The notes beneath the pieces are model-generated. The model saw nothing but the letters and a program-made list of their open reading frames with translations. It did no database searches and had not been told where the DNA came from. From Gemmatales bacterium (GTDB lineage: Bacteria > Planctomycetota > Planctomycetia > Gemmatales > HRBIN36), in assembly GCA_041640595.1 (NCBI GenBank), contig JBEPZY010000004.1, positions 98,273 through 162,272 of the forward strand: a stretch of DNA of 64,000 bases. The letters are read 5' to 3'. Made by a program: the position numbers and the translations under genes. This document shows positions 1 to 64,000 of this stretch, in pieces (the stretch's first letter is position 1; each line of letters opens with the position of its first letter).

Positions 1-1346
1 GCTTCGGCGGTGTATGGTTCAAAGCAAAAACCGTTGGCGGTGCCCGCGGCAAGTGTTTCTGGGGTGCAATCGGTGATGGTATCGGCCAGGCCACCCGTTT
101 TTCGCACCACCGGCACCGTGCCATAACGCAAACTGTAGAGCTGGCTCAGACCGGAAGGCTCAAAGCGGCTGGGCATCAAAAAAATGTCCCCGCCGGCCTC
201 GAACAAATGGGCCAGCGGTTCGTTGAATTCCAGCACCGCGACGAATTTATTGGGGTGCTGCTCCTGCAGTCGCCGCAATAACTGGTGGTAGCGTGGTTCG
301 CCCACTCCCAGGACAGCCCACTGGATGTCCCATCGGAGTATTTCTTCCGCTGCCTGCTCTACCAGGTCGAGCCCCTTTTGTTCAACCAGGCGTGAGACCA
401 TGACGACCAAGGGCACGCCTGGCCGCATGGGTAACCCCAGGCGTTCGCACAGCACGCGGCGACACTCCCGTTTACCGGCGACCACCGTTTCCGCGGTGTA
501 GTGGCAGGGCAGATACGGGTCATGAGCGGGGTCCCACTGGCTGTAATCCACACCGTTGAGGATACCGAGCAACTTGTGGCGATGCTCGCGCAAGACGCCT
601 TCCAGACCGCAGCCATATTCGGACGTTTGAATTTCCTCGGCATAGCGGCGACTGACAGTGGTGAGCAGGTCTGCGAAAACAATACCCGCTTTGAGGAAGT
701 TGAGTTTGCCATAAAACTCCAGCTCGCGCCAGTTGAACAGCGACCAGTCGAGGCCGGTCAGAATCATATCCCAGTGCCAGAACAGTCCCTGGTAGGCGAG
801 GTTGTGGATCGTCAGAACGGTTTTGGGAACCGGTTGAGACCACCGCGACGCATAAAGTTTTTTCACGTACACAGGAATGAGGGCGGTCTGCCAGTCATGG
901 AGATGCAGAATGTCGGGCCAGAATGCGAAACTGGGCAGTGCTTCCAGGGTAGCGCGACACAGGAAAATGAAGCGGCTGGCGTTGTCGGCATAGTCGGCCG
1001 TCCTGCTGTCGGGCAGACGATACTGATAGAGGTCAGCGCCGCTTTTGGGGTCGTCCCGTTCGTAGAACTCGGTTTGTTCGAGAAAATAGACGGGAATGTC
1101 GGTGCCGGGAAAGGTGCCGCGGTACCAGCGACCGGTATATAAGCGCTGGCCGAGTGGGATGCTGACGGTGGTGTCGGCAATGGTCGGGCAAAACTTGCTC
1201 TGTTTCACGCAGCGATACAAAGGCATTGCCAGAGCGACTTGATGCCCCCGGCGTGCCATAGCGCGAGGCAAAGCCGCCAGCACATCGGCCAGACCACCTG
1301 TCTTTGCAAAAGGTGCAATCTCGGGACTGACGTAGAGAATTTTCAC
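1..1346 (-). CDS. glgA: Glycogen synthase (3' end runs off the left edge of the window; absent from the ORF track)
   Basis: Manual translation from GTG at 1346 gives MKILYVSPEIAPFAKTGGLADVLAALPRAMARRGHQV, with the GT5 KTGGL ADP-glucose motif; near the window edge the minus strand reads FLMPSRFEPSGLSQLYSLRYGTVPVVRKTGGLADT. Confidence 0.93.
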   Translation of the reverse strand, partial: MKILYVSPEIAPFAKTGGLADVLAALPRAMARRGHQVALAMPLYRCVKQSKFCPTIADTTVSIPLGQRLYTGRWYRGTFPGTDIPVYFLEQTEFYERDDPKSGADLYQYRLPDSRTADYADNASRFIFLCRATLEALPSFAFWPDILHLHDWQTALIPVYVKKLYASRWSQPVPKTVLTIHNLAYQGLFWHWDMILTGLDWSLFNWRELEFYGKLNFLKAGIVFADLLTTVSRRYAEEIQTSEYGCGLEGVLREHRHKLLGILNGVDYSQWDPAHDPYLPCHYTAETVVAGKRECRRVLCERLGLPMRPGVPLVVMVSRLVEQKGLDLVEQAAEEILRWDIQWAVLGVGEPRYHQLLRRLQEQHPNKFVAVLEFNEPLAHLFEAGGDIFLMPSRFEPSGLSQLYSLRYGTVPVVRKTGGLADTITDCTPETLAAGTANGFCFEPYTAE

Positions 1347-1601
1347 CGCTGGAATCGAGGCTACGGCATCTGTCTATGATAAAAGCCGAGTTTACCCCAC
1401 GCGCTCGGTTCACCAGCTGAGTAGCTTAGCACAGTAGCAGCACGGGGGCTAATGGATGCATTGTACTGTCTGCTGCGATGGAATAAAGCTGTGGCTGTTA
1501 GTTGCCGTCAGGCCCGGCTTTACGCAGAAAGTATCGCATATACCCACCGTAAAAGGAGGACAAGCGTTCGGCCAGGATGCGGCTGGTTCTATACGGATCA
1601 G

Positions 1602-2372
1602 CTAAGCAGCAAGGGAGCGGACCTGGTTTGTTTGCTGGCGATACTGAGCGACAAAGCGGCGGTAATCTTCCCAGGTGTCAACGCCGCGAGCCGCCTCCGC
1701 TACCAGACCGACCTGGATGCGGGCCCCCAATGCCAGAGCGCGTAACTGTTCGAGTTTTTCGAGCTGTTCCAGGGGATGTGGTGGAGTACTGGCAAAACGA
1801 AGCAGAAAGTCCCGCCGGTAGGCGTATAACCCGACATGGCGTAAAAACATGGCCGGCAACGCTGTCCAGTTCGGCTGTCCGTCGCGGACATGGGGAATGG
1901 GACTGCGGCTGAAATACAGAGCCTGGCCGTGTTCGTTCAGCACCACCTTGACCACAGCAGGGTCTTCGTATTCCTCGCGCGAGCGAATCGGGGTGGCGAG
2001 AGTGGCCAGCTCGCAATCCGGATGACGCTGCAGCAGCTCGATGACATAATCGAGGTGGGCAGGTTCCACCAGAGGTTCATCGCCCTGGAGATTAACAAAT
2101 ACTTCCGCCGACAAAGAACGTGCCACTTCCGCCACTCGTTCGGAACCGCAGGTATGTTCCCGGCTGGTGCGGAGCACTGGCGCGCCGAAAGTGCTGGCGG
2201 CTGCTTCGACCCGCGGGTCGTCCGTCGCAATCACCACCTGTTGTGCTCTGCGGGCTAAACAGGCGCGCTCATAAACATGCTGCACCAGATATTTGCCCGT
2301 CTCCTTCAGGAGCACCTTCGCCGGCAAACGCTGCGATGCATAGCGTGCCGGAATGACAATGATCGCATTCAC
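1602..2372 (-). CDS. kdsB: 3-deoxy-manno-octulosonate cytidylyltransferase (CMP-KDO synthetase)
   Basis: IPARYASQRLPAK, NLQGDEP, ALYFSRSPIP, HVGLYAY, LEQLEKLEQLRAL motifs; GTG start at 2372 chosen for the upstream AAGGAGG. Confidence 0.95.
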   Translation of the reverse strand: MNAIIVIPARYASQRLPAKVLLKETGKYLVQHVYERACLARRAQQVVIATDDPRVEAAASTFGAPVLRTSREHTCGSERVAEVARSLSAEVFVNLQGDEPLVEPAHLDYVIELLQRHPDCELATLATPIRSREEYEDPAVVKVVLNEHGQALYFSRSPIPHVRDGQPNWTALPAMFLRHVGLYAYRRDFLLRFASTPPHPLEQLEKLEQLRALALGARIQVGLVAEAARGVDTWEDYRRFVAQYRQQTNQVRSLAA

Positions 2373-2667
2373 GCCGGACCTCCTTACCTCCTTTTCCTGG
2401 ACTGGCTCAGGGTACTGCTTGTGTGTTGCCGACTGCGGCAATTCCGAGACCCGAGCCTGTGCCTTGTTCCCTGGCGTTTGGATTGGCCGCGTTCGTTAGG
2501 GCGACGCCTAGTTTACCCGCTAGTCCACAATTCAAGCAAGCCCATGCCGAAGCCGTGCGCTTGCGGTTGGCTGAACCCCCTATGTTCACCGATGCTCGCA
2601 CAGTTCCCGGCCGGTCGAATAGAATCATGCGAACGGTAGAAGAGGCTCACCGTGAGCCTGGCACGAT

Positions 2668-3918
2668 ATGTCTCGAAAGCCGGAAGCCTCGGATAAGACT
2701 GGGAAGCAGCTGGCTCCAGCAGTCATGCACGACCGGCAATGCTCCGGCAGGGAGCTTCCGGTCGGGCTCGAGGAACGAATCAAGGAACGAGCCCGGCAGT
2801 TGGGTTTTGCCCTGGCTGGTATTGCTGCCGCTGTGCCACCCGAAAGTTTACCCCATTTGCAAAACTGGTTAGCTCAAGGTCTGGCGGGTTCGATGGAATA
2901 TATGCATCGTCAGGCGGAAGCTCGCTCTCATCCCCGCTACGTTTTCCCAGAGGTCCGCAGCATCGTCGTGGTTGGGCTGAATTATAAACCCGGGCACTGG
3001 GTGAGCCAGGAAGAATTGCCTGCCATGTCCGGTCGGATTTCCAGTTACGCCTGGGGGCGCGATTATCATCGGGTTGTGCGGAAGAAATTGCGGGAGCTGC
3101 TGCGGTGGTTGCAAGCGCAGGTTCCCGAATGTCGCGGCCGTATTGCTGTGGACTCGGCACCGTTACTGGAGCGCGATTACGCACGGCAGGCGGGATTGGG
3201 CTGGTTCGGCAAAAACACCATGCTGCTGAACAAGCGTTACGGGAGCTTCTTTTTCCTGGGAGCACTATTGACGAATCTGGAATTGCGTCCCGATCCGCCG
3301 CTGGAGACATCGCATTGCGGAACATGCACGGCTTGCCTGGAAGCGTGTCCGACGCAGGCATTCGTTGCCCCGAAAATTCTCGACGCCCGACGCTGTATCA
3401 GTTACCTGACCATTGAGCATCGCGGCCCGATTGCCAAGGAGTTGCGTCCGCAAATCGGCGATTGGGTGTTTGGTTGCGACGTGTGTCAGGAGGTTTGTCC
3501 CTGGAATCGTAAAGCCCCGCCGGGATCGGAACCTGAGCTGCAAGTGCGTCCGGAGCTGGCTGCGCCGGACTTGACGGCATGGTTCGAGTGGAGCGAGGAG
3601 CAATTTCGCCAGCACTTTGCGGGAACGGCTCTGTGGCGAGCCAGGCGAGACGGGTTACTCCGCAACGCGGCCATCGTGCTGGGTAATCGTAAAGACCCGC
3701 GTGCCGTGCCAGCTTTGTGTCGGGGCTTGTGGGACAGCTCGGCGGTTGTTCGCGGTGCCGCTGCCTGGGCATTGGGACAGATCGCCACGAACGAGGCTCT
3801 GAGTGCTCTGCATTCGCGGCTGGCCAGCGAAAACGACCCGGAAGTGCGCGAGGAAATCAAGACTGCCCTGGCCAGCGCAGGACAGTTACCTGCGATCACC
3901 GCCGGGATGGTTCGATGA
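2668..3918 (+). CDS. queG: tRNA epoxyqueuosine reductase with C-terminal HEAT-like repeats
   Basis: [50 protein letters not shown]e-S motifs; start uncertain. Confidence 0.93.
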
Positions 3919-4984
3919 GACCTTCGAGCGGGCTGGAAGCGGTGGCATAGAGCTTTTTGGGAATACGTCCCGCCCGATAGGCGAGACGGCCTGCTTGCCA
4001 GGCCCAACGCATAGCCCAGGCCATTCGCACCGGGTCTTTCGCTTGCGCCACACCGGTGTTCAGCAAAACGCCATCACAGCCCAGCTCCATGGCGATGGTC
4101 ACATCGCTGGCCGTGCCTACTCCTGCATCCACAATGACCGGATACTGCGGGTCATCTTCCTTCAGGTATTCCAGGAGGATGCGGATGTTGTTGGGGTTGA
4201 GGATGCCCTGACCGCTGCCGATTGGGCTTCCGGCAGGCATAACGCTGGTGGCACCCGCCTGCTTGAGCCGACGAGCCAGAACTGGATCATCCGTCGTGTA
4301 CACCAGCACCTGGAAACCCTCGGCCACCAGGCGCTCGGTCGCTTCCAGCGTGGCAATCGGGTCGGGCAGCAGGGTCTTGGGATCGCCGAGCACTTCCAGT
4401 TTGACCCATGCAGCGCCCGGATTGCCATAGCCCTCCAGAATCTCCCGACCGAGTCGTGCATGACGCACGGCATCTTCTGCCGTGTAACATCCGGCGGTGT
4501 TGGGAAGAATGGTGTACTTTTTCGGGTCAATAAAGTCGAGAATGTTGCGGCCTTGTTTGTCGAAAAGCCGTTCCCGGCGAACGGCGACGGTCACAATTTC
4601 GCAACCACTTGCCTCGTGGCATTGCTGCATGATTTCGAAACTGGGATACTTCCCCGAACCAAGAATGAGCCGACTGCGAAAGCGAAACTTGCCAATGACC
4701 AGCGGCTCGTCTTCCGGCTCGGCAACTTCCCCGCCACCGACCAGAGTAACAATTTCCACGCGATCGCCCGGACGTAAGACATATTCGCCCAGGCGAGTAC
4801 GAGGGACGAGTTCCTGATTGACCTCGACGGCAATACGCCGCGGTTCCAATCCTAGCCGGCTCAATAAGTCAGCCAATGTGTTGCCAGCTGGCACCCGGTA
4901 TTGCTCACCGTTGACCCGGATTTCAATAGTTGGCCCTGCTGTGCCTGGCGACTCCGACCGCACCGTGGTGAATTCTTCGATCAT
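3896..4984 (-). CDS. thiG: Fused sulfur carrier ThiS / thiazole synthase ThiG
   Basis: N-terminal ThiS (IRVNGE...[12 protein letters not shown]...[10 protein letters not shown]) followed by ThiG ([31 protein letters not shown]); ATG at 4984 after AAAGGAAG. Confidence 0.93.
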
Positions 4985-5143
4985 CGCTAGTCTTCCTTTG
5001 GTGATCCTCTCCAATGATTGTAGGCAGCAATCAGGGAAAACGGTCAAAACGTTGCTCATTCGCTAAGGCCTTGCCCCGCCGGCAGTAGGTGGCCATGCGA
5101 AAGCGGACCAGCGCCAATAAAATGCCATAGCGGAGCTTGTGCT

Positions 5144-5368
5144 ATGAACCCACTGATTACCCTGGGCTGGATGCTGATCGTACTGGGCTTCGTCTTACTC
5201 TTGCTCGGCCTGGCGGGAAAAGTTCCCTGGCTGGGCCGACTGCCTGGTGATATTGTCATCGAACGAGACGGCCTGCGAATTTACATCCCGATTATGACTT
5301 CGCTGTTGCTGAGTGTCCTGTTGACGCTGGTGGTTTGGCTCATGCAGTGGTGGTATGGGCGTCGCTAA
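5144..5368 (+). CDS. DUF2905-like small membrane protein
   Basis: Two hydrophobic segments around GRLPGDIVIER...YIPIMTSLLLS, typical of DUF2905. Confidence 0.8.
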   Translation: MNPLITLGWMLIVLGFVLLLLGLAGKVPWLGRLPGDIVIERDGLRIYIPIMTSLLLSVLLTLVVWLMQWWYGRR

Positions 5369-6059
5369 GACCGGCGAACAAAGCCGTGCCGATGCGTATC
5401 AGGGTCGCCCCTTCCCGAATGGCCCCGCGAAAGTCGTTGCTCATGCCCATGGAGAGATGGTGAAGCGTATGGGGTGTGCCTGCCAGTCGCAGCGCCAGTC
5501 GGTCGCGCAATTGTCGCAGGGCGGCAAAAGTGGGTCGGGCTGATTCGTGATCCGTGCCCAGTGGTGCCAGCGTCATCAGTCCTCGCACCCGAACATAGTG
5601 CAGCCCCGCCAGTGCATCGGGAACCTCCGCTTCCTGTTCAGGAACGAATCCGTGTTTGGCCGGTTCGCCGCTCAGGTTGAATTCCAGCAGCACCTCAGCG
5701 ATGCGGTTGATCTTTTGGGCCGCTGCTTCAATCGCCGCCAGCAAGCGCCAACTATCTACCGAATGGATCAGGGTCACCAGGGGCAGAGTGCGCTCGACTT
5801 TGTTGCGTTGCAAATGGCCAACAAGATGCCAGCGCGCTTGTGGAATTGCCCCGGCTTTCCGCCACAGTTCCTGAGGACGGCTTTCGCCCAGGTCGCTAAC
5901 CCCCAGTTCCGTCAAGAGTGCTGCCACTTCGCTACTGACGGTTTTCGTTACCGCAACCAGCCTGACCTCAGCTGGATCGCGATGGGCGACCCGGCAAGCA
6001 TCGGCGATCTGGCTGGTAATGCGTTCCAGGTTGTTCCGCAAAATTTCGCGCACTTCCAT
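5340..6059 (-). CDS. yggS: PLP homeostasis protein (YggS/PROSC family)
   Basis: LVAVTKT, WHLVGHLQRNKV, IHSVDS, GLMT, LSMGMSNDF...GATLIRIGTALF; start placed at ATG 6059. Confidence 0.92.
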   Translation of the reverse strand: MEVREILRNNLERITSQIADACRVAHRDPAEVRLVAVTKTVSSEVAALLTELGVSDLGESRPQELWRKAGAIPQARWHLVGHLQRNKVERTLPLVTLIHSVDSWRLLAAIEAAAQKINRIAEVLLEFNLSGEPAKHGFVPEQEAEVPDALAGLHYVRVRGLMTLAPLGTDHESARPTFAALRQLRDRLALRLAGTPHTLHHLSMGMSNDFRGAIREGATLIRIGTALFAGLSDAHTTTA

Positions 6060-6258
6060 AGCGATTCGTTGACGGTTATCAGCGGTCGGTGTTGGATGAC
6101 CAGCCACCAGTGGTGGGATTCGCTGAAAATGAGCGAATCCAGGGCGACTGGTGAGCCTGCTGTCGGCCATCCCGAGTCCGCGTAACCTGGCGGGTTCGCA
6201 CACTTTGAAGCCGCCGAGCACGATCTCGTCCGTTTCCGTCAACCATCATCTCCCATTT

Positions 6259-7161
6259 TTATAGCGGGGCAGGTAAATCGCGACGGTGGAAGATTTCCGC
6301 GGCCAGGACGTACCCGGCCAGGCCGAGACTTCCCAGCACCAACGGCGGACAAACTGACCACGAGAAGTTCGGAACCTGTACCCACCAGGAATTTTGCAGA
6401 ATGTGTAATTGCGGCTGGAAGTAAAAGAACAGTGTGGCCGGTCGGTAAGGCTCTAAAGGTGGCCAGAGTTGGCCGAACAGGTTTACCAGAAACATCACCA
6501 GCAACATCAGCAGCACACCGCCGGCCACTTTCCAGCGCGACCGACCCAGAGCCGATGCTACCAGGGTCAGTCCGCTGACGGAAAAAGCCAGCGTCATCAG
6601 GTTAGTGGCTGCTATTGCATAGCTACTCAATACGACGCCTGGCAGTGCCAGCAGCCAAACTCCCAGAGCAGTTCCGAGCAGCATCGCTGCTGCCAGAACG
6701 GGCAGTGTGAGCAAATCGAGCAGCAGGTGAGTGTAAACCAGCTGTCGTCGGCTGATCGGCTGCGCCAGCAGTAATTCCAAGGTTCCTCGTTCCAGTTCTC
6801 CCGCAAGCGCTGCCGATCCGCGTCCCACTCCCCAGAGGCACAGCACAAATTGCACGAATGGATGCACGTAACCGATGGTTAGAACCGTGGCTGGATCGTT
6901 CAGGTTGACCAGATCGCCGCCCAGGAGTGCATAAACGATCTGCCCCGGCCCTTCCCAGAAGCGTTTTTCCAAGGCCTTGATGGCCCACGGGGTGAGCCGC
7001 GCCAGTTCAAACACTTCGTTGATCAGGGGCATGACCTGACGGTAGATGCGATCGGCGATTTTGCACCATAGCAGTTCGTAAACGCCCAGCACCACGCACG
7101 CCAGTATAAACGGGCCGCGCCAATCGCGCCACAATTTGCTCAGCAATATCCGAGTGTTCAT
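6259..7161 (-). CDS. ABC-2 type transporter permease
   Basis: Multiple TM segments, LAGELERGTLELLLAQPISR motif; overlaps the upstream ATPase by 4 bp. Confidence 0.88.
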   Translation of the reverse strand: MNTRILLSKLWRDWRGPFILACVVLGVYELLWCKIADRIYRQVMPLINEVFELARLTPWAIKALEKRFWEGPGQIVYALLGGDLVNLNDPATVLTIGYVHPFVQFVLCLWGVGRGSAALAGELERGTLELLLAQPISRRQLVYTHLLLDLLTLPVLAAAMLLGTALGVWLLALPGVVLSSYAIAATNLMTLAFSVSGLTLVASALGRSRWKVAGGVLLMLLVMFLVNLFGQLWPPLEPYRPATLFFYFQPQLHILQNSWWVQVPNFSWSVCPPLVLGSLGLAGYVLAAEIFHRRDLPAPL

Positions 7162-8060
7162 GTTGCCGTACCGTGAATTTGCCGATAGAGCATCTCCAAT
7201 CCGACGGGTTCGACGTGAATGTCTTCGACTTCCTGTTGGGCGAGCCAGTTCAGGAGTGGTCGCAAAGATCCACGCACCAGCCAGGTCGACTGGTTACCCT
7301 CCCGACTGAGCAGGTTATCCGGGAACGGGCAGCCGTCCACGACCGGTTTTGCAAAACGTACGCGCACACGGCGACACTGTTGCAGATCGTCGAGATTTTC
7401 CAGAGCTGCAAGTCGCCCGCTTCGCAAAATGGCCACGCGATCGCAAACCGCTTCCACTTCGCTGAGCACATGCGAGGAAAACACAATGGTTCGGCCGGCG
7501 TCGCGCAAGGCCCGCAGCAACTCAAACAGTTCGCCCCGCATCGCCGGGTCGAGGGTATTGGTCGGCTCGTCCAGGATCAGCAGTGAGGTTCGGGAAGCCA
7601 GCACACTTACCAGAGCCAATTTATGTTTCATTCCCGAAGAGAGCGTGCGGATAGGCCGGTCGAGATCGAGGGCGAAGCGTTTTGCCAGGCTTTCGACACT
7701 CCAGGGAGAAGGATCGCCTGCTACTTGCGGGGAAACCGCTGCTCGCAGGCCGCTGAAAAAGTTGAGCAATTCCCGACTGGTCAGATGTTCATAAAGCCGC
7801 AATTCCCCTGGCAAATAAGCCAGACGGCGTCGCACTTCCAGGCTCTGCTTCCAGCAATCGAAACCGCACACACTTGCCGTTCCCGCGGTGGGGCGCAGGA
7901 AGCCAAGCACCAGGCGGACGAAAGTGGTTTTGCCGGAACCGTTCGGCCCGAGCAAACCGACAATTTCGCCCTGGCGGATGCTCAAAGTAAGGTTTTCGAG
8001 CGCCACCACAGCACGGTAATGTTTTGTCAGGTTATGCGTCTGCAAAAGCACCCCGGCCAT
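7158..8060 (-). CDS. ABC transporter ATP-binding protein
   Basis: Walker A GPNGSGKT, signature LSSGM, Walker B LILDEP, SSH switch. Confidence 0.95.
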   Translation of the reverse strand: MAGVLLQTHNLTKHYRAVVALENLTLSIRQGEIVGLLGPNGSGKTTFVRLVLGFLRPTAGTASVCGFDCWKQSLEVRRRLAYLPGELRLYEHLTSRELLNFFSGLRAAVSPQVAGDPSPWSVESLAKRFALDLDRPIRTLSSGMKHKLALVSVLASRTSLLILDEPTNTLDPAMRGELFELLRALRDAGRTIVFSSHVLSEVEAVCDRVAILRSGRLAALENLDDLQQCRRVRVRFAKPVVDGCPFPDNLLSREGNQSTWLVRGSLRPLLNWLAQQEVEDIHVEPVGLEMLYRQIHGTAT

Positions 8061-8217
8061 TTTCGTCCCATAGCTAAATTTCTGGCAAAATCGGGTCAGC
8101 CTCGTGAGATATAATACCGGAAGGAAAACCTTTCAGAGCCGCGGTCGGTAGGACATACCGTTGGCGGTAGCGATTGGGAATTGACGCTGAGCAGGATGGC
8201 TGCAGGAGACCTTCTGC

Positions 8218-10137
8218 ATGAACCCAGGCAGCCCGTGTCCATCTCCCGATGTGTGGCGTAGATGGTTGCGGCGATGGATTGAGCCATCCCCGGAGGAACA
8301 ACAACGGTTGGCCCAGCATCTCGAAGGATGTTCGGCGTGTCGGCGGTTGTTTGCTGCCGAGTATATCCGTCTGCAAATTTCGGAATTTGCCAGCCTGGAC
8401 CATATCGTTCCTGAAGTGCTGGCCCGCGTGGAATGGTGTTTACGGGAACCCGTGCCGGATTCCGCGAGTGCAACCCCTCCTACGGTGGCGATGAGTCCGG
8501 CTGCAGTCGAGGAAATCATCAAACCCGCCGCAATTCCGGTCCGTCCGGAGAAACCGACACCTGGCGACGCAGCTGCAGATGCTGCAGCGGCGAAAGCCCG
8601 GCGGCCACGCATTTTCGGCAACTACTGTTTGTACCGCCGCCTCGGCGAAGGGGCTATGGGTGTGGTTTTTGAAGCCGAGGACATGCGCACGCGCAAACGG
8701 GTGGCACTGAAGTTGATGAAACCGGAACTGGCCAACAATGTCACCAGCCGACAGCGGTTCCTTCGCGAGGCCCAGGCCGCTTCCGCTCTCCAACATTCCA
8801 ACGTAGTGGCGATACACTAAGTCGGCGAACTGAGCGAAATCCCGTTCATCGCCATGGAGTATCTCGTTGGCGAATCGCTCCGTGATCGAATCAAACGGGG
8901 TGGGGCGATGCCCTGGCGTGAGGCTTGCCGGATTGCCGCTGAAGTCGCTGATGGACTGGCCGCTGCTCACCGTCAGGGACTCGTTCACCGCGATGTCAAG
9001 CCAGCCAACATCTGGTTGCAGCATCCCGGCCAGCGTGTCAAACTGCTCGACTTCGGTCTGGTACGTTTGCAGCATCAGGATGTCGAACTGACCCGCGAAG
9101 GGCTTACCGTCGGCACACCTGCCTACATGTCGCCGGAACAAATCCGTGGCCAGAACGTAGATGGTCGGTCGGATTTATTCAGCCTGGGCGTGGTGCTGTA
9201 TGAGTGCCTGACAGGAAAAAGACCGTTCAGCGGGGACCAGGTGCTGGCGGTTATGGCCCAGGTTCTAACGCATGACCCCGCCCCACCGCGACAATTGAAT
9301 CCACAGGTACCCGAGGCGGTCTCGAGGCTGGTCATGCAATTGCTGGCCAAAGATCCGGCACGGCGTCCTGCTTCTGCCAGCGAAGTGGCTGAGAACCTCC
9401 GCCAGTTAATCCGTTCGCCTTCGAGTCAGCCTGCAGCTCCGGAGCACAAGCACGACAAGCCAGATTCGCCGCAGTCAGTCCAGCCTAAAACGGTGGAACC
9501 AACTCTCGGGGGAACGCCCTGGGTATATTGGCCTGCACCCAGTAGCACATCACCTCGAGAAGAACCGGAACCCCGGGAACCTGTCCCACCACGGCCGCGT
9601 AAACGCAAAAAATCCCGGCCTCCTGAAAGCCCCTGGAATCAATGGTTGTTATTAGCCGCGGTCATCGTGTTACCTGCGGCGTTGCTGCTTTTCATCGGCC
9701 ATCAGTTGCTGGAATGGTTTCGAGAGAAGCCAGGTCTGGTCGCTGTCGAGGTAGAGGAAAAGGCTGTGCCATTCTGGAAGAACGCGGAGCTTCGCATTTA
9801 CAGCGACAAAGATCGCATCGCAGCCGTGCTGAGACCCAATATGCCGACTGTCGAGTTGCCCCCCGGGCGTTACTGGGCAGTTCTACCCAGAGAGTGGACC
9901 GCGCACCTGCAGGTGGACAAGTTCGAGTTTCAAGTGGAGGCCAACCGTCGAACGATGCTGACCGTTCGGTTGCGCGGCGATATAGGGCAACCGGCACCTA
10001 AGCCTGAAGAGAAGCTGCCTGAAGAACCGTTGCCGAAACCGATTCCGCCTGCCGAACAACCGCCGGGTCAGGAATTGCAACCGCCTGGCGAAGGGAAAGT
10101 TTCCTATTGTGAGCGACGATCCAGGTGGCCAGTTTAG
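8218..10137 (+). pseudogene. Membrane Ser/Thr protein kinase with N-terminal anti-sigma-type zinc finger, interrupted by an in-frame TAA at 8818-8820
   Basis: ORFs 8218-8820 and 8854-10137 are in the same frame: LGEGAMGVV, VALK, HSNVVAIH*VGELSEIPFIAMEYL, HRDVKPAN, DFG, GTPAYMSPE; HLEGCSAC at the N-terminus; TM helix follows the kinase domain. Confidence 0.85.
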
Positions 10138-10239
10138 CCGCGAATTGTTGCGGAAAGTGTAAACGTGTATGACAGCGAGCTGGTTATTCGCTAAAATCAC
10201 CGCCGGCGTCAGGTGGATAACCCAGGGCGGAGGGCAACT

Positions 10240-11115
10240 ATGCAGCGACGCGATTTCTTGCAATGGGGACTTTTCGGAGGAATGACGGCAGCCATTAGCC
10301 AGCTAACTTATGCCGCACCGTCATCTTCTGCCAACGTACCTGCGGCACGGTTTAAGTTGGGAATGGTCACCTACAACATCGCGGCGAAGTGGGACCTGGC
10401 AACGATCCTGCGGGTTTGCCGTAATGTCGGCCTGGCTGCCGTGGAACTGCGCACCACTCACGCCCACGGTGTCGAACCGGACCTACCAGCAGCCAAACGT
10501 GCCGATGTTCGCAAACAATTTGCCGACAGCGGTGTGGTGTTCTGGGGGTGCGGTACGGTCTGCGAGTTTCATTCTCCCGACCCCAGTCAGGTGCGCAAGA
10601 ACATCGAAACTTGCAAAGAGTTTATTGACCTGGTCGCCGACCTGGGCGGCAAAGGCGTGAAGGTACGCCCCAATGCTCTGCCCAAAGAAGTGCCCGTCGA
10701 AAAAACGCTGGCCCAGATCGGCCAGGCCTTACGGGAATGTGGCAAAGCAGCCGCAAACCGGGGCGTGGAAATCTGGCTGGAAGTGCACGGCCCGGGAACT
10801 TCCCACCCTCCGCATGTTCGCACCATCATGGAACATTGCGGACTGGATAACGTCGGCATTACCTGGAACTCCAATCCTACTGACGTCAAAAACGGTTCGG
10901 TCAGCGAGTATTTCGAATTGCTCCGCCCCTGGCTCAAATCCTGCCACATCAACGAACTGTATTCCAGTTACCCCTGGCGAGAACTATTCACGCTGCTCCG
11001 GCAATGTGGTTACGATCGCTACACGCTGGCGGAGATTCCCGGCAGTCCCGATGTGGCCAGCGGCGAGCGATTGCTCCGCTATTACAAAACTCTCTGGCAG
11101 GAACTGATCCGTTAG
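10240..11115 (+). CDS. Tat-exported sugar phosphate isomerase/epimerase (xylose-isomerase-like TIM barrel)
   Basis: MQRRDFLQ twin-arginine signal; VELR, WLEVHG, CHINEL, AEI metal-site pattern. Confidence 0.8.
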   Translation: MQRRDFLQWGLFGGMTAAISQLTYAAPSSSANVPAARFKLGMVTYNIAAKWDLATILRVCRNVGLAAVELRTTHAHGVEPDLPAAKRADVRKQFADSGVVFWGCGTVCEFHSPDPSQVRKNIETCKEFIDLVADLGGKGVKVRPNALPKEVPVEKTLAQIGQALRECGKAAANRGVEIWLEVHGPGTSHPPHVRTIMEHCGLDNVGITWNSNPTDVKNGSVSEYFELLRPWLKSCHINELYSSYPWRELFTLLRQCGYDRYTLAEIPGSPDVASGERLLRYYKTLWQELIR

Positions 11116-11231
11116 CGTCTTAGCCAATCGCCAAGCGAAAGGGCCAGTGCGAACCACCAGTCCTGGCGCCTCACGATTACCATCATCCGCACTTATGGCG
11201 TCCTAAAAAGTGCCGGAAGGAATAGACGATT

Positions 11232-12263
11232 ATGCCTGAAAAGATTCGTGTCGCTATCCTGGGTGCTTCAGGCTATACCGCGCGGGAACTGCTCCTGCTG
11301 CTGTTGCGGCATCCGCATGTCGAAATTGCAGCGGTGACCACACGTCAGGAAGGTAAAGAAGGCACGCCGCTGGTGAGCGAGTTGCATCCGAGTTTGTACG
11401 GTCGGTTAGCGATCCGGTGCGAACCGCTGGATGCCGAGGAATTAGCCCGGAGAGGTGTGCGCTGCGTTTTCGCTTGCCTGCCTCATGGCGTGAGCATGGA
11501 AATCGTGCCAGCACTGTTGCGGCTGGGATTGCGAGTCATTGATCTCAGCGCTGATTACCGTCTCCGCGATCCCCAGATTTACCAGGAGTGGTATGGCGAA
11601 CCCCACCACGATCCCGATCATCTGCGCCTGGCTGTTTACGGGTTGCCGGAAATTTACGGCCCGCAAATCCGCGAGGCGCTGCTGGTGGCCAATCCCGGTT
11701 GCTATCCGCAAACGGTGATTCTCGGTCTGGCCCCGCTCATCGCCCACGACTGGATCGAACGGGAAGACATCATCGCCGATAGCAAAAGTGGCGTTTCCGG
11801 AGCGGGGAGAGCACCTCGCCAGCATACGCATTTCCCCGAATGCAATGAAAGTGTTGCTGCCTACAGTGTGGGCAAACATCGCCACACACCAGAGATGGAA
11901 CAGGTTCTCTCGGACGTAACCTCAGCACCGGTACGCATCATTTTCACCCCGCACCTGGTGCCGATGGACCGCGGTATCTTCAGCACGATATACGTGCGTC
12001 CGCGGCGAGCGGTGTCGGAAGCGGAATTGTTTGAACTTTACCGCGACTATTATGCCCGCGCTCCGTTCGTGCGGATCGTGCCTCACCTTCCCAACTCCAA
12101 GGATACGACCGGCACCAATTTCTGCGACATTACATTACGGCTGGTGCGCGACCGTATTGTTGTGCTGGCCTGCGAGGATAATTTGATTCGCGGCGCCAGT
12201 GGTGTCGCCGTGCAAAATTTCAACCTGATGTTCGGTTTCGAGGAAACCACTGCCTTGCTCTAA
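11232..12263 (+). CDS. argC: N-acetyl-gamma-glutamyl-phosphate reductase
   Basis: GASGYT, IDLSADYRL, ANPGCY, KSGVSGAGR, HRHTPE, DNLIRGASGVAVQNFN. Confidence 0.97.
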   Translation: MPEKIRVAILGASGYTARELLLLLLRHPHVEIAAVTTRQEGKEGTPLVSELHPSLYGRLAIRCEPLDAEELARRGVRCVFACLPHGVSMEIVPALLRLGLRVIDLSADYRLRDPQIYQEWYGEPHHDPDHLRLAVYGLPEIYGPQIREALLVANPGCYPQTVILGLAPLIAHDWIEREDIIADSKSGVSGAGRAPRQHTHFPECNESVAAYSVGKHRHTPEMEQVLSDVTSAPVRIIFTPHLVPMDRGIFSTIYVRPRRAVSEAELFELYRDYYARAPFVRIVPHLPNSKDTTGTNFCDITLRLVRDRIVVLACEDNLIRGASGVAVQNFNLMFGFEETTALL

Positions 12264-12296
12264 CTATAGACCAAGCCGCTCCAAAAGTCGCTGCGG

Positions 12297-13430
12297 TCAC
12301 CGTCGCGGGGGATGCACCATCTGGTTGAACACGCTCGGATCGAACGGATCGGCGGGGGTACTGGCGGACGGCATCGGTTTGTTAGGCAAGCTGATGGGCG
12401 CTCGGTTCGTCGGCAGTACCGTTCCGCTGGCAAAAGGATTGGGCGGCAGGTTGTGGCTGGTCGGTATCGGTAGGCCAGGCGGATTATTCACGACATTGGG
12501 CGAGGCAGATGGCAGACGGGGTACCGTTGTCGGCGCGGACGATGCGGAACCGGTGCTGGTTCGTGCATTGCTGTCAAGGGGCGTAAAACTGTTCGGCAAA
12601 CCAGCCGCTGGCCCAGAGGAGCTGCTTCCGACAATCGCTCCAGGCAAAGCCAGACCGCCAAGGCCTGGCGAACGTACTGGCTTTTCCGTACCGCGGCCAT
12701 TCAGGGTGGGTAAAGGTGCACCGCCTGACCAGGGCAGGGACGAATTGCCGACATTGCCAGGCAGTACGGGAGCAACTGCGGCGGGATTTGTCGGCCCTGG
12801 TGCAAAAACAGGGGCGGGCGAATTGCCCATCGGCACTGCCGGAGCTACCGGGTTCGTGCCGGAGGCGGTTACGCTGACCGGCGGTGAAACACTGGTTTCC
12901 GGGGCAGTCCTGGCCAGATCGTGGCCGTTTGCGTTGGAACCTGTTTTGCCGGCAACTTCGAGCACCCAGTTTTCGAGTGTTCGATAAGCGGCACTATTCG
13001 CACCTGGTAACGGTGGGCGAGTGCTTCCCCCGTGTGGCTGTAAGGCCTGCTGCAATAACGGGCTTTCCCGCGGCTTTTCGAGATTCAAAAGCGGCAGCAC
13101 CTGAGCGAGGTTATGCTCGGTCATCAGCGGAGTCAGTTGACTGAATCGGACAGGCACCCGCAATTCCAAGCCGGGAGCATCAGCACGACCGTGACAGGCC
13201 AGGCTACCGCAGCAGTTGAACAGGATCGGCTGTATGCGGCGAGTGAAAGCCAGTCGGGCTTCATCTGTTAGAAGCGGTTGTGCTGGCTGAGCATGCAGAC
13301 TGTCGGCCGTCAGCAACATGGCCAGCACATAGACCGTGGCCCAGCCGAATTTCCACCTACCTGGCACTGCATTCCTCCCATCGTACGGCAGTGATGGATC
13401 GAATATGGTTACAGTTCCGGCAGGGTGCAC
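12297..13430 (-). CDS. Secreted hypothetical protein with planctomycete cytochrome-c-like N-terminal domain and Pro/Ser-rich tail
   Basis: Hydrophobic signal-like segment, FTRRIQPILFNCCGSLACHG, SPLL...PHGG...TLENWV, then low-complexity tail ending DPFDPSVFN; start uncertain. Confidence 0.6.
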   Translation of the reverse strand: MHPAGTVTIFDPSLPYDGRNAVPGRWKFGWATVYVLAMLLTADSLHAQPAQPLLTDEARLAFTRRIQPILFNCCGSLACHGRADAPGLELRVPVRFSQLTPLMTEHNLAQVLPLLNLEKPRESPLLQQALQPHGGSTRPPLPGANSAAYRTLENWVLEVAGKTGSNANGHDLARTAPETSVSPPVSVTASGTNPVAPAVPMGNSPAPVFAPGPTNPAAVAPVLPGNVGNSSLPWSGGAPLPTLNGRGTEKPVRSPGLGGLALPGAIVGSSSSGPAAGLPNSFTPLDSNARTSTGSASSAPTTVPRLPSASPNVVNNPPGLPIPTSHNLPPNPFASGTVLPTNRAPISLPNKPMPSASTPADPFDPSVFNQMVHPPRR

Positions 13431-13571
13431 TTCTGTTATCGCAAAATGAACGCCGAGGCACGTCCATAACTTTTGGCGGTGCTATCCTCTGACTGCCAGG
13501 GTTCTCGATAGCCGTCAGGAAATGAATGTCCCCCGACCATGAGTGTATAAGCGTCGAATCGCAGCTACTGG

Positions 13572-14714
13572 CTAGGCGGCCAGTCGCAATGCCTGCCGGT
13601 AGTACGCAGTACAGCTCTGGATGACGATTTTCTGCTGGGGATAGGTCAATTCCGGATACATGGGCAGGGCAAGCACTTCCTGGGAAAGCTGTTCGCTGAC
13701 GGGGAAGTCGCCGCGACGGTAACCGAATTCGCGAAAGCACGGCTGCAGGTGCAACGGGAGAGGATAGTAGATTTCGGTGCCAATGCCGTGTTGCGACAGG
13801 TGCCGCATCAGGGCGTCGCGATGACCGTTGGTGATGCGCACGACGAATTGGTTGAAGCTGTGCTTGCCGTAAGGCCGCTGTACAAGCGGTCTCATTTCCG
13901 TTTGCAAATTTTCCTGCGCGAGCAGCTCCTGATACCGTTTGGCGATAGCCCGTCGAGCATCCACAAAGCGATCCACCCAGGGCAACTTCACCCGCAAAAT
14001 GGCCGCTTGCAACGCATCGAGGCGACTGTTCCAGCCCAGTTCGGCGTGATAATACTTGGGTTCCATGCCGTGCACACGCAGCCGGGCCAAACGTTGGGCC
14101 CAGTGGGGATCGTTGGTGACCACCATGCCAGCGTCGCCGAAAGCTCCGAGGTTTTTCGTCGGATAGAAACTGAAGCAGGCCAGATGGCCCAGCGTACCCG
14201 CTTTTTTACCCTGGTATTCCGCCCCGAACGCCTGGGCGGCATCCTCGATGATATACAATCCGTAACGCTCTGCCAGTTTCCACAACGGTTCCATCTCCGC
14301 ACACTGGCCGAACAGATGAACCGCGATGACTGCCCGAGTGCGCGAGGTGATCCGTTCGGCGACATCCCGCGGATCCAGGTTAGCCGTATCCGCTTCGACA
14401 TCGGCAAAGACAGGCGTTGCCCCCGCTCGCACTACCGAAGCTGCCGTTGCGAAAAAGGTAAATGCCGGCACAATCACTTCGTCCCCCGGGCCGATGTCCA
14501 ACGCCTTCAGTGCCAGCAGCAGTGCATCGGTTCCTGAGGCGCAACCCACCGCATAGCCGACGCCAAGATACCGCGCAACTTCGTTTTCGAAGGCGGCTAC
14601 CTCCGGGCCGAGAATCACCTGACCGGATTGTAACACCCGCTGAATGGCCTCTTCGATTGCTTTCTGCAAACCGCGATACTGTAACCGCATGTCAAAAAGC
14701 GGTACCTGCATCAT
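13572..14714 (-). CDS. DegT/DnrJ/EryC1/StrS family PLP-dependent aminotransferase
   Basis: SGTDAL, IIEDAAQAFG, SFYPTKNLGAFGDAG, NSRLDALQAA. Confidence 0.95.
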   Translation of the reverse strand: MMQVPLFDMRLQYRGLQKAIEEAIQRVLQSGQVILGPEVAAFENEVARYLGVGYAVGCASGTDALLLALKALDIGPGDEVIVPAFTFFATAASVVRAGATPVFADVEADTANLDPRDVAERITSRTRAVIAVHLFGQCAEMEPLWKLAERYGLYIIEDAAQAFGAEYQGKKAGTLGHLACFSFYPTKNLGAFGDAGMVVTNDPHWAQRLARLRVHGMEPKYYHAELGWNSRLDALQAAILRVKLPWVDRFVDARRAIAKRYQELLAQENLQTEMRPLVQRPYGKHSFNQFVVRITNGHRDALMRHLSQHGIGTEIYYPLPLHLQPCFREFGYRRGDFPVSEQLSQEVLALPMYPELTYPQQKIVIQSCTAYYRQALRLAA

Positions 14715-14936
14715 GGTTTGGCCCCTTCCCCGGCGAATGGATGAAAGTGAGCTCCTGTTGCCTGCTAGTCCCCGTTTGCAATTGTCCCCATCCCGAGAGC
14801 AAGCTGCACCATAACCGGTGCTGCAAGCTGTGTCAATCGGAACATGGGGCAGGTTACAAACCGTGCGTTGCGGCTCCCATGACTGCGCGCCAGATGGTCA
14901 TGGTTGCCGTTTGTCATGCCGGAGGCGCAGCCCAGG

Positions 14937-15037
14937 GTTTTGTCGAGTTCGCATACTCATGACGAAAACTCGATTGCCTGCTGGACATCGCTTTCTTTCC
15001 CTCAAGTTTTGTCGAGTTCGCATACCATGACTGAAAT
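14937..15037. repeat. Two direct repeats (33 bp, second degenerate) separated by 36 bp; CRISPR-like geometry
   Basis: GTTTTGTCGAGTTCGCATACTCATGACGAAAAC at 14937-14969 and GTTTTGTCGAGTTCGCATACCATGACTGAAAT from 15006. Confidence 0.75.
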
Positions 15038-15157
15038 GGCCTGCGTTGCCCTCGCACTGCCAGAGTGCGGGGATGGATTTGTCCTCTGGCGTGCATACAC
15101 TCTGGTCAGACGAAAACCGAATTGCGGCGTCGGTCAGGCATCGCAGGAGACACTACC

Positions 15158-16948
15158 ATGTACCAGCGGCCAAATGCATCAGGATCGCTCGCTGCGTCAG
15201 GTTCCGCAGGCGTCGAAGGCAGGGACCGGTTCGCATCCTCGAAGACTTTTGCAGCGTTTCCGAAACATCGGCTCTTTCTTGCGGTCGGGGTGGTGGTTGC
15301 GGGCTGGGTGATGATTGGGCTGGCGGAAAATGGAACGGGAGCCGCGCTTCCATCCGCCTCGCCGGAGACGATTTTCCGTTTCACCGACGTTACGGAAGAA
15401 GCTGGCCTGGCTGATGCACTGCGCGGAGCACTGAATCACGCTACTGCCTGGGGCGATTTCGACAACGATGGCCGACTGGATCTCTTCAGCGGCAATTTTG
15501 CCGACCGCCCCAATCAGCCGTTCGACGGAGCCAATCAGTTATTCCGTCAGGTGGCAGCGGGAAAGTTTGAGCGTGTAGCAGTATCGCCAGTGCAACGCCG
15601 GGGACGCGCCAGCGGTGCCGTATTTGCCGACCTGGACAATGATGGCTGGTTGGACCTGTACGTGGCCAATAACACTTTGCCTGGGCAACGGGCCAGCGCT
15701 CGCCCGGAATTGGCCGCCATCCTGACGGAGCCTTCTCGACTGTACCACAATCAACAGGGTCGCTTTGTGGACATTTCCGAAACCTGCGGCGCCTGTCCGA
15801 AAGACCTGTACCGCGCCCGCGACATTGGCGTGTTCGATTACGATGGCGACGGGTTACTCGATTTGTTCGTTTGCGAAGACCTGTTCTTGCGGCAGGACCA
15901 GCGGAAACCTCATTCGCGGCTTTTTCACAACGAGGGGAAGATGAAGTTTCGAGACGTGACCGCTGAAGTTGGGTTGCCGGACGATATTGGTGGATTCGGG
16001 ATTGCGGTGGCTGACCTGAATGAAGACGGCCGACCGGATTTCTTCGTCGCCGGGAGCAATCGCCTTTTCCTGAGCCAGCCGGGTAACCGTTACCGCGAGG
16101 CGGAATCCTTGCGGAGCGTTCTCGAACACAAAATGAGCGATCGCGGTGAAGATGTAGCGGTCGGAGCGAGTTTCGGCGACATTAACGGCGACGGTCTGAT
16201 GGATTTGATTGTCGGAGTCCACTTTGCGCCCTCGCGGGTGCATGTGTTCTTGAACCAGGGCTTGCGCGACGGTGTACCTCAGTTTCGAGAAATCACCGCG
16301 GAAATTGGCCTGACGGCGGTACCGAATAAAACTCCGCACACGGAAATTCAGGATTTTGACAACGATGGCCGGCCCGACCTGTACTGGTCGGCATGGTTTG
16401 CGGAGGGAGATCGCCGCTGGCCCTTCATTTGCCGGAACGTTTCAGAACGAGGCGGCCTGCTTAAGTTCTTGATCCCCGACATGCGGTCGGTAAAAACGGA
16501 GGGGATTCGCAAGAACGTTCCTCCGACCACGGGACTGGGCATGGTTTATTATGTGGATGGCCCGGCTGTGGATTACAATGGCGATGGGAAACTGGATTTG
16601 TTCGTGGGTATGTGGCCTCCGGAAGGTTCGCGGCTATACCGCAACGATACGCCGACGGGTAACTGGTTGCAGGTGCGCGTAGTGGGACGGCGGATGAACC
16701 GCATGGGCATCGGGGCGCAGGTGCGGATTTACGAGCCCGGACAGGCAGGGAAAGAAACGGCGTTGCTCGGCCATCAGGAAATCACAGTCAACGGCGGCTA
16801 CAGTTCGGGTCGGCCAGCGGTGGTGCACTTCGGCTTAGGGCCGCGCCGCTCCGTAGATGTGCTGGTACGCCTGCCTCATCGCACTCAACCGGTGCTCCTG
16901 TCAAACGTGCAGGCGAGTCAACTCCTGACTGTGGAGGAAATGCCGTAA
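15158..16948 (+). CDS. CRTAC1-like FG-GAP/VCBS repeat protein with C-terminal ASPIC/UnbV domain
   Basis: Repeated (G/A)D(F/L/Y)DNDGxLDL motifs; C-terminal NWLQVRVVG...GIGAQV...VHFGLG; ATG 15158 after AGGAGA. Confidence 0.88.
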   Translation: MYQRPNASGSLAASGSAGVEGRDRFASSKTFAAFPKHRLFLAVGVVVAGWVMIGLAENGTGAALPSASPETIFRFTDVTEEAGLADALRGALNHATAWGDFDNDGRLDLFSGNFADRPNQPFDGANQLFRQVAAGKFERVAVSPVQRRGRASGAVFADLDNDGWLDLYVANNTLPGQRASARPELAAILTEPSRLYHNQQGRFVDISETCGACPKDLYRARDIGVFDYDGDGLLDLFVCEDLFLRQDQRKPHSRLFHNEGKMKFRDVTAEVGLPDDIGGFGIAVADLNEDGRPDFFVAGSNRLFLSQPGNRYREAESLRSVLEHKMSDRGEDVAVGASFGDINGDGLMDLIVGVHFAPSRVHVFLNQGLRDGVPQFREITAEIGLTAVPNKTPHTEIQDFDNDGRPDLYWSAWFAEGDRRWPFICRNVSERGGLLKFLIPDMRSVKTEGIRKNVPPTTGLGMVYYVDGPAVDYNGDGKLDLFVGMWPPEGSRLYRNDTPTGNWLQVRVVGRRMNRMGIGAQVRIYEPGQAGKETALLGHQEITVNGGYSSGRPAVVHFGLGPRRSVDVLVRLPHRTQPVLLSNVQASQLLTVEEMP

Positions 16949-17061
16949 GGTCAGCGCTTCTTGACGGCGAGCATTCCGTTCGTAAGCATGTATTATCTCA
17001 GCCAAGCCCGCCCAATACCTGGTCGCTGCCTCTTGCCTGCGTCCTTGTTAGGGACTAACCC

Positions 17062-17736
17062 ATGAGCCACGGTCAGCCCTTGAATTTACACTCGCCTTCT
17101 TCGCAGCTAACCAGCTCGCCGGAAATGCAGGAAAGCCGGCGGCGTTTTCTGCGCTGGCTGGTGCACGGTGTGAACACGCTGGTGGGTGTGGTGCTGGGTT
17201 TTCCGGTCGTCTGTTACCTTCTCGGTGGCCGACAACGCTCGGGCGACTCGCAAGGCTATCGTCGGGTGGCCCGCCTGAGCGATATTCTGCGAGGCGGACA
17301 AATTTCGCGGAGCACCGGTAAACGCATCTACGAAGTAGCAGTGCGGGACACTCGCCGCGATGCCTGGATGATTTATCCCAATGAGATCCTGGGTCGGGTG
17401 TGGCTGGTTTACGATCCGAAGGCGGCACTACCCGCGGACGATCAACAAGCCTTTGAACCCGGCGAGGCTTTGAAAGCCTTTACTTCCATCTGCCCGCATC
17501 TGGGCTGTTCGATCAGCTATCATGCCGAGAGCGACCGGTTTCTCTGCCCGTGCCACACGGGAACTTTCGATGTTACCGGTCAACGGGTGAGCGGACCACC
17601 ACCGCGACCGATGGACTGGCTGGAGGTGCGACTGGTGCGCGACCCAGAGAGTCCCAGGCACAACCCTGATTATTTTGTGGAAGTCAGGTACCAAACCTTC
17701 TGGCCGGAAAAGGCCGAGCGCATTCCCAAAACGTAA
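17062..17736 (+). CDS. Rieske 2Fe-2S subunit of cytochrome bc complex
   Basis: SRRRFL Tat motif plus TM helix; CPHLGC and CPCHTG ligands; GPPPRPM. Confidence 0.93.
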   Translation: MSHGQPLNLHSPSSQLTSSPEMQESRRRFLRWLVHGVNTLVGVVLGFPVVCYLLGGRQRSGDSQGYRRVARLSDILRGGQISRSTGKRIYEVAVRDTRRDAWMIYPNEILGRVWLVYDPKAALPADDQQAFEPGEALKAFTSICPHLGCSISYHAESDRFLCPCHTGTFDVTGQRVSGPPPRPMDWLEVRLVRDPESPRHNPDYFVEVRYQTFWPEKAERIPKT

Positions 17737-19851
17737 GTGGCAAACCAGAAAGCGAACGAGGCAATCGTGTGGCGGCGCTTTTGTGATTGGCTGGACGACC
17801 GCACCGGATGGCTCAGCCTGTGGCGGGCTTTTCTGCTTCACGAAATTCCAGGCGGAGCGAAATGGCGCTACGTCTGGGGCAGATGCCTGCTGGTTGCCTT
17901 CCTGCTGCAAGTGCTCACCGGCGTATTGCTCATGGCCGGATACAGTCCCAGCCTTACGGGCGCCTGGGGAAGCGTTTACTATATCCAGTACGAGACTGAT
18001 TTCGGCTGGCTGATTCGCGGGTTGCATCATTTTGGCTCGCAGATGCTGATTGTGCTCCTGGTGAGCCACCTGGTTGTGGTTGTCTGGCTGGGAGCCCATC
18101 TACCGCCGCGAGAATTCACCTGGTGGCTGGGACTGTTGGCTCTGGGGATCGTCATGGTCATGGAAATGACCGGCTGGTTGTTGCCCATGGATCAAAAAGG
18201 TTACTGGGCAACACGGGTCGGTACCAACATCATGGGTACCGTGCCGATAATCGGGCCGTGGTTGCAAACGTTCCTGGTCGGAGGCAGCGAATACGGCCAG
18301 CGAACTCTCACCCGTTTTTTCACCCTGCATGTAGCGGTGTTGCCGGGATTGCTGATGCTGGTCATCCTCCTGCATCTGGTTCTGGTTCAGCGACACGGGC
18401 CGACTTACCACAGAGTTTCACCGGAAACTACTCGCTTCTGGCCACATCAGGCTGCCCGTGATGCGCTGGCGTTTGTGGTTATTTTCGGCGTGCTGGTCTG
18501 GCTCAGCTATCAACGCCACGCGGCACCTCTGAAAGACGCACCACCACGCGAATCGCTGAGCTGGTACGAAAACCTCGCCCGGGCGGGCCAGTATGGCCAC
18601 GGTCCTCCGCTCATGGCACCGGTGGATCCCCAGCGCGAGTACAACATTGCCCGGCCCGAATGGTATTACCTGTTTTTGTTCCAGGCTTTGAAGTATCTGG
18701 AAGGCCCCTACGCGGTGTTCGGAACGGTGGGCATTCCGGTAGGGACAGGTATTTTGCTCTTTGTCTTGCCTTTGCTGGGACGCGGGCGCTATCGCCGATG
18801 GGGACACATTGCGGGAGTGGTCATCGTCATGGTGTTGCTCGCGGCTGCCACGACGCTGATCGGTTTAGCCCTCTGGGCGGACTACGGACCAACGGAATCC
18901 GCCAAACGATTCCACGAAGAATTGAGCAAGGAAAAAGAACGTGCTGAGCGCGCGGTGGCGTTAGCCCATCGCGGTATTCCGCCGCAGGGTGCTGTGGAAC
19001 TGCTCCGCCGCGATCCACGCCTGCGTGGGCGTGAATTATTCCAGTTGCATTGCGGCAGCTGTCATCCCTATGGCAAAGACATTCGGCCTGATAAACCGAC
19101 CGCCCTGGATTTGCAGGATTTCGCCACTGCCGATTGGCTTATCCGACTTTTCGATCAGTTGCGCGACGAGAAAAGTCTGGAAGCCCAGGTACTGCCGCAA
19201 ATGGCCAGTTACGTTCGCCGCGAACTCGAACGAGCTCAGCGTGCCGACGCCAAAGCCAAGGCCTCCGGTGAACTTCCTACCGCAGAACAGGAATTGCAAG
19301 AGGATTGGCGGCGCATCGCCGAATGGCTGGCCAGTCACCCACGCCGAACGGTACCTTCAGACGAACCCGAGCTTCACGAGTTGGAACAGAAGGAGCCGAC
19401 TTTTGTGCAGGGCTACCGGGCTTTTGAAAAACGGTGCATGAGGTGCCACACGTATAACGGTACCGGCGGCGGGGATGTTAACGGCCCTGATCTGACAGGT
19501 TATGGTGACGCCGATTGGTTGCGGGGTTTGCTGCACGCTCCTTTTGATCGCCAGTATTACGGTCCGGCCATGGTACGCTGGTCGCGCGTTCCCAAGGAAC
19601 GCATCTGGATGCCGGCTTTCCGCGATAACGAAGGGATTCACGCGGGCTTATGGCAACGCGACTGGCAACGCACACTGGAAGAGCTCGAACGTTTGATTCC
19701 CGAAGATTCGCCGGATCGGGATAAACGAATCGCGGTCTTGCGGGATGCGTGTCGGGTAATGCAGTTGAACGACGTCGAAAGAGAATTGATCATCCGCTTT
19801 ATACTGAGAGACGATCGGCCCGTATTTGGCGGAGAACCGATCAGCCCTTGA
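17737..19851 (+). CDS. Cytochrome b (b6 + subunit IV regions) fused to dihaem cytochrome c
   Basis: LLQVLTG, GWLIRGLHH, FFTLH...LLH haem b ligands, RPEWY Qo motif, then CGSCH and CMRCH. Confidence 0.92.
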   Translation: MANQKANEAIVWRRFCDWLDDRTGWLSLWRAFLLHEIPGGAKWRYVWGRCLLVAFLLQVLTGVLLMAGYSPSLTGAWGSVYYIQYETDFGWLIRGLHHFGSQMLIVLLVSHLVVVVWLGAHLPPREFTWWLGLLALGIVMVMEMTGWLLPMDQKGYWATRVGTNIMGTVPIIGPWLQTFLVGGSEYGQRTLTRFFTLHVAVLPGLLMLVILLHLVLVQRHGPTYHRVSPETTRFWPHQAARDALAFVVIFGVLVWLSYQRHAAPLKDAPPRESLSWYENLARAGQYGHGPPLMAPVDPQREYNIARPEWYYLFLFQALKYLEGPYAVFGTVGIPVGTGILLFVLPLLGRGRYRRWGHIAGVVIVMVLLAAATTLIGLALWADYGPTESAKRFHEELSKEKERAERAVALAHRGIPPQGAVELLRRDPRLRGRELFQLHCGSCHPYGKDIRPDKPTALDLQDFATADWLIRLFDQLRDEKSLEAQVLPQMASYVRRELERAQRADAKAKASGELPTAEQELQEDWRRIAEWLASHPRRTVPSDEPELHELEQKEPTFVQGYRAFEKRCMRCHTYNGTGGGDVNGPDLTGYGDADWLRGLLHAPFDRQYYGPAMVRWSRVPKERIWMPAFRDNEGIHAGLWQRDWQRTLEELERLIPEDSPDRDKRIAVLRDACRVMQLNDVERELIIRFILRDDRPVFGGEPISP

Positions 19852-19887
19852 CGCGATGTCAAAGCCGGTAGAGGCGACACTTCCTCT

Positions 19888-20079
19888 TTATTGCGGCTCG
19901 GAAGTGTTAACGGGCCAGGTTTTCAGGTACTGGTCAAACGAACTTCCGGCGAAAATACCGCGAAGCACCTCCTGGGCACGGGAGATGTTCGGGTCATCTG
20001 GTCTGGTAACCAGAACCAGCCCCACCAGCAAAGTCATCAGCACTCCCAGGGTGACTCCCAACCTGGCGTCGTTCGGCAT
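19888..20079 (-). CDS. Small single-TM hypothetical protein
   Basis: MPNDARLGVTLGVLMTLLVGLVLV preceded by GAAAGG; fills the gap downstream of the prenyl synthase in the same orientation. Confidence 0.55.
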   Translation of the reverse strand: MPNDARLGVTLGVLMTLLVGLVLVTRPDDPNISRAQEVLRGIFAGSSFDQYLKTWPVNTSEPQ

Positions 20080-20181
20080 CAGGGTAGCCTTTCAGTCCAG
20101 AAAAAGATTGCAGACCGATCCTTGCGTTTGCTAGGAGAATCTGGCAAAATCAGCACAGATGGTAATCGCCTTGCTGACCGC

Positions 20182-22014
20182 TCAACTGGCAGTGCTGGCC
20201 ACCAGCGGCAGGGCGACGGATGCCAGATGGCCATTCGATTCCGGCTGATCAGCATTCTCACCGGCATCGGATGCAGGCTCAGCCAGCACGTTGTCCACCA
20301 GGTAGTATAGCAGCTCGCGCAGGGAGTCAGGCTGAATCTCATCCGCGACCGCTTCCGCACGGGCACGATGTTTGTCCACGAGTTGCCTGGCACGAGCGAA
20401 AACACCGGCCCGTTCAAACAATCTCCGCACCGTGGCCAGACGGTCCACGCTGTCCCGTTGTTCTTTGAGCAATCTGAGCAAGCGTAGCCGCTCTTCGCCG
20501 GTGAGCGTTTCCAGCGCCAGCGCCAGAAGCACGGTAGGCCGAGCACTCAGTATATCCTGCCCGGCGAGCAGTTTGTTATCTCCATCGCCTTGCCAATCCT
20601 GCAAATCGTTGAGAATCTGAAAAGCTACACCGAGATGCCGACAAAACTCGGCGACGGGTTTTTCGTAATGTTCGACAGGCCCAGCCAGACGCAGACCGGC
20701 ATACAGGGCTGCCTCGAACGCTGGGGCGGTTTTCAAGGCATAAATCTTCAGAGCATCCAGCGGCGTCAGGGTTTTATCTCTGGCATCTCGCCAAGCCAGT
20801 TCTGCACCCTGGCCTTCCGATAATTTCATGTGGGCTTCTGCCAGCTTGTGCAAAATATCACTGCAAGCAGCCGGTTCCACTTCGTTTCGTGCCCGAGCGG
20901 CTAACCGGTAGCCTAGGCCGATCAAATAATCGCCGACGTTGATTGCCGTGGCTACTCCGTATTGCCGGTGCAATGTCTCCTGGCCGTAACGATAGCAGTC
21001 GTCGTCCTCAATGTCATCGTGCACCAGGGATGCCTTATGGAAAACTTCGATGGCCAGAGCAATCCGCTTGACAGCTGGCGGCAGGTAAGAGGTGTCATTC
21101 TCCGACACCGCGCGGCCGCCCTGGAGCGCATCGTAAGCTGCCAGGGTGATGAATGGGCGGAAGCGTTTGCCTCCCTGACGCAGCCAGTCATAAGCAATCG
21201 TCTCGGTCAGCCCCAGGGGATCGCCGGACGATTGCCCCGCGCCGGTGCGAATTCGCGGTGCCAGCATTTCCAGTTCACCGTTGAACAATTCGTTAGCCGC
21301 TCGCAATAACGGCAGATAACTGCGGGTTCTGGTAGCCGGCGGGGCAGTGTGCAGCGCAATGACTTCCTGCACCCAGTGCACATCTACCGAGGTATTTTTG
21401 CAATTGGAAGACAAAAGCGGTACGGCCAGCGCGGGCACCTGTACCTGCAGCACTTTATCCAGCGCTTTTTCCAGCACATTCAGACAGGCGACGCCAACAA
21501 TCCCGTCCACATGGCCGCTCAAGATGATTTTGAGCACAATCGGAGTCCCTTCGGCAACCAGGACCTTGTAACCCAGTTCTTCGGCACGGGTTTTGAAATC
21601 GGCAATCGTGCATGCCCCGCATTTACGGCAATCCAGACCGAATTCATCGTAATCTGCCGGGCAACCTTCTGCATGTTTCAAACAATGCGGCAGCAGCAGC
21701 AATCGTTTGGAAAAATCCACTGCCATCAGTTGCTCTCGCCAGAACTCGTTGGAAAGACAAACCGCGGTAAAACCCAGATACTGCTCCCCCAAGCCCATGC
21801 GCTGCAACAAATCCTGCGACCATTGCTGTAACTGTGTCCGTGTCAGCGCTTTGCTGCGATCTACGTTTGCCAGATATTCTTTAGCAGCGGACTTGATGCG
21901 CTCGCGCAGGGCCAGGGTTTCCGGAATAACCTTCCAGCCAGCCGTGCTGACCGGCGGACTTTTTACAGTTGCGGCAGGCGAAGCGGCCAGCGCAGATGCG
22001 GTTAGCGTATCCAC
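20182..22014 (-). CDS. DUF116-like Cys-rich domain fused to trans-polyprenyl diphosphate synthase
   Basis: LLLLPHCL..C..DCRKCGAC..GVAC..NC N-terminal domain; GGKRFRP, first Asp motif HDDIEDDD..R, EGQ, KTA, second motif FQILNDLQD; GTG 22014 after GAAAGGA. Confidence 0.88.
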   Translation of the reverse strand: MDTLTASALAASPAATVKSPPVSTAGWKVIPETLALRERIKSAAKEYLANVDRSKALTRTQLQQWSQDLLQRMGLGEQYLGFTAVCLSNEFWREQLMAVDFSKRLLLLPHCLKHAEGCPADYDEFGLDCRKCGACTIADFKTRAEELGYKVLVAEGTPIVLKIILSGHVDGIVGVACLNVLEKALDKVLQVQVPALAVPLLSSNCKNTSVDVHWVQEVIALHTAPPATRTRSYLPLLRAANELFNGELEMLAPRIRTGAGQSSGDPLGLTETIAYDWLRQGGKRFRPFITLAAYDALQGGRAVSENDTSYLPPAVKRIALAIEVFHKASLVHDDIEDDDCYRYGQETLHRQYGVATAINVGDYLIGLGYRLAARARNEVEPAACSDILHKLAEAHMKLSEGQGAELAWRDARDKTLTPLDALKIYALKTAPAFEAALYAGLRLAGPVEHYEKPVAEFCRHLGVAFQILNDLQDWQGDGDNKLLAGQDILSARPTVLLALALETLTGEERLRLLRLLKEQRDSVDRLATVRRLFERAGVFARARQLVDKHRARAEAVADEIQPDSLRELLYYLVDNVLAEPASDAGENADQPESNGHLASVALPLVASTAS

Positions 22015-22177
22015 GGGGCAGGTTCCTTTCAGGCTGGTCGGCGTCTGGGCAGGCGCACCGTCAGCACATGGGCCTATCGGCTGCCATGAGCGATGGTGCC
22101 GGTGCAGCGCCGAATTTCTTTGCAATTCGGTTGTCCGGCCTGATGTGGCACTGTTTGGCTATTCGCGACACTAGCAA

Positions 22178-24049
22178 CTACTGATATGAAAAAGGCAGGT
22201 GCAAGGCACGCCTCAGGGCCTGAGTGGCAAAAATGGTCGGATAGAGTCGCTCGTAGTACCAGAGTCGGGCGAAGTATAAGCCGATGGGCGCTGGAGTGAG
22301 CTGGTCTGTTTCCACACATTCCACGAGCCAGACCAGACCGCGGTGAATGCTGGCGGAAACGAGCCATTCGCCCTGCTTTTTGGGGACTGCCAGCAGCCAG
22401 GCGAGCAAGGCATCGGTAGCCAGTGCCGTCTCTTCGACAGTTCCTGGCAAGCCGCGATCACCGCCCCAGCTGCCATCGCGATTCTGTGCTGCAAGCAACC
22501 ATTGCACAGCTCGCCGTGCCGGTTCGCTGTCCGCCAGACGCCAGGCCAGCAAGCCATGCAAGACCCTGGCCGTGCCATACGTGAGGTTCGCTTCTTCGGG
22601 AGCCAGCTCATTGCCAAACCAGAGCGGTTGCCAGGCCCCATTCGCCTGCTGTTGCGCCAGCAGGAAACGCAAGCCTTTGTGCGCCGCTGCGACCATGCGG
22701 GCGATCACCTGACTTGCCAGCACCCGAACGCTGGCATCCGCGGCTAACCGCCAGCGCCGTACTCGCGGTGCCCAGCTCGCCAGTGCGCGCAGAGCATGTG
22801 CTGTCAAATCGCTGGCACTCCGGTCAAACGGTAATCGGCCCCATCCCCGACAGAAAGTCGGCCAGCCACCATCGCGATTTTGCAGGTCGAGGAGCCATTT
22901 CAAACCCAGTAGCACCGTTTCCGCGTGAGCGTCAGCGAGAGTCTCGGGCAACAGTTCTGCCAGTGCCAGCAATGCTCCGGAGGTATCGTCGGCATCGGGC
23001 ACACTTCCGCTCAAGTGCGACCAGCCCCACCCGCCAGGTTCCGCTCCTGTGTAAGGATGCCTGCGCCGCACCTGTTGCTGCAACAGCCATTGTCGCGTAG
23101 CCTCTGGATCGGCCAGATTGTCCGCACCCAGAGCGACAACACTCAGAGTGGTGAGCCAGACCGAGAGATTGGAATCAATGGGCCAGCTACCGTCCCTGCG
23201 AACACTGTTCAGGAGAAACGCGATGCCGTTTCGACAAACCGGATGCTGTGCATGACCGCAACTTGCCAGAGCCATGACCACGAACGCGGTCAGGGGCACC
23301 GCTTCGAGGAAGCCGCCACTGGTCGGTTGCAATCGCCGTAATCGGTTCAGCGTCGGCTCAACGGCCCACTTTCTCCAGAGCTGACCCCGGCGGTGATACA
23401 TGACCGCCTGGCCTATAGCAATCAGTGCCGGCAACGCATAGCTGACCACCGGTAAACGCGCGAATCGGTACCAGGACTGCGGCAAGACCGCCAGCTCAAA
23501 GGGTAAATGCGGTACTTGCTCCCACGGTATCAAACCCGCCAGCGCTGCGTTCATCAGGATTGGCACGGAGAAGGTTCGGTCTGAACCGTATCTGCGTCGC
23601 ACCGCTTCAGCATGAGCCAGGGCTCCGGGGCCGCAGATACGGTCGAGATACGCAGTGGCTGCTTTATCCGCCGCGATCGACGCCATCCCGGAATCGGCAC
23701 CTAACCACGGTTGGGCCAGCTGCAACGCCGCCCGAACCAGCATCGTCGTCGAAATATTGCCGCGACTGCACGGGGTATCACCCCAGCTTCCATCGTCTCG
23801 CTGAGTGTCAAGTAACCAGCGAACTCCGTGGTCAACGCGCTGCCGCAATACTGCCGCGGCAGCATGGCTTTTCTGTCCCCAGATGCTGAGAGCCGATACT
23901 GCCGTGGCTGTGCTCAGTGCCGAACTCGCCAACTCGCCAACCCAGTATCCTTCTGGTAGCTGCTCATCCACAAGACGCCGCACCAGTCGTCGGTAAGCCT
24001 GCAGCAGACGCTCGCGGTCCAGCTTTGGCGTCAATGCGGTTACCCTCAC
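22178..24049 (-). CDS. Squalene-hopene cyclase-like class II terpene cyclase
   Basis: QW repeats ([35 protein letters not shown]), GGWGWS...PDADDT (DxDD catalytic motif), YERLYP. Confidence 0.87.
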
Positions 24050-25635
24050 GAAACCGAGCCGGTTGGTTGTTCGACGATTTCGTAAGTCCGCCGGTTACAG
24101 CCCTCCTGGTGCCGCAACGCCAGCTGATAAAGGCGCTCTCCCGTCGGCGTAGGATAGCGACCGGTGATGCAGGCCTGGCACAGACGGTTAGCATCCATAC
24201 CAATGCACCGCGCCACAGCTTCGATCGGCAGATAGAGCAAACTGTCCGCTCCCAATTCCGCCGCCATGCGTTGCAGTTCTTCCAGGGTTGGCCGAAGGCT
24301 TTGCAGATGTTTCGGGGCGAACAGTTCGTTCACCGTGGACATATCAATGCCGTAAAAACATGGGGCGACGATGGGCGGACAGGCCACGCGAACGTGAATT
24401 TCTCTGGCTCCGCCCCGACGACGCATCTCCTGCAGAAGTGCCTTCATCGTGGTGCTGCGAACAATCGTGTCTTCCACCAGTAAAACGCGCTTGCCTTCCA
24501 GAACTTCCCGCAACGGGGTGTATTTCATCCGCGCTCGCGTCGCCCGATCTTCGCCTTGGATGAAGGTTCGGCCGACATAGCGGTTGCGCATCAGGCCTTC
24601 AACCGAGGGCAAGCCCAGCTCATAAGCCATCGCATCCGCGGCGGCTTTACCGGTATCCGGAACGGGCACGACTATCGTGTTGCTGTCCAGCGGCACCAGA
24701 CCGAGTCGTTTCTCCTGCCAGGCCAGTTCGCGTCCCAGGGCACATCGCACGCTGTACACACCGCGGCCTTCAATGCTGCTTGCGGCATTGGCGAAATAAA
24801 TCCATTCGAAGAAACAATGGGCTGTCGTCTTGCTGCGGGCGAAGTATTCCAGGCGAACCTCGTTGTCCTGGATGATGATCATCTGCCCGGGTTCAACATC
24901 GCGGATATCGGTAAAACCGAGATTACTGAGGGCAACGCTTTCACTGGCGGCAGCGAAAAGCGGGCCGTCTATCGCATACACCAGCGGGCGAAAACCCAGC
25001 GGATCCCGCGCCACTACCATGTCGCCTCGTGCGTTGAGATAAACGATGTTGTAGGCTCCTTCGAAGCGCTGGCTCAGATTGTGGAACACTTCCACCAGGT
25101 CCGGTTCCTGGTCGCCGCGCAGCTCGTAACTGAGATAGTGCATGATCACTTCCGTGTCCGTATCGCGGGTCAGATGATAATCCCGCTGCGACAACAACTC
25201 GTTTTTCAACTCCTGGTAGTTGGCCAGCTGACCGTTGAAAGCGAAGCTGAACCATTTCCATCGGCAACCGTGATAGCGCTGGAACGGCTGGGCGTAACTT
25301 TTTTTATCGCTGCCGCAGGTGGCGTAACGCACATGCCCGATGGCTGCATACCCGGCATACTGCTGCATCAGCGACTCGAACTTGCCGCGATGGTTCAGCC
25401 GCAGTGCCTCGATCACCGTGCCGATGTCTTTGTAGGTATCGAGCAATTTCTCGCGGTGGGGATTGAAGGTGGTGATTCCTGCGGCCAGTTGACCGCGATT
25501 CTGCAAATCCAGCAACATGCGCGGCATGAGGCGTACGATTTGTTCACGACCACCCGGAGGGGCGAGCGCACTGCGTTCCGGTCGGTCGAGATAATACAGG
25601 GCTGCAATGCCGCACTCGTGCTGCAGGCAAAGCAT
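24046..25635 (-). CDS. purF: Amidophosphoribosyltransferase
   Basis: HECGI N-terminal Cys nucleophile after a short propeptide, [43 protein letters not shown]. Confidence 0.95.
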
Positions 25636-25830
25636 AGACGTTTCCCGTGAGGGCGCTGGTCTCCGCGTGAAATTATATTGGCCACACGCCAATTCGCTGT
25701 CGGTTGTTCTCCAGGCTGTTCCTGGCCAGACCGCAAACCCGTTCACTACGCTTACTACAACAGCATCCGATATCGGCACCAGGAAGCTGGCCCCACAGAG
25801 AAATTTTCCACTAAAGTATCAAGCAAGGCT

Positions 25831-26655
25831 ATGAAAATCTGGCTTCTGGGAAATGGTGCCCGGCCCGGTGTCGCCGAATGGGCGGAGCGCATCCGCGCTT
25901 TACTGGGAGAACGGGTCACCGTCTTCGACCTGACAGGGCAAGCTGATCTGGCACAGTCAGAGGCGGACGTCGCACTGGTGATCGGCGGCGACGGTGCCAT
26001 TCTCCGCGCTGCCAGGCAAATGGCTTATCGTCAGCGTCCGGTTCTCGGTTTGAATCTGGGTCGGCTTGGGTTTTTAGCCGAGGTGTCGCCGCAGGAATTT
26101 CTGCAACATCCGGAACAGTTCCTCGCTGGCCAATTCAGCGTGTCGCGGCATGTGATGTACGAATGCACGGTCACCTCACCCGCCGACCAGCGCACTATCC
26201 TGGGATTGAACGAGATTGTCATTTACCACGGCCCGCCATTTCATCTGATTGAAATTGAGCTGTACGTCGAGGAGGAACTGGCCGCCCGTTATAGCGGCGA
26301 TGGTTTCATTTTGAGCACGCCCATCGGTTCCACCGGACATAATCTTTCCGCCGGAGGGCCGATCCTGCATCAGGAACTGGCGGCCTTCGTCGTAACCTAC
26401 ATTTGTCCGCACATGCTGACCAACCGCTCTCTCGTCGATCGTGCCGACAAATCCTACCGTATCCGCGTTCCTCGCTGCGGTCCGGGAACTACTTTGATTT
26501 TGGACGGGCAGGAAATTGTGCCGCTTTCGCCTCAGCACACAATCACTGTGCGTCAGGCACCGGTCTGGTTTCAGCTGGTTCACTTGCCTGGTCGCAGCTA
26601 TTATCGTACTCTCCGCGACAAATTGCACTGGAGTACGCCACCAGGACAGCATTAG
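25831..26655 (+). CDS. nadK: NAD(+) kinase
   Basis: GGDG, NLGRLGFL, LNE, DGFILSTPIGSTGHNLSAGGP, LRDKLHW. Confidence 0.95.
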   Translation: MKIWLLGNGARPGVAEWAERIRALLGERVTVFDLTGQADLAQSEADVALVIGGDGAILRAARQMAYRQRPVLGLNLGRLGFLAEVSPQEFLQHPEQFLAGQFSVSRHVMYECTVTSPADQRTILGLNEIVIYHGPPFHLIEIELYVEEELAARYSGDGFILSTPIGSTGHNLSAGGPILHQELAAFVVTYICPHMLTNRSLVDRADKSYRIRVPRCGPGTTLILDGQEIVPLSPQHTITVRQAPVWFQLVHLPGRSYYRTLRDKLHWSTPPGQH

Positions 26656-26666
26656 AGGAGTAGGCC

Positions 26667-28043
26667 ATGCTCAGCCGTAAATTCACCCTGTGTCTAGCCG
26701 CTACGCTGCTGGTCGTCCAGTCCGCGCGAGCTGAAGATCGCCCGCCGAACATCGTGCTGATCCTTGCCGACGACCTGGGCTGGGCGGACCTGAGTTGCTA
26801 CGCTCCGTCGCTGTGGCAAACGCCCAATCTCGACCGCCTGGCTCAGCAGGGTATCCGCTTCACCCACGCCTACGCCGCCAGTTGTGTCTGTTCGCCGACA
26901 CGAGCCGCCCTGATGACCGGCCGGCATCCCGCACGCCTGCACCTGACCACCTTCCTACCGGGACGCAAAGATTTCCCCGATCAGAAACTGTTGCAGCCGA
27001 CCATTCGCCAGCAATTGCCGCCGGAAGAAATCACCCTCGCCGAAGTGTTGAAAAAACGGGGTTACGTCTGCGGCCATTTCGGCAAGTGGCACCTCGGCGA
27101 AGGGCCAATGGTCAACCCACTCGCTCAGGGCTTCGACGTCTATAAAGGTTCCGCCGGTCGCTATTTCAACTTCAAAGGCCCCAACCTCGTCGCCCGTTCG
27201 GAGAAGGACTACCTTACCGACCGCCTGACCGAAGAAGCGGAACGCTTCCTCGAAGAAAACCGCTCCCGGCCATTCTTCCTGTACCTGCCCCATTTCGCTG
27301 TGCACATCCCGTTGCAGGCTAAGGAAGAACTGCTCGCCTTCTACCAGAAGAAAGCCGAGTCGGCGCCGGCCGAATTGTTGCGGAAGAATCCCTATTACGC
27401 CGCCGTGTTGCACAGCCTGGATGAAAGTGTGGGCCGCATCTTGCAGAAACTTGACGACTTGAAACTGACCGAGAACACCGTGGTGATTTTCACGTCCGAT
27501 AACGGCGGGCTGTCGGTCAAAGAAGGGCCGAACACGCCAGCCACCTCCAATGCTCCGTTGCGAGCCGGCAAAGGGCATCTCTATGAAGGTGGCATTCGGG
27601 TACCGCTGTTGGTTCGCTGGCCGGGTGTGGTCAAGCCAGGGCGGGTCTGTTCGACACCGGTTCGCACCGAGGACCTGTTCCTGACCCTCGCAGAACTTGC
27701 TGGTGCCGAGTTGCCCAAAGACCGCGAACTGGACGGTGTCAGCCTGTTGTCTCTGTTGCGCGGTCAAAGCGAATCCTTGCCACGCGAGTGCCTCTACTGG
27801 CACTTTCCGCATTACAGCAACCAGGGCGGCCAGCCCAGCGGTGCGATTCGGAGTGGCGACTGGAAGTTGATCGAGTTTTTCGAGGATGGCCGACTCGAAT
27901 TGTACAACCTGCGCACCGACGAAGCGGAACAGCACAATGTCGCCGACAAGCATCCCCAATTGCGGGACAAACTCCATCGTCAACTGGTGGAGTGGCGTCA
28001 GCGTCTGCAGGTGCAGATGCCCCAACCCCGCCCGAAGAATTGA
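26667..28043 (+). CDS. Secreted formylglycine-dependent (S1) sulfatase, copy 1
   Basis: Signal peptide, PNIVLILADDLG, CSPTRAALMTG, GKWHLG, SDNGG, KGHLYEGGIRVP. Confidence 0.96.
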   Translation: MLSRKFTLCLAATLLVVQSARAEDRPPNIVLILADDLGWADLSCYAPSLWQTPNLDRLAQQGIRFTHAYAASCVCSPTRAALMTGRHPARLHLTTFLPGRKDFPDQKLLQPTIRQQLPPEEITLAEVLKKRGYVCGHFGKWHLGEGPMVNPLAQGFDVYKGSAGRYFNFKGPNLVARSEKDYLTDRLTEEAERFLEENRSRPFFLYLPHFAVHIPLQAKEELLAFYQKKAESAPAELLRKNPYYAAVLHSLDESVGRILQKLDDLKLTENTVVIFTSDNGGLSVKEGPNTPATSNAPLRAGKGHLYEGGIRVPLLVRWPGVVKPGRVCSTPVRTEDLFLTLAELAGAELPKDRELDGVSLLSLLRGQSESLPRECLYWHFPHYSNQGGQPSGAIRSGDWKLIEFFEDGRLELYNLRTDEAEQHNVADKHPQLRDKLHRQLVEWRQRLQVQMPQPRPKN

Positions 28044-29674
28044 TCGCCAGTCGCCCACACGTAAACTTGTGCACGCCAGTTACGCGCTGGCGACTGCATT
28101 TTGGTGAGCCCTCGACAAGTCAGAGGCGTGCCGCGACAGTAACAGAAATGATGCGAGGCCTGTATCGTGGTCGCGGCAACATACAGCGTCAACGGCACGA
28201 GAAGGTGGTTGGTTGAAAAAAGAGCACGAGATCAGACTCAGGCTCTGTCATATCGCAGGGGGACTTGCAATGCGTTTCAGTAGAACACTGCTCTGGCTGC
28301 TTGCGTCATTGGTAATGGCTCTAGCTGCGCGAGCTGAAGATCGCCCGCCGAACATCGTGCTGATCCTTGCCGACGACCTGGGCTGGGCGGACCTGAGCTG
28401 TTATGCCCCGTCGCTGTGGCAAACGCCGAATCTCGACCGCCTGGCTCAGCAGGGTATCCGTTTCACCCACGCCTACGCCGCCAGTTGTGTTTGTTCGCCG
28501 ACGCGAGCCGCACTGATGACCGGCCGGCATCCCGCACGCCTGCACCTGACAAACTACCTGCCGGGTCGTAAAGACGCCCCTGACCAGAAACTGTTGCAGC
28601 CGAGTATTCGCCAGCAATTGCCGCCTGAAGAAATCACCCTCGCCGAAGTGCTGAAAAAACGCGGATACGTCTGCGGCCATTTCGGCAAGTGGCACCTCGG
28701 CGAGGGGCCAGCGGTCAACCCGCTCGCCCAGGGCTTCGATGTTTACGTAGGGTTTGACCAAGGTTCCTCCCCAGGCGGCTATTTCAACTTCAAAGGTTCC
28801 AACCTCGTTGCTCGTTCGGACAAGGACTACCTTACCGACCGCCTGACCGAAGAAGCGGAACGCTTCCTCGAAGAAAACCGCTCCCGGCCGTTTTTCCTGT
28901 ACCTGCCCCATTTCGCCGTGCACATGCCCCTGCAGGCTAAGCAGGAACTGCTCGCTCTTTACCAGAAGAAGGCCAAATCTGCGCCGGCCGAGTTGTTGCG
29001 GAAGAATCCCTCTTACGCCGCCGTTTTGCACAGCCTGGATGAAAGTGTGGGCCGCATCTTGCAGAAACTTGACGAGTTGAAACTGACCGAGAACACCGTG
29101 GTGATTTTCACGTCCGATAACGGCGGGCTGGCAGAAAAAAGATGGCCAGCCACCTCCAACGCTCCGTTGCGAGCCGGCAAAGGGCATCTCTATGAAGGCG
29201 GCATTCGGGTACCGCTGTTGGTTCGCTGGCCGGGTGTGGTCAAGCCAGGGCGGGTCTGTTCGACACCGGTTCGCACCGAGGACCTGTTCCCGACCCTCGC
29301 AGAAATTGCCGGTGCCGAGTTGCCCAAAGACCGCGAACTGGACGGTGTCAGCCTGTTGTCCCTGTTCCGCGGTCAGAGTGAGACTCTTCCACGCGACTGC
29401 ATGTACTGGCACTATCCGCATTATCACTATAGCAGCAGAGAAGGCGGCCAGCCCAGCGGTGCGATTCGGAGTGGCGACTGGAAGTTGATCGAGTTTTTCG
29501 AGGATGGCCGGCTCGAATTGTACAACCTGCGCACCGACGAAGCGGAACAGCACAATGTTGCCGACAAGCATCCCCAGTTGCGGGACAAACTCCATCGTCA
29601 ACTGGTGGAGTGGCGTCAGCGGCTGCAGGTGCAGATGCCCCAACCCCGCCCGAAGAATTGATCGCCAGTCGCCC
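26724..29674 (+). repeat. Tandem ~1.3-kb direct duplication (26724-28056 and 28327-29674)
   Basis: Both copies begin GCGCGAGCTGAAGATCGCCCG and end CCGAAGAATTGATCGCCAGTCGCCC, 13 bp past the stop codon. Confidence 0.95.
28270..29661 (+). CDS. Secreted formylglycine-dependent (S1) sulfatase, copy 2 (tandem paralog)
   Basis: Same motifs as copy 1 with long identical nucleotide runs; different signal peptide; ATG 28270 after GGGGGA. Confidence 0.96.
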   Translation: MRFSRTLLWLLASLVMALAARAEDRPPNIVLILADDLGWADLSCYAPSLWQTPNLDRLAQQGIRFTHAYAASCVCSPTRAALMTGRHPARLHLTNYLPGRKDAPDQKLLQPSIRQQLPPEEITLAEVLKKRGYVCGHFGKWHLGEGPAVNPLAQGFDVYVGFDQGSSPGGYFNFKGSNLVARSDKDYLTDRLTEEAERFLEENRSRPFFLYLPHFAVHMPLQAKQELLALYQKKAKSAPAELLRKNPSYAAVLHSLDESVGRILQKLDELKLTENTVVIFTSDNGGLAEKRWPATSNAPLRAGKGHLYEGGIRVPLLVRWPGVVKPGRVCSTPVRTEDLFPTLAEIAGAELPKDRELDGVSLLSLFRGQSETLPRDCMYWHYPHYHYSSREGGQPSGAIRSGDWKLIEFFEDGRLELYNLRTDEAEQHNVADKHPQLRDKLHRQLVEWRQRLQVQMPQPRPKN

Positions 29675-29886
29675 GCGCTTGTCGTGCTTCAACGAAGTGG
29701 ATGTCGCTACGTAGAGTGCTGCTTGAACAGTCGACCGCACCCCCACCACCGTACAAGCGCGAATTTCCGTTTTGTCTGGCATAGCCCTGCACCAAACCCA
29801 ACGCAGGCATGCCAGTCCTACTTGGTGTACGACAAGTGTTCGCTGCACAACGCTTGTGTTGTGTCGCGATGGCGCTGGACCAACCA

Positions 29887-29912
29887 GGAGCGGCGGGCGT
29901 TAGCCCGCCGTG
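29887..29912. repeat. REP-like palindrome
   Basis: GGAG-CGGCGGGC-GTTA-GCCCGCCG-TG: perfect 8-bp GC stem with 4-nt loop and no U-tract, between convergent genes. Confidence 0.55.
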
Positions 29913-30197
29913 TTTCGCTGACGCGACTGCTACAGTGTAGATTTTCCACAGCCTGACCACAAAACCTCAGGTGAGTGCTGGAGTTACCAGCTATCCCGGA
30001 TTTGGCAAGCTCGGCTCGGACACAACCTTGCAGCCACTGCCAGGATTATTGGAAATCAAAATGGTGGCATCACCCTTATCCGCCGGGAGTGCCGCTGCAA
30101 TCCTCATCTGGATCGCCGATTTGCGAGAGCCGACACATACTCAGGATGCGGTAACCGAATAAGCCGAAGTCGTGCACGGCCTGTCCAGACGGATGCC

Positions 30198-32066
30198 TTA
30201 CGTCAACCGGAATTTCTGCGGTCTGGCTTCCGGATACTTCACGCGAGCGTGATACAGGGCAATCAAACTTTTCGTCAGGCTATCCTCGATTTGCCGCAAT
30301 TCGGTGAGTGTCAGGCCACTGTCATCGAACTGGCCATCGAGCAATCGTTTGAGCACAATCTCATGAACGAGCTTTTGCAGACTGCCCGGGGACGGCTCAG
30401 CGAGAGCGCGAGCGGCACCTTCAACGGCATCGGCGAGCATAACGATCCCGGCTTCGCGGGTCTGCGGTTTCGGACCGGGATAACGGAAATTGGCCTCCAG
30501 ACTCCCGGCAACGTGCCGAGAATCAGGGGAGCTGCCGGTTTGCTGGTGTTCTGGAGGCTGCTGGGTCGCGGTCATCGCTATCGTACCGGTCTCGCTAATG
30601 GTCGGCGATACTGCCGAGTTCTGTCCATCGGAAGCAGTATTGGCCAGGCTCAGCGGCGGGTTTTGAACCGTCTTGGCCTGCTCCTCCGACGGGATCGGTT
30701 TCGACGACCGCCCCGATTCCAGACATTGCCGTAAAGCCTGACGATAAAAATACTCCACCAGTGTTGTGCCGTGGTGTTGTTCGATCATGTCGAGGATGGG
30801 CCTGGGCAAACGGTATTGCTGACCGAGAGCCACGCCGTCTTTGACGTGGCTGATGATGATCAGAGCACTCATCGCCGGCGCCAGTCCGAGATGGCGATTT
30901 TCGCCGGTTTGATTTTCGACGAAATAATGGGGCTTGAGCATTTTGCCGATGTCGTGGAAACAGGAGCCAACGCGACACAACAGTGGATTGGCACCAATAC
31001 GTTCTGCAGCCGCCTCAGCGAGAGTCGCTACGGTCATGCTGTGGGTGTAAGTGCCGGGGGCTCGACGCAGCAATTCCTGCAACAGCGGATGACTGAGATC
31101 GGCTAACTCCAGCAGGCTGATGTCGGTCACCACGCCGAAGAGTTTTTCCACAAACGGCAACAGTCCCGTCAGGCACAGACCGGCCAGGAGGCTGTAAAAG
31201 AATCGCCGGGCCGCGTCCCAGGCCATCAGCGTCCAGGTTTGCTCCGTCAGGAGTCCCACCGCAATCGTCATAGCGGCAAAAACAATGCCGGCCCAGAAGC
31301 TAACAACCACCAGTTGCGAGCGTGTGCGTACGCGGCGCAGCATCAAGACGCACGTGATCAGACCGCTGGCCAGCACGACAAATTGTCGTTCCAGCGTTGC
31401 CCCGTTCGCCAGGGTCACCATCAGTGCCAGCGACACCACTACCAGAAATGCCAGCCCCTGGGGAATGGCCAGGCTCAGAATCATCGCCAGCATCACCAGA
31501 GGCAACACCGCAGCATACCAGGGAGCCTGTCCGAATAGCACACCCAGCCCGGCGCCAAGAACCACACTGGCACAAACAAGCACCAGCTTTCGGGTCTCGT
31601 AAGCAAAAGCCGGACAATAACGCCAGGTGCAAACAGCCAGCAGGGCCGTTACGGCTGCGGTGATCAAAAACACGCCGAACCAGTGCCGCAGGTGATCGTG
31701 CAGGGTCAATGTGCGCAGGTATGCGAGATGTTCCGCCCGTAACAGGGCGAGTTGTTTTTCCGTGATGGGTTGCCCGGCGGGAACCAGCACACTTCCCTGG
31801 GGATATTCATGGTCATCCAGGCTTCGGAAATCCAGCCGGGCCAGAATCGCTCGGGGATAAATTTCACCTTCGCGGAAGGGAAATGGCGGCCCCCAGAAGT
31901 TGCCGCCAGCGTTGACCACCAGACTCACGGCCAGGGCAGTAGCGGCAAGCAAAAACAACCGTCCGAACAACCAGCGCCGGAGTGGGCGAGAAGAACCTCG
32001 GCCCATTGGTCTGAAGCCCGGCCAGCGTTCTGACCGGACCCATCGCCGCACGTTGTTACTGAACAT
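30198..32066 (-). CDS. 7TM-HD (HDIG) membrane phosphohydrolase, PgpH-like
   Basis: Multi-TM region, APGTYTHS, FHDIGK, ISHVKDG, QHHGTT, RYPGPKP, LADAVE; lies downstream of phoH as in known operons. Confidence 0.9.
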   Translation of the reverse strand: MFSNNVRRWVRSERWPGFRPMGRGSSRPLRRWLFGRLFLLAATALAVSLVVNAGGNFWGPPFPFREGEIYPRAILARLDFRSLDDHEYPQGSVLVPAGQPITEKQLALLRAEHLAYLRTLTLHDHLRHWFGVFLITAAVTALLAVCTWRYCPAFAYETRKLVLVCASVVLGAGLGVLFGQAPWYAAVLPLVMLAMILSLAIPQGLAFLVVVSLALMVTLANGATLERQFVVLASGLITCVLMLRRVRTRSQLVVVSFWAGIVFAAMTIAVGLLTEQTWTLMAWDAARRFFYSLLAGLCLTGLLPFVEKLFGVVTDISLLELADLSHPLLQELLRRAPGTYTHSMTVATLAEAAAERIGANPLLCRVGSCFHDIGKMLKPHYFVENQTGENRHLGLAPAMSALIIISHVKDGVALGQQYRLPRPILDMIEQHHGTTLVEYFYRQALRQCLESGRSSKPIPSEEQAKTVQNPPLSLANTASDGQNSAVSPTISETGTIAMTATQQPPEHQQTGSSPDSRHVAGSLEANFRYPGPKPQTREAGIVMLADAVEGAARALAEPSPGSLQKLVHEIVLKRLLDGQFDDSGLTLTELRQIEDSLTKSLIALYHARVKYPEARPQKFRLT

Positions 32067-32158
32067 TTCCCGGTCAATTCCCTATGCCGCTTCGTGGCGA
32101 GCATTCGCTGAGCTTCCCGGTCGCAGCGTCCGTGCCCTGGCACTGGCCACGAAAGCCG

Positions 32159-33109
32159 TTACTCGGTTCGCTTCTTGCGGGGCGGTTCCTGTTCATAGGC
32201 GTGCACGATTTTCTGCACCAGCGGATGGCGTACTATGTCCTTTTGTCCCAATTCCACAATAGCAATCCCTTCGATTCCCCGCAAGCGCTGGATGGCGTCA
32301 ATCAAACCGCTGGGCTGGCTTTTGGGCAAGTCCACTTGCGTAATATCGCCGGTGACGATAATCTTGGAACCCAGCCCCATGCGTGTCAAAAACATGCGCA
32401 TCTGGGCCACGGTGGCATTTTGCCCCTCGTCGAGGATGATGACCGCCTGGTTGAGCGTTCGCCCACGCATATAAGCGAGCGGACAAATCTCAATGACGTC
32501 ATTCTCCATATACCGGCGGACACGCTCCGGATCGATCATGTCTTCGAGAGCATCCAGCAGGGGACGCAAGAACGGGTTGACCTTAGCAGCAATGTCGCCC
32601 GGTAGATAACCCAGCCGTTCTCCGGCTTCGACTGCTGGTCGGCACAAAACAATTCGCTTGGCGTTGCCGGTCTTGAGGCAGTGCACTGCCATGGCTACGG
32701 CTAGATACGTCTTGCCTGTCCCGGCCGGGCCAATGCACAGCACCACAGGATTCTCCTGCATGGCCCGGACATAGTAGGCCTGACCGTCGGTGCGTGGCCG
32801 AACGTTCCGCATGCCCAGTGCCGGACTGCTCTCCGTCGCCAATTCGCTGCCGCCGCTGCGAACCAGGTCGAGCACGGTGCGGACGTCGGCCAGACTTACC
32901 GGCCCCTGCTGGCCCATTTGCCGCAATTGCTCGAACACGCGCTGGGCGGTGTGCACCTGTTCTTCGGTTCCTTCGATTTGCAAAGTGTGCTCCCGCGGAA
33001 TCAGGCGCACCCCCAAGACTTCCCGAACCAGGCGAACGTTTTGGTCCCGGCTACCGAGCACGCGAACGATCTCGTCGCGGTTGGCAAACTCGATGATTTT
33101 TTCCGCCAT
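32159..33109 (-). CDS. phoH: PhoH family ATPase
   Basis: GPAGTGKTYLA, RPAVEAGERLGYLPG, PLAYMRGRTL, DEGQN, TGDITQVDL; ATG 33109 after AAGGAGG. Confidence 0.95.
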   Translation of the reverse strand: MAEKIIEFANRDEIVRVLGSRDQNVRLVREVLGVRLIPREHTLQIEGTEEQVHTAQRVFEQLRQMGQQGPVSLADVRTVLDLVRSGGSELATESSPALGMRNVRPRTDGQAYYVRAMQENPVVLCIGPAGTGKTYLAVAMAVHCLKTGNAKRIVLCRPAVEAGERLGYLPGDIAAKVNPFLRPLLDALEDMIDPERVRRYMENDVIEICPLAYMRGRTLNQAVIILDEGQNATVAQMRMFLTRMGLGSKIIVTGDITQVDLPKSQPSGLIDAIQRLRGIEGIAIVELGQKDIVRHPLVQKIVHAYEQEPPRKKRTE

Positions 33110-33171
33110 GTCTAGCTGTGCTACCTCCTTTCTCCCAGGCAGAAGTTCACGCCTCTTCTGAGCGCTGTATT

Positions 33172-34095
33172 CTATAGCTGCCGACCAATCGAGAGAGCCA
33201 GCCAGCTCACGGGCGCACTCAGCAATAAAGAATCCACGACGTCGAGGACACCTCCGAGGCCGGGCATGTAGCTGGAAGTGTCCTTGACCTGGCGTTCGCG
33301 CTTGACCAGTGACTCGGCCAGGTCGCTGTACTGAGCGACGATGCCGACCACCGCCGCTGACACCAGTGCCACCGGCCAGGAGAGCAGAGGTTGTCCGGTG
33401 TGGTAACGACACATTTCAGCGATGGCCAGGCCGATCAGAATTGAGCCCACAAGACCGGCAAGAGCTCCTTCCCAGGTTTTCTTGGGGCTGAGGACAGGTG
33501 CCAGTTGATGCCGACCCAACCACGATCCGCCGAAATACGCAGCCATGTCGCCGACTTTCGGAACGAAAATGCCGAACGCTAACGCCCATAGTCCCAAATC
33601 GCTTGCGGAGGTGATGCCAGTCACCGTTTCTTCGCCAAGCCAGCGTAATCGTAGCAGAAAACCGGGAGCCACGCCGAGCCACACCAGAGCCAGTGCGCCC
33701 AGTGCCAAACGCTGAATCGCTCCTTCTTTCCCGACAAAGCGAGCCATCTCCGCCAGAAATCCGACGAGCAGCACCAGGGCGGTTACCAGGAGCACAACGG
33801 TTGCCGATCCGCCCCATCCCGACGGCAGTGCCAGCCCCTGCGGTATCCAGTTGGCCAGCAGCAGAGCAATTACGCCGCCGTCCATCCACCATCCCGGTGG
33901 TCGCGGTTCCGGAAAAATTTGCCGTAACTCCCGGCTCGCCAGCCAGCCAAAGCCAATCGTCGTCACCGCCAGAAACGGATACCACGGTGCCCAGTAGCGA
34001 TCGAACACCAGAACGGCGACGGCGAGCAACAGGAGCAAGCTTCCGATCAGCAGTCGCGGAGCCAGGCTTTGCCAACGTTGCCGCGGTTGGTTCAC
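33172..34095 (-). CDS. cdsA: Phosphatidate cytidylyltransferase
   Basis: DMAAYFGG...SPKKTWEG, DLAESLVKR...KD, PGLGGVLDVVDS; follows uppS with 4-bp overlap. Confidence 0.92.
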   Translation of the reverse strand: MNQPRQRWQSLAPRLLIGSLLLLLAVAVLVFDRYWAPWYPFLAVTTIGFGWLASRELRQIFPEPRPPGWWMDGGVIALLLANWIPQGLALPSGWGGSATVVLLVTALVLLVGFLAEMARFVGKEGAIQRLALGALALVWLGVAPGFLLRLRWLGEETVTGITSASDLGLWALAFGIFVPKVGDMAAYFGGSWLGRHQLAPVLSPKKTWEGALAGLVGSILIGLAIAEMCRYHTGQPLLSWPVALVSAAVVGIVAQYSDLAESLVKRERQVKDTSSYMPGLGGVLDVVDSLLLSAPVSWLALSIGRQL

Positions 34096-34862
34096 GGACA
34101 AGGCAACCCTCCAAACCGTCGCTGCCTTTGTGCGTAATCGCGCAGGGCTAGGTAAAAATCCTCGCGGGTAAACTCCGGCCAGCACTTGGGCGTAACATGC
34201 AGTTCGGCATACGAAATCTGCCAGAGCAGGAAATTACTGAGCCGCATCTCGCCGCTGGTGCGGATCAGCAAATCGGGATCGGGCATGCCCGCGGTGTACA
34301 GAGCGTTGTGGATGGTTTCCTCGGTAATGTCGTCGGGATCGAGCTGACCGTCGCGCACCTGTCGGGCCAGTTTGCGAAAAGCGTCGGTGAGTTCTGCCCG
34401 GCCGCCGTAATTCAACGCCAGGCAGAGCACCAGCCCGGTATTGTGCCGGCTCACCTGACGATTGATGTCCAGTTCACGGCGAACCTGGGCCGGCAGCGCG
34501 TCGAGTCGGCCAATGGCGGTGAAGCGGATATTCTGCTCCAGAATCTCCTGCCGCTCTTCGCGGAGATACTGCTCCAGAAGCAGCATCAAAAATTCCAGTT
34601 CGCTGCGTGGCCGTTTCCAGTTCTCCACGCTCAGACAATACAGGGTCAGCTGCTGCAGACCGAGCCGACAGGACTCCTCGACCACGGTACGCACACTCTG
34701 CACCCCGCGTCGGTGTCCCTCGATGCGAGGTAATCCCTGACGGCGTGCCCAGCGACCATTACCGTCCATGATGATTGCGACATGGCGTGGCAACTGCTCT
34801 GGTGCCAACCCAAGCTCGGCCAGGTTGACCTGTGCTTGTGCCATAACCAGCCGCCTCAGCAT
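34092..34862 (-). CDS. uppS: Undecaprenyl diphosphate synthase (cis-isoprenyl transferase)
   Basis: HVAIIMDGNGRWA, SVENWKRP, NYGGR, DLLIRTSGEMRLSNFLLWQ, RRFGG. Confidence 0.97.
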   Translation of the reverse strand: MLRRLVMAQAQVNLAELGLAPEQLPRHVAIIMDGNGRWARRQGLPRIEGHRRGVQSVRTVVEESCRLGLQQLTLYCLSVENWKRPRSELEFLMLLLEQYLREERQEILEQNIRFTAIGRLDALPAQVRRELDINRQVSRHNTGLVLCLALNYGGRAELTDAFRKLARQVRDGQLDPDDITEETIHNALYTAGMPDPDLLIRTSGEMRLSNFLLWQISYAELHVTPKCWPEFTREDFYLALRDYAQRQRRFGGLPCP

Positions 34863-36214
34863 TCTCGAATAGTCTGCTCAGGTTGCGGGCCAACGGAAAT
34901 GTAGCGAATCGGCAAGCCGACCAGTTCGCTGAGCCGATCCAGATACTGCCGCGCTTCCCGGGGCAGGTCGGCCAGACGGCGGACACCGGACAATTCCGAT
35001 TTCCAGCCGGGCCAGCGTTCATAGACGGGACGGCAGCGTTCCAGTCGGTAAGCCTCGCCGACCAGCTCGCCGATACGCTCCCCATCCAGATCATAAGCCA
35101 CGCAAATGGCCAGTTCGTCCAGACCGGTAAGCACATCCAGTTTCATGATGGCCAGTTCGTCGGCAGCACTGATGCGTGCGGCGTAGCGAACAGCAACGGC
35201 ATCGAACCAGCCACAACGCCTGGCCCGACTGGTGACCGTTCCGTATTCCTGGCCGCGCCGCCGAATATACTCCCCCGTCGCGTCGGACAATTCCGTAGGA
35301 AACGGCCCAGCCCCGACCCGCGTCGTGTACGCTTTCACCACGCCGACCACACGCTCCAGATACCGTGCCGGAAAGCCTGTTCCGCTCCATAGTCCCGTGG
35401 TCGAACTGTTGGAGCTGGTTACATACGGATACGTGCCATGGTCCACATCCAGCAGGCTTCCCTGAGCGGCTTCGAAAAGCAATCGTTTACCGGATTCGTA
35501 AGCATGGTGGAGCAGCCCGACGGTGTCGCGGATAAACGGACGCAGACGCTGGCCATACTCAGCATACGTTGCCGCTAGCTGCTCCGGATTCCAATCTGTT
35601 GCGGCAGTGGTCAGCTCAGGCGAAACGGCTTCCGGCTTGCTCGATCGCTGCCCGGTGCTCGCCTCACGCAAGGCAGACAAATGCCGCTGTTTGCGAGGCA
35701 GAATTTCCCTGAGCCGGCGATAGAGATGGTCGGCGTCCAGCAGTTCGCCGACGCGAATGCCACTATTGCGACCGACTTTGTCCTGATAACAGGGGCCGAT
35801 CCCCCGGCCGGTAGTGCCAATCGGCTGACTGGCTCCCGCGTCGTTGAGGCGATCCTCGGCCTGATGGTAAGGGAAAACGACATGAGCACGGTCGCTCAGC
35901 ACCAGGCGGCTTTCCGCCTCAATCCCCGCCTGACGCAACGATTCCAGTTCCTGCAACAGCTGCGGCGGATAAACCACCACGCCGTTGGCTATCACCCCGA
36001 GCACATGCGAATGCAGCAAGCCGGATGGCAACAGCGAGAATTTAAAGTGCTGGCCGTTGCGAACCACGGTGTGTCCAGCATTGGCACCGCCGTTGTAACG
36101 GATCACCAGATCGTGTTCCTCGCTGAGCAGGTCGACGATTTTCCCTTTCGCCTCGTCGCCCCACTGCAGACCCACCACACACGTACAGCGACTGGGCCGG
36201 AGTAGTTCTGCCAT
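34856..36214 (-). CDS. purA: Adenylosuccinate synthetase
   Basis: GLQWGDEAKGK, GGANAGHT, IGTTGRGIGP, DVDHGTYPYVTSS, KAYTTRVG, RRCGWFD. Confidence 0.97.
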   Translation of the reverse strand: MAELLRPSRCTCVVGLQWGDEAKGKIVDLLSEEHDLVIRYNGGANAGHTVVRNGQHFKFSLLPSGLLHSHVLGVIANGVVVYPPQLLQELESLRQAGIEAESRLVLSDRAHVVFPYHQAEDRLNDAGASQPIGTTGRGIGPCYQDKVGRNSGIRVGELLDADHLYRRLREILPRKQRHLSALREASTGQRSSKPEAVSPELTTAATDWNPEQLAATYAEYGQRLRPFIRDTVGLLHHAYESGKRLLFEAAQGSLLDVDHGTYPYVTSSNSSTTGLWSGTGFPARYLERVVGVVKAYTTRVGAGPFPTELSDATGEYIRRRGQEYGTVTSRARRCGWFDAVAVRYAARISAADELAIMKLDVLTGLDELAICVAYDLDGERIGELVGEAYRLERCRPVYERWPGWKSELSGVRRLADLPREARQYLDRLSELVGLPIRYISVGPQPEQTIREC

Positions 36215-36283
36215 CTTCTCCTTCCGCTCAATTTCTCGACTCACCGATGGAGCGTCCATTGCGGATCGCTGCTGAGGCAAGGT

Positions 36284-37567
36284 TCAGCGTGGCCGACGCG
36301 GTGCCTGTAACGGCGGCCGTTCGCTGAGCTTGACTTTCAGCGTATGAAATTTCAGTTCTCTGCTGCGGTGATCCAGCCGTGCGACTTCCACCAGCACTTC
36401 CGTCCCCGGCGGGGTATCCATAATCCAGCGGCGAAGTTGCTCGGCACTGGGCACCTCTTTACCGTTGAGACGAACGATAATGTCGCCCCGTTGAACGCCA
36501 GCGCGATCGGCAGCTTCGTGGGGCACCACTTCCACGATGAGGACTCCGCTGGTCAGCTTGAGCTGGTCGCGCACTGGCTCCGACAAATCTTCCAAAGCCA
36601 CTCCCAGAAAACCGCGCTGTACCTTATGGGGCGGTTGAATGAGCGGATCGAGGATTTTTCGAACCGTTTCGACCGGAATAGCCAGACCCACGCCGGCAAA
36701 CTCGCCCGTGCCGCTCAGGATAGCCGTATTGATCCCGATTACTCGCCCCTGCATATCGAGCAGTGGACCGCCAGAATTGCCGGGATTGATCGCGGCGTCG
36801 GTCTGGATCATTTCCACGTCGGACAGCTCGCCGATGCGAGTTCGTCCCACGGCACTCACCACGCCCACAGTCACGCTTTGCCGCAAACCAAACGGACTGC
36901 CGATGGCCACCACCCAGTCACCGACGGCATAAGAACCGTCCGGCGCCAGTTCTGCCACTACCAGGTCCGGTACGTCTTTAACTGAAATTTCCACCACCGC
37001 CAGATCGGTGGGCGGATCCGTATAAACTTGCTCCTTGTCGGCGTAAAGGCGCTTGCCCGAAGGCAGGATCACCTCGAAGCGATCTCCCTCCTGGACAACG
37101 TGGTTGTTGGTGAGCACGAAAGCGACATCGTCCTGTCGGCGAACGATGACACCGGAGCCTTCACCGCGAGGAATCGGAATTGTCTCGATCACACCGGGCC
37201 GGAGTCGTTGCTGCGCAACAAATGCCCGCACGGTGACTACAGCCGGTGCCGCTTTCTTGACCACCTCCCGCACGGGGGGACTGACGATGGGGGCAGTTTT
37301 GAGCCGTTCGGCAGCCGCTTCCGCCTCGGCTCGCAACTCGGCCTGCCGCTTGCGGTAGGCGATTTCCGCTTCTGCCTCGGCCTGGTGTTTGCGCAATTCC
37401 CATTGCCCTTCAACCGTCTGGAGCTTCTGAACCTGATACATCGCCACCACGCTCATGAACAGAGCTCCCACGGCGATGAGCAGAGTCAATACCGCTAGCC
37501 AGTTGCCTGGCGATGGATTGCTTTCCGGATGGTAAATGTGCCCGTAATAAGGATCGTTATGGCTCAT
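36284..37567 (-). CDS. HtrA/DegP-like trypsin serine protease with PDZ domain, membrane anchored
   Basis: TM helix, GSGVI, LTNNHV, TDLAV, QTDAAINPGNSGGPL, single PDZ. Confidence 0.94.
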   Translation of the reverse strand: MSHNDPYYGHIYHPESNPSPGNWLAVLTLLIAVGALFMSVVAMYQVQKLQTVEGQWELRKHQAEAEAEIAYRKRQAELRAEAEAAAERLKTAPIVSPPVREVVKKAAPAVVTVRAFVAQQRLRPGVIETIPIPRGEGSGVIVRRQDDVAFVLTNNHVVQEGDRFEVILPSGKRLYADKEQVYTDPPTDLAVVEISVKDVPDLVVAELAPDGSYAVGDWVVAIGSPFGLRQSVTVGVVSAVGRTRIGELSDVEMIQTDAAINPGNSGGPLLDMQGRVIGINTAILSGTGEFAGVGLAIPVETVRKILDPLIQPPHKVQRGFLGVALEDLSEPVRDQLKLTSGVLIVEVVPHEAADRAGVQRGDIIVRLNGKEVPSAEQLRRWIMDTPPGTEVLVEVARLDHRSRELKFHTLKVKLSERPPLQAPRRPR

Positions 37568-38898
37568 GGCAGACCTCGCAATGAGAATCCCGGCTCGGCA
37601 GCACCAGAAGCTGAGTCGGGCCTGGAAGCCGACACCGCCGCGCTGGCCTGTACACCTTCTGAATCTGCAGAGGACAATTCGGCGAGTGGGCCGAGAGCCA
37701 CTATCGTCGCATGCTTCAGATCATATTGTTCCATCAGGGCGACAAGTTGATCGCGATTAACGGCACGCAGCCGGGCCAGCTCCTCTTCCAGACTGCGATA
37801 CTGCCGCAAATACACCCAGCTATAGCCGAGCGAGCGCATACGGCCATAGGGGCGTTCATTGCCACGAACCAGCCGCGAGGCGAGTTTGCTCTGCGCCTGG
37901 TGAATTTCTTCCTCCTGCACACCGTCGCGGACGGCCTGAGCGATGGTTTGCATGGCCAGTTCGAGATTGCCGGCAGCATCCTGCGGGTCGCAGCAAAGAT
38001 AGGTGAAAAACGCTCCGGCATCCTGATATTCGTGATAGCTCATGTCGGCAGCATCGGCCCGGCCGGGATCAATCAAGGCCCAGTAAAGTCGGCTGCCAGT
38101 ATCATCACCGAGCACGGTAGCCAGAACCTCGGCCGCGTACCGCCACTCCGATGTGGCAGGTGGCGCGGGCAGCAACACAAACATGTGTTCCTGATTCACC
38201 TGCGGACGCTGAATCGTTTTTGTCGCGGGAGAAATCTGCGGCTCCAGCAGCTGTCGCGGTGCCTCTCCCGCAGGCCAGTTTCCGCAATACTTTTCCAACC
38301 ATTCCACCGTCTTCGCCCAATCGAATCGTCCGGCCAGCGCTACCACGATGTTGCCCGCCACATAACGCCGATGATAGTACTCTAGCATCTGTTCACGACG
38401 CAAGGCGGTGATGCTTTCCACCGTTCCCAGAATGCGGTGTCCCAGAGGATGTTCACCAAAGAACAACGTTACCGCCTGGTCGTAGGCCGACCACATCGGT
38501 TGATCCTCGTACATGCGAATCTCTTCGAGGATCACCTGCTTTTCCAGATCGAAATCTTCCTGCCGCAAACTCGGTCGCAGAATGTCGGTGAGGATGTCGA
38601 GAGCGTCGGCAAGATACTCCGGCAGAACTGCTGCCCAGAAGAGCGTAGTCTCCTCACCGGTGCAGGCGTTGTAATGGGCCCCGATGGCATCGAAATCGCG
38701 GTTGACATCCAGAGCCGTGCGCCGCTCTGTTCCCTTGAACACCATGTGTTCGAGGAAATGACTGACGCCGGCTTCTTCCGGTCGTTCGTCGCGGGCCCCG
38801 GTTTTGACGAAAAAGCCGACCGCCACCGATCGGCTGTGCGGCATGAATTCTCCCAGAATTTCCAGTCCGTTGGGCAGACGCTGGTAGTGGAATTGCAC
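37564..38898 (-). CDS. M16B zinc peptidase, catalytic subunit
   Basis: Inverted zinc motif HFLEH (SHFLEHMVFKGT), VILEE. Confidence 0.93.
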   Translation of the reverse strand: MQFHYQRLPNGLEILGEFMPHSRSVAVGFFVKTGARDERPEEAGVSHFLEHMVFKGTERRTALDVNRDFDAIGAHYNACTGEETTLFWAAVLPEYLADALDILTDILRPSLRQEDFDLEKQVILEEIRMYEDQPMWSAYDQAVTLFFGEHPLGHRILGTVESITALRREQMLEYYHRRYVAGNIVVALAGRFDWAKTVEWLEKYCGNWPAGEAPRQLLEPQISPATKTIQRPQVNQEHMFVLLPAPPATSEWRYAAEVLATVLGDDTGSRLYWALIDPGRADAADMSYHEYQDAGAFFTYLCCDPQDAAGNLELAMQTIAQAVRDGVQEEEIHQAQSKLASRLVRGNERPYGRMRSLGYSWVYLRQYRSLEEELARLRAVNRDQLVALMEQYDLKHATIVALGPLAELSSADSEGVQASAAVSASRPDSASGAAEPGFSLRGLP

Positions 38899-38974
38899 CG
38901 CTGAATGACTCCTGCTTGGATGCCTGAGGCGGTTATTTTCGCTGCGTTTCCGAAGTCTATTGCGAGCACCGGAT

Positions 38975-40210
38975 TCACGCGACCGGAATCTGCAACGGTT
39001 TGGGACCGAGCGTGACTATCGTGAAGTTCTGCGGGGGATATTGTCGCAAATGTTGCGTCAGGCGTTGCGGTGTGAGCGTATCAATTTCGTGCTGGATTTC
39101 ATCGAGGCTGCGGACACGCCCCAGATAATACCAATCCGAAGCCAGGCTCGATGCCCGTGCCGAAGCCGATTCCTGCTGCATGATCAGAGCCGACTTGAGT
39201 CCCGCCTGCACGCGCCGGATTTCCTCGTCGCTGACCCCTTCGGGAAGTCGGCGGAGTTCGGCCAGAAGCACGTCCAGCGTTTCCTGGGCGCGGTCGGCGG
39301 TCGTGCCGGCATAGCAAAACACGGCAGCGCGATCCTTGAAGCTATGGTAACTCGCCCAGACAGCGTAGCACAGACCACGTTTCTCCCGTACCTCCGTAAA
39401 GAGCCGGCTGCTCATACCGCCGCTGAGCACGGCCACAGCAGCCCGGGCGGCGTAGTAATCATCCTGGCCAAACGGCACAGCAGCATAGGCGACGCCGATC
39501 TGCGTTTGCTGCGTCTCGCGGGGAATGTGGGCATAATGTTGCGGTTCCGGTCCGAGTTTCCAGACTGGTTCCGGTTTGCTCGACCAGGAGCCAAACAGCC
39601 GCTCGACCACCTGGCCTATTTCCTCGCCGCGCACTCGTCCCGCCACGCTGAGGATGGTGCCGTTGGGACGAAATGTGCGATTATAAAACTCGCTGATATG
39701 CTCGATTGTCAGCCTTTTGACATGCTCCGGATCGCCCCGATAATCGTTGCCCAGCGGAGGCGGGTAATAGTGCCGGGCCAGTTCGACGAGGACTTTTTCG
39801 CGCGGCTCATCTTCGAGCGAATCCAGGGCACCCAGAGCCAGCTCTCGCACCGCCGGTAACTCTTTGGCAGGCAAATGCGGAGCTCGCACTACATCGGCAA
39901 AAATTTCCAGCGCTGGCACGAGATTGTCGGCAATGGTTACGCCCCAGAAATTCATATGGAATGAGCCAGCGCTGACACTGTAATCTACGCCCAGGGCATC
40001 CAGATCAAGGACGATCTTGCGGCTATCGCGGCTGCCGGCACCGCGCAGGATCAACTCCGACAGCACGTTGGCCGTGCCCAGGCCCTCGGGTGGATCGTAA
40101 ATGTGCCCGGCCGGAACCAGCATCGTGAAGGCCGCCGTTTTTACCTCCGGCATTTCCTCCACCAGCAAAGTCAAGCCGTTCGGCCAGGTGCGATGGTAAA
40201 TTTCCGACAA
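38975..40210 (-). CDS. M16B peptidase, non-catalytic partner subunit
   Basis: M16 fold lacking HxxEH (NVLSE), SSRLFTEVREKRGLCY; TTG start after AAGGAGGAG. Confidence 0.88.
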   Translation of the reverse strand: MSEIYHRTWPNGLTLLVEEMPEVKTAAFTMLVPAGHIYDPPEGLGTANVLSELILRGAGSRDSRKIVLDLDALGVDYSVSAGSFHMNFWGVTIADNLVPALEIFADVVRAPHLPAKELPAVRELALGALDSLEDEPREKVLVELARHYYPPPLGNDYRGDPEHVKRLTIEHISEFYNRTFRPNGTILSVAGRVRGEEIGQVVERLFGSWSSKPEPVWKLGPEPQHYAHIPRETQQTQIGVAYAAVPFGQDDYYAARAAVAVLSGGMSSRLFTEVREKRGLCYAVWASYHSFKDRAAVFCYAGTTADRAQETLDVLLAELRRLPEGVSDEEIRRVQAGLKSALIMQQESASARASSLASDWYYLGRVRSLDEIQHEIDTLTPQRLTQHLRQYPPQNFTIVTLGPKPLQIPVA

Positions 40211-40278
40211 GCGCTCCTCCTTGTGGCTCGCCAATTCCCGCATATTATACGGCTCGCAAAAGGATTAGCCGCCAGGCC

Positions 40279-41499
40279 CTACCAGACGCGGCACCAGACA
40301 CATTTCAGATATCTTCCCTCCGGAACATGAGCGAAAAAAGGATGATCGGCAGCCGCTCCGCTCAGCCGAAATATCTGCAACTGCCGATTCACCAGCCGCC
40401 CGGCATGACGCAGCACGTCCAGAAAACGCTCCTCCGAAACCAGACCAGTACACGAACAGCTCAAGAACACGCCTCCAGAAGCAACCACCTGCAGTGCCAG
40501 CCGATTCATATCCAGGTAGCGTTGACATGCCGCTGACACATCTTCCCGCGAACGTGTTTGCTTCGAGGGATCCAGCACCACCACATCCCAGCGCTTGCCA
40601 TAGCGAATGGCGTCCCGCAACCAGGGGAAAATATCGGCCTGGACAAAGCGAACCTGCACCTGATTCAGGGCCGCATTTTCTCGTGCCAGCGCCAGCGCAT
40701 TTTCGTCGAGGTCCACACCGGTCACCTCGGCTGCCTGCCCCAGTCTGGCTGCGTAAATGGCGAATCCCCCGGTGTTGCAGCACAGATCGAGTACACGCTT
40801 ACCCGCACAGTGCTCAGCCAGATGCCGGCGATTGTCTCGCTGATCGAGAAAAAAGCCGGTTTTGTGTTTGCTCCCGGGGGCCACGCGAAAACGCACACCA
40901 TATTCCTCGATCACCACTGGCTCCGGAACTTCCGGCTCGCGGCAATCGAACGACTCCTGTTTCTGAATGTGCTCCTCGGCAAACCAGTAAAATCGGGCTT
41001 TCGGAAAATGCTCCTTCAGCACTCCGCAAAGTAGCTCACGAAACCGATACATGCCCGCTGCGAAAAACTCCAGCACCAGTACGTCGCCGAACCGATCCAC
41101 AACCAGCCCGCTCAACCCATCTCCCTCCGCGTGTACCAGTCGGTACGCATTGGTCACGCGATCCAAGTGCAAACAATCGCGGCGCCAGGCGATCGCCTGA
41201 GTCATGCGTCGCTCGAAAAACCCTGCGTCAATTGACTCCGCTGGATCGCTTGTCAACACCCGCAGACCGATCCGCGAGTGACCGTTATAAAAGCCGCGTC
41301 CCACCCAGCGACCATCGCGGTCAATAATGTCCACCACCGTTCCGGGTCGCAGACGCTGCGCCGGTTTTTCGATCATCTTCTGGAAAATCCAGGGATGATC
41401 CGAGCGGCGAGCTATGCGTAGTTTGACTATCGGTAATGTCGCAGATGGTTCCGCCTGGTTCGTCGCCTGGACGTTCTCGCTGGCCGCTTTTGTGTCCAT
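40279..41499 (-). CDS. Class I SAM-dependent rRNA methyltransferase (RlmI-like)
   Basis: HPWIF PUA-like N-terminus, RLVHAEGDGLSGLVVD, KTGFFLDQRDNR, VLDLCCNTGGF, LDP, DHP...EGRYLK. Confidence 0.88.
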   Translation of the reverse strand: MDTKAASENVQATNQAEPSATLPIVKLRIARRSDHPWIFQKMIEKPAQRLRPGTVVDIIDRDGRWVGRGFYNGHSRIGLRVLTSDPAESIDAGFFERRMTQAIAWRRDCLHLDRVTNAYRLVHAEGDGLSGLVVDRFGDVLVLEFFAAGMYRFRELLCGVLKEHFPKARFYWFAEEHIQKQESFDCREPEVPEPVVIEEYGVRFRVAPGSKHKTGFFLDQRDNRRHLAEHCAGKRVLDLCCNTGGFAIYAARLGQAAEVTGVDLDENALALARENAALNQVQVRFVQADIFPWLRDAIRYGKRWDVVVLDPSKQTRSREDVSAACQRYLDMNRLALQVVASGGVFLSCSCTGLVSEERFLDVLRHAGRLVNRQLQIFRLSGAAADHPFFAHVPEGRYLKCVWCRVW

Positions 41500-41923
41500 G
41501 TCAGCTCGTCTCACGTCGGGTGTCACCGAATAGGACACCTTTGGGATACTAAATACCGACAATGGGACTTATTGCTTCCGCCTGCTCACCGAACTGATGA
41601 CGTGCGTTTTACCGTGCCAGGAGATTCTACGCGGCAGCCGATTCCGCGGGTCGCAGCAACACCGTTACCGCATCGCATCGTCCTGACCCTGGCCGGTTCG
41701 CTTACCGCTGACCACAGCGATTTTACGCTGAGAAACTGGGCCGGTGACCCGTTTTGGCGCTGCTTGGTGGCGCTGATCCGAGGCCAAAAGTGGCGCTCTC
41801 AGGGTGCGCCACGGCGCCTCCGTGTGTCAAAAATTTTTCTCACCGAATCCGTGCGAAAACGAGAGCGAACGTGCTCATAAACTCGAAGATTTACGAAAAT
41901 TTCTTATCGGGACAAGAAAACTC

Positions 41924-41952
41924 TTGACGGCTAACCCGTCGCATTCTATCAT
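41924..41952 (+). promoter_or_regulatory. Sigma70-like promoter of the BMC operon
   Basis: TTGACG (41924-41929), 17-bp spacer, TATCAT (41947-41952); AT-rich upstream region; 63 bp before the DeoR ATG. Confidence 0.75.
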
Positions 41953-42015
41953 ACTGGTGCGGATTCGTGCAAAATCGGTCAGGATACGCGGCTGAGCAGC
42001 CAGGAAAAACATAGC

Positions 42016-42813
42016 ATGTTAGCTGAGGAAAGGCGACAAAAATTACTGGAATACGTAAGAGAGCGAGGATTCGTCAGGCTTAGCGAACTCATTGAGGAGC
42101 TAGGCTGCTCAGAATCCACAATTCGCCGCGATCTGGATTACTGGCACAATCTGGGAATCATCAAGCGAACCCATGGCGGTGCGGTGTATGCTCAGCATGA
42201 CACCATGCCCGCTCTCGACGACCGCACCACCGCCATGCTCGCCGAGAAGCAGCAGATCGCCCGCACGGTGGCGTCGTGGATCACGCCGGGCGAGACGGTC
42301 TTGCTCGACGGCGGAACGACTACTTTAGAGGTCGCAAAAGCGCTTCTTGGCAAACGCCTCAACGTCGTCACCAACAGTTTGCCAGTGGCTCAGCTTTACG
42401 CCAGCCGACCGGAAGTGGATCTGATCCTGTTGGGCGGCTATGTCTTCCCGCGAACCGGTGTGGCTCTGGGGCCGATCACCGTCAAGATGCTCCAGGATAT
42501 TCACGTTCACATTGCCATTCTCAGTGTCGGCGGGATGACAGCGAAGGGCCTGTTCAACAGCAACCTGCTCCTGGTCGAGACGGAGCGGCAAATGTTACGC
42601 TCGGCGGATCAGGTGATCATTGTGGCCGACCACAGCAAAATCGGGAGACAGGCGGTCGCTTTTCTCTGCGATTGGTCGGCCGTGGATGTGCTGGTGGTGG
42701 ATGCGGGACTGTCGCCGGAACAGCGTCAGTTGCTGGAACGGGCCAAAGTGCGCTACGTCCTGGCCGGTGCAGATTCGCCAGCACCGCCTGTGCGGGTGGA
42801 GGCCAGCGCATGA
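42016..42813 (+). CDS. DeoR/GlpR family transcriptional regulator of the BMC locus
   Basis: [38 protein letters not shown]. Confidence 0.95.
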
Positions 42814-43487
42814 GCCAGACTATTTCCTCTATTGCCGACCGCAATCGTATCGAAAAGCTGGTGCGGCAAACTTTGCGGAAGTATCTGACTGCAGCCGAGC
42901 CGACGGATGGTTACCGCCCAAAACTGGTCGTCAATATCTCAGCTCGGCATGTGCATCTGCGGCCGGAATCAGTGGAGCGACTGTTCGGGCCAGGGGCCAA
43001 ACTCACACCAATGCGCCCGCTTTATCAGGAAGGGGAATTCGCGGCCGAGCAAACCGTGACCATCATCGGTCCGCGACAACGCATGATCACCAACGTGCGC
43101 GTGCTGGGTCCGTGTCGGGATTACGACCAGGTGGAGCTGGCGTTTACCGACGGCATTCTGCTGGGCATTGATTTGCCGGTGCGGCGTAGCGGTGATCATC
43201 GCGATACGCCGGGCTGCTGGTTGATGGGCCCGGCGGGAATGATTCGTCTGGAGCAGGGCGTGATCCGTGCCGAACGCCATGTCCACATGTCGCCGCGCGA
43301 CGCCGCCTATTACGGCGTGCAACACGGGGATCGGCTCAAGCTGCGTGTCGTCAGCCGCTGCCCCACGGTTCTGGAAGGGCTGCTTTGTCGCGTGGATGAG
43401 CGCTACAAGCTCGAAGTCCACCTGGACACCGACGAGGGCAACGCCTGCGACTTGCCATCCGCCACCTATGTCGAGCTTTTCAAATAA
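42810..43487 (+). CDS. pduL: PduL-type phosphotransacylase (BMC)
   Basis: [51 protein letters not shown]-coupled to DeoR. Confidence 0.93.
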
Positions 43488-43491
43488 CCTG

Positions 43492-43514
43492 ACTGCCAGT
43501 GCGAAACTGGCAGT
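43492..43514 (+). other. Stem-loop directly after pduL (attenuator or mRNA-stabilising hairpin)
   Basis: ACTGCCAGT-GCGAA-ACTGGCAGT, perfect 9-bp stem, no U-tract. Confidence 0.55.
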
Positions 43515-43627
43515 GACTGCCTGGTGTCAATGGCGAATTAGCATTGCCAGAATCATCCTGGCGACTGACATAGCCATGACAATTTGCGATAGAGCAACTC
43601 GGCAAACTATCTAAAAGGAGGAGTGCC

Positions 43628-43942
43628 ATGCCGAACCATCCCGGAGTCGAAGCCCTGGGAATGATCGAGACCAAGGGGCTGGTGGCCCTGATCGAGGCCT
43701 GCGATGCCATGCTCAAGGCGGCCAATGTGGAACTGATCGGCTGGCAGAAGATCGGTTCCGGTTTTGTGACTGCCTTTGTGCGGGGCGATGTGGCTGCGGT
43801 CAAAGCTGCCGTGGATGCCGGTGCTGCCGCGGCTCAGAAAGTCGGCGAGGTCATCAGCACGCAGGTCATTCCTCGACCGCATACCGAAGTGGACACGGTT
43901 CTGCCACAAGCGGCCCGCAAGGAAACCGTCGCCGTCAGCTAA
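43628..43942 (+). CDS. BMC hexamer shell protein (BMC-H)
   Basis: ALGMIETKG...DAMLKAANV...IGSG...[10 protein letters not shown]...VIPRPH; RBS AAAGGAGGAG. Confidence 0.97.
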
Positions 43943-44068
43943 ACGCCAGCCGCTAAATTTGGCTTGCGTTCTTTCGGCGACCAGCGCGTCGGACCGCATG
44001 CGACCTGAACAGGCGAAAGCAATTTGTGCCAAGCAAACTCTCCAATATCGCAAAAAGGAGGAACGCTT

Positions 44069-44362
44069 ATGGCCAGCAACAATTTCTTCAACGGCCCGGC
44101 TCTGGGGCTGATCGAGACCAAGGGGCTGATTGCCACCATTGCTGCTACCGATGCGATGCTGAAGGCGGCCAACGTGACCCTGGCCGGTCAGGTGCAGATC
44201 GGCGGTGCCTACGTCACGACCCTGGTGCGTGGCGATGTCGGTTCAGTGCGTGCCGCGGTTGAAGCCGGGGCTCAGGCAGCACAGGCCAATGGCGAACTGG
44301 TCAGTGCCCACATCATTCCCCGCCCCGAACAGGCCGTCCTGGATGCTTTCCTCAGCAAATGA
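44069..44362 (+). CDS. BMC hexamer shell protein (BMC-H)
   Basis: ALGLIETKG...DAMLKAANV...IGGA...RGDVGSVRAA...HIIPRP; RBS AAAGGAGG. Confidence 0.97.
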   Translation: MASNNFFNGPALGLIETKGLIATIAATDAMLKAANVTLAGQVQIGGAYVTTLVRGDVGSVRAAVEAGAQAAQANGELVSAHIIPRPEQAVLDAFLSK

Positions 44363-44377
44363 CCAGGGAGCCTGGCC

Positions 44378-45580
<1,203 letters not shown>

Positions 45581-45590
45581 GAGAAGGAGC

Positions 45591-45911
45591 ATGTTCCTGG
45601 CTCGTGTGACCGGCAACGTCGTGGCCACGCAAAAAGTCGCCAATCTGACCGGCCGCAAGCTGCTGCTGGTCGAACCCATGCGCCTCGAACCGGGCACGCA
45701 TCGCCAGCTGATTGGCACGGGCCGAACCTTCGTTTGCGTGGATACCGTCGGCGCCGGGCTGGGCGAGCTTGTCCTTATTGTTCAGGGTTCCAGCGCCCGC
45801 ATGACTCCCGACTGCGAAAAGCTTCCCGTGGACGCTTCCATCATCGGCATTGTGGACCGCGTCGTCGTCCACGGCGAGACCATTTTCGCCTCCGGCACGG
45901 GAACTTCCTGA
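45591..45911 (+). CDS. BMC pentamer vertex protein (EutN/CcmL)
   Basis: MFLARVTGNVVATQK...DTVGAGLGELVL..QGSSAR...DASIIGIVD. Confidence 0.95.
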   Translation: MFLARVTGNVVATQKVANLTGRKLLLVEPMRLEPGTHRQLIGTGRTFVCVDTVGAGLGELVLIVQGSSARMTPDCEKLPVDASIIGIVDRVVVHGETIFASGTGTS

Positions 45912-46018
45912 GCAATCCGATCCCAGCTTGCGGAGACATATTCAGTCTGTGACAACCCGATGACAACGCACTGCCCATTCATGGACACACTGCGATCACC
46001 ATCTGGCGAGGACCTGCC

Positions 46019-47476
46019 ATGACCCTGCGGATTACCGATGCGATTATCAGCCGTGTCGTTCAGGAAGTGCTGGCGGAATTGCGTCAGGGCTCGGCGCCGA
46101 CGCCTGTTGCCGCCAGTGCTCCGCCGTCTGCGAATGGCCAGGTTCGTCCTGGCCGATGGGGCGTGTTCGAGCGCGTGGACGACGCCGTCGCTGCTGCGTC
46201 CGAAGCGCAGAAACGCTTTGCCCGACTCGGACCGACCGGCTGGGCCAAAGCTGTCCAGTGCATCCGACGCATCTGCATCGATCAGGCCGAGCCACTCGGA
46301 CGCGAAGAGTACGAGGAAACCAAAATCGGTCGCCTCGACCACAAAATCGAGAAACTGATCGTCGCAGGCGAGCGCACGCCCGGCGTCGAATGGCTGCTCA
46401 CCCATGCTTATAGCGGAGCTGACGGCGTCGCCCTGGTCGAATACGCGCCCTTCGGCGTCATCGGCGCCATCACGCCAGTCACCCATTCCCTGCCGACGCT
46501 GGCTTCCAACGCCATCTCCATGCTCGCCGCTGGGAACGCCGTCGTCTTCAATCCCCACCCGGCCGGCGCTGGAGTAGCCCGGCACGGTGTGCAGCTTTTC
46601 AATCAGGCTATCGAACAGGCCATCGGCATTGACAACCTGCTGACACTGGTCGCGGAACCCACTCTCGAAACCGCTCAGGCGATCTTTGAACATCCCGACA
46701 TCCAGTTGCTCTGCGTCACCGGTGGTGCTGCGGTGGCCCGCGCTGCCTTACGCAGTCCCAAACGCGCTATCGTTGCCGGGCCGGGAAACCCGCCGGTTGT
46801 CGTGGACGAAACCGCCGATCTTGCCAACGCCGCTCGCTCGATTATCCGCGGGGCCGCTTATGATAATAACCTGCTCTGTATCGGCGAAAAGGAAGTTTTT
46901 GCCGTCGCCTCCATATTCGACGAACTGTTAGAGGAAATGGAAAAGGCCGGGGCAATTCGCTTAGATACTAAACAAATCGAGGCCCTGACTCAGGTAGCCT
47001 TCACCACCAATCAGGATAAATCCAGGTATGTTCTCAATAAAGACTTAGTCGGCAAAGACCCGGAAGTGCTGGCAGCAAAGGCGGGATTCCAGCTACCGAG
47101 AAAGACCGAACTCCTCTTCGGCGAGACCCCGCCCGATCATCCTTTTGTATTAGAGGAGCAGATGATGCCGTTTGTTCCTTTTGTCAGGTGTCGGGATTTT
47201 TATGAGGCGGTCGAACACGCCAAACGTGCCGAACACGGTTTCCGCCACACCGCCATTATCCATTCCCGGAATGTCGAGGCGATTACTTATATGGCTCGGG
47301 AACTAAATACCACCTTATTTATTGCCAATGGCCCATGCGTGGCGGGATTAGGTATCGGCGGCGAAGGTTATCTTAGCTATAGCATCGCCACACCAACCGG
47401 CGAAGGGGTAACCACTCCGCTTACCTTCACCCGCCAGCGGAGACTCACCATGACCGGAAGCCTCCGCATTATTTAG
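46019..47476 (+). CDS. Acylating aldehyde dehydrogenase (EutE/PduP-like, BMC)
   Basis: PFGVIGAITPVTH, GNAVVFNPHP, VTGG, AGPGNPP, DNNLLCIGEKE, ATPTGEG; N-terminal amphipathic helix. Confidence 0.95.
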   Translation: MTLRITDAIISRVVQEVLAELRQGSAPTPVAASAPPSANGQVRPGRWGVFERVDDAVAAASEAQKRFARLGPTGWAKAVQCIRRICIDQAEPLGREEYEETKIGRLDHKIEKLIVAGERTPGVEWLLTHAYSGADGVALVEYAPFGVIGAITPVTHSLPTLASNAISMLAAGNAVVFNPHPAGAGVARHGVQLFNQAIEQAIGIDNLLTLVAEPTLETAQAIFEHPDIQLLCVTGGAAVARAALRSPKRAIVAGPGNPPVVVDETADLANAARSIIRGAAYDNNLLCIGEKEVFAVASIFDELLEEMEKAGAIRLDTKQIEALTQVAFTTNQDKSRYVLNKDLVGKDPEVLAAKAGFQLPRKTELLFGETPPDHPFVLEEQMMPFVPFVRCRDFYEAVEHAKRAEHGFRHTAIIHSRNVEAITYMARELNTTLFIANGPCVAGLGIGGEGYLSYSIATPTGEGVTTPLTFTRQRRLTMTGSLRII

Positions 47477-47487
47477 GAGGTAAAGCC

Positions 47488-47742
47488 ATGCAACTGGCAC
47501 GCATCGTCGGCCATGCGGTCACCAATACCTATCATCCCAGCCTGCGAGGCTGGCGGTTATTAGTCGCCCAGCCGCTGGATGCCACCCATCGGCCCGATGG
47601 CGAGCCGCTCCTGGTTATTGACCATTTCGGAGCCAGTATAGGTTCTATAGTCATCCTGAGTAACGATGGCCAGGGAGCCCGCGAACTGGTCGGCGATAAT
47701 AAGTCGCCCGTCCGCTGGTTTGTGCTGGGCATGAAAGATTAG
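47488..47742 (+). CDS. BMC pentamer vertex protein (EutN/CcmL)
   Basis: MQLARIVG...LLVAQPL...IDHFGASIGSIVIL. Confidence 0.9.
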   Translation: MQLARIVGHAVTNTYHPSLRGWRLLVAQPLDATHRPDGEPLLVIDHFGASIGSIVILSNDGQGARELVGDNKSPVRWFVLGMKD

Positions 47743-47752
47743 AGGCTTCACC

Positions 47753-48061
47753 ATGCGCATCGCTCAGGTGATCGGCAGCATCACCCTCTCTCGGCCGCAT
47801 CCAGCGCTGGTCGGAGCGCGATTGTTAGTGGCTGTTCCGTCCAGTCTGCAAGCACTGGCTCAACACCGCGGGGCCGACGGTGAGGAAATCATTGTCTGGG
47901 ACGATCTCGGAGCCGGGCCGGGGTCCTGGATCGGTGTCAGCGAAGGGGTCGAGGCGACCATGCCCTTCCGCCCCGAACGAAAACCTATTGATGCCTATTG
48001 TGCCTGCCTCCTGGATGACCTCCATCTCGATACTCAGCAAATCAAGGAGTTAATATCATGA
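47753..48061 (+). CDS. BMC pentamer vertex protein (EutN/CcmL)
   Basis: MRIAQVIG...DDLGAGPG...SEGVEA...PIDAY. Confidence 0.9.
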   Translation: MRIAQVIGSITLSRPHPALVGARLLVAVPSSLQALAQHRGADGEEIIVWDDLGAGPGSWIGVSEGVEATMPFRPERKPIDAYCACLLDDLHLDTQQIKELIS

Positions 48062-48930
48062 ACGAACGCGCCATCAAGGAGCAAATATGCGAAATTGGCC
48101 GACGCCTGTATCAGCGGGGCTATGTTTCGGCGAACGATGGCAATATTAGTGTTCGTCTCAATGAGCGCGAAATTCTCTGCACGCCTACGATGATCTCTAA
48201 AGGTTTCATGAAGCCGGAAGATATATGCAAGGTGGACTACGAAGGGAATCAACTGGCCGGCACTCGGAAACGCACCAGCGAAATTTTCCTCCATCTGGCT
48301 GTTTATAAGCATCGTCCGGACGTTATGGCCGTCGTCCATTCGCATCCACCCCATGCAACGGCCTTTGCTGTCGCTCACGAACCGATCCCGAAATGTATCC
48401 TGCCGGAAGTCGAGGTCTTTATTGGGGAAGTGCCGATTGCGAAATACGAAACGCCCGGCGGCCAGGCGTTCGCCAATACCGTCGTGCCGTTTCTCCAGGG
48501 TACCAACACTATCTTATTAGCCAATCACGGAACGGTAACATTCGGGCCGGACTTGGAAAAAGCCTACTGGAACACGGAAATTATAGATTCCTATTGCAAG
48601 ATATTGATTCTGGCTCGCCAGCTGGGCCGGGTCAACTATATTTCCGACGAAAAAACCCGCGAATTGCTGGCACTCAAGCAACGCCTCGGTTACGACGATC
48701 CGCGTTTGCACTGTGCTGGGTGTCCGGTCTGCGGGCCGGGATTGTTGATTCAGCAGGAAGGCGACTATATTCCCGAACCGTATGCCTTTCGCCGCGATAT
48801 CGGTGCGACCTGCGGCCCGTGTGCAGCCAACGGCCAGCAAGAAACCGACATGGCAGAGTTCAGCCAGCTGGAAAACTTAGTGCAGCGCATTACTGCCGAG
48901 ATTTGCCAGAAACTGGGAATCAAGACCTAG
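48058..48930 (+). CDS. Class II aldolase (fuculose/rhamnulose-1-phosphate aldolase-like BMC signature enzyme)
   Basis: DGNISVR, TPT, TSEIFLH, VVHSHP, LANHG; C-terminal helix LENLVQRITAEICQKL. Confidence 0.92.
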   Translation: MNERAIKEQICEIGRRLYQRGYVSANDGNISVRLNEREILCTPTMISKGFMKPEDICKVDYEGNQLAGTRKRTSEIFLHLAVYKHRPDVMAVVHSHPPHATAFAVAHEPIPKCILPEVEVFIGEVPIAKYETPGGQAFANTVVPFLQGTNTILLANHGTVTFGPDLEKAYWNTEIIDSYCKILILARQLGRVNYISDEKTRELLALKQRLGYDDPRLHCAGCPVCGPGLLIQQEGDYIPEPYAFRRDIGATCGPCAANGQQETDMAEFSQLENLVQRITAEICQKLGIKT

Positions 48931-48961
48931 ATCACCTGGCCAGAAATACAGGAGCGGGAGC

Positions 48962-50056
48962 ATGAAGGTAAGCATCATCGGTGGCGGAGGTGTGGTGGGG
49001 AGCACCGCGGCTTTTGCCTTGCAATGCGGCGGCGTGGTCAGCGAAATTTGCCTGATTGACGCTAATAAGGAACTGGCACTCGGTCAGGCCGGCGATCTTT
49101 TACACGGTTCCAGCCTCGTAGCTGATCAGCGTATTTATGTCGGCGATCTCGAAGAAATTCGCACCAGCCACCTGGTTATTATTACCGCCGGTTTACGTCG
49201 CAAGCCCGACGAAAGCCGATTGGATCTCATCAACCGCAATGTGGATTTGTTTCTCAACATCATCCAGCAGGCTAAGCAAATCGGTTGGCGCGACCACGCC
49301 GTCTTGCTGGTGGTCAGCAATCCCGTGGACATTCTCACCTACTTAGCAGTGCGTCATTCAGGGCTACCTGCTTCGCGGATCATGGGCTTGGGGACACTTC
49401 TGGATACCGCTCGATTTCGTAGCTATATAGCCGACCATCTTAAGGTGCCGGCGACGCAAGTGGACGGATGGATACTAGGTGAACATGGCGATAGTATGGT
49501 GCCGGTCTGGTCAAGTGTGCGGATTAGCGGCTGGCCTGTGCAGCAGTGGCCCGGCTATAGTCCGCAATTCGAACGGGAAATCGAAGAGCAGACCCGCAAA
49601 GCCGGTGCGGAAATGATTCGTTTGAAGGGAGCCTCTGCCTTTGCCGTGGCACTAAGTATCCGGGAGGTGGTTCACGCTGTATTCTTAGATCAACGCCGAC
49701 TGCTACCGGTCTCGACATGGCAGGAAGGAAAGTACGGCGTGCAGGGGATATGTTTCTCTGTGCCGACTATCGTTGGTTGCGGAGGTGTGCGCGGGCAGAT
49801 GGAGCTTCCGCTCACACCGCGAGAACAGGCCGCTCTGCTTCAGTCGGCCAAGGTGCTTGCCGAGACTATACGTCAGGTTGAAAACCGTCTAAGCACCACC
49901 AGCCCATCCGCCGGACAGACAGCGCAGCGGGCGGAAACTAAGTCGGCTGACTCCCGACAGACTATAGCCAGGTTGGAGCCGAGCAGTATGCCTGCGGGGC
50001 ATAATCAGCAAGGGCAACGGGTAATTCCGCGATCGGCCTGGCAGCTTGCCCGCTAA
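48962..50056 (+). CDS. Lactate/malate dehydrogenase family protein (BMC locus)
   Basis: IIGGGGVVG, TAGLRRKPDESRLDL, VSNPVD, GTLLDTARF, GEHGDS; about 55-aa C-terminal extension. Confidence 0.92.
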   Translation: MKVSIIGGGGVVGSTAAFALQCGGVVSEICLIDANKELALGQAGDLLHGSSLVADQRIYVGDLEEIRTSHLVIITAGLRRKPDESRLDLINRNVDLFLNIIQQAKQIGWRDHAVLLVVSNPVDILTYLAVRHSGLPASRIMGLGTLLDTARFRSYIADHLKVPATQVDGWILGEHGDSMVPVWSSVRISGWPVQQWPGYSPQFEREIEEQTRKAGAEMIRLKGASAFAVALSIREVVHAVFLDQRRLLPVSTWQEGKYGVQGICFSVPTIVGCGGVRGQMELPLTPREQAALLQSAKVLAETIRQVENRLSTTSPSAGQTAQRAETKSADSRQTIARLEPSSMPAGHNQQGQRVIPRSAWQLAR

Positions 50057-50080
50057 GGTACACAGCAACATGTCACTGCC

Positions 50081-51355
50081 ATGGTAGCGAAATCCTTAGA
50101 TATTAAGCTGGCCCGTATCCACGCCGATCCGCACGGGGCACGGGACTTTATATTAGCGGATGCCAAGGACGCCGATATGGCCTTCGGTATCGGTGCCCCG
50201 GGGCGATCGCCGGAGAACTATAGCGGGGAGGTACGCTTTCGCAGTCTGGCAGAATGGCGGGATATTATTACCGAAATCGTGGAACAGGGGCTGGTGGACA
50301 TAATGTTAATGTCGGCCAGCACCAGTGAGGTGCTGACCATTCAGCGGCGGATTTTTGACCGTAGTTCGGTGACGCCTGCGGTGCGGGTCAATGATACCAC
50401 GGACATCTATATTGTGCGAGGCGGTAAGTATCATACCTATCCGTCCCTGCCATTTCGCTCGGCTACGCTGGATCATATCCAGTGCGGCCACCTCGATTGC
50501 CAGCCCGGGGAGCGTTATTTAGGTGCGAATTTAGGTCTATACAGCATCACCTTTAACAACGATCCGGTACTGGACAGGGAGGCGCTCGAGCAGTATAAGG
50601 AGTTTCGCCTCGAAGCCGAGCGTAAAGGTTTTCGGCATTTCCTGGAAGTGTTCGACCCGAATCGTCCGGAAGCTGTAGAAGAAAGCCGTATTCCGGAGTT
50701 TGTCAATGATATGATCGTGCGCAGTTTAGCAGGTGTAACATCCAGAGGTCGGCCGCTGTTTCTGAAAATTGTTTATCACGGCCCCAAGGCGATGGAAGAA
50801 TTAGTGCGTTATGATCCTCACCTGATAGTTGGCATTCTCGGTGGCTCGGCGGGTACCACTTATGATGCGTTCAAATTATTAGCGGAGGCTAAGAAACACG
50901 GAGCCCGGGTGGCTTTGTTTGGCCGCAAAATTAATAATGCGGAAAATCAGTTAGCGTTTATCAGATTCCTTCGGCTCATTGCTGATGATGAAATCAGTCC
51001 GGAAGAGGCGGTGCGTGCCTATCATGGAGTATTGCAGCGGCTGGGTATTCGCCCGCAACGGAGTTTAGAGGAGGACATGCAGCTTACTACGAATATCATG
51101 AGTTATGGCGGCAGTGGACGAACGATTAGTTTGCCGCCGCGAGTAGCCGCAGGTGCGAATGCTAAGCCAGCCGGCTGCCGATGTCCGCAGTGTCCGTGTC
51201 AGCGTCAGCGAGGCGAATCGGGAAATGACACGCGCTCTAATAATCCGGGGCGCCTAGCGGATACGACAGGGACAGGCGAGCCGGACTTTCGTACCATGAC
51301 GGCTGCGGAAAAAGTCGCCTACAATCTAGCCAAATGGCGGCGAATTCTTGGCTAA
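50081..51355 (+). CDS. Conserved hypothetical protein, probable class I aldolase-like TIM barrel
   Basis: 424-aa ORF 24 bp after the LDH gene; ordered motifs FLEVF, FLKIVY, GILGG, LFGRKI resemble LacD/DhnA-type aldolases (fold is inferred). Confidence 0.7.
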   Translation: MVAKSLDIKLARIHADPHGARDFILADAKDADMAFGIGAPGRSPENYSGEVRFRSLAEWRDIITEIVEQGLVDIMLMSASTSEVLTIQRRIFDRSSVTPAVRVNDTTDIYIVRGGKYHTYPSLPFRSATLDHIQCGHLDCQPGERYLGANLGLYSITFNNDPVLDREALEQYKEFRLEAERKGFRHFLEVFDPNRPEAVEESRIPEFVNDMIVRSLAGVTSRGRPLFLKIVYHGPKAMEELVRYDPHLIVGILGGSAGTTYDAFKLLAEAKKHGARVALFGRKINNAENQLAFIRFLRLIADDEISPEEAVRAYHGVLQRLGIRPQRSLEEDMQLTTNIMSYGGSGRTISLPPRVAAGANAKPAGCRCPQCPCQRQRGESGNDTRSNNPGRLADTTGTGEPDFRTMTAAEKVAYNLAKWRRILG

Positions 51356-51447
51356 AGATACAGCCACAAAACGCCGCGCCTGGTGTACTAAACACAGGAC
51401 GGTGAACTATCTAACCATGCAGGGCCGAGGAAGCGGCAACGGAGGGC

Positions 51448-52449
51448 GTGAAAATGGAGGCAGCCTATTATACGAACCCTGGCGGGCCAGAGGTAATTCA
51501 ATATGGGGAACTGCCCGATCCGGAACCGAGAGAAGGGGAAGTGCTGGTCAAGGTACTGGCGGCATCTTTGAATCCGATAGATACCTATATTCGGGCGGGC
51601 ACGGTATCTATGCCCCGCCCCAGTCCCTATATTCCTGGCTGCGACCTGGCCGGCATCGTTATCAAACTCGGTGCTGGGGTGAAACGGTTTCGTGTCGGCG
51701 ATCGGGTTTGGGGAAGCAATCAAGGTCTAATGGGCCGGCAGGGCACTTTTGCCGAATATGCGGCGGTGCACGAGGACTGGCTCTATCCGATTCCCGACGG
51801 TGTGTCGGAGCAGGAAGCGGCGGCGGTGGCGTTAGTGGGAATTACAGCGCATTTGGGACTGTTTCGGTGTGCGAAATTGCAAGCCGGGGAAATTGTGTTC
51901 GTCAATGGCGGTACGGGCGGCGTCGGTTCGATGGTAGTGCAGATGGCCAAAGCGATTGGCGCGAAAGTTATTACCACGGTCGGTTCCGAGGAAAAGGCTC
52001 AGTTATGTCGGCAATGGGGAGTGGACTTAGTGCTGAACTACAAGACCGACGACGTGCCGGCGAAAATCAAGGAGTTTAGTGGTGCGGGCGTGCATGTCTG
52101 GTTTGAGACGCAGCGCGAACCGGACTACGATCGCATGGTCGAGCTGACGCGGCTGCGTGGACGATTAGTGGTGATTGCGGGTCGGCAAGCCCGGCCACCG
52201 TTTCCGCATGGGCCGTTCTATGTCAAGGACCTGACGTTATACGGTTACGCGATGTTCAATGCGACGCCGGAAGAGCAACGTCGGTGCGCTGAGGATATAA
52301 ATCGCTGGCTGGCTGAGAAGAAATTGCACGTGCCCATCGGTCGCGTATTCACATTTTCTCAGGCTGCCGAGGCGCATCGCCTGCAGGAAGAAAATACGCT
52401 GCACCGTGCCGGTACACTTACAGGTAAAATTGTGCTGGTGCCGGACTAA
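51448..52449 (+). CDS. NADPH:quinone reductase-like MDR oxidoreductase (zinc-free)
   Basis: GGPEVI, LNPID, PGCDLAG, GTFAEY, GGTGGVG, GKIVL. Confidence 0.92.
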   Translation: MKMEAAYYTNPGGPEVIQYGELPDPEPREGEVLVKVLAASLNPIDTYIRAGTVSMPRPSPYIPGCDLAGIVIKLGAGVKRFRVGDRVWGSNQGLMGRQGTFAEYAAVHEDWLYPIPDGVSEQEAAAVALVGITAHLGLFRCAKLQAGEIVFVNGGTGGVGSMVVQMAKAIGAKVITTVGSEEKAQLCRQWGVDLVLNYKTDDVPAKIKEFSGAGVHVWFETQREPDYDRMVELTRLRGRLVVIAGRQARPPFPHGPFYVKDLTLYGYAMFNATPEEQRRCAEDINRWLAEKKLHVPIGRVFTFSQAAEAHRLQEENTLHRAGTLTGKIVLVPD

Positions 52450-52473
52450 GTAATCCGGGGGGGTTCGATCAGC

Positions 52474-53379
52474 TTAGAAGGCGGGGATGAGATAAAGATC
52501 ATAGCGACCGTTACGTTCGGAAACAATGACTAAGTTTCGGCCATCGGGAAACCACCAGGGATAATCATCGCGGCCAGGATTGTTGGTGATGCGGCGAGGT
52601 TCGGAACCATCCGCTTTCATCACGTAGATTTCATAGTTACCGTCGCGATTGCTGGTGAAGGCGATATATCGTCCGTCCGGGGACCAGACGGGACGGATAT
52701 CCATTCCGGGCGAGTGTGTCAGTCGGCGAACATTAGAACCGCTGGCATCCATAACATAGATCTCGTAATCACCATCGCGAGTGGAAGAAAAGACAATGTG
52801 CTTGCCGTCGGGAGAGAAGCGAGGCCAGTTGTTGATGCCGGCCGTATTAGTGAGGAACTGGCGGTTTTGACCTTGCAGGTTGACATAGGCAATCTGCTGA
52901 CCAGTGGCGGTGGGGATACTAAATAGCACACGACTTAGATCGGGACTAATAGCCGGGCTGCGCATGCCGGCAAAACCGCCGCCGGGATCATAAATATAGT
53001 CGCGCTTTTCCTGATAGTCGCGGATGACGAGTTTGAGATTGAGATTAGCCCGGTTCTGGACGAAAGCGGCGTAACGGGCGTCCGGTGAAAAGGCGATCTC
53101 GAATTCGTTGGTATTCGCTTCGGGATGCAAGCGTTCCGATTGGCCGGTATTTAGACGTAAGCGCCAGAGACTAAGCAACGTGGGGGTTTCCTGCAAGGTA
53201 TAGACGATTTCCTGGCCGCCAGGCAGCACGACAGGATCGGCTTTCCATCGGCCATCGAAAGTAAGCTGTTTTTCCGCGGTGGCGGGCTGAGCGGTGGCTC
53301 CAGGCCAGAGCGTGGTTGTGAGCATGAGTGCCAGGCAAGCGACTGGGGCAGCAGCTTCGAGGTACCAGCAAGATTTCAT
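52474..53379 (-). CDS. Secreted TolB-like PD40 beta-propeller protein
   Basis: Signal peptide, repeated P.(F/W)SPDG..I.F.S.RDG.YEIYVM. Confidence 0.9.
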   Translation of the reverse strand: MKSCWYLEAAAPVACLALMLTTTLWPGATAQPATAEKQLTFDGRWKADPVVLPGGQEIVYTLQETPTLLSLWRLRLNTGQSERLHPEANTNEFEIAFSPDARYAAFVQNRANLNLKLVIRDYQEKRDYIYDPGGGFAGMRSPAISPDLSRVLFSIPTATGQQIAYVNLQGQNRQFLTNTAGINNWPRFSPDGKHIVFSSTRDGDYEIYVMDASGSNVRRLTHSPGMDIRPVWSPDGRYIAFTSNRDGNYEIYVMKADGSEPRRITNNPGRDDYPWWFPDGRNLVIVSERNGRYDLYLIPAF

Positions 53380-54332
53380 GGGAGTTCCTCCGTAGCGTTG
53401 GAAGGAGAAGCAGGCGGTTGAAGGAAAGCAAGGAGCTGGGCGGCGCCGCGTTCCAGTAAGCGAAGGGCGAGTTGTTCGCCGATGGCAGCGGCTTGCGGCG
53501 CGGTAGCGGTTTCGGTGTCTTCGAGAGCGACGCTACCGTCGGGAGCCAGGATCAGGCCGTGCAGAGTCAGATAAGGTCCGGAAACGGTGGCGTGAGCGGC
53601 GATGGGCACCTGACAACCGCCGCCAAGCCGGCGCAGGAAAGCGCGTTCGGCGGTGATAGCTAGCCAGCTGGCCGGGTCATTGATCCGCCTGACCAGAGCC
53701 AGGGTAGCGGTGTCGTCGGCACGACATTCGACGGCGACGGCACCCTGTCCGACGGCGGGAAGCCAGGATGCGATGTCCAGGCGTTGGGTAATGCGGGAAG
53801 CGAGGTTCAATCGTGCCAGGCCGGCTTCGGCCAGGATCAGACCGTCGAGGTTTTCGGCTTCGAGTTTGCGGAGGCGGGTTTCGACATTGCCGCGGATGGG
53901 CACGATTTCCAGGTCGGGTCGGCAACGTCGGAGCAGGGCCTGGCGACGCAAACTGGCGGTAGCGATGCGGCCACCGGCAGGCACGGCCGACAACGAGGCG
54001 TAGCGGTGCGAGACGAAGACATCGTGAACCGGGCCCCGGGGCGGAACGGCGGCCAGGAGCAGACCGGGAATCGGTTGCGTGGGCAAATCTTTACAGCTAT
54101 GCACGGCCAGGTCCACCTCGCCGCGCAAAAGTGCCTGCTGGATTTCGCGGGTGAAGACGCCACGTCCGCCGATCTGCGCCAGCGGGGCATCGCGGAGCAC
54201 ATCGCCGGTGGTGCGAACGATGACGAGTTCGACCGGGCGGGGAGCGACCAGCGGGCGGAGCATTTCGGCGACCAGTTCGGCCTGCTGCCGCGCCAGAAGG
54301 CTGCCGCGAGTCCCCAGACGCAAAGGTTGCAT
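53376..54332 (-). CDS. hemC: Hydroxymethylbilane synthase (porphobilinogen deaminase)
   Basis: GTRGSLLA, TTGD, AVHSCKD, SLRR, RGNVETR, PAVGQG, GGCQVPI. Confidence 0.96.
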   Translation of the reverse strand: MQPLRLGTRGSLLARQQAELVAEMLRPLVAPRPVELVIVRTTGDVLRDAPLAQIGGRGVFTREIQQALLRGEVDLAVHSCKDLPTQPIPGLLLAAVPPRGPVHDVFVSHRYASLSAVPAGGRIATASLRRQALLRRCRPDLEIVPIRGNVETRLRKLEAENLDGLILAEAGLARLNLASRITQRLDIASWLPAVGQGAVAVECRADDTATLALVRRINDPASWLAITAERAFLRRLGGGCQVPIAAHATVSGPYLTLHGLILAPDGSVALEDTETATAPQAAAIGEQLALRLLERGAAQLLAFLQPPASPSNATEELP

Positions 54333-54372
54333 GAATCCTCCCCTGCTGCCACGGGGTCAGAAATCGCCGCGT

Positions 54373-54381
54373 TGCTAGAAT
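54373..54381 (+). promoter_or_regulatory. Possible extended -10 promoter for hslVU
   Basis: TG-C-TAGAAT about 37 bp upstream of the hslV ATG in the divergent hemC/hslV gap. Confidence 0.35.
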
Positions 54382-54418
54382 TGTAGCGGACGAACAAAAA
54401 CCAGTCGCGGGAGCCGGT

Positions 54419-54955
54419 ATGCACAAAACCATTCGCGGAACAACCATTCTGGCGGTGCGGCATGGCGGTCAGGCAGCGATGGGAGGAGATGGCCAGGTGA
54501 CGCTGGGAGCGGTAGTGCTCAAGAGCGATGCCCGCAAAATTCGCCGGCTGTATCAGGATCGGGTCCTGGTCGGGTTTGCCGGCAGCGCTGCCGATGGTCT
54601 GGCGTTGCTGGAGCGCTTTGAGGCCAAGCTGCAGGATCACCAGGGGAGTGTGCCCCGCGCGGCTGTGGAACTGGCCAAGGAATGGCGAACCGATCGCGTC
54701 CTACGCCGGCTGGATGCGATGCTGCTGGCGATGGATCGGGACAGTTTGCTCCTGATCAGCGGTACGGGCGAAGTGCTCCAGCCGGAAGATAACATTATCG
54801 GCATCGGTTCGGGCGGAGCGTATGCAGTAGCGGCAGCGCGAGCGCTGGTGCGGCACAGTGAGTTATCGGCAGCGGAGATTGTGCGAACGGCGCTGGAAAT
54901 TGCGGCGGATCTCTGCATCTATACCAACCGCCAGATCGTGGTCGAGCAGCTTTAG
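54419..54955 (+). CDS. hslV: ATP-dependent protease peptidase subunit
   Basis: GTTI N-terminal Thr, GDGQVT, GFAG, KEWRTDR, IGSGG, CIYTN. Confidence 0.97.
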
Positions 54956-54972
54956 CAGATGGAGAAACTCCA

Positions 54973-56307
54973 GTGGCTATCGAATTGACTCCGCAGCAGA
55001 TCGTGGCCGAACTGGATAAATACATCGTGGGACAGTCGGCAGCGAAACGGGCGGTGGCGATCGCCCTGCGCAACCGCTGGCGTCGCTGGCAACTGCCGCC
55101 GGAAATCCGCAAGGATGTGCTGCCGAAAAACATCCTGATGATCGGCCCGACCGGCGTGGGCAAAACGGAAATCGCTCGCCGGCTGGCCATGCTCGTCGGT
55201 GCACCGTTTCTGAAAGTGGAGGCGACCAAATACACGGAAGTCGGTTACCATGGCCGGGATGTCGAAAGTATGATCCGTGATCTGGCCGAAGTAGCGGCGG
55301 GCATGGTGCGGCAACAGCAGCGGCAACTGGTCGAAACCGAAGCGAAAAAACGGGCCGAGGAGCGCCTGCTCGATCTGCTCCTGCCCCGTTCCTATAGCCG
55401 CGACGAAGACGAAGAAGAGAACGAGCGGCATCAGCGCGTGCGGGAACGGTTACGCCGACGCCTCGAAGCCGGGGAACTGGAAGACCGCGAGGTGGAAATC
55501 ACCGTCGAGCAGAAGCAGTTGCCGTTTGCCATGTTCAGCGTCATGGGCATGGAACAGATGGAGGCGGAGTTGCAGAACATGTTTGAAAAACTCTTTCCCC
55601 GCGAACGCAGCAAACGCCGCATGACCGTCCGCGAAGCCAGGAAAGTCCTGCTGGAGCAGGAAGTGGACGCCCTGATCGATCGCCAAACGGTTACGGAGAA
55701 AGCGGTGGAACTGGCCGAAAATCACGGCATCATCTTCATTGATGAAATTGACAAAATCTGCGGCCCGCCCTCGTTACATGGTCCCGATGTGTCGCGGCAA
55801 GGTGTGCAGCGCGACCTGTTGCCGATCGTCGAAGGGACAACCACGCAGACCCGCTATGGCCCGGTACGCAGCGATCACATTCTGTTTATCGCGGCGGGGG
55901 CTTTCCACACCTCGAAACCGTCCGATCTGATGCCCGAATTGCAGGGGCGCTTTCCTATCCGTGTCGAATTGCAGGACCTCGGACGCGAGGATTTCCTGCG
56001 GATTTTAACCGAACCCAAACACGCCCTGACGCGGCAATACCAGGAATTACTGGCCACGGAAGGCGTCGAGCTCCACTTTACCCCGGACGCTCTGGAAGCC
56101 ATTGCCGAGATCGCTTACGAGGTCAACCGCACCACGCAGAATATCGGAGCCCGCCGGCTCCATACGATCGTCGAACGGGTGCTCGAAGACATCAGCTTTC
56201 GGGCGCCGGAACTGAGCGGGCAAAAAGTGGAAATTACGGGGGCGTATGTGCGGGAGCGGCTGGGCGACATCCTCAAACGCGAAGACCTGAGCCGGTTTAT
56301 CCTCTGA
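54973..56307 (+). CDS. hslU: ATP-dependent protease ATPase subunit
   Basis: [61 protein letters not shown]. Confidence 0.97.
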
Positions 56308-56311
56308 TGCA

Positions 56312-57451
56312 ATGCTCCTCCAGCTTCACCAGGTCAGTTACGCCTATGGCCAGCGCTGGGCTTTGCGGGAAGTCGAGCTGACTTTACCGGAAGGCCGCAT
56401 CGGTTTGCTCGGCCCCAACGGTGCCGGGAAATCCACGCTGTTGCGGATTCTGCTGGGGCTACTGCGACCGTCGCGCGGCAGCGGGCAGGTGCTCGGTTGC
56501 CCTCTGGACAGGCTCGACCATCGAGTGCGGCGGCAAATTGGGTATATGCCGGAGTCGTCTTGTCTGATACCCGGCCTGCGGGGTGTGGAATACGTAGCGC
56601 TGGCGGGAATCCTGTCGGGGTTACCGCGACAGCAGGCCTGGCGGCAGGCTCATCAGGTGCTCGACCTGCTCGGCCTGGACGAAATCCGCTACCGCCGCGC
56701 TGAGGAATACTCGACCGGCATGCAGCAACGGTTGAAACTGGCCCAGGCCCTGGTGCATCGCCCACGCTTGCTCCTGCTGGACGAACCCACCAGCGGACTC
56801 GATCCGGTCGGACGCGAAGCTCTCCTGGATTTGCTGCTCAGCCTGACCCAGGAACTCCAGCTCAGCGTCATCCTGTCCAGTCATATCCTCAGCGAGGTGC
56901 AGCGGGTCTGTGAGCGGGTCGTGGTGCTTTACCAGGGGCAGGTGCTGGCTCAGGGACCGATTGCCGAACTGTGCCCGCCAACCCATCGAATTTACCGCCT
57001 GGCGGTGTTCGGTGATGGCGATTCATTTTGCCGGGCCCTGCTCGCCCACCGCGTCGAAATTCTCCAGCCCAGCGATGCACGCGATCATCTGCCGCATTCT
57101 CCCGATACCGGAGCCAACCAAACGGCGGCACCGCGTGATGAGCGTACCACCACCCAACCGATGCGGACTCCCTTGCGCCAGCCTGAAGCGAGTGAAACTC
57201 CAGCACCGCGCACCGATCACGGCGATTCACAACCACCGGTAAACAGCGCAGGCAGCGGTGAGTCGGGCAACACTACGGCAGGCTACGCGGGACTGGCGGG
57301 AACACAACATTTCCTGGTACGGGTAACGGACGACTGGCCGACGCGACGGTTCTTTGAGCTGGCCGAGCAAAGCGGTGCCGTCATCCAGCACCTCAGCCAG
57401 GACCGCGACCGCCTCGACGACTTCTACCATCGCCTCCTGCATCCCCACTAA
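56312..57451 (+). CDS. ABC transporter ATP-binding protein (no adjacent permease) with low-complexity C-terminal insertion
   Basis: GPNGAGKS, YSTGM, LLLDEP, SSH. Confidence 0.9.
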   Translation: MLLQLHQVSYAYGQRWALREVELTLPEGRIGLLGPNGAGKSTLLRILLGLLRPSRGSGQVLGCPLDRLDHRVRRQIGYMPESSCLIPGLRGVEYVALAGILSGLPRQQAWRQAHQVLDLLGLDEIRYRRAEEYSTGMQQRLKLAQALVHRPRLLLLDEPTSGLDPVGREALLDLLLSLTQELQLSVILSSHILSEVQRVCERVVVLYQGQVLAQGPIAELCPPTHRIYRLAVFGDGDSFCRALLAHRVEILQPSDARDHLPHSPDTGANQTAAPRDERTTTQPMRTPLRQPEASETPAPRTDHGDSQPPVNSAGSGESGNTTAGYAGLAGTQHFLVRVTDDWPTRRFFELAEQSGAVIQHLSQDRDRLDDFYHRLLHPH

Positions 57452-57549
57452 CCGGCGAAACCCCGTCGTGGCCATCGTTTGCCGTAAGTCGCAGCAATAG
57501 GACAACACACCTTTACGGATCGCAGCGCTGCTAAGGGCAGAACTGCCAA

Positions 57550-57769
57550 GCTCGGCCTGGCTGTTACACCAGCACACAGCAACGCTTTCGACCAATGCGG
57601 TACCACCCGACGCGAAACTCGGCCGCTTGGCATCTGTTGGCGCAAGTGGGAACATGGCATACCAATTTGTCGGGTCGGGATACCGCTAACGGAGAAACTC
57701 GCGCTCGGCCGGGTTGTTACGCAAGGGCAGAGCAACGCTTTCGACCAATGCGGTACCACCCGACGCGAA
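57550..57769. repeat. Direct repeat pair A (67 bp, 39-bp identical core, 153-bp period)
   Basis: AGCAACGCTTTCGACCAATGCGGTACCACCCGACGCGAA at 57578-57616 and 57731-57769, with similar 5' flanks. Confidence 0.9.
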
Positions 57770-57916
57770 TTTTTCCGGCTCGCTGCTTTGGTAACCGGGG
57801 CTGCGGGCAGCTTGACCGCACGATGCTGATTGAGGTAAGCATGGCCGGGGAGCCGTCGGCTTCGGCAATCGGCGATGTGGGCCGCTTCGTGGCAGCCCGG
57901 GGACTGCGGACTCGCT

Positions 57917-58265
57917 AAGCGCGAATCTTGCGGTCGGACGCCAGCTTCGAGCCTGGCTCAGGTGCACAAACATCCGCACAACCGGCGGAGCCACGACAAC
58001 GCCAGCTTCGACCGTGACTCAAGCGGCTCTGCGGCGGTCGGCAAGCGCGAATCTTGCGGTCGGGCGCCAGCTACGCCCCTGCCTCATGCTGAGGTGCACA
58101 AACATCCGCACAACTGCCGGAGCCACGACAACGCCGGCTTCGACCGTGACTCAGGTGGCTCTGCGCCGATCGGCAAGCGCGAATCTTGCGGGTCGGGCTG
58201 CAGCTTCGACCCTGGCTCAGGTGAGGCGGCTCTGCGGCGATCGGCAAGCGCGAATCTCGCGGGTG
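57917..58265. repeat. Compound tandem array B (126- and 132-bp units plus two partial units)
   Basis: AAGCGCGAATCT(T/C)GCGG starts at 57917, 58043, 58175, 58246; GGTGCACAAACATCCGCACAAC...GGAGCCACGACAACGCC present twice. Confidence 0.9.
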
Positions 58266-58320
58266 AGCGGCGCCAAAATGCTCTGGTTCGACCGTGTACG
58301 TGCCTGAGAACCGGCTGGCT

Positions 58321-59817
58321 TTATCTCAAGATGTCGCAGTTCGGGAGCGCCTTTCGCAATTCCTCGACGCCAGCGTCGGTTACCTTCGTGACCAGGAGGA
58401 CCAATAACCGCAAGCTCTTCAATCCGGCCAGTTCCTTCAGCCCCGCGTCCGTTATCTGCGTGTCGCTCAGGATCAGCCATTGCAGGTTCTTCAGTCCGGC
58501 CAGTTCCTTCAGCCCCGCGTCCGTTATCTGCGTGTCGCTCAGGTCCAGCCATTGCAGGTTCTTCAGTCCGGCCAGTTCCTTCAGCCCCGTGTCGGTTATC
58601 CGCGTGCCTGTCAGGTCCAGCGTTTGCAGGTTCTTCAGTCCGGCCAGTTCCTTCAGCCCCGTGTCGGTTATCCGCGTGCCTGTCAGGTCCAACCATTGCA
58701 GGTTCTTCAGTGCGGCCAGTTCCTTCAGCCCCGTGTCTGTTATCTGCGTGTCTCTCAGGTCCAGCCTTTGCAGGTTCTTCAGTGCTGCCAGTTCCTTCAG
58801 CCCCGCGTCCGTTACCTGCGTGAAGTCCAGTCTCAGCCCTTGCAGGTTCTTCAGTCCGGTCAGTTCCTTCAGCCCCGCGTCGGTGAGCTGCGTGCTGCCC
58901 AGGTCCAGCCCTTGCAGGTTCTTCAGTCCAGCCAGTTCCTTCAGCCCCGCGTCGGTTATCTGCGTGCCGTTCAGGTACAGCGTTCGCAGGTTCTTCAGTT
59001 CCGCCAGTTCCTTCAGCCCCGTGTCCGTTATCCGCGTGCCTGTCAGGTCCAGCCCTTGCAGGTTCCTCAGTCCGGCCAGTTCCTTCAGCCCCGCGTCCGT
59101 TACCTGCGTCCAGGCCAAGACCAGCGTTTGCAGGTTCTTCAGTCCGGCCAGTTCCTTCAGCCCCGCGTCGGTTATCTTCTTACAGGTATCCAAGTTCAGC
59201 GTTTGCAGGTTCTTCAGTTCCGCCAGTTCCTTCAGCCCCGCGTCGGTTATCTGCGTCTCGCTCAGGTCCAGCGTTTGCAGGTTCTTCAGTCCGGCCAGTT
59301 CCTTCAGCCCTGCGTCGGTTACCTGCGTGTCGCTCAGGTCCAGCCATTGCAGGTTCTTCAGTGCCGCCAGTTCCTTCAGCCCCGCGTCTGTTACCTCCGT
59401 ACCAGTCAAATTCAATGCCTGCAGATTCTTCAGCCCTCGCAAATCCACCAGCCATCTGTCAGTCAACGGCAGCTTGGTGAGGTCCAAACCGTAAGGCACT
59501 TCCGGTTCTGGGAGCTTAGGAAGCAGCCCCGCCTGCCAGGCGCGAAGCCGAAAGGCGGGAATGTCCCCCTTCTGACCCTCATCTCGCGGCACGAACGTGA
59601 GTGTTGACCCAGCATGGCGCAACAGCGGCTCATCTATCTGCATTTCCAGTCGCATCCAGCCGATTTCGGCTCCGGCGGCGGCCCAGGCTTTTTCAATGGC
59701 CTCTGGCAAGGGTGTCGGCTTTTGCAAGCCAGGCTGCTGTGCTGGGTTGTTGCCGCTACCGAGGATCAGCAGCAATCCCACTGTGCCGCATAAGGTCAGA
59801 AACCGATACAGGCTCAT
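58321..59817 (-). CDS. Secreted leucine-rich repeat protein with about 16 tandem 24-aa (72-bp) repeats
   Basis: Signal peptide, N-terminal cap region, LxLxxTQ(V/I)TDAGLKELAGLKNLQx repeats, C-cap ELRKALPNCDI; RBS AGGAGG. Confidence 0.95.
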   Translation of the reverse strand: MSLYRFLTLCGTVGLLLILGSGNNPAQQPGLQKPTPLPEAIEKAWAAAGAEIGWMRLEMQIDEPLLRHAGSTLTFVPRDEGQKGDIPAFRLRAWQAGLLPKLPEPEVPYGLDLTKLPLTDRWLVDLRGLKNLQALNLTGTEVTDAGLKELAALKNLQWLDLSDTQVTDAGLKELAGLKNLQTLDLSETQITDAGLKELAELKNLQTLNLDTCKKITDAGLKELAGLKNLQTLVLAWTQVTDAGLKELAGLRNLQGLDLTGTRITDTGLKELAELKNLRTLYLNGTQITDAGLKELAGLKNLQGLDLGSTQLTDAGLKELTGLKNLQGLRLDFTQVTDAGLKELAALKNLQRLDLRDTQITDTGLKELAALKNLQWLDLTGTRITDTGLKELAGLKNLQTLDLTGTRITDTGLKELAGLKNLQWLDLSDTQITDAGLKELAGLKNLQWLILSDTQITDAGLKELAGLKSLRLLVLLVTKVTDAGVEELRKALPNCDILR

Positions 59818-59934
59818 TTCTTTCCTCCTGCAGCTCGGTGATGGAAACCGTTTGCCGGTCGCTTGCCCGCTGCTGTCATTGTAATGCTGGCTGGAGGCAA
59901 TCGCAACGATTCAGTCGCAACGGTTTGAGGCCCC

Positions 59935-60099
59935 CGAGAGGTGATTTTCACCTTCCGGCCATGCTGGAGCACCGACGCTACAGGGTGATTGCGACGATTA
60001 CAGGCCCGCGACAGGGGATTCTCGCCTTCCGGCCATGCTGGAGCGTCGCCGCTGCACGGTGATTGCGACGACTGGATGTCAGCGACAGGTGATTTTCGC
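59935..60099. repeat. Tandem array C (74-bp period, about 2.2 copies)
   Basis: Units start at 59935, 60009, 60083 (CGA(G/C)AGG(T/G)GATT...); CCTTCCGGCCATGCTGGAGC and GGTGATTGCGACGA each occur twice. Confidence 0.88.
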
Positions 60100-60144
60100 G
60101 GTGGCTTTACGCGGACGGGTCTTTTCTGCTGCGGTTGAACGGGA

Positions 60145-62358
60145 TCAGCGGCCGAGGAAGCGGGTGATGTCCATGGTGGTAGCGGTGATGAAAAGCAACA
60201 GCAGCAGGGTCAGGCCGATGATGTTGGCGTATTCCAGCACGCGGCGACTGACGGGGCGGCCACGGATTTTTTCCACGATCAGAAACACCATGTGCCCGCC
60301 ATCGAGAATGGGAATGGGCAGGAAGTTGATCACCGCCAGGTTGATGCTGAGCAGTCCCAAAAACCAGACGAAGTGATTGAAGCCAAGACTGGCCATTTCG
60401 TAGCCCATGCCGACGATCCCGGCTGGGCCGCTGAGCAGGGTAATGGAGATGTCGCGGGTGAACAGATTGCGCAGGGTGAGGTAGATGTTGACGACGGTGC
60501 GGTGGGTGTCGCGCAGACCCAGGATCAATGCTCGCAAGGGGTCGGGGGCGTAATAGATGACCTTTTCGCGGTCGCGGATCAGGCCGCGCTCCGGTTGAAA
60601 CCAGTCATGCATCGGCTGAGCTTCGAGGCGAACGCGACGCTGACTGCCTTGCGGGGTGCGAATGGTCAGGACAATTTCGGGATTCAGCGAACCACCCTGC
60701 AAGGCCCAGAACAGATAAGGCCAGGCGACGCTGTCGCGAGCGGTTTCGTCCTCGCTGAAGCGGTAGGTCACGGTTCGCCAGCCGGTCGAGGATCGGGGTG
60801 AACGATCCTGCAACTCGACCTGCACACAGGTATCGCCGCGGTGCAGGATAATCGGCTCGTCCGTGTCGGCGTCGCGGACGCGGACGGAGAAACGCTGCGT
60901 GTCGAGGTCTTCGGCTAAGACTGGTTCCACACGACAGGTGATGCCGAGGGCGGGGATCGGCCAGGGGGCAAGCGGTCGGGAAGGGGCATAGTTCCACCAG
61001 GAAGGAACGTTGGCCTGCGGCTGAACGGGAATATCGAGCTGGCGGTCGTGGCGCTGGACGGTGAGGCGGACGGTCTGGCCGGCCCGCGCTTCCATGTTTT
61101 CCGGCAAGCGAAACGGGTCGCCGACCGGTTGACCATCCACCGCCACGATCACGTCGCCGGGTTGCAGCTTCTCCTCTCCCGTGCAGGCACGGGCGGTGAC
61201 CGGATTGACGGAAACGATCGGGCCTAATTGCAGTGGCAAACCGAACCAGCGTACAGGATGCGGTTCCACTTCGATCCAGCGCTGGTCGTTGGTTTCGGGG
61301 TTCCAGACAAGAAAGGCGATTCTGTCGCTGCGCCACTGATAGAGGATGCGGTCGGCAAGGCGCAAGGCTTCCACCCGTCGCATGCGGTCACCGCTGCGGT
61401 ATTCCTCGGCGGTCAGAAAGGAGCATTCCTTATCGTCGCGGAGATTCTTGACGGCGAGCAGAACATCGCCGGGTCGGAAACCGCGACCAGCGGCGGGAGT
61501 GTTGGGCAAGACCGGCCCGCCTTCGTCCAGGGCCAGCCGCGCCAGAGCCAGTCCCGGCATCGGTCCCAGTCCGAGTAAGGGTCGCGGATCGTGCGGGAGT
61601 TTGCGGGGCGTGATCGCTGCGTCTCGCACCTGACCGTCCGGGGTTTGCCAGCGAAGATAAATCTCGGTGATGTCGGCACGAGCCGTGGCGCTGGCGTACA
61701 TCAGGTCTTCAAAAGCGGGTCGCATGTTGCCATTGACCTGCAGGATGAGTGCGCCGGGGACCAGTCCGGCCTGGTCGGCCCGCGAACCGGGTTCGACGTA
61801 ACCGATGACCGGCAGCACTTCGGTCTTGCCCGCCATATACGCATAGATGAAACAGATCGCACCCAGTACCAGGTTCATCACCACGCCGGCGGAAATGATC
61901 ACCATCCGCTGACCGACCGGTTTGTTGTGATAGGCCCGGGGATCGTCGCGGGCAGATTCGGTTTCCTGGTCATACGGATTTTCGCCGAGCATCTTGACGT
62001 ATCCGCCGAGGGGCAACCAGGCGATTTTGTACAGGGTCTCTCCTTTGCGGAACCACAAACCGGGAATGGGTGGCCCGAAACCGACACTGAAGGTCTCGAC
62101 GTGGACATCGCACGATTTGGCTGCCAGAAAATGCCCCAGTTCGTGAATGAAGACGACCAGGGTCAATCCGCCGGCGAGCAGGGCGATATTGGCGAGCGAA
62201 CTGAGGATCTGCGTCCAGGATTTGCCCCACCACCACCAGGTCAGGATGGCCACGAGGAGGGCCAGCCAGAAAAATCGGTTGAGCAGTTGCCACACTGGAC
62301 GGGCCGGTTTCTCCGCCGGTGTTTGAGCATCGGTTTCGGGATTCAGGTTTGCAGACAA
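60145..62358 (-). CDS. rseP: RIP/site-2 metalloprotease with multiple PDZ-like domains
   Basis: IHELGH, FSVGFG, LPLGGYVKM, AGVVMN, NFLPIPILDGG; follows dxr as in the conserved operon. Confidence 0.92.
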   Translation of the reverse strand: MSANLNPETDAQTPAEKPARPVWQLLNRFFWLALLVAILTWWWWGKSWTQILSSLANIALLAGGLTLVVFIHELGHFLAAKSCDVHVETFSVGFGPPIPGLWFRKGETLYKIAWLPLGGYVKMLGENPYDQETESARDDPRAYHNKPVGQRMVIISAGVVMNLVLGAICFIYAYMAGKTEVLPVIGYVEPGSRADQAGLVPGALILQVNGNMRPAFEDLMYASATARADITEIYLRWQTPDGQVRDAAITPRKLPHDPRPLLGLGPMPGLALARLALDEGGPVLPNTPAAGRGFRPGDVLLAVKNLRDDKECSFLTAEEYRSGDRMRRVEALRLADRILYQWRSDRIAFLVWNPETNDQRWIEVEPHPVRWFGLPLQLGPIVSVNPVTARACTGEEKLQPGDVIVAVDGQPVGDPFRLPENMEARAGQTVRLTVQRHDRQLDIPVQPQANVPSWWNYAPSRPLAPWPIPALGITCRVEPVLAEDLDTQRFSVRVRDADTDEPIILHRGDTCVQVELQDRSPRSSTGWRTVTYRFSEDETARDSVAWPYLFWALQGGSLNPEIVLTIRTPQGSQRRVRLEAQPMHDWFQPERGLIRDREKVIYYAPDPLRALILGLRDTHRTVVNIYLTLRNLFTRDISITLLSGPAGIVGMGYEMASLGFNHFVWFLGLLSINLAVINFLPIPILDGGHMVFLIVEKIRGRPVSRRVLEYANIIGLTLLLLLFITATTMDITRFLGR

Positions 62359-63560
62359 CGATAAGCCTCCTGTCGCGCCCAGCGATCCGCTGCCAGGATC
62401 GCCTGCAATGCTGCCGCGTCGGTGGTCGGGGCGGCAGCCGAGTCGGACGTTGCCCAGCGCACCGCTGCGGGAAGGTCCGCGCCGCGATCGTAAGCCTCGA
62501 GCACGGCTCGACAGACGCGGACAATGTCGAGGAATCGGCAGCGACCAGCGAGGAACAGTTCGACAGCCACCTCGTTGGCCGCGTTCAGCACCGCCCCGCT
62601 CAGGTCATTCCGCCGCGCCACCTCGTACCCCAATTCTAGGGCGGGAAACCGCGTCAGGTCGGGTGGTTCAAAATGCAAATGCCGCAATTGTCCCCAGTCC
62701 AGTCGCCGACCCGGTCCGCGCGGGCGTTGCGGATACAGCAGGGCATACTGAATGGGCAGGCGCATGTCCGGTGCGGAAAGTTGGGCCAGCACCACGCCGT
62801 CCTTCAATTCCACCAACCCGTGCACCACCGATTCCGGATGAATCAGCACCTGGATACGCTCCGCCGGCAGGTCGAACCACCAGCGGGCTTCGATGATCTC
62901 CAGGGCCTTGTTCATCAGGGTGGCGGAATCCACGGTAATTTTCGGCCCCATGTGCCAGGTGGGATGTTTCAAAGCCTGCTCGGCGGTGACCTGCTGGAGT
63001 TCGGCCAGGCTCTTTTCCCGAAATGGCCCGCCGCTGGCGGTCAGAATGATTCGCTCGATCTGTTCTCTGGGCAGGTGGTGGAGCAGCTGGAAAATGGCGC
63101 TGTGTTCACTGTCCACGGGCAAAAGCAGTGCCTGGCTTCGCCGGGCCAGTTCCAGCAGATGCGAGCCAGCACAGACCAGGGCTTCCTTATTGGCCAGGGC
63201 GACGGTTTTGCCCGCGGCGATGGCTGACCACGCCCCCACCAGTCCCGCCGCACCGACAATCGCCACCAGGACAATATCCACGTCCGACGACGCCACCAGT
63301 TCCCGCAATGCCGCCTCGCCAAAGTGCAACTGGGCCGGTGCAAATTCGTCCGCACTCACGCGGTCGCGCAGGGTTTCTTCGGTCAGCACTGCCCATTTTG
63401 GCCGAAACTGCCGCACCTGCTCCCGCAACCGCTCGACGCTTTTCCGCGCTGCCAGACCCACCACTTCCAGCCGATCCGCAAACGCCGCTACCACTTCCAG
63501 GGCGCTCACGCCAATCGAACCTGTCGAGCCGAGAATCGCCACGCGTTTTTTCTCTGCCAT
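62343..63560 (-). CDS. dxr: 1-deoxy-D-xylulose-5-phosphate reductoisomerase
   Basis: LGSTGSIG, LANKE, PVDSEHSA, TASGGPFR, HPTWHMGPKITVDSATLMNK, NAANE. Confidence 0.98.
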   Translation of the reverse strand: MAEKKRVAILGSTGSIGVSALEVVAAFADRLEVVGLAARKSVERLREQVRQFRPKWAVLTEETLRDRVSADEFAPAQLHFGEAALRELVASSDVDIVLVAIVGAAGLVGAWSAIAAGKTVALANKEALVCAGSHLLELARRSQALLLPVDSEHSAIFQLLHHLPREQIERIILTASGGPFREKSLAELQQVTAEQALKHPTWHMGPKITVDSATLMNKALEIIEARWWFDLPAERIQVLIHPESVVHGLVELKDGVVLAQLSAPDMRLPIQYALLYPQRPRGPGRRLDWGQLRHLHFEPPDLTRFPALELGYEVARRNDLSGAVLNAANEVAVELFLAGRCRFLDIVRVCRAVLEAYDRGADLPAAVRWATSDSAAAPTTDAAALQAILAADRWARQEAYRCLQT

Positions 63561-63658
63561 GTTCCGTTTCGCGGGTCGTCACCGGTCATGTCCGGAATAC
63601 TGGAACCACTGATTTTTTCCTTCCGTGTCTGAGCGTCGTGGTGGTTGTGTCCTGGCAT

Positions 63659-64000
63659 TTACACCAGGCGTTTGGCTTTACCGCGTACCGCACGCTTGAA
63701 TTCGCCGCTCGCCAGCACCGCCAGGTTCACCTGCAATCCCGCAAACGCCCCCGGTGCAAACCATTCCCCCGGTTCAATCTCCTGCCGCACCACGAATTCG
63801 CCACCCCGATTCTCGTTCTCCTCGACGAATGGCCCATCTTCATCCACGCGGATAATCCAGTACCAGGCGACACCGTAGCGGGCGTAATCGCGGTATTTGC
63901 GACGCATCAGTCGAGGCCGATCGCCAGGCGATTCGATTTCCACGCACAAATCCGCCGGGCCGTACAGCCGACCGTCACGCAAGCGTTCCGCATGTTCCTT
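63659..64000 (-). CDS. Uma2/DUF820 family PD-(D/E)xK-like endonuclease (5' end outside the window)
   Basis: GPADLCVEIESPGD...KYRDYARYGVAWYWII. Confidence 0.85.
   Translation of the reverse strand, partial: KEHAERLRDGRLYGPADLCVEIESPGDRPRLMRRKYRDYARYGVAWYWIIRVDEDGPFVEENENRGGEFVVRQEIEPGEWFAPGAFAGLQVNLAVLASGEFKRAVRGKAKRLV

Follow-up and report, generated by a model that had tools for sequence, protein, structure and literature searches.

A tail-bearing protein with a predicted class I aldolase fold ends PVM-type microcompartment operons and is probably a second aldehyde-producing enzyme of the organelle

The PVM-type bacterial microcompartment (BMC), an organelle of the fucose/rhamnose type, probably has a second aldehyde-making enzyme, since a protein with an aldolase-like fold and a tail resembling a targeting signal is encoded by the last conserved gene of its operon. 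The PVM organelle is among the few metabolosomes that have been characterised by experiment and is prominent in planctomycetes and verrucomicrobia degrading algal and plant polysaccharides. Its accepted enzymes are PvmB, G, J, N and O, with a single aldehyde producer among them. Here, we analysed a 64,000-nucleotide stretch of Gemmatales DNA (the window), in which a 424-aa ORF, hereafter the target, follows a PVM operon. On balance, we lean towards the view that the target is an encapsulated ketose-phosphate aldolase, acting alongside the class II aldolase as a second, accessory signature enzyme and as the sole one in a few lineages, and that the QOR-like gene downstream of it is unrelated. 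Given the predicted fold, the BMC linkage and the tail, a second signature enzyme for a sugar phosphate, as put forward in the original prediction, is the best reading of this gene.

The PVM-type operon of the window is complete (42016-50056, + strand), and Pfam and NCBIfam searches found all expected components in order. The component checklist was compiled from the parts of Axen 2014 (PMC4207490) and of Sutter 2021 (PMC8217296), supplementary files 4 and 6, that were drawn on here, which give the PVM-type locus set as a class II aldolase, AldDH, PduL, acetate kinase, LDH/MDH-family dehydrogenase, DeoR regulator, two BMC-H and a BMC-P triplet. The operon, the target and the following gene are made up of these features:

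42016..42813, + strand: DeoR-family regulator, first gene of the PVM-type locus (Pfam HTH_DeoR and DeoRC, E 2.4e-45)
42810..43487, + strand: PvmB-like phosphotransacylase of the PduL type; its N-terminus has an amphipathic stretch (NCBIfam PRK15070, 232.8 bits; cut-off 209)
43628-43942 and 44024-44362, + strand: two BMC-H shell genes (Pfam BMC PF00936, E 1.9e-30 and 6.4e-27)
44378..45580, + strand: acetate/acyl kinase, PvmG-like (Pfam Acetate_kinase, E 2.9e-101)
45591..45911, + strand: BMC-P pentamer gene 1 (Pfam EutN_CcmL, E 5e-29)
46019..47476, + strand: aldehyde dehydrogenase, PvmJ-like, with an N-terminal helix resembling an encapsulation peptide (Pfam Aldedh, E 3.5e-31)
47488-47742 and 47753-48061, + strand: BMC-P pentamer genes 2 and 3 (Pfam EutN_CcmL, E 1.1e-20 and 4.4e-18)
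48058..48930, + strand: 290-aa class II aldolase, PvmN-like, that carries a Cys-rich linker and, at its C-terminus, an amphipathic helix (Pfam Aldolase_II, E 4.3e-52, residues 8-183 of 290)
48962..50056, + strand: 364-aa dehydrogenase of the LDH/MDH family, PvmO-like, extended at its C-terminus by about 55 aa (Pfam Ldh_1_N and Ldh_1_C; TIGR01771, 294 bits against a cut-off of 303.55)
50081..51100, + strand: target core, residues 1-340, predicted class I aldolase-fold TIM barrel (AF2 model, Foldseek, VIA); K229 codon at 50765-50767
51101..51277, + strand: disordered linker of the target, residues 341-399, with CRCPQCPC (AF2 pLDDT 33-46)
51278..51355, + strand: conserved C-terminal tail of the target, residues 400-424, EPDFRTMTAAEKVAYNLAKWRRILG, and stop codon; candidate encapsulation peptide (AF2 helix 408-423)
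51448..52449, + strand: PIG3/QOR-like MDR oxidoreductase, a neighbour only and no conserved part of the system (Pfam, NCBIfam)

Searches of the organism's genome (95.5% complete) for RhaA (PF06134) and the C-terminal domain of FucI (PF02952) found neither; as other isomerase types exist, this gives no firm word on the substrate.

The target (50081-51355, + strand) begins with ATG, 24 bp after the TAA stop codon (50054-50056) of the LDH-like gene, and the next gene on the same strand is an MDR/QOR gene (51448-52449), as had been noted from the sequence; the latter matches ADH_N/ADH_zinc_N and the PIG3 subfamily. The claim that no terminator separates these genes also held, with 0 + strand terminator-like sites in 50057-50080 or 51356-51447 in a consensus scan; the sole terminator-like site in these gaps (51397-51374) lies on the - strand. 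In the metatranscriptomic library X9, a 221-nt contig spans the LDH/target junction; X9 covers the whole 6-kb stretch evenly, convergent genes included, so that DNA carry-over is possible and co-transcription of the two genes is not established by it. No contig of this one library joins the target to the QOR-like gene. DNA of the target region is present in sequencing runs of hot-spring and microbial-mat metagenomes. Judged by the number of its homologues, the target is a real gene: a search with it returned at least 8000 homologous proteins at E<=1e-3, and a full-library search 1211 clusters at 50% identity at the same threshold.

The supposed likeness of the target to class I aldolases is supported by its predicted fold, a TIM barrel closest to DhnA/LsrF/LacD enzymes according to AF2, Foldseek and VIA. 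The AF2 model has eight strands, a mean pLDDT of 79.5 (mostly above 90 in the barrel) and a pTM of 0.75. The top Foldseek matches were LsrF, the Thermoproteus tenax FBP aldolase, the ADH synthase MJ0400, LacD and YihT (E 1.8e-10 to 9e-8), and every top match listed for the target belongs to the DhnA/LacD-type aldolases. With VIA-align, the highest Z was 23.1 for 2qji (254 residues aligned, rmsd 3.0), followed by LsrF (22.7), the T. tenax FBP aldolase (22.6) and LacD (21.5), and across the group Z ranged from 23.1 to 20.6, with 240-258 residues aligned at an rmsd of 2.7-3.8. The (beta/alpha)8 barrel of the predicted model thus superposes on solved members of the DhnA/LacD type. The target has no match to the PF01791 (DeoC/LacD) sequence model; a PF01791 search of its own genome at E<=10 missed it and found three other places, two of them above the family cut-off. 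No Pfam family matches it at E<=0.01, and phmmer against PDB sequences returned a chance-level LDH match only (E 1.1). NCBIfam searches gave weak matches to three DhnA-type families (E 3.7e-4 to 0.028), none above 19.9 bits against cut-offs above 240. The family profile, A2, matches LsrF in the PDB (E 2.2e-4), and hhalign against E. coli LsrF (E 4.5e-5) aligned the GG and GR motifs. An hhalign comparison of A2 with an alignment of four DhnA-type sequences, those of LsrF, FbaB, YihT and a PF01791 protein from a metagenome, gave a probability of 7.5%, covered strands 7-8 only and did not fix the lysine register. In the ESM Atlas, the target matches clusters that are unnamed or auto-named 'FBP aldolase' (score 0.97), with DUF2090 and Cgl0159 clusters as distant leads only (0.78-0.79), and a few homologue records at JGI are auto-named 'DhnA family fructose-bisphosphate aldolase class Ia'. 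Taken together, the model and the sequence comparisons indicate that the target is a TIM-barrel enzyme of about 335 aa, from a large non-Pfam family distantly related to DhnA/LsrF/LacD-type Schiff-base aldolases.

In the tailed clade, which is mostly Planctomycetota, the target is the last conserved gene of PVM-type operons. A survey of the neighbourhoods of its relatives, proposed with the original prediction, tied homologues to PVM BMC loci in 60/80 related loci, where they directly end the operon, after the LDH gene in 41, the class II aldolase in 16 and BMC-P in 3. One of the PVM operons that the gene closes is at L074, in the complete genome of the cultured strain Kolteria novifilia Pan216. 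Copies unlinked from shell genes were seen in 13/80 loci and also in G043, G156, G239, G300, G118 and G285; all ten genomes tested with an unlinked copy have shell genes elsewhere, and among the genes around 11 tailed copies of this unlinked kind no family recurs. Of 301 genomes sampled from the phylum, 15 were target-positive, and 14 of these 15 were positive for shell genes, compared with 107/301 overall. The target was present in 14 of the 107 sampled genomes with shell genes, and re-testing with a profile left 13/13 target-negatives negative while matching two positive controls. As the target is not universal in genomes with shell genes, the organelle works without it. Conversely, the class II aldolase is missing from two loci, L041 and L075, where the target stands in its place; these come from Phycisphaerae- and Planctomycetales-labelled MAGs. 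The L041 genome has no PF00596 match, and the L075 genome encodes a single class II aldolase, which is tail-less and lies outside the locus. At L041, BMC-P borders the target on one side, and PduS-like and BMC-T genes border it on the other.

Beyond the barrel, the target carries the features that had been pointed out in its sequence, a Cys-containing linker motif (CRCPQCPC, 366-373) and a terminal helix (AAEKVAYNLAKWRRILG, 408-424), and the latter proved to be part of a conserved, family-specific tail. The tail consensus (residues 400-424) is PDFxxMTxAEKLAYH..R..RIlG, with an AF2 helix at 408-423 after a disordered stretch at 341-399. The motif occurs in 77/77 complete tailed ORFs, which form one clade in the tree (support 0.917); none of the remaining ORFs in the 80 loci or in the organism's own genome has it. 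Linker length varies from 15 to 475 aa among relatives (median 47), with at least four Cys in 24/73 linkers. Tail-less relatives (n=77) are 324-339 aa long, and shell genes were found in 0/80 tail-less loci, so the extension is present on BMC-associated homologues and absent from non-BMC ones. According to the part of Aussignargues 2015 (PMC4594438) consulted here, encapsulation peptides as defined on the PVM class II aldolase consist of a linker and a terminal helix, Cys-rich linkers included. The hydrophobic moment of the target tail is 0.40, compared with 0.39-0.52 for the terminal helices of the AldDH, PduL and class II aldolase of the locus. From its layout and distribution, the tail is a candidate organelle-targeting signal, and we infer that the protein is encapsulated. 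A complex prediction of residues 385-424 with three BMC-H copies scored 0.00, gave no answer and is uninformative both ways.

Compared with typical encapsulation peptides, the tail also has a much more conserved sequence and a more basic character, and could serve an interaction other than encapsulation. One might imagine a sugar-phosphate aldolase that is co-transcribed with the BMC genes but stays in the cytosol, where a bisphosphate, for instance, or DHAP released from the organelle could be its substrate, with the tail used for oligomerisation or regulation. Such an enzyme would be in keeping with the conservation and the net charge of +3 that set the tail apart from the other terminal helices of the locus, with the large oligomers formed by DhnA-type relatives and with the frequent separation of the gene from shell genes described above. 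Nevertheless, we regard it as unlikely. The tail is confined to loci with shell genes (60) or, for the unlinked copies tested, to genomes with them (10/10), tail-less loci have no shell genes, the gene of L041 lies inside a shell-gene cluster, and linker and terminal helix fit the published definition, Cys-rich linkers included, as given in the consulted part of PMC4594438.

Returning to the encapsulated aldolase that we favour, the sequence offers candidates for its active site. The four motifs of the original prediction lie where they had been placed (FLEVF 187-191, FLKIVY 227-232, GILGG 251-255, LFGRKI 279-284) and, as it supposed, fall on strands 5-8 of the model. Eleven residues, D27, K29, D30, D73, R102, N104, E189, K229, G254, G281 and R282, are invariant in 76/76 tailed ORFs, and among the tail-less ORFs (n=77) K29 is kept in 76/77 and the other ten in 77/77. 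Of these, D27, K29, E189 and K229, together with GG254-255 and GR281-282, are candidate catalytic and phosphate-binding residues. GILGG (251-255) and FGRKI (280-284) align with IAGG and MGRNI of LsrF, and the sequence has both a phosphate-binding Gly loop after strand 7 and a G-R after strand 8, with G254, G281 and R282 kept in 153/153 relatives. K229, likewise invariant in 153/153 relatives, is located in the sixth strand of the model (E228-230, block pLDDT 94), and its distance to GG is 25 residues, compared with 23 from K203 to GG in LsrF. HMMER and hhalign place K229 one residue before LsrF K203, and the putative equivalence of the two lysines rests on strand order, spacing and invariance.

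From these residues and the fold, we infer catalysis and substrate as follows. In one clade, mostly Planctomycetota, the enzyme would have gained a variable, often Cys-rich linker and a conserved amphipathic C-terminal helix, and its gene would have become the last conserved one of PVM-type operons. The tail would direct the enzyme into the organelle, where the GG (254-255) and GR (281-282) loops may hold the phosphate group of a ketose phosphate while K229 on strand 6 forms a Schiff base with this sugar. Its cleavage would yield DHAP and a short aldehyde, which may be lactaldehyde or something closely similar, for instance glycolaldehyde or glyceraldehyde. The aldehyde dehydrogenase, PduL, acyl kinase and LDH-like enzymes inside the organelle could then process this aldehyde.

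The tail-less parent family points to sugar phosphates as well. A PfkB kinase lies within three ORFs in 39/59 tail-less loci and is the next ORF downstream in 36 of them, on the same strand in 29/36; at the junction of the aldolase-like ORF and the kinase ORF, the two share 4 bp in 4/9 loci with ORFs listed, and two cluster representatives are fusions with PfkB. These partner kinases match no NCBIfam model at E<=1e-20. Other neighbours are D-lyxose/D-mannose isomerases, sugar ABC transporters and FGGY kinases, the latter in 13/59 loci, and at L120 an AGE-family isomerase stands beside the aldolase-kinase pair. The parent family (1211 clusters at 50% identity) has no Pfam model, we found no characterised member, and a literature search yielded nothing on the tail-less family. 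The organism's own genome lacks a partner-type PfkB kinase, the best candidate, on contig C9, being about 29% identical to the partner kinases. This gene and a xylulokinase-like FGGY kinase on contig C4 (243.7 kb) were considered as partners and rejected, as unrelated genes surround both.

Given its likeness to LsrF, the target might instead be a CoA-dependent thiolase or acyl-transferase rather than a lyase, converting a diketo- or keto-sugar phosphate and CoA to DHAP and an acyl-CoA for PduL and the acyl kinase. LsrF came first in Foldseek and in the profile search of the PDB and is within 1 Z unit of the VIA-align top, the BMC has a CoA-recycling module, and the FGGY kinases beside tail-less relatives belong to the family of LsrK. 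We consider this less probable still than a cytosolic aldolase: the Z of LsrF (22.7) is not separated from those of true aldolases (23.1 and 22.6), the FGGY neighbours score as xylulokinase or glycerol kinase and not as AI-2 kinase, the dominant partner is a PfkB kinase, and no LsrG-like isomerase was seen among the neighbours. A non-catalytic scaffold or pseudo-enzyme that organises cargo is very improbable; in its favour, P0188, P0201 and P0227, three divergent cluster representatives that bear the tail (33-36% identity by BLASTP), have T, Q or F at the place of K229, but against it stand the invariance of the candidate catalytic and phosphate-binding residues in all 76 tailed ORFs and the place of tail-less relatives next to kinases in operons for sugar catabolism.

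The QOR-like gene that follows the target is only a neighbour, unrelated to it. This gene starts with GTG at 51448, with an ATG at 51454 that follows GGAGG, and belongs to the MDR superfamily (Pfam ADH_N/ADH_zinc_N), its 212.1 bits missing the cut-off of 296.8 for PIG3 quinone oxidoreductase (TIGR02824). The original prediction had made it a functional partner of the target, partly on the argument that no Fe-ADH is present; this argument is superfluous, as the NAD+-recycling alcohol-dehydrogenase role in PVM loci is already assigned to the LDH/MDH-family gene in the part of Axen 2014 (PMC4207490) used here. A two-gene module, in which the QOR-like enzyme reduces the aldehyde or recycles the organelle's cofactor, is the least credible of all readings: although the genes share a strand, are 92 bp apart and have 0 + strand terminator-like sites between them, a QOR-like gene is adjacent in 1/80 loci and there on the opposite strand, genes downstream of the target recur in at most 3/68 loci, the QOR-like protein lacks a terminal extension, a promoter-like site lies at 51296-51325, and the LDH-like protein is already the predicted recycling dehydrogenase.

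A wider reading of these observations is tentative, and we hold it with more doubt than belief. In it, the tailed DhnA-like enzyme would be a second, class I aldolase-based signature module of the PVM organelle, admitting ketose phosphates other than the substrates of the class II aldolase; L041 and L075, with the target as sole signature enzyme, would represent an unrecognised functional BMC subtype; the PDFxxMTxxEKLAYH tail would be a new sequence class of encapsulation peptide; and the tail-less family, with its unclassified PfkB next to D-mannose/D-lyxose isomerases, would belong to an undescribed ketose-phosphate catabolic route. Should the target prove to be a conserved second aldolase with a targeting tail, the organelle could process more kinds of sugar and loci without a class II aldolase would be explained, and the tail would provide a ready-made, sequence-conserved targeting peptide for engineering. 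The parent family, large and tightly coupled to an unclassified PfkB kinase, is a clear target for enzyme and pathway discovery.

Among the related known systems, the PVM class II aldolase (PvmN-like) is encoded in the same operon, has the same layout of core, variable Cys-containing linker and C-terminal amphipathic helix, and is expected to yield DHAP and an aldehyde, as is the target. The two differ in that fold and chemistry are unrelated, metal-dependent class II as opposed to the predicted Schiff-base class I of the target, the tail sequences are unrelated, and the target is accessory. Our literature search found no paper describing a class I or DhnA-like aldolase in PVM loci, although an unlabelled drawing in the locus figures of Sutter 2021 is possible. 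A precedent for a class I aldolase fold in an aldehyde-generating metabolosome signature enzyme is given by DERA (PF01791), the signature enzyme of SPU BMCs, and by PF01791 enzymes with EP-like extensions near HO BMCs, and the part of the SPU paper drawn on here places DERA, among BMCs, only in SPU loci (Sutter 2021, PMC8217296; Dwyer 2024, PMC11585597, likewise in part). These enzymes differ from the target in belonging to the DeoC subfamily, in BMC type and in the terminus or kind of extension. With the DhnA-type enzymes (E. coli LsrF and FbaB, M. jannaschii MJ0400 and T. tenax FBP aldolase; PF01791, COG1830), the target shares the predicted TIM barrel (Z 22-23 over about 250 residues), the GG/GR phosphate-loop motifs that align with those of LsrF and an invariant Lys on the sixth strand, with a lysine register that sequence alignment does not fix. 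It differs from them in its low identity (11-18%), the lack of a PF01791 match and a longer core (about 335 aa compared with 250-290 aa, with extra segments after strands 1 and 3), and a C-terminal linker with its tail and a link to BMCs are features of the target family alone. The tagatose-1,6-bisphosphate aldolase LacD and the sulfofructose-1-phosphate aldolase YihT also share the fold (Z 21-21.5), at 12-15% identity. Each of them is paired with a PfkB kinase, LacC and YihV, respectively, and YihS stands beside YihT/YihV. The same pairing of PfkB kinase and class I aldolase-like protein recurs in the 39 tail-less loci described above, and the AGE-family isomerase beside the pair at L120 resembles YihS in its position.

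A complete PVM-type (fucose/rhamnose-type) microcompartment (BMC) operon is present on the + strand of the window, and unrelated housekeeping genes lie on the opposite strand upstream of the DeoR gene. The operon genes, followed by the target ORF, are as follows:

42016-42813, + strand, DeoR regulator
42810-43487, + strand, PduL
43628-43942 and 44024-44362, + strand, two BMC-H genes
44378-45580, + strand, acetate kinase
45591-45911, + strand, BMC-P
46019-47476, + strand, aldehyde dehydrogenase
47488-47742 and 47753-48061, + strand, two further BMC-P genes
48058-48930, + strand, class II aldolase, 290 aa
48962-50056, + strand, LDH/MDH-family dehydrogenase, 364 aa
50081-51355, + strand, target ORF, 424 aa, beginning 24 bp past the LDH stop codon

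The position of the target ORF and the motifs quoted for it in the original prediction were confirmed, every motif being found in the order and at the positions described. An MDR gene (QOR, 51448-52449) lies 92 bp beyond the target and scores as PIG3/QOR-like, yet under the cut-off of the PIG3 subfamily. Neither the LDH/target gap nor the target/QOR gap contains a terminator-like site on the + strand. A 115-aa ORF (43267-43614) that overlaps the 3' end of the PduL gene and extends nearly as far as the first BMC-H gene may be spurious, and neither Pfam nor NCBIfam matches it. At its C terminus the LDH-like protein runs on for about 55 aa past Ldh_1_C (domain end near residue 308 of 364; window 49892-50056); Ser, Thr, Gln and Arg are abundant in this extension, and a clear amphipathic helix is not apparent.

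The target has no Pfam match at E<=0.01, and the NCBIfam models gave only weak matches to residues 169-315, all from three DhnA-type families (ADH synthase, 3.7e-4; archaeal class I FBP aldolase, 3e-3; LsrF, 0.028). The family is nevertheless very large: a word-indexed search returned at least 8000 relatives at E<=1e-3, with all candidates scored passing, and a full-library search gave 1211 clusters (50% identity) at E<=1e-3 and 270 at E<=1e-30. The 120 matches listed by the word-indexed search are 71-99% identical to the target, and the named records among them are almost all called 'hypothetical protein', three being auto-named DhnA-family aldolase. AlphaFold2, given an alignment of 32 sequences, produced a model (mean pLDDT 79.5, pTM 0.75) with alternating strands and helices, the eight strands lying at 24-29, 74-77, 98-102, 151-157, 185-191, 228-230, 250-253 and 277-280, with disorder at 341-398 and a terminal helix at 408-423. 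All Foldseek matches listed for this model are enzymes with the class I aldolase fold of the DhnA/LacD group (E 1.8e-10 to 9e-8), among them LsrF, the T. tenax FBP aldolase, the MJ0400 ADH synthase, LacD, YihT and sulfohexulose-1-phosphate aldolase. VIA-align gave a Z score of 23.1 against 2qji (254 residues aligned, rmsd 3.0), 22.7 against LsrF, 22.6 against the T. tenax enzyme, about 21 against LacD and YihT and about 19 against classical class I FBP aldolases. The four motifs proposed as aldolase elements fall on strands 5 to 8 of the model and their loops, where they supply E189, K229, GG254-255 and GR281-282. We conclude that the target is a real and conserved gene, which, as judged from the model, encodes a class I aldolase-fold enzyme.

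To describe the candidate active site, we used an alignment of 76 tailed relatives, which have a linker and C-terminal helix like the target, and 77 tail-less relatives; ORFs cut at contig ends, containing X or of 500 aa or more were excluded. All 153 sequences share residues D27, D30, D73, R102, N104, E189, K229, G254, G281 and R282 without exception, and K29 and D105 are each kept in 152. The GG and GR motifs match the corresponding LsrF motifs in both HMMER and hhalign alignments, whereas the match of the lysine is less certain, both methods placing K229 one residue ahead of LsrF K203. We take K203 as the catalytic position of LsrF, because it is Ala in the 4p2v chain and because its column is invariant among LsrF, FbaB, YihT and one metagenomic PF01791 protein. 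K229 lies on the sixth strand of the model with hydrophobic residues on either side, and its spacing to the GG motif is 25 residues, compared with 23 in LsrF. We tentatively take K229 as the probable Schiff-base lysine. In three divergent cluster representatives that keep the tail motif (P0188, P0201 and P0227; 33-36% identical to the target by BLASTP), K229 is replaced by T, Q or F in alignment A1, and these proteins may be inactive or work differently.

Relatives of the target were found in at least 576 of 600 matched stretches when one genome per species was scanned, and the best 80 loci were analysed. Almost all carry Planctomycetota labels (Gemmataceae, Pirellulales, Planctomycetaceae, Isosphaeraceae, Phycisphaerae, Thermoguttaceae), one being labelled Sumerlaeota. 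Linkage was scored by matching the operon proteins of the window to these loci, and the resulting counts, like the co-occurrence counts below, are descriptive only, as related genomes are not independent: in 60 of the 80 loci the target gene shares its strand with a full PVM operon and lies directly behind an operon gene (LDH in 41, class II aldolase in 16, third BMC-P in 3), 13 are unlinked and in 7 the upstream sequence is too short to judge. No neighbour family recurs around the target in 11 unlinked loci, and all ten tested genomes with an unlinked target have shell genes elsewhere. Among 301 genomes drawn evenly from the phylum, 15 have the target and 107 have shell genes, with both present in 14 of the 15. 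When 13 shell-positive, target-negative genomes were searched again with a family profile, all 13 stayed negative and both known positives were matched. The target is tied to the PVM organelle; as it occurs in few shell-positive genomes and the re-tested negatives hold, it is an accessory rather than a universal component of PVM loci.

All 77 complete target ORFs of the best 80 loci (the remaining three are truncated at contig ends) end in a conserved peptide with the consensus xPDFakMTpAEKLAYHraRlxRIlG, preceded by a variable linker. Linker length ranges from 15 to 475 aa (median 47), and at least four Cys are present in 24 of 73 linkers. All 72 matches to the tail motif in the 80 loci are in target ORFs, and the single match in the window's own genome is the target itself, so that, on the sequences searched, the tail can be regarded as family-specific. 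Its helical hydrophobic moment (0.40) is within the range of the terminal helices of AldDH, PduL and the class II aldolase of the same locus (0.39-0.52). The tailed ORFs form one clade (support 0.917; FastTree, midpoint-rooted) in a tree whose two sets are best matches to different queries, which under-samples intermediate forms.

The strongest argument for the target producing the aldehyde of the organelle comes from two related loci, L041, with a Phycisphaerae label, and L075, with a Planctomycetales label, in which no class II aldolase is present in the operon and the third BMC-P gene is immediately followed by the target. The L041 genome, a MAG with no completeness figure reported, has no PF00596 match, and the L075 genome has one class II aldolase, outside the locus and without a C-terminal extension. 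In L041:3888-13163 the target is followed by a gene for a PduS-like flavoprotein and then by a tandem-domain BMC-T gene, which places it inside the shell-gene cluster. The most likely reading, which we favour with some reserve, is that the target is an encapsulated second signature aldolase, as predicted. Separately, L041:3888-13163 has a PVM-like gene order without a class II aldolase or an LDH-like gene, and may represent a distinct BMC subtype.

The proposal that QOR is the partner of the target is not supported: one of the 80 loci has a QOR-like gene next to the target, and there it lies on the other strand; no downstream gene is conserved, the largest recurring cluster comprising 3 loci (three ORFs downstream of the target, 68 loci); QOR has no terminal extension and has a promoter-like site upstream; and PMC4207490 already assigns NAD+ recycling in PVM loci to the LDH/MDH-family gene. 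For these reasons we take QOR as a neighbour.

Tail-less members were used to seed a metagenome scan, which gave 80 loci where the ORF is 324-339 aa long; none of these loci has shell genes. In the 59 loci where a simple ORF caller retained the target ORF, a PfkB kinase is found within three ORFs in 39, an FGGY kinase in 13 and a PF07385 D-lyxose/D-mannose isomerase in 13. The PfkB gene is the next downstream ORF in 36 loci, on the same strand in 29 of these, and a 4-bp overlap between the end of the aldolase-like ORF and the kinase ORF is present in four of the nine loci for which ORFs were listed (L082:7992-10036, L084:7965-10012, L143:7986-9973, L120:7944-10984). In two cluster representatives, P0125 and P0195 (727 and 674 aa), PfkB is fused to the aldolase-like domain. 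The overlapping or fused members often have D-lyxose/D-mannose isomerases, a xylulokinase-like FGGY kinase and sugar ABC transporters nearby. The partner PfkB kinases have no NCBIfam match at E<=1e-20. Sugar ABC transporters, ROK regulators, RbsD/FucU, AGE-family D-mannose isomerase and 2-hydroxyacid dehydrogenases are further neighbours. The PfkB, isomerase and transporter neighbours place the family in ketose-phosphate catabolism; this context supports the order isomerase, kinase, aldolase and leaves the substrate unnamed, and the coupling of tail-less members with PfkB looks like an undescribed ketose-phosphate pathway. In the window's own genome (42 contigs, 95.5% complete), RhaA (PF06134) and the L-fucose isomerase C-terminal domain (PF02952) had no match, indicating that the route feeding the PVM organelle is not the textbook one or uses other isomerase types. 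Metagenomes of hot springs and microbial mats, from 16 studies, contain DNA nearly identical to window 47400-53400, and the organism is apparently a thermophilic relative of Gemmatales.

A full-text search of the published literature found no DhnA-like enzyme in PVM loci, an earlier unlabelled depiction being possible, and the text of Sutter 2021 (main text, Supplementary Data 2 and HMM table, drawings aside) names only PvmB, D, E, G, H, J, K, L, M, N and O. According to PMC4594438, the PVM class II aldolase consists of a core, a Cys-containing linker (aldolase linkers are 5.5% Cys in its Table 2) and a C-terminal amphipathic helix, a layout shared by the target and by the window's own class II aldolase. 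In the latter two, Cys-rich linkers precede the terminal helices (48688-48930, CAGCPVC and CGPC, in the class II aldolase; 51176-51199, CRCPQCPC, in the target); these linkers could bind metal or be redox-sensitive. Unlike typical encapsulation peptides, the target tail is strongly conserved in sequence and basic. Precedents exist for both halves of the proposed role: DERA of SPU BMCs, as described in PMC11585597, is a class I aldolase-fold signature enzyme, and PvmN is an aldolase with a C-terminal encapsulation peptide.
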